Origin: a virus
Lineage: Duplodnaviria > Caudoviricetes
IMG/VR virus record: IMGVR_UViG_3300030332_000525
Coordinates: 1-27,811 of that record
Reading direction: 5' to 3' (one strand)
DNA length: 27,811 nt
Part shown: positions 1 to 27,811 of the stretch, in pieces
How positions within the stretch are numbered: position 1 is the stretch's first letter
Layout: every line of letters begins with the position of its first letter
Notes under the pieces: model-generated
Told to the model about the DNA's origin: nothing
What the model saw: the letters and a program-made list of their open reading frames with translations, nothing else
Database searches by the model: none
Translations under genes and position numbers: made by a program

Positions 1-2
1 AT

Positions 3-1832
3 ATACCAGGTACTCATTATATGTATTTACAATGGAGTAAAATTGATGTTGGGCCTCCAGATTTTAGAGAAGCTAATAGATTATTCTTTATATTTTGGGA
101 AGCTTGTAAAGCAGACATCAGATGCTATGGAATGTGTTACCTTAAAAACCGTAGGTCTGGATTCTCTTTCATGGCCTCAGGAGAGGTTGTAAATTTAGCG
201 ACAATATCAAGTGATTCCAGATACGGAATATTATCTAAAACTGGACCAGACGCTAAAACAATGTTTACTGATAAGGTTGTTCCTATCTCAGTTAATTATC
301 CATTCTTTTTTAAACCGATTCAAGATGGTATGGATCGTCCTAAAACAGAATTAGCATATAGAGTACCGGCTTCTAAATTTACTAGAAGAAAGATTATAAC
401 TGGTGAAGTACTCGAAGAATTAGAAGGTTTAGATACTACAATTGATTGGAAAAATACAGGTGATAATAGTTATGATGGTGAAAAATTAAAACTATTAGTT
501 CATGATGAATCTGGGAAATGGGAGAGACCTAGTAATATTTTGAACAATTGGAGAGTTACAAAAACATGTTTACGATTAGGTAGTCGAATTATTGGTAAAT
601 GCATGATGGGTAGCACTTCAAATGCTTTAGATAAAGGTGGTGATAATTTTAAAAAACTATATGAAAGTTCCGATGTTACAAAAAGAAACCGCAACGGGCA
701 GACTCGCTCAGGATTATATAGTTTGTTCATACCTATGGAATGGAACTACGAGGGATACATTAACACTTATGGATTACCTGTATTCGAAACACCTAAAACC
801 CCCCATGAAGACCCTCATGGGCAAAAAATTAAATTAGGCGTATTAGATTATTGGAAAAATGAAGTAGATGGTTTAAGTGAAGATCAAGATGCTTTAAATG
901 AATTTTATAGACAATTTCCTCGGACCACTAAGCATGCTTTTAGAGATGAATCTAAAAATTCTTTATTTAATCTAACTAAAATATACCAACAAATAGATTG
1001 GAATGCAGATATAAAACATAGCAGTGTTATAACACAAGGATCTTTTCAATGGGTTGGAGGGATTAAAGATACTGAAGTAATATTTGTACCAAATAAAAGT
1101 GGTAGATTTTTAGTTTCATGGGTTCCACCCACTAGATTACAAAATAATATAATATTAAAATTAGGGAAAAAATATCCAGCTAATGAAAATTTGGGAGCAT
1201 TTGGTTGTGACCCTTATGATATATCAGGGACTGTAGATGGTAGAGGATCAAACGGATCTTTGCATGGTTTAACTAAGTTTAGTATGGAAGATATTCCCCC
1301 ACATCATTTTTTCTTAGAATATATTGCCCGTCCCCAAACAGCCGAAACATTTTTTGAAGATGTATTAATGGCCTGTATATTTTATGGTATGCCATTATTA
1401 TGCGAAAATAATAAACCTAGATTATTATATCATTTCAAAAGACGAGGATATAGAGGGTATGCAATGAATAGACCAGATAAAATATATAATAAATTATCGG
1501 TTACTGAAAGAGAAATAGGAGGAATACCTAATTCAAGCCAAGATATTATACAAGCACATGCTGCCGCGATTGAATCTTATATAGAAGAATACGCGGGATT
1601 AAAAGAGGACGGTAATTATGGAGATATATATTTTCAACGTACTTTAGATGATTGGAGTAAATTTAATATTAATAATAGAACTAAACATGATGCCTCAATT
1701 AGTTCAGGCTTAGCAATCATGGCATGTAATAAAAACAAGTATAGACCAGTTCCAAAACTTATTAAACAAGAATATGATTTAGGAATTAAAAGATACGACA
1801 ATACAGGAGCACTATCCAAAATTATACAATAA
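3..1832 (+). CDS. terL: Terminase large subunit (5'-truncated; frame is open from the window edge, ...IPGTHY-MYLQW)
   Basis: Walker A-like LKNRRSGFS, Walker B LLVHDESGKW, coupling motif GSTSN, and RNase H-type nuclease motifs FGCDPYD, LCENN and HDASISSGLA. Lies directly upstream of the portal. No stop between position 3 and ATG21, so the true start is probably outside the window. Confidence 0.93.
   Translation: MPGTHYMYLQWSKIDVGPPDFREANRLFFIFWEACKADIRCYGMCYLKNRRSGFSFMASGEVVNLATISSDSRYGILSKTGPDAKTMFTDKVVPISVNYPFFFKPIQDGMDRPKTELAYRVPASKFTRRKIITGEVLEELEGLDTTIDWKNTGDNSYDGEKLKLLVHDESGKWERPSNILNNWRVTKTCLRLGSRIIGKCMMGSTSNALDKGGDNFKKLYESSDVTKRNRNGQTRSGLYSLFIPMEWNYEGYINTYGLPVFETPKTPHEDPHGQKIKLGVLDYWKNEVDGLSEDQDALNEFYRQFPRTTKHAFRDESKNSLFNLTKIYQQIDWNADIKHSSVITQGSFQWVGGIKDTEVIFVPNKSGRFLVSWVPPTRLQNNIILKLGKKYPANENLGAFGCDPYDISGTVDGRGSNGSLHGLTKFSMEDIPPHHFFLEYIARPQTAETFFEDVLMACIFYGMPLLCENNKPRLLYHFKRRGYRGYAMNRPDKIYNKLSVTEREIGGIPNSSQDIIQAHAAAIESYIEEYAGLKEDGNYGDIYFQRTLDDWSKFNINNRTKHDASISSGLAIMACNKNKYRPVPKLIKQEYDLGIKRYDNTGALSKIIQ
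661..837 (+). CDS. Candidate overprinted 58-aa gene in the +1 frame of terL (MKVPMLQKETATGRLAQDYIVCSYLWNGTTRDTL...)
   Basis: ATG661 is preceded by AT-rich aattttaaaaaactat, giving a tatATG context like that of three main genes. Synonymous G/C-ending terL codons are 19/56 across the overlap versus 5/56 in the next 58 codons (hand count). Confidence 0.45.
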   Translation: MKVPMLQKETATGRLAQDYIVCSYLWNGTTRDTLTLMDYLYSKHLKPPMKTLMGKKLN

Positions 1833-4223
1833 ATGAAGATAAACTATAATACTAATAGTCCTTTTCCGAGTCAAGTAGTAAGTGACGCAGAGAAATCAAG
1901 CTGGGAATATGGAGAACAAGTAGCTAGAGCTATTGAATACGAGTGGTTTAGTCAAGGTCGTACTAATGGTAATAGATATTTAACTACTTGGAATAACTAT
2001 AATAGATTAAGATTATATGCAAGAGGCGAACAACCGGTACAAAAATATAAAGATGAATTATCTATTAATGGAGACTTATCTTATCTTAATTTAGATTGGA
2101 AACCTGTACCTATAATTTCTAAATTTGTAGATATATTAGCTAATGGGATTTCTGCTAAAGATTATGATATAAATGCTTATGCACAAGATCCTGAATCTTT
2201 AAATAAAAGAACTAATTATGCTAAAATGTTAGCAGAGGATATATTTGCTAAAGAAACAATGGGACAAATTGCAGAAATGCTTGGATCTGATTTATCACGT
2301 ACTAGTATATCACAAAAGGAATTACCTACTACTAAAGAAGAACTAGAATTACATATGCAATTAAGCTATAAACAGGCTATAGAAGTTGCGGAAGAAGAGG
2401 CTATAAATCAAATATTAGATCAAAATAGATTTGATTTAATTAAACGTAGAATAAATTATGATTTAGTAACCTGTGGAATTGCTGCATGTAAAACTAATTT
2501 TAATTTAGCTAATGGAATTACGATAGATTATGTTGATCCAGCTTACATGGTATATTCTTATACAGAAGATCCAAATTTTGAAGATATATATTATGTAGGT
2601 GAAGTAAAGGGAATAACTATCCCTGAACTTAAAAAACAATTTCCTAATATTCCTAATGAAGAATTAGAGAAAATTCAACAAAATAAAGGAAATAGAAACT
2701 ATATTTATGGGTGGGGAGCTTTTGATGAAAATACAGTTCAAGTATTATATTTTGAATATAAAACTTATACTGATCAAGTATTTAAAATAAAAGAAACCCC
2801 TTATGGATTACAAAAAGCATTAGAAAAACCTGATACATTTAATCCTCCTGAAAATGATAATTTTGAAAGAGTAAGTAGAAGTATAGAAGTATTATATAAA
2901 GGGGTTAAGGTTTTAGGTACTAATACCATGTTGCAATGGGAAATGGCTGAAAATATGACTCGACCCTTTGCTGATACTACTAAAGTAGAAATGAATTATG
3001 CTATTTGTGCACCAAGAATATATAAAGGGCGTATTGATTCTATTGTAAGTAGAATTACAGGATTTGCTGATATGATTCAATTAACACATTTAAAACTTCA
3101 ACAAGTTATAGCTAGAATAGTACCTGATGGTGTATTTTTAGATATGGATGGACTTGCAGAAGTGGATCTAGGGAATGGTACTAATTATAATCCAGCTGAA
3201 GCATTGAATATGTATTTCCAAACAGGATCGGTTGTAGGTAGATCTTTAACCCAAGATGGTGAATTAAATAGAGGAAAAATACCAGTACAAGAATTAGCAA
3301 CTAACTCAGGCCAAGCAAAAATTCAAAGTTTAATTCAAACATATAATTATTATTTACAAATGATAAGAGATGTGACCGGATTAAATGAGGCTAGAGACGG
3401 TAGTTTGCCTGATAGAGATACTTTAGTTGGTCTTCAAAAAATTGCAGCACAACAATCTAATATAGCTACTAAACATATTAATAATGCTAGTTTATGGTTA
3501 ACTTTAAGGGCTTGTGAAAATGTTGCCAAAAAAATTGGTGATATGTTAGAATATCCATTAACTGCTAATGCTTTAAAAGAAAGTATTTCTACTTTTGATA
3601 CAGAAACATTAAGAGAAATTGATCATTTATCTTTACACGATTTTGGTATATTTTTAGATTTAGAACCTGATGAAGAAGAAAAAGCTCAATTAGAACAAAA
3701 TATTCAAGTAGCTTTATCAGGTGGAGGTATTGATTTAGAAGATGCAATAGATATTAGACAAATACGTAATTTAAAATTGGCTAATCAATTATTAAAACAA
3801 AAACGTAAGCAAAAAGAGCAACGTGATCAACAAATCCAAGAACGTCAAATTCAACTAACAGCACAAGCAAATGCGGATGCAGCTCAAAAAGCAGCTGAAG
3901 TAGAATTACAGAAACAACAGGCATTAGCTGAAAAAGAATTACAAATTGAACAAGGTAAATCTCAATTTGAAATTCAACGAATGCAAACCGAAGCAGAAAT
4001 TAAACGTCAATTAATGGCTGAAGAATTTAATTATCAATTGCAATTAGAGCAATTGAAAATGCAAGCAGAACAAGGAAAAGAAAAAGAAATAGAAAATAGA
4101 AAAGACAAAAGAGTTAAAATCCAAGGAACACAACAAAGTGAAATGATAGATCAAAGAAACAATGATTTATTGCCTATAGATTTTGAAAACAAAGGCCAAG
4201 AAGGAATGTTTCCTATGGCTTAA
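1833..4223 (+). CDS. Portal protein
   Basis: 796 aa, abutting terL (TAA-ATG) and upstream of scaffold and capsid genes. Long Q/E/K-rich C-terminal coiled coil like the P22-type portal barrel. Confidence 0.88.
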   Translation: MKINYNTNSPFPSQVVSDAEKSSWEYGEQVARAIEYEWFSQGRTNGNRYLTTWNNYNRLRLYARGEQPVQKYKDELSINGDLSYLNLDWKPVPIISKFVDILANGISAKDYDINAYAQDPESLNKRTNYAKMLAEDIFAKETMGQIAEMLGSDLSRTSISQKELPTTKEELELHMQLSYKQAIEVAEEEAINQILDQNRFDLIKRRINYDLVTCGIAACKTNFNLANGITIDYVDPAYMVYSYTEDPNFEDIYYVGEVKGITIPELKKQFPNIPNEELEKIQQNKGNRNYIYGWGAFDENTVQVLYFEYKTYTDQVFKIKETPYGLQKALEKPDTFNPPENDNFERVSRSIEVLYKGVKVLGTNTMLQWEMAENMTRPFADTTKVEMNYAICAPRIYKGRIDSIVSRITGFADMIQLTHLKLQQVIARIVPDGVFLDMDGLAEVDLGNGTNYNPAEALNMYFQTGSVVGRSLTQDGELNRGKIPVQELATNSGQAKIQSLIQTYNYYLQMIRDVTGLNEARDGSLPDRDTLVGLQKIAAQQSNIATKHINNASLWLTLRACENVAKKIGDMLEYPLTANALKESISTFDTETLREIDHLSLHDFGIFLDLEPDEEEKAQLEQNIQVALSGGGIDLEDAIDIRQIRNLKLANQLLKQKRKQKEQRDQQIQERQIQLTAQANADAAQKAAEVELQKQQALAEKELQIEQGKSQFEIQRMQTEAEIKRQLMAEEFNYQLQLEQLKMQAEQGKEKEIENRKDKRVKIQGTQQSEMIDQRNNDLLPIDFENKGQEGMFPMA

Positions 4224-4226
4224 TTA

Positions 4227-4256
4227 TTAATTATTTAATTATATTTTATTATGGCA
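4227..4256 (+). promoter_or_regulatory. Repeated start-proximal motif TTAAyTATTTAATTATATTwTATTATGGCA, copy 1 (scaffold gene)
   Basis: 28/30 identical to 6996-7025, with the same spacing to the ATG. Confidence 0.6.
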
Positions 4257-5492
4257 GAACAAAAAGCGGCCGTAGAGGTCAAACAAGAAGGCGACTTTAA
4301 AATAAAGTCAAAGCCTAAAAAAATGAAAGACTTAGGAAGTAAGTCAAAAAATGAAGTAGTAAAAGTAGATTTAACAAAACCCGTAACAGATGAGGTAAAA
4401 TCAAATGTTATTAAGGTAGATTTAACAAAACCAAAAACAGATGCCGTTCAAGAGCAAAAAACAGAGACAGTGGATGTGGATAAACGAGCCGGAGATGGCG
4501 AGAAAGTGGACACAGGAACACGGGTCAGCGATACAAAGGAAGAGCCCGTTGCAGAAGTTGAGGTGCAAACTCCGATCGAAGAAATAATTGAAGAGGTTGA
4601 AGAAACTACTCCAGAAAAAATAGAAAATATTCAAGAGGTAACTAAAGAACCTGTTGTAGAAACACAACAACTACCCCAAAATGTTGATAAACTCGTAAAG
4701 TTTATGGAAGAAACAGGCGGGACAGTAGAAGACTATGTTAAACTCAATAGAGATTATACAAAATTAGATGATAATTCTTTATTACATGAATATTATAAAC
4801 AAACAAAACCTCATTTATCACAAGATGAAATTAACTTTTTAATTGAAGATAAATTTCTAGTAGATGAGGATATAGACGAACAAAGAGACATACGTAGAAA
4901 AAAACTAGCTTATAAAGAAGAAGTTGCTTTTGCGAAAAAGGATTTAGAAGGTTTAAAAAATAAGTATTATGCTGATATTAAACAACGTCCCGGAGTAACA
5001 CAAGAACAACAAAAAGCTACAGATTTTTTCAATCGTTATAATAAACAGCAAGAAACTATAAAGCAAAGTCATGAAGCGTTTCAAAAACGGACCAAAGATT
5101 TATTTGATACAGAATTCAAAGGTTTTGATTATTCTGTAGGTGAAAAGAAATTTAGGTATAAAGTTCAAGATCCTTCTAAAATAGCTAAGAGTCAATCTGA
5201 TATTAATAATTTTATTAACAAATTTGTTGATAAAGAAGGAAATATTAATGATACTCCAGGTTATCATAAAGCTTTATATGCTGCTATGAATGCTGACAAA
5301 TTAGCAAGTCATTTTTATGAACAAGGGAAGGCTGACGGTGTTAAAAACATGGTTAAGCAATCCAAGAACCCAGCTCAAGATGCGCCAAGGCAAGTTGCCG
5401 GAGGGGACGTGTTTATAGATGGATTAAAAGTGAGAGCTATTAGTGGAACAGATTCATCAAAATTGAAAATTAAACGAACATTTAACAATTAA
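4251..5492 (+). CDS. Putative capsid scaffolding/assembly protein
   Basis: Lies between portal and major capsid genes. Acidic low-complexity N-terminal half, helical/coiled-coil C-terminal half, basic C-terminal tip (KLKIKR). Confidence 0.7.
   Translation: MAEQKAAVEVKQEGDFKIKSKPKKMKDLGSKSKNEVVKVDLTKPVTDEVKSNVIKVDLTKPKTDAVQEQKTETVDVDKRAGDGEKVDTGTRVSDTKEEPVAEVEVQTPIEEIIEEVEETTPEKIENIQEVTKEPVVETQQLPQNVDKLVKFMEETGGTVEDYVKLNRDYTKLDDNSLLHEYYKQTKPHLSQDEINFLIEDKFLVDEDIDEQRDIRRKKLAYKEEVAFAKKDLEGLKNKYYADIKQRPGVTQEQQKATDFFNRYNKQQETIKQSHEAFQKRTKDLFDTEFKGFDYSVGEKKFRYKVQDPSKIAKSQSDINNFINKFVDKEGNINDTPGYHKALYAAMNADKLASHFYEQGKADGVKNMVKQSKNPAQDAPRQVAGGDVFIDGLKVRAISGTDSSKLKIKRTFNN
4350..4451 (+). repeat. Tandem 51-nt (17-aa) duplication NEVVKVDLTKPVTDEVK / SNVIKVDLTKPKTDAVQ
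   Basis: Exact 17-mer gtagatttaacaaaacc at 4365 and 4416, each followed 4 nt later by acagatg. Confidence 0.85.
4441..4587 (+). CDS. Nested 48-aa basic protein in the +1 frame of the scaffold gene: MPFKSKKQRQWMWINEPEMARKWTQEHGSAIQRKSPLQKLRCKLRSKK
   Basis: ATG4441 to TAA4587. GC is 71/140 (51%) over 4441-4580 versus 38/140 (27%) before and 47/140 (34%) after. A-rich upstream context. The peptide resembles the MPFKSxKQRxxxWxNxPExAxKW pattern I recall from small uncharacterised phage proteins (recollection, not a search result). Confidence 0.78.
   Translation: MPFKSKKQRQWMWINEPEMARKWTQEHGSAIQRKSPLQKLRCKLRSKK
5317..5418 (+). CDS. Weak candidate nested 33-aa ORF in the +1 frame of the scaffold 3' end (MNKGRLTVLKTWLSNPRTQLKMRQGKLPEGTCL)
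   Basis: GC is 49/100 (5321-5420) versus 28/100 just upstream. About 14/33 G/C-ending host-frame codons versus 2/33 before. ORF limits match the anomaly, but RNA structure could also explain it. Confidence 0.3.
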   Translation: MNKGRLTVLKTWLSNPRTQLKMRQGKLPEGTCL

Positions 5493-5503
5493 AATTTAAA
5501 ATT

Positions 5504-6949
5504 ATGCCTTTAAATCCCCAATTTGGAACGATAATCCCTAGTCAGGTACAACAAATACTTGCTACGAATTATTTAAATTTTGCCGGCGGTGGTGTTACTT
5601 TCGCTCAGCAATATTTACCAGAAATCTACGAACAAGAGGTTGAAAGATACGGTAATAGAACTTTATCTGGATTCTTAAGAATGGTAGGTGCGGAGCTTCC
5701 AATGACAAGTGACCAAGTAATCTGGTCAGAACAAAATAGATTACATATTGCTTATGATAACTGTACGTTTGCAGCTCCTGGTGTAGGTGCGGCTAACGCT
5801 ATTACTATACCTGCTGGTGTAACTAACGTTATATCTCCAAGATCTACTATCGTTGTGATGGATGATTTCGGTGCAGAAGTAAAGTGTTTAGTTGTTTCAT
5901 CTAACATTGGACCTGGTGCGGTTACTATAAATGTTGATCCTTATACAGCGGCTACTATTGCTGCTGCAGGTTTAGTAGGAAACGTAAAAATATTTGTTTA
6001 CGGTTCTGAATATCTGAAAGGATCTACAACACCTAACGCTGCTGCTGGTCCCGTCTTAGCTGCCGGAACTACTTATGTAAGCGTTGATCCAAATTTCACA
6101 CAATTCCAAAACAATCCTATCATTGTAAGAAGCAAATACACAGTATCTGGTTCTGATATGGCTCAAATAGGTTGGGTTGAAGTTGCTACGGAAGATGGAA
6201 CTTCTGGATACCTTTGGTATCTAAAAGCTGAGTCTGAAACAAGACTTAGATTTGAAGACTATTTAGAAATGATGTGTGTTGAAGCTGAGCTTGTTGCTGC
6301 TGCTTCTCCAATCGTTGTTGGAACTGAAGCAAATGGTTCTGAAGGACTTTTTGCTGCTATTCAAAATAGAGGTAACGTAATGGTTGGCTTTAGTGCTGCT
6401 ACTGGTCTTGGTGACTTTGATGATATTCTTAGAAACTTAGATACTCAGGGGGCTATTGAAGAAAACATGCTATTCCTAGATAGACAAACTGCTTTGGATT
6501 TTGACGATATGCTAGCTGCTATCTCTTCAGGTGCACAAGGTGGTACTGCTTATGGACTATTTGAAAACTCAGAAGAAATGGCTTTAAACTTAGGTTTTAG
6601 CGGTTTCAGAAGAGGTTCTTATGACTTTTATAAAACAGACTGGAAATATCTTAACGACGCTTCAACGCGTGGTGCGATGACTGGCCCTGCTTCTATAGAA
6701 GGCGTATTAGTTCCTGCTGGTACAACTACTGTCTATGATCAAATTCTTGGTACTAACATTAGAAGACCTTTCTTACATGTAAGATATAGAGCTTCTGAAG
6801 GTGATGACCGAAGAATGAAATCATGGTTAACAGGTTCTGCAGGTGGAGCTTATACTAGTGATCTTGATGCAATGGAAGTTAACTTCCTTTCAGAAAGATG
6901 CTTAGTAACTCAAGCTGCTAACAACTTTGTATTATTCCAAGGAGTATAA
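5504..6949 (+). CDS. Major capsid protein (HK97 fold inferred)
   Basis: 481 aa after the scaffold gene. High-expression codon bias (many AAC/TTC/ATC/GGT/GCT). Followed by the clearest terminator in the window. Segments such as WSEQNRLH and GSEGLFAAIQNRGN fit HK97-type E-loop and post-spine-helix positions. Confidence 0.88.
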   Translation: MPLNPQFGTIIPSQVQQILATNYLNFAGGGVTFAQQYLPEIYEQEVERYGNRTLSGFLRMVGAELPMTSDQVIWSEQNRLHIAYDNCTFAAPGVGAANAITIPAGVTNVISPRSTIVVMDDFGAEVKCLVVSSNIGPGAVTINVDPYTAATIAAAGLVGNVKIFVYGSEYLKGSTTPNAAAGPVLAAGTTYVSVDPNFTQFQNNPIIVRSKYTVSGSDMAQIGWVEVATEDGTSGYLWYLKAESETRLRFEDYLEMMCVEAELVAAASPIVVGTEANGSEGLFAAIQNRGNVMVGFSAATGLGDFDDILRNLDTQGAIEENMLFLDRQTALDFDDMLAAISSGAQGGTAYGLFENSEEMALNLGFSGFRRGSYDFYKTDWKYLNDASTRGAMTGPASIEGVLVPAGTTTVYDQILGTNIRRPFLHVRYRASEGDDRRMKSWLTGSAGGAYTSDLDAMEVNFLSERCLVTQAANNFVLFQGV

Positions 6950-6955
6950 TCATTG

Positions 6956-6997
6956 TAAAGGTAACGGGCACTGCGGTGCCCTTCTACCTTTATTTTT
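6956..6997 (+). terminator. Intrinsic terminator after the major capsid gene
   Basis: taaaggta-ac-GGGCAC-tgcg-GTGCCC-ttc-taccttta-ttttt: GC-rich stem with a C(UGCG)G UNCG-type tetraloop, an extended lower stem and a T-tract. Confidence 0.85.
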
Positions 6998-7025
6998 AAC
7001 TATTTAATTATATTATATTATGGCA
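6996..7025 (+). promoter_or_regulatory. Repeated start-proximal motif, copy 2 (gene after capsid)
   Basis: ttaactatttaattatattatattATGgca; 28/30 identical to 4227-4256. Confidence 0.6.
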
Positions 7026-7865
7026 AAAACAAAAAAAGAAGAGGTTGCTATAGAAGAATTACCAGTCGTAGAAGGACAGATAATTGAAAATGTAGCGCAA
7101 CCGATTAAAGTAAAACCAGTTAAAAAAGATGACTGGGAAATAAAAGATAGAACTTATATACTTAAAGGAGATAAAGAACCTTTAACATTTACTATTCCAA
7201 GTAAACATACTCGAAGACATCCTTTGTTATGGTTTGATCAATCAGCCAAAGAACAAAGAGAATTAAGATATGCTACTAATATGAATAGTCCTTTTGTAGA
7301 TGAACAAAAAGGAGAAGTTACTATGGGACATATAACTTTTAGAGACGGCTCATTACATGTCGCAAGCAAAGATGTTGCTTTACAAAAGTTATTGTCTTTA
7401 TATCATCCAATGAAAGATAGAAAGTATATAGAACATATACCTAAACAAATTGCATCGGATGAATTAGTAGATCTAGAATTTGAACTAGAAGCATTACTTG
7501 CAGCACGAACTATGGATGTAGATCAGGCTGAAGCTATTATAAGAGTAGAACAAGGAAATGCAGTAGATTCATTATCTTCTAAAGAAGTAAAAAGAGATCT
7601 AATGTTACTAGCTAAAAGAAATCCTCAATTATTTTTAAGCTTGGCGGCTGATGAAAATGTAGGATTAAGAAACGCTGGAATTAAAGCTGTTGATCAAGGG
7701 TTAATGAGATTATCTCAAGATCAAAGAACATTCCATTGGGGTAGTAATGATAGAAAGTTGATGACAGTACCATTTGATGAAAATCCTTATACAGCATTAG
7801 CTGCATGGTTTAAAACAGATGATGGGGTAGAAGTATATAAGTCGGTAGAAAAACAACTTCAATAA
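7020..7865 (+). CDS. Hypothetical post-capsid protein (virion or assembly factor)
   Basis: 281 aa with typical codon usage, flanked by two hairpins. Occupies the position of the conserved gene following the capsid gene in crAss-like phages (synteny only). Confidence 0.6.
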   Translation: MAKTKKEEVAIEELPVVEGQIIENVAQPIKVKPVKKDDWEIKDRTYILKGDKEPLTFTIPSKHTRRHPLLWFDQSAKEQRELRYATNMNSPFVDEQKGEVTMGHITFRDGSLHVASKDVALQKLLSLYHPMKDRKYIEHIPKQIASDELVDLEFELEALLAARTMDVDQAEAIIRVEQGNAVDSLSSKEVKRDLMLLAKRNPQLFLSLAADENVGLRNAGIKAVDQGLMRLSQDQRTFHWGSNDRKLMTVPFDENPYTALAAWFKTDDGVEVYKSVEKQLQ

Positions 7866-7900
7866 TAATATAAGGGGCGGATACGTCCGCCTCTATATTA
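7866..7900 (+). terminator. Intergenic stem-loop (weak terminator or mRNA-stabilising hairpin)
   Basis: taatata-a-gg-GGCGGA-tacg-TCCGCC-tc-tatatta: UACG tetraloop, but no U-tract follows. Confidence 0.6.
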
Positions 7901-7915
7901 AATAATAAAAATATA

Positions 7916-8641
7916 ATGGCAGTAAACGTAGATATAGTTTATAAAACAGTTTTATTAATCCTTAACCAACAGCAAAGAGGGTATATGACACCTGATGAAT
8001 TCAATAAAACGGCTACTCAGGTGCAATTAACTATATTTGAAGGTTACGCAAGTGATTTAAACCAACAGTATCGATTACCTGATAATGATACTGAATATGG
8101 AGATCGCGTAAAAAATATTGAACAACAATTACAGTTTTTTCAAAAATACATAAATAATGTATCCACACCTGGTGCTATAACAGGAACTAATCCTTTTACT
8201 ATAGATTTAACTGTAGTAACAGATCTTTATAGATTAGGTTCTGTAATGTATCAAGGTGTACAATTAGGACAATATTCCCAAAGAAATGAGGTAACACAAT
8301 TATTCCTTTCCCCGTTAACTCAACCTACTGAAAAATTCCCCATATATTTATATGAGTCAGGACAATTATTTGTATTTCCTAATACAATTACTACTGCTGG
8401 TGATATAAATATATCTTATTTAGCTATACCGGCTAATGTTATATGGGGTTATACAACTGGTGTATTAGGAGAATATGTTTATGCTCCAGGAGCATCAACT
8501 GATTTCCAACTTGATGTAACTGAACAAACAGAAATAATACTAAGAATACTGGCTTATGCTGGTGTTATAATACAAGATCCGTCTATAGTGCAAATGGCTT
8601 CTCAAGCTGTAGCAACTGAAGACGCTAATGAAAAAAGTTAA
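7916..8641 (+). CDS. Putative tail ring/head-tail adaptor protein
   Basis: 241 aa. Layout of N-terminal helices (GYMTPDEFNKTATQVQL), a beta middle ending ISYLAIP, and C-terminal helices fits podovirus adaptor/ring proteins; position also fits. Confidence 0.62.
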   Translation: MAVNVDIVYKTVLLILNQQQRGYMTPDEFNKTATQVQLTIFEGYASDLNQQYRLPDNDTEYGDRVKNIEQQLQFFQKYINNVSTPGAITGTNPFTIDLTVVTDLYRLGSVMYQGVQLGQYSQRNEVTQLFLSPLTQPTEKFPIYLYESGQLFVFPNTITTAGDINISYLAIPANVIWGYTTGVLGEYVYAPGASTDFQLDVTEQTEIILRILAYAGVIIQDPSIVQMASQAVATEDANEKS

Positions 8642-8647
8642 TAAAAT

Positions 8648-9916
8648 ATGGCAATTCCAGATGGTGGATTAATCACCGAAACTAATCAACAATATTACGC
8701 GGGTGCGCAGGGTTTTATTTCTACAAATCAAGATACTTTTACCTTTACATTTGATACTCAATTGGTTTTTGGTAATTGGGATCCAGCTAATGTAGATTAT
8801 GCTCTAAATAATTTTAAACTTTATGGGAGTACTAATGGTATAACTTATGAAGAAATTATTCCTGGATCTGCTTTTGCGGCTTATGGTCCTTACACTGTAA
8901 CTAACCCTGAATCCGGTGGTAGTATTGTAACTTTAGCTATAAATTTACCAGCTACCCAAGTTTTAGTGTGCCAAATGAAAACTTTAGCAGGAGGTACATT
9001 TGGAAATAGAGACGCATATGGAACTACAGTCGAACAAAATTATGGAAGCTATTCTTATACTACATTGGCTGATGTAGTTAATAATTTTCTTGTAGGATAT
9101 GTGGGAAAAGATAAATTAATACCAGATGTTAAAAGAAGCGATGTAATATTCCATGCTAAAAGAGCTTTACAAGAATTTAGTTATGATACTTTAAAAAGTG
9201 TTAAATCTCAAGAATTAAATATTCCACCTAGTTTAAGTGTAGTCTTACCTCAAGACTATGTTAATTATGTACGTATGTCCTGGATTGATCAATTAGGTGT
9301 ACAAAGAATTATATATCCTGCAAATAACTTAACAGATAATCCTTATACAATGCCTTTACAAGATAATCTTGGTGTTCCTACTCAAGATAATTTTGGAGAA
9401 AATACCCAAGGTACTTCTATAACAGAAGATAGATGGAAGACAGCTAATGTAAGTTGGATAAACCAAGATTTTAATTGGGAATTATATAACCAAGGATTAT
9501 TATGGGCTGGCTATAACTGGGGTAATGGCGGCTACTGGTATTGGGGATGGGGTGAACAATATGGAATGGAGCCTCAATATGCTCAATATAATGGATGGTT
9601 TACATTAAATGAAAGAGAAGGTAAAGTATCTTTTTCAAGTAATTTAAATGGAAGGTTAATTATCTTAGAATATCTTTCTGATGGGCTCGCCTATGATTTA
9701 GATAGTAGAATACCCAAACTAGCTGAGGCTGCCATTTATGCATGTTTAAGTCATGCAATATTATCTACAAGAATTAATCAGCCTGAATATATAGTGCAAA
9801 GATTAAAAAGAGAAGCAAGTACTAAATTAAGAAACGCTAAAATTAGATTATCTAATATTAAATTAGATGAAATAGTACAAGTAATGCGTGGAAAATCTAA
9901 ATGGATAAAACATTAA
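8648..9916 (+). CDS. Putative tail tubular/ring protein with an extra N-terminal beta domain
   Basis: 422 aa. Motifs AKRALQEF, VLPQDYVNYVRMSW, ILEYLSDG and IPKLAEAAIYA fit the P22 gp4/T7 gp11-like adaptor pattern. Precedes the stabilisation protein. Confidence 0.65.
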   Translation: MAIPDGGLITETNQQYYAGAQGFISTNQDTFTFTFDTQLVFGNWDPANVDYALNNFKLYGSTNGITYEEIIPGSAFAAYGPYTVTNPESGGSIVTLAINLPATQVLVCQMKTLAGGTFGNRDAYGTTVEQNYGSYSYTTLADVVNNFLVGYVGKDKLIPDVKRSDVIFHAKRALQEFSYDTLKSVKSQELNIPPSLSVVLPQDYVNYVRMSWIDQLGVQRIIYPANNLTDNPYTMPLQDNLGVPTQDNFGENTQGTSITEDRWKTANVSWINQDFNWELYNQGLLWAGYNWGNGGYWYWGWGEQYGMEPQYAQYNGWFTLNEREGKVSFSSNLNGRLIILEYLSDGLAYDLDSRIPKLAEAAIYACLSHAILSTRINQPEYIVQRLKREASTKLRNAKIRLSNIKLDEIVQVMRGKSKWIKH

Positions 9917-9920
9917 TTAA

Positions 9921-12900
9921 ATGCCAGAAATAAAGAATACTTTTCTAAAATCTAAGATGAATAAAGACTTAGATGATAGATTGATACCCAATGGCGAATA
10001 CAGAGATGCTGAAAATCTACAAATTAGTAGATCAGAGGGGTCTAGTGTTGGTGAATTTGAGAATATTCCTGGGAATCAATTAGTAACTAATGGCTATTTA
10101 GATACAGGAAGTATTAAAAATACTACAACAGGGGCAACAATTTCTTATGCAGGAACAGTTATTGGCCAACATACAGATGAAGCTAGTGGTAATATATTTA
10201 TTTTTAGCACTAGTTATACTGGAACAGATCAACAGCCTAGAGATATAACTGTATATACTTCTAATCCTGCTGTACCAAGTGGGGATGCTATAACTTTATG
10301 GGATGGGCCAGGCCCAGGGGCTACGCAATTAAATCCTTTGATATTAGGTATTGAAAATGGAATGTTAATACACGGACCAGCTGTGGATGGGGCTACTACA
10401 CCAGGAGATATTTATGTTACAGCCGTTACTAATACTGATATACGATTAAGTTGGAATCCTGGTGGTATTGGAAACTGGCCAATTGGTACTGCTCTTGTTA
10501 TTGGATGGTGTAATACTATTCATAGATGGAACGTAGATGGTACCTTAGATTTATTAGTTAGAGGCAGTTTTCTTAATTTTAGCACTCAATCAAAAATATA
10601 CGGAACTAATTTAATAGAAGGATTATTATTTTGGACAGATAATAGAAACCAACCTAGAAGAATAAATGTAGATTCAGCTATAGCTAATGGTGTTACATAT
10701 TATACTTTAGAAGATCAAATATCTGTAGCTAAATATTATCCTTATGAAGTACCTTTAGTTTTAGATGAAAATATATTAGGAATAACAGCAGGAGCGTTAC
10801 CGGGAGGATTATTAAGAGGTTATATTTTAACAATGGCTGATACTACAGGTATTAAAATTGGAGATATTGTAACAGGATTTCCCGGACAAGGTGCACAAGA
10901 ATTATGGGAAGTTATAACAATTGTAACTAACACTTCAGTTACTATTTATAATAATTTTATTAATGCAGCCCCAGGAACTTATAATGGAACTGATAATATA
11001 AATATTACATTTTCGCGTTCCACAATGACTAATGAAAGTGAAATAAGACAAGAAAATGGATTTAATACTACTTATACAGGTGCGCCAGGGGCTGTTGCTG
11101 CAGGTGCTGCATTTCAAGTAGATTATTCTTATAATAATATAGCTGCTGACCCTACTCCTCAACCCACCCCTAAAGTAGGAGATTATATTACTAGTACTGC
11201 AATAGGGATTACTATAGCCGATGAAATAATTATACAATCTATAACCTCTATAGCTACCCCGGGTAATATGGTAATAACTTTAACAAAAGCTACTCCCGTT
11301 GCTGCTGTAGGTGATGATGTTATTATTTCAGCTAATCCAAATTATGATAATACATTTACAGGGGATCCAGATTTAATAGAAGAAAAATTTGTAAGATTTA
11401 GTTATAGATTTAAATTTGTAGATAATGAATATTCTTTATCTGCCCCTTTTAGTCAAATATGTTTTATTCCTAAACAAGAAGGTGTTTTTGGTGGTGGACC
11501 AAATGAAAGTGGACAAGATATGATTGATACTTATACTTCTACTATTATAGGTTGGTTTGAAAATAGAGTTAACAATATTCGTTTAAAAATTCCATTACCT
11601 CAAGGGGGAATTGATCCCATAACCGCCTTAGCCTCATTAGAAGACGATTATCAAGTAGAAGCTATAGAAATTTTATATAGAGAATCAGATGGATTATCTA
11701 CTAAAATATTAGAATCATTAAGTGTTGCAGAAGATATAAAAACTGTTGATATCTCCCCTATACCTAATACAAGTACTACCCAATTTTATTATACATTTGA
11801 TTATAAATCTGTAAAACCTTATAAAACATTACCTACAAATCAAGAAACTAGAGTATATGATAAAGTCCCTATTAAAGCTTTAGCCCAAGAAGTAATTGCT
11901 AATCGAGTAACTTATGGAAATTTTGTAGAAAATCATACTCCACCATCATCTTTAGACTATAGTGCTTCATATAATAATAAGTCTTTAATCTATAATAATT
12001 ATGTTCAATATCCTAATCATTCTGTAAAACAAAATAGGAATTATCAAGTTGGATTTATTTTAGGAGATAGATATGGAAGACAGTCTAGTATTATTTTATC
12101 TTCTAATGATAACAACCCTGCAGCTAATGGATCTACGGTTTATGTACCTTATAAAGATTGGACTGATGTACAAACTAGTGCTTTAAGTACTTATGAATGG
12201 CTTGGGAGTTGTTTAAGAGTAATTGTAAATAATGGAATAACCCAAACAACTAAAAACACTCAAACAGGTGAACCAGGATTATACAAAGCTTACGTGGATA
12301 CTGAAGTAGATAATTTTACTATTAGCAATGGAGGCGCTGGTTATGGAGTGGGAGATTCATGTACTACGGCTTACCCGGCTGGTAGTGTGGGATTAGGCAG
12401 TGGGTTTACTTTTGATGTACTTACAGTGGCGGCTGGAGTTATAACTGGTATTACAATAACTAATCGTGGAAGTGGATATGCAAATGGACAGCTTTTAAAT
12501 GTGGTTGGGGGATTAGGAGCTGGTGCAACTATTACAGTGACAGTAAACCCTGTAAATGTATTAGGATGGCAATCATATAAATTTGCAATAAAACAACAAG
12601 AACAAGAATATTATAATGTATATTTACCTGGATTTGTTTCAGGTTATCCTGTAATCCAACCTATTGAAAGAGGAAGACTTGCGGGGGCAATTTTATTAAG
12701 CGATAATATTAATAAAGTACCAAGAGAGTTAAATGAAGTTGGCCCTTTACAAAATGAATTTTCTGCTTCGGTAGAATTATATGGAAGAGTAAATAATCCT
12801 AATATAAATAATAGAAATGCCCCAGCGGGTAGTTATCACAGTAACCGTACTTTACCCTGGAATACTCAATATTTTCCTGGTAGAATTGCAGATGAAGCAT

Positions 12901-14768
12901 ATATAACTGGTCCTGTTGGAAAAGATGGTTTAGAATTAGCTAATTCTCCTTTTGATGCTACTGCAATACTTGGCGCTTTTGATAACGCAAGTACACCCCC
13001 TCAACTTCCATGGGGAACTGCTGGTGCAGAACAAAGTTTTTATAATGTAGAACAAAATCCTTTAGCAACAGGAATAAAAGTTGGTGCAGAAGAATCACAA
13101 CCACAGCTAGATACAGTAGTTTTAACTACTTTAGGTGCTAAAGTTACAACTAATCCTATCCCGGTTGTAGGGGCTAATACAGGATGTATGGTACCTTTTT
13201 TAAGTGTATCTGAAACCGCCCCGGTTGAAAGTGAAATAGAAATCTTTTGGGAATCTTCTACTAGTGGTGATTTTGTAGAATTAAATAAAGCAGTCCTTGC
13301 AGACTATGTTGGGGTAAGTGGGGTTTCTGCTACAAGCGGTTCTTTTAACGAAGATGATACAGTTAGTCCAGTTACTCAAATTTTAACTAATTTTAAATTC
13401 CAAGATAGCGCAGGAAATAATTTAACATTAGATGGTGTTCCAGTTGTTATACAAGTTTTAGATAATAATGGTAATGACGTTACAAGTTCTAATCTTTTTA
13501 TATTACAACAATATGCGCCAGGCGTCGCTAATAGAGATTGGGAAATAATTCTTAATGATTTATTTTGGTATGGTGCCCCAAGTTTAACTAAAGCAACTAG
13601 CTGGAGTATCAGTGTACAAACTAGTGATGGCGCAGGAACTTATCTAGACACATTAACTAACGCTATAACTCTTAGTTTAAATAATATTATTCCTACTAAT
13701 TTACAATTTGTAAGTACATTGGATGCAACTGTATGGGTTACAACAAATACTGTAATTCCAAGTTTTCTTCCTTCTGTTACTAATTTAGGAACATTTAGTG
13801 GTAAAAACGGTTCAGCAGATATAGTTAATGATACTCAAGAATTATGTTGGACATTAACTTTAATAGCCGACCCCGTGGGTTCTACTGCAGTTTTTGCAAT
13901 AGATGGAACAACTGGTGTAGTAACTAAAACCTCAGGAACATTAGTTAATGGAACTTATACTATACGTGGCACTTTAACAGATGCAGCTCCGGCATGTGTA
14001 GCTTCTGCTGAAAGTTTATCAGCGGATTGTGATATTAATTTTACTATAGGAACTCCCGATACTGATCAAGCTATTTGTTTTGGAGAAACAAGCGCTATGG
14101 CTGCATTAGATACTTCTTGTGCTGCCGGTACAGGTTTGCCTTTAGAAGTATTTTTTGGAGTAAGTGGAAATGTAACTAATGGAACTGCAATTGCAGTAAT
14201 AGGAAGTGAAACTGATGCATATCTTTCTACATTACCTGCCCCAGCTGGGAGTGGTAGCACAAGCTATACTACAACTTCAGCGGGAGGGGCAAATTTAAGA
14301 TATTATAATGTTAAGACTGCGGCAATAGCGGGGTGGACAGCTCCACTTTATTGTTTCCCTGGTCCTGCACCTGCTTTTACCACAGGAGCCTTAAGTCAAG
14401 GAATAATGACTGTTATTGTTAAATTAGAAAAAGCTATTACAGCAACTTCTGCAGATTTCCAAACAAATTTTACAATATTATATAGAGCTAATTCTGGAGT
14501 TGCATGGCAATTAGCTACAGATTCAAGTTCGGTAGTGGTTGGTAATTTTAATGCATTAAATGTAACTGGTACTGCGGTAGATACAGATTCATTAACTTAT
14601 CAATTTGATACTCCAGGTGAATATGCAGTTAGAACTAACGGGGTTCAAAATATTGGGAGTCCTGGATGTGGGTTATATCCAACAGCCCCTTCTGTTACAG
14701 TAGAGTTTTACGATAGTACTACAGGGGTAACAGCTAATCCTTGTGTAGATTGTACCGGACCACTGTAA
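9921..14768 (+). CDS. Tail stabilisation/nozzle (muzzle)-like protein, N-terminal part, with inserted beta-domains and a cadherin/Ig-like, Cys-rich C-terminus
   Basis: The N-terminus NTFLKSKMNKDLDDRLIPNGEYRDAEN is typical of P22 gp10/T7 gp12-like stabilisation proteins. Core-like blocks (LLFWTDNRNQPRRIN, FSYRFKFVDNEYSLSAPF, PIKALAQEVIANRVTYGNF) alternate with T/G/A/P-rich inserts. Confidence 0.72.
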   Translation: MPEIKNTFLKSKMNKDLDDRLIPNGEYRDAENLQISRSEGSSVGEFENIPGNQLVTNGYLDTGSIKNTTTGATISYAGTVIGQHTDEASGNIFIFSTSYTGTDQQPRDITVYTSNPAVPSGDAITLWDGPGPGATQLNPLILGIENGMLIHGPAVDGATTPGDIYVTAVTNTDIRLSWNPGGIGNWPIGTALVIGWCNTIHRWNVDGTLDLLVRGSFLNFSTQSKIYGTNLIEGLLFWTDNRNQPRRINVDSAIANGVTYYTLEDQISVAKYYPYEVPLVLDENILGITAGALPGGLLRGYILTMADTTGIKIGDIVTGFPGQGAQELWEVITIVTNTSVTIYNNFINAAPGTYNGTDNINITFSRSTMTNESEIRQENGFNTTYTGAPGAVAAGAAFQVDYSYNNIAADPTPQPTPKVGDYITSTAIGITIADEIIIQSITSIATPGNMVITLTKATPVAAVGDDVIISANPNYDNTFTGDPDLIEEKFVRFSYRFKFVDNEYSLSAPFSQICFIPKQEGVFGGGPNESGQDMIDTYTSTIIGWFENRVNNIRLKIPLPQGGIDPITALASLEDDYQVEAIEILYRESDGLSTKILESLSVAEDIKTVDISPIPNTSTTQFYYTFDYKSVKPYKTLPTNQETRVYDKVPIKALAQEVIANRVTYGNFVENHTPPSSLDYSASYNNKSLIYNNYVQYPNHSVKQNRNYQVGFILGDRYGRQSSIILSSNDNNPAANGSTVYVPYKDWTDVQTSALSTYEWLGSCLRVIVNNGITQTTKNTQTGEPGLYKAYVDTEVDNFTISNGGAGYGVGDSCTTAYPAGSVGLGSGFTFDVLTVAAGVITGITITNRGSGYANGQLLNVVGGLGAGATITVTVNPVNVLGWQSYKFAIKQQEQEYYNVYLPGFVSGYPVIQPIERGRLAGAILLSDNINKVPRELNEVGPLQNEFSASVELYGRVNNPNINNRNAPAGSYHSNRTLPWNTQYFPGRIADEAYITGPVGKDGLELANSPFDATAILGAFDNASTPPQLPWGTAGAEQSFYNVEQNPLATGIKVGAEESQPQLDTVVLTTLGAKVTTNPIPVVGANTGCMVPFLSVSETAPVESEIEIFWESSTSGDFVELNKAVLADYVGVSGVSATSGSFNEDDTVSPVTQILTNFKFQDSAGNNLTLDGVPVVIQVLDNNGNDVTSSNLFILQQYAPGVANRDWEIILNDLFWYGAPSLTKATSWSISVQTSDGAGTYLDTLTNAITLSLNNIIPTNLQFVSTLDATVWVTTNTVIPSFLPSVTNLGTFSGKNGSADIVNDTQELCWTLTLIADPVGSTAVFAIDGTTGVVTKTSGTLVNGTYTIRGTLTDAAPACVASAESLSADCDINFTIGTPDTDQAICFGETSAMAALDTSCAAGTGLPLEVFFGVSGNVTNGTAIAVIGSETDAYLSTLPAPAGSGSTSYTTTSAGGANLRYYNVKTAAIAGWTAPLYCFPGPAPAFTTGALSQGIMTVIVKLEKAITATSADFQTNFTILYRANSGVAWQLATDSSSVVVGNFNALNVTGTAVDTDSLTYQFDTPGEYAVRTNGVQNIGSPGCGLYPTAPSVTVEFYDSTTGVTANPCVDCTGPL

Positions 14769-14797
14769 TAATAAACAAAAATAAGTAATAATAATAT

Positions 14798-16174
14798 ATG
14801 GCAACCACTCTAGAATTATCATATTTTAACACTTTTTGGTTAAAGAGACTTAAGAATTATACTCAGTATAAAGAATTCGATGCAACTGGTGGCGGTGGTA
14901 TTACCGCGGGAGTTGTACCATATATAGCAACTAATGTATATGAAGATTGGTTTGTAGAAGAGGCTAGAATAAGAGGTGGTTATAATAATACTTCAGTTAA
15001 TTTTGGGGCGAAAGCATATTTAGTAGAAGATGAACCTCAACAACAAACTTTTAAAAATAGATTAATATATTCTGGAATAATAAATTCTCGAACAGGTGTT
15101 AATAATACTAATCAATTTCCAATAGGTGAAGATATAACTAGAGGTGTAGACCCAAGATCTGGTAGTATACAAAAATTATATGCTGAAAATACCAACCTAC
15201 TAGTATTCCAAGAAAAGAAAGTTAATAGAGCATTAATAGATAAAGATGCTATTTATACAGCTGAGGGACAACCTGTAACAGCTAGCACTAATTTAGTTAT
15301 TGGACAAATAACACCTTTTGAAGGAAATTTTGGAATATCTAGAGATCCAGGATCTTTTGCTGTACATGGTTATAATAAATATTTTACTGATAGAGATAAT
15401 TCTGCAGTATTAAAACTAGGGGCTAGTGGTATAGAACAAATATCTAACTTTGGAATGATTGATTATTTCAGAGATACATTAGCACAAGATGGTGATATAA
15501 TAGGAGGTTACGATATATATAATAAAAATTATGTTATTACTTTAGGTAATCCTCAAGTAACAATAGCTTATGATGAATTAATTAATGGTTTTACTAGTTT
15601 CTTTGATTATATTCCACAATTAAGTACAAGTTGTTTAGGAAGATATATAACTTTCCAAAATAATGGAATATGGCAACATTATATAAATACTTTATATAAT
15701 AATTTTTATGAAATTCAATATGGATCAAGTGTAACATTTGTATTTAATCCAGACCCTGTTAGAATGAAAACTTTTAAAACTATCAGTTATGAAGGTAGTA
15801 ATGGATGGGAAGTACCGGCTAGTAGTTTTGTTTCTGATATAACCGGTATAGATTCAAATCCACAAGAACCAGCATTGGGAGATACAAGTTATACAGATAG
15901 TGTAGGTAGAATATATAGTTATGATGAAGGATTTTATACAGATCCAGTTACTCAAATAGAATATAGGGCAGGATTTGATAGAAAACAAAATACATATTAT
16001 GCAGCATTAAAAAATAACTCTCCAGCAAGAGCTATGGAGGTTATATTTGATGCCGCGCAAGAAACAGGTATAAAAGCATTTTATGCAACAGTAAAATTAC
16101 AAACAGATGCAACTACAGACCCAACAGGGCCTAAAGAATTATTTGCAGTAGGTAGTAATTACAATAGAAGATAA
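14798..16174 (+). CDS. Tail stabilisation/nozzle-like protein, C-terminal beta-propeller part
   Basis: 458 aa. Propeller-like blocks (GSIQKLY, LLVFQEKKV, FGISRDPGSFA, KYFTDRDNSAVLKL, GGYDIYNKNYVIT, FTSFFDYIP) and KTFKTISYEG resemble the C-terminal half of gp10-like proteins. Confidence 0.68.
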   Translation: MATTLELSYFNTFWLKRLKNYTQYKEFDATGGGGITAGVVPYIATNVYEDWFVEEARIRGGYNNTSVNFGAKAYLVEDEPQQQTFKNRLIYSGIINSRTGVNNTNQFPIGEDITRGVDPRSGSIQKLYAENTNLLVFQEKKVNRALIDKDAIYTAEGQPVTASTNLVIGQITPFEGNFGISRDPGSFAVHGYNKYFTDRDNSAVLKLGASGIEQISNFGMIDYFRDTLAQDGDIIGGYDIYNKNYVITLGNPQVTIAYDELINGFTSFFDYIPQLSTSCLGRYITFQNNGIWQHYINTLYNNFYEIQYGSSVTFVFNPDPVRMKTFKTISYEGSNGWEVPASSFVSDITGIDSNPQEPALGDTSYTDSVGRIYSYDEGFYTDPVTQIEYRAGFDRKQNTYYAALKNNSPARAMEVIFDAAQETGIKAFYATVKLQTDATTDPTGPKELFAVGSNYNRR

Positions 16175-16179
16175 ATTAT

Positions 16180-16587
16180 ATGAAATTAAATATTAGAAAA
16201 CTAAAGAAATCTGATTGGGATACTTTGGTTAAATGGTGGGGAAGTTGGCCTAAATGGACAACTCCTCCAAGAGATTTTATGCCCGGTAGTGGCACAAGTG
16301 GATTAATAGTAGAAAAAGATAAACAGCCTATAGTAGCTGGATTTCTTTATTTTACTAATTCTGATGCAGTATTATTAGAATGGATAATATCTAATCCTGA
16401 ATATAGAGATAAAGATAGAAAAAAAGCAATAGAACTTTTAATAAATACAGCAGAGGGGATGTGTAAACAAGCAGGTAAAAAGCGTATGTTTTCAATTGGT
16501 AGAAATAAAAGTTTAATAGAAATACATAAAAAATTAGGATGGTCAGTAGATCCCGACCCTTCTTATGAAATAATTAAAAATATATAA
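16180..16587 (+). CDS. GNAT-fold acetyltransferase-like protein
   Basis: 135 aa. IRKL start, GLIVEKD..IVAG strand pair, motif A-like LEWIISNPEYRDKDRKKAIELLI, motif B-like SLIEIHKKLGW. Confidence 0.78.
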   Translation: MKLNIRKLKKSDWDTLVKWWGSWPKWTTPPRDFMPGSGTSGLIVEKDKQPIVAGFLYFTNSDAVLLEWIISNPEYRDKDRKKAIELLINTAEGMCKQAGKKRMFSIGRNKSLIEIHKKLGWSVDPDPSYEIIKNI

Positions 16588-16589
16588 AT

Positions 16590-17324
16590 ATGGGAGCAGC
16601 AACAATAATTGCGGCAGTTGCATTAACTACGGCTGTAGTCTCTGGAGCAGTAGCGGCCGGTAAAGCACATAAAGCTAAGAGAAGAGCAAGAAACGCTAAA
16701 CAAGAAGCTAAGTTCCAAATGGAAGCAGCAGTACGTGATAGACAAGATATTATAAATCCTTATGCGGGAATAACTGATTTATCTGGATTAGCTAGTGATT
16801 TGTCTAGCCAAATAACTAATCCATTTAATAATTTACAAGTATCAACAGCTGCAGCTGAAATGCAAGCTGAAGAAGCTGATATTGCTTTGGCTAATACTTT
16901 AGATACTTTAGAAATGACTGGGGCAAGTGCTGGAGGAGCAACTGCTTTAGCAATGGCCGCATTAAAATCTAAAAAAGATGTTGCTACAAGTATTGAAGAA
17001 CAAGAAGCTAAAAATGCAGAGTTAAAAGCAAGAGGAGAACAACATGCTATTGATGCCAGAGTAACTGCAACAGAAAGATACCAAGACGTTACTATAGAAG
17101 AAGGGGCAAGAGCAGAGGATGCTGCGACCCAAGGAGAAATATTTCAATTTCAAGCACAAGAGGCCAGAACTAATAATGATATTGCTAGATATCAAAGTAT
17201 GTATCAAGGATTTGCTGCACAACAAAATAATGCAGAAATAGCACAAGCTCAAGCATGGACTCAAGTAGCAGCATCGGCTGGAAGTATTGGCTCAGCAGCT
17301 GGAGGACAAATTACTCCAGATTAG
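16590..17324 (+). CDS. Putative small ejection/internal virion protein (T7 gp14/P22 gp7-like position)
   Basis: Ala/Gly-rich hydrophobic N-terminus followed by a basic patch (KAHKAKRRAR), an Ala/Gln helical body and a Gly/Ala-rich C-terminus. Follows the GNAT gene. Confidence 0.65.
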   Translation: MGAATIIAAVALTTAVVSGAVAAGKAHKAKRRARNAKQEAKFQMEAAVRDRQDIINPYAGITDLSGLASDLSSQITNPFNNLQVSTAAAEMQAEEADIALANTLDTLEMTGASAGGATALAMAALKSKKDVATSIEEQEAKNAELKARGEQHAIDARVTATERYQDVTIEEGARAEDAATQGEIFQFQAQEARTNNDIARYQSMYQGFAAQQNNAEIAQAQAWTQVAASAGSIGSAAGGQITPD

Positions 17325-17347
17325 ATGGAATTTAAAAGAAGATAATA

Positions 17348-18904
17348 ATGAAACAAAAAAGTTTAATAGAAGCGCACAATAATACTATAAAAAGATTATC
17401 AGATATTTCGCAAACACGACGAGCCTCAGATTTAGATTTTCTTACTAGATCGAGTATTAATTATAGAGATGCTCAATTTTCTCCTTCTTCAGCAAATGAA
17501 AATGAAGATGAAAAATTAACTATAAAAGTAAAAGACGCTTTTATAGAGGAAGCAGAAAGAGTAGGTGGGGTTATAGATGCACAAACTCGATTAAATAGTC
17601 AACTCCCTAATTTAAGTAATCCTGAAATTAAAACTTTAAATAGATATACAAATGATTATTTTAAACGTTTAAAACAAATAGGAGAAGTTGGTGGTTATTT
17701 AAGTGTAGCTACAGAAGAATTACAACCTGATAATTTACCTAATTTTATGGCAGATTGGCCTAATTATAATATAAATGGTTATAATGAACGTGATAGAGAT
17801 AATAATTTATTTCAAGCTTCAGGATGGGCAAATGATTTTGATTATTATGATGATGTAAAAGTTAAAAAAGATTTCTATTTTCAGCCTACTGCTGGAGGAG
17901 AAAAGACTGTTTTAACTCAAGATATTTATATAGATCCATTAGGAAAAACTTTTAAAGATTTTTTACATAATAAACCTTATATTATAGATGATTTTTTAGC
18001 AAATAAAAATTTAGAACAAGATGAAACTGGAAAACATTGGTATAAGATATCGGGAGAAGTAGATTCTGATTCAGTAGTTAATTTAAATATATTAGATCAT
18101 TTTATAAGTGATGTTCCTGCAGGAATGAAATTAGGCGATGCTTTTGAAAATGCGGAATTAACTAAAAATGGTACATTACAACCTCAATATTTTTTAGGAG
18201 GTTCACCTATATCTAGCGATAATGAAACTCCTGAAGAAGATACTGCGGTAAAAATGCCTATGTATACAGTTAAGGAAAATAAAATGGGTAGGAATTTAAT
18301 AAAATTTATTAATACTGAAGCTATCAATGCTAATCCAGCATATAATAGTGAAGTAAATGCTCATATGGCAGGAGTATTTGCCAATGGGGGAGGAAACCCA
18401 GGAGTATTATATGGCTATGCTAATAATAGATTAGGTATAGATTTACCTATAGGATTTTTTGACTATATTACACCTGAAGAAAAAGCATTATATGAAAGTT
18501 TATCTCCAGAAGAAAAAACAGGGTATATGGGATTAAGAGAGAAATTTAATACTTTAAATAAAACTAATAAACGAAATATAGGATTAGTTAATGCTCAAAA
18601 AGCATGGTTTTTACAACGTACATTTGAAAATAATTTAGATAGAAAACTACCTCAACAAGTAGGAGATAATGAACCTTCTATAGTTAAAGATATACTAACT
18701 GATAAAACAGAACAAGGTAAAGATATGATAGAATTTCTTAATAAAAATAATATGCCTATCCCTGAATTTTATAGAATTATGTTAGGTATACAAGAATGGC
18801 AAGCTGGGATGCCGGTGTTTTATCAAAAATTACCCGAAGAACTTAAAAATTTACCAAAGAAACCATCACCAAAACAAAAAGAGTTTATTAAAAAATATTC
18901 TTAA
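17348..18904 (+). CDS. Hypothetical protein, probable second ejection/internal virion protein
   Basis: 518-aa ORF between the small and giant ejection-like genes; no motif recognised. Confidence 0.5.
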   Translation: MKQKSLIEAHNNTIKRLSDISQTRRASDLDFLTRSSINYRDAQFSPSSANENEDEKLTIKVKDAFIEEAERVGGVIDAQTRLNSQLPNLSNPEIKTLNRYTNDYFKRLKQIGEVGGYLSVATEELQPDNLPNFMADWPNYNINGYNERDRDNNLFQASGWANDFDYYDDVKVKKDFYFQPTAGGEKTVLTQDIYIDPLGKTFKDFLHNKPYIIDDFLANKNLEQDETGKHWYKISGEVDSDSVVNLNILDHFISDVPAGMKLGDAFENAELTKNGTLQPQYFLGGSPISSDNETPEEDTAVKMPMYTVKENKMGRNLIKFINTEAINANPAYNSEVNAHMAGVFANGGGNPGVLYGYANNRLGIDLPIGFFDYITPEEKALYESLSPEEKTGYMGLREKFNTLNKTNKRNIGLVNAQKAWFLQRTFENNLDRKLPQQVGDNEPSIVKDILTDKTEQGKDMIEFLNKNNMPIPEFYRIMLGIQEWQAGMPVFYQKLPEELKNLPKKPSPKQKEFIKKYS

Positions 18905-18913
18905 TTAAATTAT

Positions 18914-21900
18914 ATGGTTGACGAAAACAATATCTGGGATGAATTACCTGGGACTGATGTAATAACACAAGAAGAAGATGAAGAAAATCAGAAACAAGAA
19001 GAAATAGAGACTGCGGAAGTAGAAGAAGTCCCTATTATTGAAGACGTAGAAACAGATGCAGATGTTTTACTTAATGAAGAATGGAATAATTTAGATGGAG
19101 AGGAAACAAAAATAATAGAAGATAGTAGTCCTATAGATATCCCAATAACGGGTTCTAATATAAATATAAATGGTGTATCGGTTGCAGTAGATCTAGAACA
19201 AGAAAAGAAAGGAAAAGAAGAATGGAATACTCAAAATGAAGAAATAGCAACACAAATAAATGAAATAAAGGATAATCCTGTTTATACTCCCGATGGAACA
19301 GTAGATATAAAAGCCACACAAGAAGCTATTGATAATGTCCCACAAAATCAAGGATTAATTCTAAAACAAGAAGTTGAAGAAGATGAAGAATCTGTATTAG
19401 ACTTAAGAAATAAAGTGAAGTCTTCTAAATTGCGGCTTGAAGAAGAAGTTATTGATGATGATACTTCTTTTAATTGTCAAGAAGCCCTTGTAAAGTTTTA
19501 TGCCGGAGAGTTAGAAGCTAAAGATATATCTGATTGTGTAGACGTAAAGCCTGAAATTAAAGACGCTGTAATGGATAATTTTATTCCTAAAGATACTGAA
19601 GGGAAAAATTTATATAAAACATTAGAGGAGTATCTTTTAACTTTAACCATAGATAATCCTGAGACGGGAGAAATTGATGAAAGTATTAATCCCGAAACAG
19701 GGATGACATATATAGATGAAGCAATTTTCAAAGCAATAAAGACAAGTTATTATAATGATGCTGTAGTAAAACAAACTATTAAAAATGAAGAAAATGATTT
19801 ACTTACATCTCCAAATACAATTTCTAAAGCAAATGAATTACAATCTTTATATTTTTCTTTTCCTGATGTAGAAGAAAAAATAAATAAATTAACTACAGGC
19901 TTAGAGAGTATAAATGCTCAACTTGTTATAGACGAAGATAATATTGCTCGATTAGCAGACAAAGATGCCCAAAAAGCCTGGGAAAAAACAGTCAAAGAAA
20001 GACAAGAGTTATGTAAAACAGTAGGTATATTTTGTGAAGCAGAGTGGTATAAACCTCCTACTTATGATCTAATTAATCAATACAATAGAAAAATAAAAGA
20101 AATTCAAAATATAGCAAAAAGTAGAAATGTCAAAATTACACAACTTAATGCATTATTAGAAGGTAAAGAGGGAGATTATCCTGAAGATTTACAAAATAGG
20201 GTTGAACAATATCAAACAGCTTTTACTAATTATATTAATGAAGAATATTCAAAACGATTAAGTAGTAATAAAACTCTTACTACTAAATATAAAGAATATG
20301 GAATTGTAGCAGATAAACTGCTCCCAGATATCATTAAACAACATGGTAGACTTCATCGTCCTGAATTAAGGGGAATTGATATAAGAAGTGATTATTGGGA
20401 GAATCAAAAAGAAATGAGTGCATTAGAAGTAGCTAAGCAAATGTTTACTAATATAAAACATAATTTCATACTCTCTACCCAAGGAAAGGATAAAGAAAAA
20501 ATAAATATTTTATCAGAAATTCCACAATTTGAAAAAGGTAAGTTAAATATTGAAGAAAATAAAATTTTATTTAGAGAAACAACTAATAAATTCCTAGCGG
20601 AAACCAATATCGCTCTTAGAGATTTTTTTGGTGATCGAGCTCGCTTTTCTAAAGATCGTGATAATATAAATAATTTAATAGAAACAACTCCGGTAACTTT
20701 AGACATGACAATTGGTGAAGCCGCTAAACATAGTAGTATCATTAAAGGAATGTTCAGATATTATAACCAAGGAATGTCCTCTTTTGGTCAAGAATTTAAT
20801 GAAAATATGACCGTTAAAGAATTTAGAGATAGTTTTAATATAGGAATTGAAGATATTAAAGCTTTAGAATTAGATGATTATGAAAATTGGGTTAATGCTT
20901 ATGAAGAAATGTCTTTTTTAAAGGATCTAAAAATAGATGAAGATTTTTTAAGCATAGAAGGTTTCATGCAACATTTAGGAATGGCTTATAACCAAGCATT
21001 GCATATGGTCCCATCATATGCTGGTCAAGCAATGATGATGGCAGGTACTGGAATGAGTTTTATTCCACTACCTCAAACACAAGTTGCAAGTAAAGGCTTA
21101 ATGATTGGTGGTGGAGCGCTTATGGCTGCAGGTGCGAGTATACAAGGGGCTATGACATATAGTAATGTATTTATGGAAGGTGTTAGAATACAACTTACTG
21201 AAGAATTAGGCCAACAACCTACTGCACAACAATTTTTTGAAGCCTTACAAGATCCTAAATATGGGGATCAATTAGCTGCTGCTGGGGCTGGGCTTTCAGT
21301 AATGGGTAGTGAATTTTTCTCTGATCTTATATTTTCTCGAGTTGGTGGTAAAGCAGGTACTTGGATGTTTACAAATTCTACTACAAGGAAAATGATGCAA
21401 AATTCTCTCCAGAAATATATAATAAATTTTGGAACTAGCGCTGGTGTATATGGATTAAATATGTATAAAGAATGGGGAGTAGAAGGTTTTCAAGAATGGT
21501 TAGAACAAGGGTTTACACATATGGCTATAGGACAAGATAATCCTTTTACCTCTAATATAGATTGGGATCAAATATCAGAAGCCGCTGAGGGTGGATGGGA
21601 TTTAAGTAAATTATTTGGAATAAGCACGGCAGGTGGCGCATTATTAGGGCAAAGTGGTATAAGTGATATAATGATAGGTAGTTATAATAGTAGAGCAAAA
21701 GCCATAGTGTCAAAATTACGCTTAGATCCAGGCAGCAAAACTGCTTCCACAGTTGAAAAATTATTGCAAAACTTAAAAAATGATATTAATAATGATGGAA
21801 GTTTAAATAAAAAACAAAAAAATGATCAAATTTTATCTTTATCAAATATAAGGTCTGCAGCATTATCTGTTTCTCCTGAATTTAGATCGCAAACTAGATT

Positions 21901-24900
21901 AAAACTTATTAATTTAATTATTGAACAAAAAAATCTAGAAAAAAATATAAAACGTGTTAATAATAAACAAGCAAGTGTATTAGAAATTGAAAGAAAAAAT
22001 GAGGTTGATGCACAAATACAAGAAATTATATTAGCTGAACATGCATATCAGCAAGCGCTGCAAGGAACTACTCAAGCTATGGGTATATTTGGTGTGGGTG
22101 CAGAAGATCCAATAATTAAAGGATCTGAAGGAAAGCAGCCTTTAGAAGATTTGGATGCTTTAGTTACTAAATGGCAACAAGGAGCTGGAGATGTCGATGT
22201 CCAAAATGACATCCTGCCGCAATTTGAAGCAGCTGTAATAAGTTCATTAAAAAGATGGGGAGTAACTAATGGAAGAAACATAACTTTTGATTTAAAAAAC
22301 CCTGAAGTAATAAAAGAAATAAAGCAAGAGGTTGGCCAAGAGCTCTGGAGTTTTATAGAAAACTTTGATAAAACTAAAAGTGCTGCTACAACATATACAG
22401 CTAATATAGCAAAAAGAATAGGGCCTCGATTAGTTGATATTTTAGCTAGACCAAAAAGTCAAAAGGAAATGACCGCGCAGGAAATGGAAAATATTGCTGC
22501 ACAAGAAACTGAAGAAGTTACAGGAGAAGAATTCCAAGAAACTGGATTACCATCGTCTGTAGCAGTAGTAGAAAAACAATTAGCCGATAGTAGGCCAAAT
22601 ATTTTAGCTAAAACTAAAGAAGATATAAAATCATTTATTGCTAGTAGTTTAGGTAAAGTAAAAGAAATTGGTAAGAAAGGTAAAACGGCAATAATAAAAC
22701 TTACCCCCACTGCTCTTGCACAATCTTTAGTAGAGGCTGCTGGATCTACTAAAACTAGACAAATATTAGCAAAAGATATAGGTGGATATAATACTAATAA
22801 ATATAAAAAGTTTGTAAAAGAGGCTATAGAGGGAGGACTTATAAGTACTATTCCTTTTGCCACTATGAAGAAAAGATTGGGTACTGTTCCAGGGTTTAAT
22901 ATAGAAAAAATAGGTAGAGAAACTTTAGGAGCTGGCACGGGTATTTATAAACTTTCAGGTTTACAGGAGCAAGCTTTAATAGATTTTTATACTAGCGATA
23001 AAGTAAAACCAGAAACACGTCAAGGGAGATATAAGTCTTTTGTAGGAATGTTAGCAGAAAGTATGGCTATTGAGCAGTTCCAAGAAATGAAAACTGATAA
23101 AGATTTCATGAAAGATTTATCTATTTCATTAGAAGAAGCCGGAATTGAAATGACAGCTGAGGAATTTATTGACCAAGTAGAAAAGAAATTAGATAAAAGA
23201 ACTAAAGAAAAAAGATCTTTAGATATTATAGAAAGCAAATTAGATAAAGGAATAACTCAATTAGATAAATATATAAAAGATAACCAGGGGATTTTATATA
23301 GTGGAGTGCCTATAGCCGCGGCGGCGGCCCAAGCAGTACGTGGGGGTTTTAAAATATTAAAGAGTACTTATCAAAAAACTAAATCTATAGCTAAAGCAAT
23401 CAAAGCTGCTATTAATTATTTACAAAAGAAATTTAAAAATTTATCTCGAACTAAAATAAAACAAATTTGGGAAACAGAAGTAAATGAACAATCTTTAAAA
23501 GATAATACAATAGATATAGATGCTTTAATTGATGCCTATATAGACCAAGGAATAAAGAATAAAGGTATTGCATATGAAAACGTTGTATATGATGCAGCTA
23601 ATAAAGTAAAAAATACTATATTTAAAGTTATTGGAAAACAAACAGAAAAAGGTGGGGCTGCTGATTTCATGTCCAAATTATCAGGATTTGATTTTAATGT
23701 AGAAATTAAAATGGAAACATCTCGATTTGGCAGTGTTCTTATGAAAATATTACCAAATGGTAATATAAAATTTGCGACAGATTATGATTTTAACCCTGAA
23801 TTAGAAAAAGCACTAAAAAAGAATAAGAAAAATATACAGGCCTTTAGAAACAGGGCCGAACAGCTAGGTCAAAATATGGAAGATTTTGATAATGGCATTA
23901 TTGATAAAAAAATATGGGAACAATTAAAAAAAGAAGGGTATTTAAAAAATGCTAGAACAATAGTTACATTAGATGCAAAAGAGGTTGTAGGTGGTTATTA
24001 TTTAGCTCAAAAATATCCTTCTGAATATATGAATATAAAAGGAAAAGGACTTGTAGCTCTTGGGAATGATCCATTAGGATTAGGAGTCCCTACTTTGGAC
24101 GGAACAGTAGATATTGAAGTTGGAATAAATACTTCAGGAACTATATATAAAAAAGTAAAAGGGAAAAAACCTCTAGATACCGGAAATAGATCATTTAGTC
24201 TTAGGGCAAAACCATTTAGATTAAGCAATGTTAGTAAATCTAATTATAATATAGACACAACTGCGGGAATAAATAAACTTTTAAACAGTAAACAAGTACA
24301 ATTATTAAAAGATAAGCAAAAAGCAGCAGCTAAAGGGCCTGGTAATAATATTTCTCAACCTTCTAATTCACCAAATCAAAGAAAAGAAACTTTAGAAAAT
24401 TCTTTAGATACTAAAGTAAATGCGCAAAAAGTAAATAAAAAGAAAAAAGGCATTAGTGTATTTGATATGGATGATACTTTAGCGAAAACTAAAGAACAGG
24501 TTTTAGTTTCAATGCCTGATGGTACATTAAGAAGATTAACCCCAGCACAATTTGCGGAACAAGCAGACATATTAACTGAGCAGGGAGCGGAGTTTGATTT
24601 TTCTCAGTTTGAAGATGTTAAAGGAGCCAAAAAAGGACCATTGGCAGATCTTGCTTTACGTAGACAAGCTAAGTTTGGGAGTGGTGATATTTATGTTCTT
24701 ACGGCTAGACCACAAGCATCAGCACAAAATATAAAATTATTTTTAGACAGTATAGGTTTAAATATACCAATAGAAAATATAATAGGATTAGAAAATGGTA
24801 CTCCTCAGGCAAAAGCCCAATGGGTATTATCTAAAACTCAAGAAGGCTATAATGACTTTTATTTTGCTGATGATTCAAAAATGAATGTAAAAGCAGTTAA

Positions 24901-27193
24901 ACAAATTTTAGATCAAGTAGATGTTAAATCTAAAGTGCAACAAGCTATAGCTGATAAAGCTACAAATCTTGATAAAGAGTTTAACGAGATGTTAGAAGAA
25001 ACTGAAGGGGTGAAATCTCAGGCAGAATATTCTAGAATTAGGGCCCAATTAGAAGGAAAGAAAAAAGATAAAGGATTTTTTAAATGGTTAGGTAAACAAT
25101 TAACTATTACACCTTCAGCTGAAGATTTCTTAGGATTAATGTATGACCTAATAGGCAGCGGCAGGCAAGGCAATAGACATGCCAAATGGATTAGAGATAA
25201 CTTAATTAACCCTTTTAATAAAGCTGAACAACAAATTTTATCTGCTAAAACTAGTGTAGCTAATGATTTTGCTGCACTTAAAAACGCCTTTCCATCTTTA
25301 AAATCAACTATTAAGGGAAACCCTTTAATGGATCAAATTGGTGTTGGTCCATATACTAAATCTCACGCGATGAGGGTATATATGTGGAACAAACAAGGTA
25401 TGGAAATTCCTGGTCTTTCTAAACGTGATCAAAATGCTTTAGTTAAAGCTGTAGAAAATGATATGGAGCTTATGTCATTTGCAGATAATGTTATTTTAAT
25501 ACAAAAAGATAAGCAATACCCAGCCCCAACTAATAATTGGGCCGGAGGAACAATTGATAGCGACATAATGTCTAGTATAGATAAAACTTTTAGACGCCAA
25601 GTTATGACCGAATTTGATGAAAATACTAAAATTATATTCTCAGAGAAGAACTTGTTTAAGTTAGAAGCCACTTTTGGTAAGAAATGGGTTGAAGCTTTAA
25701 AAGATAGTTTACGTAGAATGAAGTCCGGTAGTAATAGACCAGTATATCAAGGCGGTGGTTCTAGAATTGTAAATGAATTATTAGATTGGTTAAATGGTTC
25801 TGTTGGAGCTATTATGTTCGTAAATATGCGGTCTGGTTTGCTTCAAATCATATCTAATATAAATTTTATAAACTGGGGTGATAATAATATCTATGCGGCC
25901 GCGAAAGCTTTTGCTAGTGCAGAATATTGGCCTACAGTATTAAAATTAATGAATTCTGATTATTTAGTTAATAGACGTGATGGATTAAAAATAAATGTTA
26001 ATGAAGCTGAATTAGCGAATGCCGCTAAAGATGGTGGAATGAAAGGGGCTATTAATTATTTATTAGATAAAGGATTTATTATAACTAGAATAATGGATAG
26101 CTTAGCTATTGCAACCGGTGGTGCAACTTTTTATATAAACAGAAGAGATGCATTATTAAAAAGACAAAATCCAGAAACAGGTAAAAAATATACTAAAGCA
26201 GAAGCAGAGACACAAGCATTTGATGATTTTTATGCTATTGCAGAAGAAACGCAACAGTCTAGTAATCCTAGTAAAATATCACAACAACAGGCTAGTTTAG
26301 CTGGTAGAGTCATATTGTCATTCCAAAATGTGACAATGCAATATAACAGGAAAGTTAAAAAAGCTATTAGGAATTTATATAATAGAAGAAAAAATCCTGG
26401 TATGACACAAAGAGAAAGTGATATGAGTAATATTTCTCAAATTGTATACTATACTACAGTGCAAAATATCATATTCCATAGTTTACAACAAACATTGTTT
26501 GCACTATTATTTGATGATGAAACAGAAGATGAAGAGAAAAATAGATTAGCTAATATTGCAAATGGTATGGCTGATTCATTATTATTTGGACTTGGATTTG
26601 GAGGTGCTGCAATCTCTACAATTAAAAATGTGCTATTACAAATAAGATACGAGAGTCAACAGAAAAGTCCTGAATATGAAGAAGCTGTATGGGCATTATT
26701 TGACTTCTCCCCAGTATTAGACTCTAAAGTTCGTAAATGGCGCACTGGTCTTAAAACATTTAGTTGGAATAGAGAAGAAATTGCTAATCGGGGGTGGAGC
26801 TTAGATAACCCAGCTTATTTAGCTGTAGCACAAATAGTTTCGGCCACTCTTAACCTTCCTATAGACAGAGTATTACGTAAGACTATGAATTTAAGGGCAG
26901 CAATGGATGAAGAAACTAGAACTTGGCAAAGAATTGCTTTAATATTAGGATGGGATACATGGAGCTTGGGTCTTCCCTATTGGGGATTACAAAGCACTAT
27001 TGCAAAAGAAGAAAAAGAAAAAGCAAAAATAAAAGCAGATTACAAAAGTGATATTAGGAAAATAAAAGCAATGGGTTATAAAAAAGTTATGAGTCGAGTT
27101 TTAAAAGATTATGATCCTAAAGATATTATAGAATTACAATCTCCTGCAGGAACTGTAGTTTATTATGCTAAAATTAAAAAGAAAAAGAAATGA
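18914..27193 (+). CDS. Giant (2759 aa) multidomain protein, probable large ejection/internal virion protein, with sigma70 region-2-like, PD-(D/E)XK-like and HAD domains
   Basis: Acidic N-terminus; G/A-rich hydrophobic helices (~21000-21680); sigma-like segment (~22140-22450); nuclease motif (E1555, D1584, E1597-x-K1599); HAD motifs I-IV (D1851, T1930, K1967, D1986/D1987); hydrophobic helical C-terminal region. Occupies the T7 gp16 position. Confidence 0.8.
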   Translation: MVDENNIWDELPGTDVITQEEDEENQKQEEIETAEVEEVPIIEDVETDADVLLNEEWNNLDGEETKIIEDSSPIDIPITGSNININGVSVAVDLEQEKKGKEEWNTQNEEIATQINEIKDNPVYTPDGTVDIKATQEAIDNVPQNQGLILKQEVEEDEESVLDLRNKVKSSKLRLEEEVIDDDTSFNCQEALVKFYAGELEAKDISDCVDVKPEIKDAVMDNFIPKDTEGKNLYKTLEEYLLTLTIDNPETGEIDESINPETGMTYIDEAIFKAIKTSYYNDAVVKQTIKNEENDLLTSPNTISKANELQSLYFSFPDVEEKINKLTTGLESINAQLVIDEDNIARLADKDAQKAWEKTVKERQELCKTVGIFCEAEWYKPPTYDLINQYNRKIKEIQNIAKSRNVKITQLNALLEGKEGDYPEDLQNRVEQYQTAFTNYINEEYSKRLSSNKTLTTKYKEYGIVADKLLPDIIKQHGRLHRPELRGIDIRSDYWENQKEMSALEVAKQMFTNIKHNFILSTQGKDKEKINILSEIPQFEKGKLNIEENKILFRETTNKFLAETNIALRDFFGDRARFSKDRDNINNLIETTPVTLDMTIGEAAKHSSIIKGMFRYYNQGMSSFGQEFNENMTVKEFRDSFNIGIEDIKALELDDYENWVNAYEEMSFLKDLKIDEDFLSIEGFMQHLGMAYNQALHMVPSYAGQAMMMAGTGMSFIPLPQTQVASKGLMIGGGALMAAGASIQGAMTYSNVFMEGVRIQLTEELGQQPTAQQFFEALQDPKYGDQLAAAGAGLSVMGSEFFSDLIFSRVGGKAGTWMFTNSTTRKMMQNSLQKYIINFGTSAGVYGLNMYKEWGVEGFQEWLEQGFTHMAIGQDNPFTSNIDWDQISEAAEGGWDLSKLFGISTAGGALLGQSGISDIMIGSYNSRAKAIVSKLRLDPGSKTASTVEKLLQNLKNDINNDGSLNKKQKNDQILSLSNIRSAALSVSPEFRSQTRLKLINLIIEQKNLEKNIKRVNNKQASVLEIERKNEVDAQIQEIILAEHAYQQALQGTTQAMGIFGVGAEDPIIKGSEGKQPLEDLDALVTKWQQGAGDVDVQNDILPQFEAAVISSLKRWGVTNGRNITFDLKNPEVIKEIKQEVGQELWSFIENFDKTKSAATTYTANIAKRIGPRLVDILARPKSQKEMTAQEMENIAAQETEEVTGEEFQETGLPSSVAVVEKQLADSRPNILAKTKEDIKSFIASSLGKVKEIGKKGKTAIIKLTPTALAQSLVEAAGSTKTRQILAKDIGGYNTNKYKKFVKEAIEGGLISTIPFATMKKRLGTVPGFNIEKIGRETLGAGTGIYKLSGLQEQALIDFYTSDKVKPETRQGRYKSFVGMLAESMAIEQFQEMKTDKDFMKDLSISLEEAGIEMTAEEFIDQVEKKLDKRTKEKRSLDIIESKLDKGITQLDKYIKDNQGILYSGVPIAAAAAQAVRGGFKILKSTYQKTKSIAKAIKAAINYLQKKFKNLSRTKIKQIWETEVNEQSLKDNTIDIDALIDAYIDQGIKNKGIAYENVVYDAANKVKNTIFKVIGKQTEKGGAADFMSKLSGFDFNVEIKMETSRFGSVLMKILPNGNIKFATDYDFNPELEKALKKNKKNIQAFRNRAEQLGQNMEDFDNGIIDKKIWEQLKKEGYLKNARTIVTLDAKEVVGGYYLAQKYPSEYMNIKGKGLVALGNDPLGLGVPTLDGTVDIEVGINTSGTIYKKVKGKKPLDTGNRSFSLRAKPFRLSNVSKSNYNIDTTAGINKLLNSKQVQLLKDKQKAAAKGPGNNISQPSNSPNQRKETLENSLDTKVNAQKVNKKKKGISVFDMDDTLAKTKEQVLVSMPDGTLRRLTPAQFAEQADILTEQGAEFDFSQFEDVKGAKKGPLADLALRRQAKFGSGDIYVLTARPQASAQNIKLFLDSIGLNIPIENIIGLENGTPQAKAQWVLSKTQEGYNDFYFADDSKMNVKAVKQILDQVDVKSKVQQAIADKATNLDKEFNEMLEETEGVKSQAEYSRIRAQLEGKKKDKGFFKWLGKQLTITPSAEDFLGLMYDLIGSGRQGNRHAKWIRDNLINPFNKAEQQILSAKTSVANDFAALKNAFPSLKSTIKGNPLMDQIGVGPYTKSHAMRVYMWNKQGMEIPGLSKRDQNALVKAVENDMELMSFADNVILIQKDKQYPAPTNNWAGGTIDSDIMSSIDKTFRRQVMTEFDENTKIIFSEKNLFKLEATFGKKWVEALKDSLRRMKSGSNRPVYQGGGSRIVNELLDWLNGSVGAIMFVNMRSGLLQIISNINFINWGDNNIYAAAKAFASAEYWPTVLKLMNSDYLVNRRDGLKINVNEAELANAAKDGGMKGAINYLLDKGFIITRIMDSLAIATGGATFYINRRDALLKRQNPETGKKYTKAEAETQAFDDFYAIAEETQQSSNPSKISQQQASLAGRVILSFQNVTMQYNRKVKKAIRNLYNRRKNPGMTQRESDMSNISQIVYYTTVQNIIFHSLQQTLFALLFDDETEDEEKNRLANIANGMADSLLFGLGFGGAAISTIKNVLLQIRYESQQKSPEYEEAVWALFDFSPVLDSKVRKWRTGLKTFSWNREEIANRGWSLDNPAYLAVAQIVSATLNLPIDRVLRKTMNLRAAMDEETRTWQRIALILGWDTWSLGLPYWGLQSTIAKEEKEKAKIKADYKSDIRKIKAMGYKKVMSRVLKDYDPKDIIELQSPAGTVVYYAKIKKKKK

Positions 27194-27279
27194 AAAAATT
27201 AATAACAGAATGTATTGATAAAATACAAGAAGCTTGGAATAAATTAATGTATAAACTAATGTTTAAAAAATACAAATAA
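27190..27279 (+). CDS. 29-aa basic amphipathic peptide MKKLITECIDKIQEAWNKLMYKLMFKKYK
   Basis: Exactly fills the gap between its neighbours: ATGA overlap with the giant gene's stop and TAATG overlap with the next start. Below the ORF track's size cutoff. Confidence 0.7.
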   Translation: MKKLITECIDKIQEAWNKLMYKLMFKKYK

Positions 27280-27811
27280 TGAGACAAATTTTATTAGCCC
27301 TGTGTATACTTATTACATTTAATGTAAATTCACAAGAAAAAGAAAAGGGAAAATTCTTTAAAGATGTTTATAAAGAATTATTTAAATACAGTACTATTTA
27401 TGTAGCTGGTGATATGCAAAATCCTAAAGAAGAAGCTAAAGATTATTTCGTAAGAACTAATCCCAGCGGTGGATTATATGATATTCCAGTAGTAGAAGAT
27501 GGAACTACTTATCACGAATTTGATTATAGATATGGATTTGGTATCCGCAAATTAGCTAGATATGATTATGAAGTAAAGGGTAAACAATATTATGATGGAA
27601 CTGAAAACAATGTAGGTTTATCTGCTACTAATTCTCCAATTAAGGGATTAGAATATGTATTTCATTGGGAAAAAGAAAGAGAAAGAGATGAATTATATGA
27701 AAATCATAGATACTTTTTAAAACATAGTGGTAAATATCACATGGTAAAAGTTGAAAGTAGAAAGCAAGGGAAAATAGATTTTAATTATCAGTCTGCTGAA
27801 GTAAGAGCTAA
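27279..27811 (+). CDS. Secreted protein, probable outer-membrane beta-barrel (3'-truncated, at least 177 aa)
   Basis: Open to the window end. MRQILLALCILITFNVNS|QEKEKG... is a Sec signal peptide followed by Gln. Alternating aromatic/polar strands: FDYRYGFGIRK, GLEYVFHWEKER, HRYFLKHSG, MVKVESRK, YQSAEVRA. Confidence 0.75.
   Translation, partial: MRQILLALCILITFNVNSQEKEKGKFFKDVYKELFKYSTIYVAGDMQNPKEEAKDYFVRTNPSGGLYDIPVVEDGTTYHEFDYRYGFGIRKLARYDYEVKGKQYYDGTENNVGLSATNSPIKGLEYVFHWEKERERDELYENHRYFLKHSGKYHMVKVESRKQGKIDFNYQSAEVRA

Follow-up and report, generated by a model that had tools for sequence, protein, structure and literature searches.

Does the short reading frame that lies inside a 413-codon phage gene, one base downstream of that gene's own frame, encode a protein, and if it does, which of the two frames was there before the other? 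The window (the whole stretch of DNA that we analysed) is a 27.8-kb, 43%-complete virus record, from a marine phage, in which the genes follow one another in the order terminase, portal, 413-aa gene, likely capsid gene and more virion genes (Table 1). The initial annotation had noticed a complete ORF within the uninterrupted frame of the 413-aa gene, with a jump in GC at its limits, a strongly basic product with three Trp and, in the host frame, an acidic linker, and had proposed a hidden gene overprinted inside a scaffold gene. As a description this holds: the ORF has a GC of 0.49, rising to 0.52 in its first part (4441-4530), against 0.27 before it (4300-4440), 0.35 after it (4588-4730) and 0.32 in the whole window, and the peptide, with its three Trp, has a pI of 11.1 and 14 Lys and Arg against 3 Asp and Glu.

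Table 1. The nested gene, its host gene and their neighbours (positions in the window)
Feature	Position	Strand	Remarks
Nested gene in the +1 frame of the scaffold gene, MPF-type small basic protein	4441..4587	+	48 aa, ATG start
Conserved N-terminal module of about 30 residues	4441..4530	+	alignment A1 (49 sequences), AlphaFold2 model
Variable Lys/Arg-rich tail and stop	4531..4587	+	nested members are of 36-54 aa
A-rich, weakly structured stretch upstream of the nested ATG, likely internal initiation site	4427..4440	+	
Host gene, likely head scaffold, 413 aa	4251..5492	+	between portal and capsid genes
Acidic, poorly conserved N-terminal linker of the host protein, contains the slot	4251..4667	+	pI 4.7
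Conserved C-terminal part of the host protein	4668..5492	+	control region and tree input
Portal gene (context)	1833..4223	+	phrog_6547, E 3e-143
Likely major capsid gene (context)	5504..6949	+	phrog_13704 'virion structural protein', E 6.5e-87; capsid role suggested by position

The 413-aa gene is likely to encode the head scaffold, judging from its position and the acidic composition of its product; none of the family profiles that it matched gives this name. Its cultured relatives belong to the Flavobacterium Elemo phages, Maribacter phage Panino and Cellulophaga phi38:1, with 24-38% identity over the C-terminal part among the matches listed, and the homologues in Elemo and phi38:1 carry the annotation "structural protein". 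The N-terminal linker measures 82-156 aa in the scaffold homologues. Near the end of the gene there is a second +1 ATG ORF (5317-5418, 33 aa, GC 0.49), which most of the closest relatives (L001-L012) also have and which coincides with a second GC peak; it may be the shadow of a conserved motif of the host protein.

Constraint on the two reading frames

The length of the ORF is poor evidence, since Lys-rich +1 ORFs are common in such linkers: an ATG ORF of 39-54 codons also occurs in 17 of 60 linkers without a member of the nested family. In random synonymous recodings of the host segment the ATG and the 48 open codons survived in 183 cases out of 20,000. Scored with a profile made from database proteins only, the real peptide reaches 72.6 bits and the best of 3,000 synonymous recodings 28.6 bits.

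Among 40 disjoint close pairs (197 substitutions), changes that alter the host protein and are silent in the nested frame number 109.5 for 44.8 expected (2.4-fold), and those that are silent in the host frame and alter the nested product 25.5 for 57.6 expected (0.44-fold); the latter is the suppression of host-synonymous variation among scaffold homologues that the initial annotation had suggested looking for. The conserved scaffold domain, used as a control in 39 of the 40 pairs, gives 83.5 for 187.2 expected (0.45-fold) in the class that changes the host only and 411.5 for 198.7 expected (2.07-fold) in the host-silent class. A Cys-bearing subfamily of the nested gene (30 pairs) has 85.5 host-changing substitutions for 30.8 expected and 19.5 nested-changing ones for 50.6 expected, and a second nested family, described below, has the same pattern as the MPF type in 40 pairs. 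Over the first 30 codons, in 18 representatives, mean amino-acid identity is 0.58 in the nested frame and 0.45 in the host frame, and the least variable position is the third codon position of the host; the data for the tail are few (8 substitutions). Sister scaffolds differ in that they have lost or replaced the segment.

As measured by these substitutions, the nested frame is shown to be under stronger purifying selection than the host frame. Together with the loss of the match upon recoding and of the segment in sister scaffolds, this argues that the host protein tolerates the segment and that the small gene constrains it, which bears out the earlier suggestion that the scaffold sequence at this place is the shadow of the small gene. 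Comparative sequence data thus confirm the ORF as a conserved gene, and not a scaffold shadow; that it is a real gene seems to us close to certain.

A widespread family of small basic proteins

The peptide had been likened to small free-standing phage proteins, and an HMM search had been proposed. With HMMER the family comes to 684 clusters at E<=0.001, and free-standing homologues do exist: a peptide-led scan gives 71 nested and 9 free-standing members among its best 80 loci, and there are annotated isolates besides, such as the Streptomyces phage FlowerPower, a cultured phage whose gene 48 adjoins the holin. Unannotated copies occur in P-RSP2, S-CBS2 and C75C1. The family ranges over actinophages, cyanophages and many marine phages, and the module keeps 50-75% identity between phages of different host groups with dissimilar head proteins. 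Short queries are easily missed: the window peptide gave nothing at E 0.01 by tblastn against cultured phages, where its relatives as queries gave matches, and a word-index protein search returned nothing, the query being too short. No description of the MPF family or of its nesting was found in the open-licence literature; one phage paper that bears the motif string is a chance match.

In alignment A1, M1, P2, Q8 and P17 are invariant and F3, S5, A20 and W23 are present in at least 90% of the sequences. The AlphaFold2 model (mean pLDDT 79) has a helix at 6-15, a kink at Pro17, a helix at 17-27 and a loose tail. Fold searches with this model gave no PDB match at E<=0.001 (best Z 2.5), and its best matches in a viral structure library are unnamed or uncharacterised phage proteins; PDB sequence searches gave nothing or chance repeats, and no Pfam family matched the window peptide at E<=0.1. 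The nearest named ESM Atlas cluster is DUF3008 (PF11450; score 0.83, on 15% of members), which is a lead only. In one nested subfamily (L413-L478) two conserved Cys flank the turn, suggesting a disulfide or a metal site.

The window peptide matches PHROG 1375, of unknown function, with E 0.0013, and other nested members match it with E down to 2.3e-6. This group includes Patience gp10 (E 1e-31), Barnyard gp9 and Emalyn gp2, and has in common with the MPF branch a F-x-S-K-x-Q...W core, a basic tail and a position in the head module; its actinophage members are free-standing and have an N-terminal extension, whereas in the MPF branch the module stands at the start and can be nested or fused to long proteins. 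A profile-profile comparison of Patience gp10 with A1 (probability 92.8, E 3.9e-7), in which the gp10 module does not lie at residue 1, makes it likely on sequence grounds that the MPF family is a distant branch of PHROG 1375, even though the match of the window peptide itself is weak. We do not count phAPEC6 gp161c as a relative: its N-terminal motif looks similar, and its link to the MPF profiles is not significant, with an E of 17 (in the available part of PMC7247149 it is present in the virion mass-spectrometry table).

Of the 150 best matches in the family, 144 have the module at their very start, residue 1, and the proteins measure 42-640 aa, 62 of them exceeding 150 aa. The module also stands at the N-terminus of proteins of 350-670 aa in what looks like an ejection module; a Pfam scan of 85 longer module-bearing proteins gave no informative domain, with matches only in one spurious repeat protein. 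The gene contexts of free-standing and fused copies were picked by hand (main set, 17 loci). Free copies lie among small basic genes between the portal and the GroES, scaffold or capsid genes (L298, L307, L312, L322, L123, L124, MW574966), between terminase and portal (L118, L132) or after the portal (L100); in one Streptomyces group the gene is beside the holin rather than the head genes. Two contigs of 235-242 kb (L105, L128) hold free copies within arrays of small proteins with an N-terminal ITxxQLRxII-type motif, one of which bears the MPF module; these N-termini are possibly head-targeting leaders.

Slots, host genes and relative age

Two scans of the slot used loci picked by scaffold sequence alone, the best 80 of 568 and the best 80 of 574 confirmed relatives. 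The first found an MPF-type ORF in 20/80 loci, a different conserved ORF in 27/80 and neither in 33/80; the second found the MPF type in 52/80, none by pattern in 27/80 (these include an MSF variant and several loci whose ORFs look degenerate) and a fusion in 1/80. Conservation of the +1 ATG, another point raised by the initial annotation, is supported. At this slot the gene is dispensable, a recognisable nested member being missing from the 33 and the 27 homologues just mentioned. When all linkers are pooled and de-duplicated (n=267, a set biased by the peptide-led scans), 115 have the MPF type, 91 the second family, 1 both and 60 none. In Panino a genome-wide search matched no family member, and the same search also missed the Elemo copy. 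In linkers L351, L362, L387 and L394 the slot is taken by a +1 ORF of 42-43 codons, which looks like a degenerate occupant or one of a third type. On contig L327 (6001-7041) the MPF module is in frame with the C-part of the scaffold and the N-part is terminated by a stop; this fusion and the broken scaffold of L446, each a single contig, may be assembly errors.

The second nested family, DUF7230-like, uses the same +1 slot (L024:3884-4003 and 91 other distinct linkers), and its best 80 loci are all nested. Its match to DUF7230 (PF23876) does not reach the curated cut-off (best E 0.0016; 19 bits, the cut-off being 27), and ArfA is not among the Pfam matches listed for its peptides; it is a slot-mate of the window peptide, which belongs to the other family; no copy of it was found in the window's incomplete genome record. 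At L231:2872-3123 (approximately) both nested genes stand in tandem in one 156-aa linker. On a scaffold tree of 97 rows the MPF label needs 8 changes, of which well-supported branches make at least 6 unavoidable, and the hypothesis that all MPF-bearing scaffolds form one clade is rejected (p-AU 1.6e-52); the pattern fits repeated loss, replacement or recombination as the sequences record it, and the tree does not fix the order of events.

The gene is also found in hosts of another kind. In MW202828, whose own scaffold linker is short and empty, it lies in the +1 frame of a 3,859-aa protein (L409:1489-1620, minus strand), and 68 of 68 Elemo records match this peptide beneath the annotated giant structural protein; in NC_062741 (Elemo) the +1 frame was confirmed for an unannotated copy (53458-53586; L412:9001-9129) at residue 1221 of a giant protein of 3,694 residues. 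Among 80 further loci, the gene lies inside a scaffold in 66, inside an ORF of 1,500-2,750 aa in 9 and inside a broken scaffold in 1, and it is free in 4; the giant hosts, with the nested part masked, form at least three BLAST groups. One of these hosts (L483:1928-7948) has DNA-methyltransferase/ParB-like matches and, in addition to the MPF gene, several more long +1 ORFs (59-97 aa). A high-identity segment common to the giant proteins of Elemo and L425 was discarded, its +1 frame not being open. The window's own giant gene has no copy of the nested gene; at 18914-27193 the window encodes a protein of 2,759 aa with a weak polynucleotide-kinase-like match at residues 1836-2025 (phrog_415, E 3.7e-5).

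Three histories could account for such a pair of frames. Could the ORF be a mere shadow of a conserved scaffold motif, without translation? Acidic linkers do readily give Lys-rich +1 ORFs, but selection favours the nested frame and the substitution pattern refutes this reading, recoding the host segment destroys the match, homologues stand free without any host frame and sister scaffolds do without the segment, so that we give it next to no credence. Could the peptide gene have arisen de novo in the scaffold linker, by classic overprinting, and later have escaped to a free-standing life? Nested members are diverse and scattered over the scaffold tree, and in the majority of known internal overlaps it is the +1 frame that is new, as stated in the available part of a review (PMC8227390); by the distribution criterion in that same part, however, the more widely distributed frame is the ancestral one, and the peptide family reaches from actinophages and cyanophages to many marine phages, whereas the host segment is missing from the outgroup scaffolds and, as a read-through segment, recurs in unrelated giant proteins. 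A product of overprinting is expected to be narrowly distributed and to have no homologues outside its host; here there are hundreds of clusters and free-standing copies. We therefore consider this course quite improbable, and the term "overprinted", if it means that the gene originated within the scaffold, is not supported, the family being far wider than the host segment. Since it is so much more widespread, the small gene is very probably older than the host segment, as far as sequence distribution can tell. The host protein would then read through an older small gene as a disposable linker, and this would be cheap, for Lys-rich codons read one base earlier give Glu and Lys and no stops.

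Translation, location and significance

How would the peptide be made? In 28 representatives, compared with 492 other +1 ATGs, the leader of the nested ATG is rich in A (fraction 0.70 vs 0.38; A at -3 in 0.86 vs 0.37) and weakly structured; the window's own start has C at -3. The A-rich context is partly due to the Glu and Lys codons of the host, and we have discounted the GCC and xAT host codons found in 28/28 cases, because this class was defined by Met-Pro. No Shine-Dalgarno motif was seen upstream of the nested ATG. Bacteroidota are known to initiate without a Shine-Dalgarno site, and the A-rich leader is consistent with that mode of initiation. Assembled RNA contigs cover parts of the gene, which indicates presence and cannot show translation. 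A +1 ribosomal frameshift from the scaffold frame, which would yield a fusion of the scaffold N-terminus with a basic tail and no free peptide, might be read into the A-runs upstream of the ATG, the lack of +1 stops for 4-13 codons before it in the nested loci from the peptide-led scan, and the in-frame fusion of L327; however, Met-Pro is retained although a fusion has no need for it, the upstream host sequence is wholly different in scaffold and giant hosts, and the L327 fusion is one locus in 80 whose closest relatives are intact. We regard a frameshift as improbable. The nearly fixed N-terminal position of the module favours an own start, which we predict with considerable confidence: ribosomes would initiate independently at the A-rich site on the late mRNA and release a peptide with a free N-terminus.

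Where the product goes is less clear. In the available part of a mass-spectrometry report (PMC4324244), Patience gp10 is listed as a virion protein among the small basic proteins of the particle, with counts of 1/1 in particles and, in infected cells, 5/4 at 30 min and 2/2 at 2.5 h, its neighbours gp11 and gp111 reaching 36/30 and 36/33 in particles. According to that part of the report, the detection of gp10 shows translation of a distant family member; as to location its particle counts are weak evidence for, or against, the virion, gp10 being only a distant relative. In Patience (genes 10-17, L501:1103-4471) and Barnyard (genes 8-14, L500:4805-6430) the portal is followed by a cluster of small genes for very basic proteins, several with a common N-terminal A-L-x-K-A-Q motif; small basic proteins of the cluster are reported in Patience particles in the same part of that report.

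It could be that the gene is real and its product stays unpackaged in the cell, binding for example ribosomes or other host nucleic acid late in infection. The higher counts of gp10 in infected cells (PMC4324244, available part) agree with this, and the strong conservation of the module despite dissimilar head proteins fits a conserved host target as well as DNA. Against it, the free-standing copies cluster in head modules, both kinds of host gene encode likely head-packaged proteins, and the module is fused to likely ejection-module proteins; with gene context, fusion partners and host genes all on this side, we think an intracellular factor, the main rival, less likely and favour a head-packaged, nucleic-acid-binding peptide, a prediction from sequence to which we would give slightly less than even weight. 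The helix-kink-helix module and its basic tail would bind something common to phages of several host phyla, of which packaged DNA or the inner surface of the head is the simplest, and nesting would couple synthesis of the peptide to that of a head-packaged protein. As a whole, then, our explanation is that the acidic linker of a likely scaffold contains, in its +1 frame, a conserved small gene, probably translated from its own ATG on the late mRNA into a basic product that is likely packaged in the head and predicted to bind nucleic acid, and we would put the chances of this explanation at about one half.

The best known cases of this layout are lambda Rz1 in Rz and phiX174 E in D, where a small gene lies wholly inside another on the same strand and in the +1 frame, D being itself a scaffolding protein. 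The initial annotation had drawn this analogy, and it stands for the layout, which the nested MPF gene shares; it falls for lysis. An Rz1-type spanin or an E-type lysis protein was rejected: the peptide is hydrophilic and basic, has no hydrophobic run and no membrane, lipoprotein or lysis features, sits in the head module and matches no such family. In contrast to Rz1 and E, it also has many free-standing homologues, unrelated host genes and a slot in common with a second family. The capsid accessory protein gp4 of Patience and Adjutor, a small protein threaded into the inner capsid surface (PMC11965321, available part), offers an analogy only: gp4 has no sequence likeness to profiles A1-A3, and no gp4-type structure was among the matches listed in fold searches with the peptide model.

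More tentatively, one may suppose that the acidic disordered linkers of head-packaged proteins serve as landing slots for mobile genes that are old and encode small basic proteins. Two or more unrelated families would come and go in the +1 frame of the scaffold, replace one another there or stand in tandem, and one of them would also enter unrelated genes of giant ejection proteins; the MPF module might then be an unrecognised cross-phylum tag for head loading or DNA binding, which brings long cargo proteins into the head as well.

It is usual to regard nested genes as young and as created by overprinting; in the present case an old and widespread gene would dictate the sequence of its host, and it sits in two unrelated host families with a partner that can be swapped. 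A motif common to the scaffolds and giant virion proteins of marine Flavobacteriia-type phages would accordingly be the shadow of another gene, and annotation drops a large family whenever its members are nested. With an unannotated nested copy present in the Elemo phages, which are in culture, translation, location and function are directly testable.

Follow-up and report, generated by a model that had tools for sequence, protein, structure and literature searches.

A sigma-70 domain 2-like module in a giant putative cargo protein of Flavobacteria-type podophages, and a candidate early promoter in their relatives

Introduction

On the current view, phage transcription starts either through the host holoenzyme or through a polymerase carried in the virion, and T4 Alt, which is injected, redirects the host polymerase by covalent modification. 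The locus analyzed here raises the question of whether a virion could also deliver a sigma-like specificity module, and, if so, which promoters such a module would serve. A preliminary description of this DNA had proposed that a giant putative ejection protein contains a sigma region 2. We therefore examined the giant gene, its relatives in other phage records, and the early regions of those relatives.

Results

The giant gene at the end of the virion gene block

The window (the whole stretch of DNA that was analyzed, 27.8 kb of an aquatic phage record that is 43% complete) carries a virion gene block on one strand. The gene order is terminase, portal, capsid, muzzle-like genes (PF25731, PF25729) and a GNAT-like gene, followed by three genes of 244, 518, and 2759 aa:

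16590..17324, + strand: small putative cargo protein, 244 aa, first of the triplet (synteny)
17348..18904, + strand: middle putative cargo protein, 518 aa (synteny)
18914..27193, + strand: giant protein, 2759 aa, last of the putative cargo/ejection triplet, which carries the sigma-2 module (ORF, synteny)

The terminase, portal, and capsid match those of Flavobacteria phages (elemo, Panino, phi38:1, phi19:3) and of one uncultured record, and these relatives have the identical gene order with three genes at the end of the block. Structural homologs were found in Pervagoviridae, Pachyviridae, and Elemovirus (phi38:1, phi19:3, elemoB, Panino) and in uncultured ctfjg026, with the terminase at 46-66% for the nearest of them and the portal and capsid at 41-50%. 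A small-medium-giant triplet after the tail/muzzle genes is as expected of podophage ejection/cargo proteins, and the syntenic genes are annotated as structural in phi38:1 (gp99-101) and elemoB. The giant protein itself gave no match in 50,697 phage records (tblastn), and no protein of a cultured phage matches it in sequence, so its putative virion location rests on synteny. A single contig of a bacterial genome (a Flavobacteriaceae MAG) carries a relative, and together with the phage relatives this contig points to a Flavobacteria-type host.

The crassvirus muzzle-like protein is split over two window genes (9921-14768 and 14798-16174, + strand), so that its N-terminal Pfam match falls on one ORF and its C-terminal match on another. 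The phages ctfjg026 and phi19:3 likewise have a large gene with smaller ones after it.

Sequence and fold of the sigma-2 module

The peptide that the preliminary description had read by eye as a sigma region 2 is present: 22142-22450 (+) translates to residues 1077-1179 of the 2759-aa ORF at 18914-27193. The module was delimited as follows:

22127..22504, + strand: sigma-70 domain-2-like module, aa 1072-1197 (profile-profile comparison, fold, conserved columns)

With the single sequence, Pfam Sigma70_r2 (PF04542) matched at E 0.031 and 14.5 bits, below the curated cut-off of 24 bits, and three of the five NCBIfam rows at E<0.05 were sigma models, while searches of PDB sequences with the domain returned no significant sigma (best sigma E 0.96). 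No relative reached the Pfam cut-off either; weak matches were seen in 2/18, 1/43, and 2/36 members, and the best relative had 16.8 bits. The signal rises above chance only with the family alignment. An 18-relative profile found 104 representatives among 1.84 billion proteins; four repeat proteins and one outlier were left out, and with the earlier matches 114 segments were aligned, whose consensus contains aromatic-D-P and F-S-T-Y. When these 114 members were compared with 17 Flavobacteriaceae MAG sigmas by hhalign, the match was co-linear over 89 columns, from region 1.2 to region 2.4, with P 5.8e-5 and a score of 32.2. The 201 decoys scored lower (11.8 for the reversed alignment, at most 16.5 in 100 column shuffles, and at most 22.9 in 100 seven-column block shuffles). 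This pair was chosen by hypothesis, and P multiplied by 24,736 Pfam families is about 1.4, which alone is not significant; with 162 members P was 9.5e-5.

The AlphaFold model of the domain had a pLDDT of 79. When it was compared with 48,161 chains, the first 8 of the 50 matches listed were sigma entries, and judged by titles about 25 of the 50 were sigmas, two of them uncertain. The best match was 7d7d_F (Z 7.5, rmsd 4.7, 100 aligned), and the best non-sigma among the matches listed had Z 5.5; according to the structure-comparison tool, Z below 8 (below 13 for helical bundles) can reflect a common arrangement, so Z 7.5 is modest for a helical fold. Foldseek gave nothing at E<=0.001, but all 8 listed matches with TM of at least 0.39 were sigmas (TM 0.39-0.48) and the others stayed at or below 0.24; with a 377-aa model nothing significant was found in PDB or BFVD. 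In the ESM Atlas the only named set shown was a sigma cluster with PF04542 on 100% of its members, at a score of 0.95 and with a low 112/256 features in common. Foldseek and the ESM Atlas thus agree with the other comparisons, neither being significant by itself.

The earlier assignment to sigma region 2 thus held up, as the family profile-profile comparison and the predicted fold both name sigmas, and the fold predicted for the region is the sigma-2 helical bundle, with modest scores. Since these modest lines agree and the functional columns of sigma are conserved, we consider it very probable, from sequence profiles and models, that the domain is homologous to sigma-70 domain 2.

Anatomy of the module

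In the window the helices lie at about aa 1080-1088, 1096-1118, 1130-1150, and 1158-1178, and in relatives an S-L/I-D acidic linker follows the module. Column conservation was computed over 61 members with less than 60% identity. The best-kept columns were those of region 2.3, F1151 and T1159-T1160-Y1161 (aromatic 100% at F1151; S/T 97%, T 90%; Y/F/W/H 95% at Y1161), positions that in sigma-70 structures form the walls of the pocket in which the flipped -11 base sits. The core-binding helix (region 2.2) of the window protein has E1135, E1139, and E1143 and keeps E..QE. Among the 61 members the first acidic column is D/E in 78% and the other two in 20% and 46%, and at least two acidic residues are found in 98/114 members, so acidic residues are loosely kept on this helix; otherwise region 2.2 is variable, with Ser (52%) and Phe (41%) where host sigmas have Gln and Glu/Asp. 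Region 2.4 is altered: where the -12 reader of sigmas aligns, members have Pro (48%) or Arg/Lys, and the Trp pair is missing.

As had been noted before, region 4 was not recognized: the giant has no Pfam region 4 match, and none came from profile comparison. The former label "ECF" proved too narrow, because the best fold match is a chain of the T4 late-transcription complex and the F-S/T-T-Y of region 2.3 fits a host RpoD-type sigma as much as an ECF sigma. The module is not a free subunit but is embedded in a single 2759-aa frame.

The rest of the giant protein

Four further regions follow the module:

22541..23248, + strand: domain after sigma-2, aa ~1210-1445, Lys/Arg-rich core, conserved in near relatives
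23261..24343, + strand: variable region, aa 1450-1810, exchanged between relatives
24419..24988, + strand: HAD phosphatase-like domain, aa 1836-2025, DxD at ~aa 1851 (PHROG 415 E 3.7e-5; TIGR01681 E 0.0014)
25031..27193, + strand: C-terminal domain, aa 2040-2759, a conserved marker of the family without a match to a named one

The domain after sigma-2 (~240 residues) gave no known family, no clear fold match, and no Atlas match, and when its shallow alignment was compared with sigmas by hhalign, P was 0.26. The fold matches listed for it include no region 4 structure, although one could still be present, and it is a candidate reader of an upstream promoter element. A CscA match in this domain (PDB search, E 0.008) was gappy and was disregarded. 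The variable region of the window is common to only 5 of the 114 relatives examined; searches with it gave no match, and a PD-(D/E)XK-nuclease-like D...ExK motif (aa ~1584-1599) was seen by eye only, without library support. The C-terminal domain was present in every family protein at least 1,800 aa long (69/69).

The giant contains no D.DGD and no polymerase family match, in agreement with the preliminary description, which had seen no RNA polymerase catalytic motif. Across 156 giants D.DGD occurred in 20 scattered matches, mostly in C-terminal tails, none of them conserved. The top 19-residue hydropathy was 1.32-1.36 and there was no strong transmembrane segment, which lends little weight to the membrane tether that had been proposed.

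In 2/17 scanned giants a P-loop kinase (AAA_33) lies beside or inside the HAD domain (P0077 aa 2523-2657, P0108 aa 974-1109), and from sequence the AAA_33 and HAD domains are possibly a polynucleotide kinase/phosphatase-like pair for nucleic-acid end repair. Distant family giants (L158, L167, L172, L178, L179, L181, L182, L185, L187, L193, L197, L067) carry an EF-hand-like D-R-D-G-D-G about 36 residues before the C-terminus.

Distribution across the clade

Giants were sampled by the C-terminal domain; the best 80 of 107 viral loci were taken, and after 7 truncated ones were left out, 73 full-length giants remained. The sigma-2 domain was detected in 70/73 of them, as 43 matched the iterated profile and 27 more matched a second, position-seeded profile, with 3 matching neither. 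The second profile (27 loci) compared with the first at P 7.2e-5, with 3/48 cross-matches, all within the segment, and it showed no link to bacterial sigmas (P 0.11). A search for loci with the sigma-2 domain alone as query found none. The large genes of five annotated relatives did not match the domain (one giant was read in part), and the giants of the Flavobacteria phage relatives have no detectable sequence in common with the window giant. By these comparisons the domain is a mark of a large uncultured clade of Flavobacteria-type podophages.

A promoter-like motif before early genes

The window (43% complete) has no early region, so the motif described here is known only from relatives. 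Repeat search of the early regions of genomes G032 and G033 gave AATAC-N11-GATAAT:

G032:C1:12918-19467, - strand: early region with the motif; matching early regions in G033, G052, G060, G063, G065, G066, G069, and G074

In these nine genomes the motif precedes short early genes. There are 55 distinct sites, on one strand per stretch, where shuffling gave a mean of at most 0.06 per strand, and the sites extend to the consensus (C/G)AAA-N3-AATACRA-N9-GATAATA, in which columns outside the search core are also fixed. The upstream element comes in two variants, CGAA..WT and ACAAA.TA. The AAA...GATAA layout of the motif resembles sigma-28-type promoters. Among 50 records searched, all 7 virus records that are at least 90% complete carry the motif, with 6-10 copies on one strand in six of them and 2 copies at a contig end in one. 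The controls gave 0-2 per strand for the reversed pattern and 0-2 scattered copies in five annotated relatives, and the motif was in 0/204 upstream regions of the five relatives whose large genes lack a domain match.

The first ATG lies 4-8 nt behind the motif in 32/55 sites (6 nt in 13), a spacing that would fit the geometry from a -10 element to +1 with leaderless or short-leader messages. The upstream half read backwards is similar to the host -7 box and SM5 (available text of PMC9723704), but this reading was rejected, since the distance to the ATG shows that the motif runs forward. None of the six motifs given for Flavobacterium psychrophilum in the same part of that source is this motif, and the host consensus given there, TAnnTTTG, was present in 2/121 clade upstream regions vs 9/29 in elemoB, which is without the domain.

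A different motif lies in the late module of the window:

4232..4253, + strand: late-module motif TATTTAATTATATT(A/T)TATT-ATG, directly before a 413-aa gene
7001..7022, + strand: second copy of the late-module motif, before a 281-aa gene (0 copies in 200 window shuffles)

These conserved 22 nt are AT-rich, end in the start codon, and occur at the same places in G032 and G033; they are a candidate late promoter or translation start signal. The copy at 7001 follows a terminator-like hairpin. In one relative (L213, MW202828.1 41000-60850) another repeated, partly palindromic element stands before 9-10/29 genes, and it is possibly an operator or a promoter class of its own.

A separate sigma gene and no detected polymerase in relatives

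The relative G032 has 68,850 bases and is 100% complete. No RNA polymerase was found in the 35 ORFs scanned against libraries (ORFs of at least 100 aa, apart from structural homologs and the last ~3 kb), and D[FYLIMHN]DGD was absent from all six frames. Its replication module encodes a separate sigma:

L200:10902-11654 (genome G032), - strand: separate sigma, 250 aa, with regions 2 and 4 (PHROG 351 E 4.9e-18)

Among six clade genomes the separate sigma has 56-70% identity. For the embedded domain the figure is only 11-41%, in genomes that hardly differ in the motif. In 6/6 genomes the separate sigma gene lies inside an operon, 1.3-2.9 kb downstream of the last motif copy and on the same strand, and in 6/6 the 230 nt ahead of this gene are free of the host consensus. 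Its transcription must therefore be started by something else. In the five annotated relatives no homolog of it was found, and the Flavobacteria phage relatives likewise showed no clustered motif. The embedded domain is not detectably closer to the separate sigma (P 0.12 and 0.14), which gives no support to a recent duplication. The motif, the giant, and the separate sigma co-occur (one search behind this was without a positive control), and therefore their distribution cannot assign the reader of the motif.

Discussion

The preliminary description had suggested that the module may recruit or sequester the host polymerase. Reliance on the host polymerase gains from the complete relative without a detected polymerase, and recruitment to early promoters gains from the motif in relatives; polymerase binding, virion location, and membrane tethering are putative.

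The reading that we prefer, with a probability of roughly 0.55, is that the virion brings in a gp55-like sigma module, with which the host polymerase begins early transcription. The giant would be a virion cargo protein, presumably packaged and ejected into a Flavobacteria-type host, where its sigma-2 domain would dock on the clamp helices of the RNA polymerase beta-prime subunit and open the phage early promoters before any phage protein exists. The sigma-2 domain would read the GATAAT hexamer as a -10 element, and the neighbouring domain may stand in for region 4 as reader of the upstream AATAC/AAA element. Expression of the early operon would then supply the separate, full-length phage sigma, which may take over or drive the late genes. 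The presence of two modules of sigma type and two classes of motif, with no polymerase detected, fits such a cascade. Its clade-wide form, in which infection starts with a virion-packaged sigma made of sigma-2 and a new upstream-element reader, followed by a second phage sigma, we would give about an even chance.

Against the preferred reading, conservation (56-70% vs 11-41%) and the possession of region 4 favour the separate sigma as the reader of the motif, as far as sequence can tell; region 2.4 is altered, Z and the E-values are modest, and the second profile shows no link to bacterial sigmas. The main alternative, which we regard as unlikely, is that the embedded domain binds the host core but picks no promoters, as a tether that keeps the polymerase where the genome enters so that DNA is pulled in, or as a decoy that displaces the host sigma, while recognition of the motif falls to the separate sigma once transcription has read through from a weak host promoter. 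The far better conservation of the separate sigma and its region 4 would suit a near-invariant, multi-part motif, the altered region 2.4 also agrees with this, and so does the AAA...GATAA layout, which resembles sigma-28-type promoters. Against it, the strongest conservation is in the region 2.3 melting pocket and not in the core-binding helix; the host consensus is not enriched in the early regions to bootstrap the separate sigma; and a second, different motif in the late module is available for it.

Less probable still is that the domain kept only the binding of single-stranded or fork DNA and grips or opens the incoming genome end without a polymerase. The invariance of region 2.3 beside a variable region 2.2 (Ser 52%, Phe 41%) and the place of the domain in a putative ejection protein agree with such a role, but acidic residues persist on the core-binding helix, with E..QE kept in the window protein, and the non-host promoter-like motif would be left unexplained. 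The least probable alternative, by a little, is a convergent or vestigial likeness, that is, a four-helix structural spacer without a transcription role: helical bundles reach Z 7-8 by common arrangement and no sequence match was significant database-wide, but sigmas come up in profile, fold, and language-model searches alike, conservation is highest in the functional columns of sigma, and the domain is retained across the clade at 11-21% identity.

Among known systems, the nearest by fold is T4 gp55 (7D7D chain F; Z 7.5, rmsd 4.7, 100 aligned), which is within 1 Z of SigB and SigI6; the chain was taken as gp55 from the paper's description and the chain length. According to the available text of PMC7892883, gp55 is a sigma reduced to the domain-2 fold that reads a -10-like element and binds the clamp helices via three acidic residues of its core-binding helix. 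However, gp55 is small, acts late, is synthesized in the course of infection, and has gp33 and gp45 as helpers, whereas the embedded domain lies inside a 2759-aa putative virion protein and would act first. With sigma-70 domain 2 in general (PF04542; SigB 8x6g, SigI6 8i24, SigC 2o7g, SigE 2mao) the phage domain shares the co-linear profile over regions 1.2-2.4 and the aromatic-D-P and F-S/T-T-Y motifs, but it is below the Pfam cut-off, is not free, has no detected region 4, and has an altered region 2.4.

The muzzle-like genes (PF25731, PF25729) with large genes of cargo type behind them resemble the crassvirus arrangement (crAss001 gp45-gp50), in which the cargo is ejected ahead of the DNA (available part of PMC10172136, whose main text there has 0 occurrences of "sigma"). 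Unlike the crassvirus and N4 virion polymerases, the giant has no polymerase motif or family, and it would deliver a specificity module and not an enzyme. Phage polyvalent proteins (Iyer et al. 2017, PMC5512222), as described in the available part of that paper, are giant injected multi-domain proteins with exchangeable enzyme domains. The HAD domain, the variable region, and the P-loop kinase in 2/17 scanned relatives are parallel to this, but no LPD Pfam match and no named polyvalent domain was found in the giant; "sigma" has 0 occurrences in the main text seen of that paper, whose supplements may list domains. In the literature searched, which covered few subscription papers and included the available part of PMC7824862, we found no virion protein described as having a sigma domain, and neither "packaged sigma factor" nor "virion-associated sigma" occurred in the papers listed. 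The domain is real, family-wide, and apparently undescribed.

If the preferred reading is true, the host polymerase is reprogrammed to AATAC-N11-GATAAT promoters without protein synthesis, and a third route of early transcription exists beside the host holoenzyme and the virion polymerase, which perhaps also pulls the genome in. A packaged sigma domain would be the cheaper route, independent of the host sigma and of the unusual promoter code of Bacteroidota. The putative function of this domain of 126 residues is now tied to a candidate promoter, and, if true, a sigma-2-only factor and a compact non-host promoter would become available for Flavobacteria genetics.
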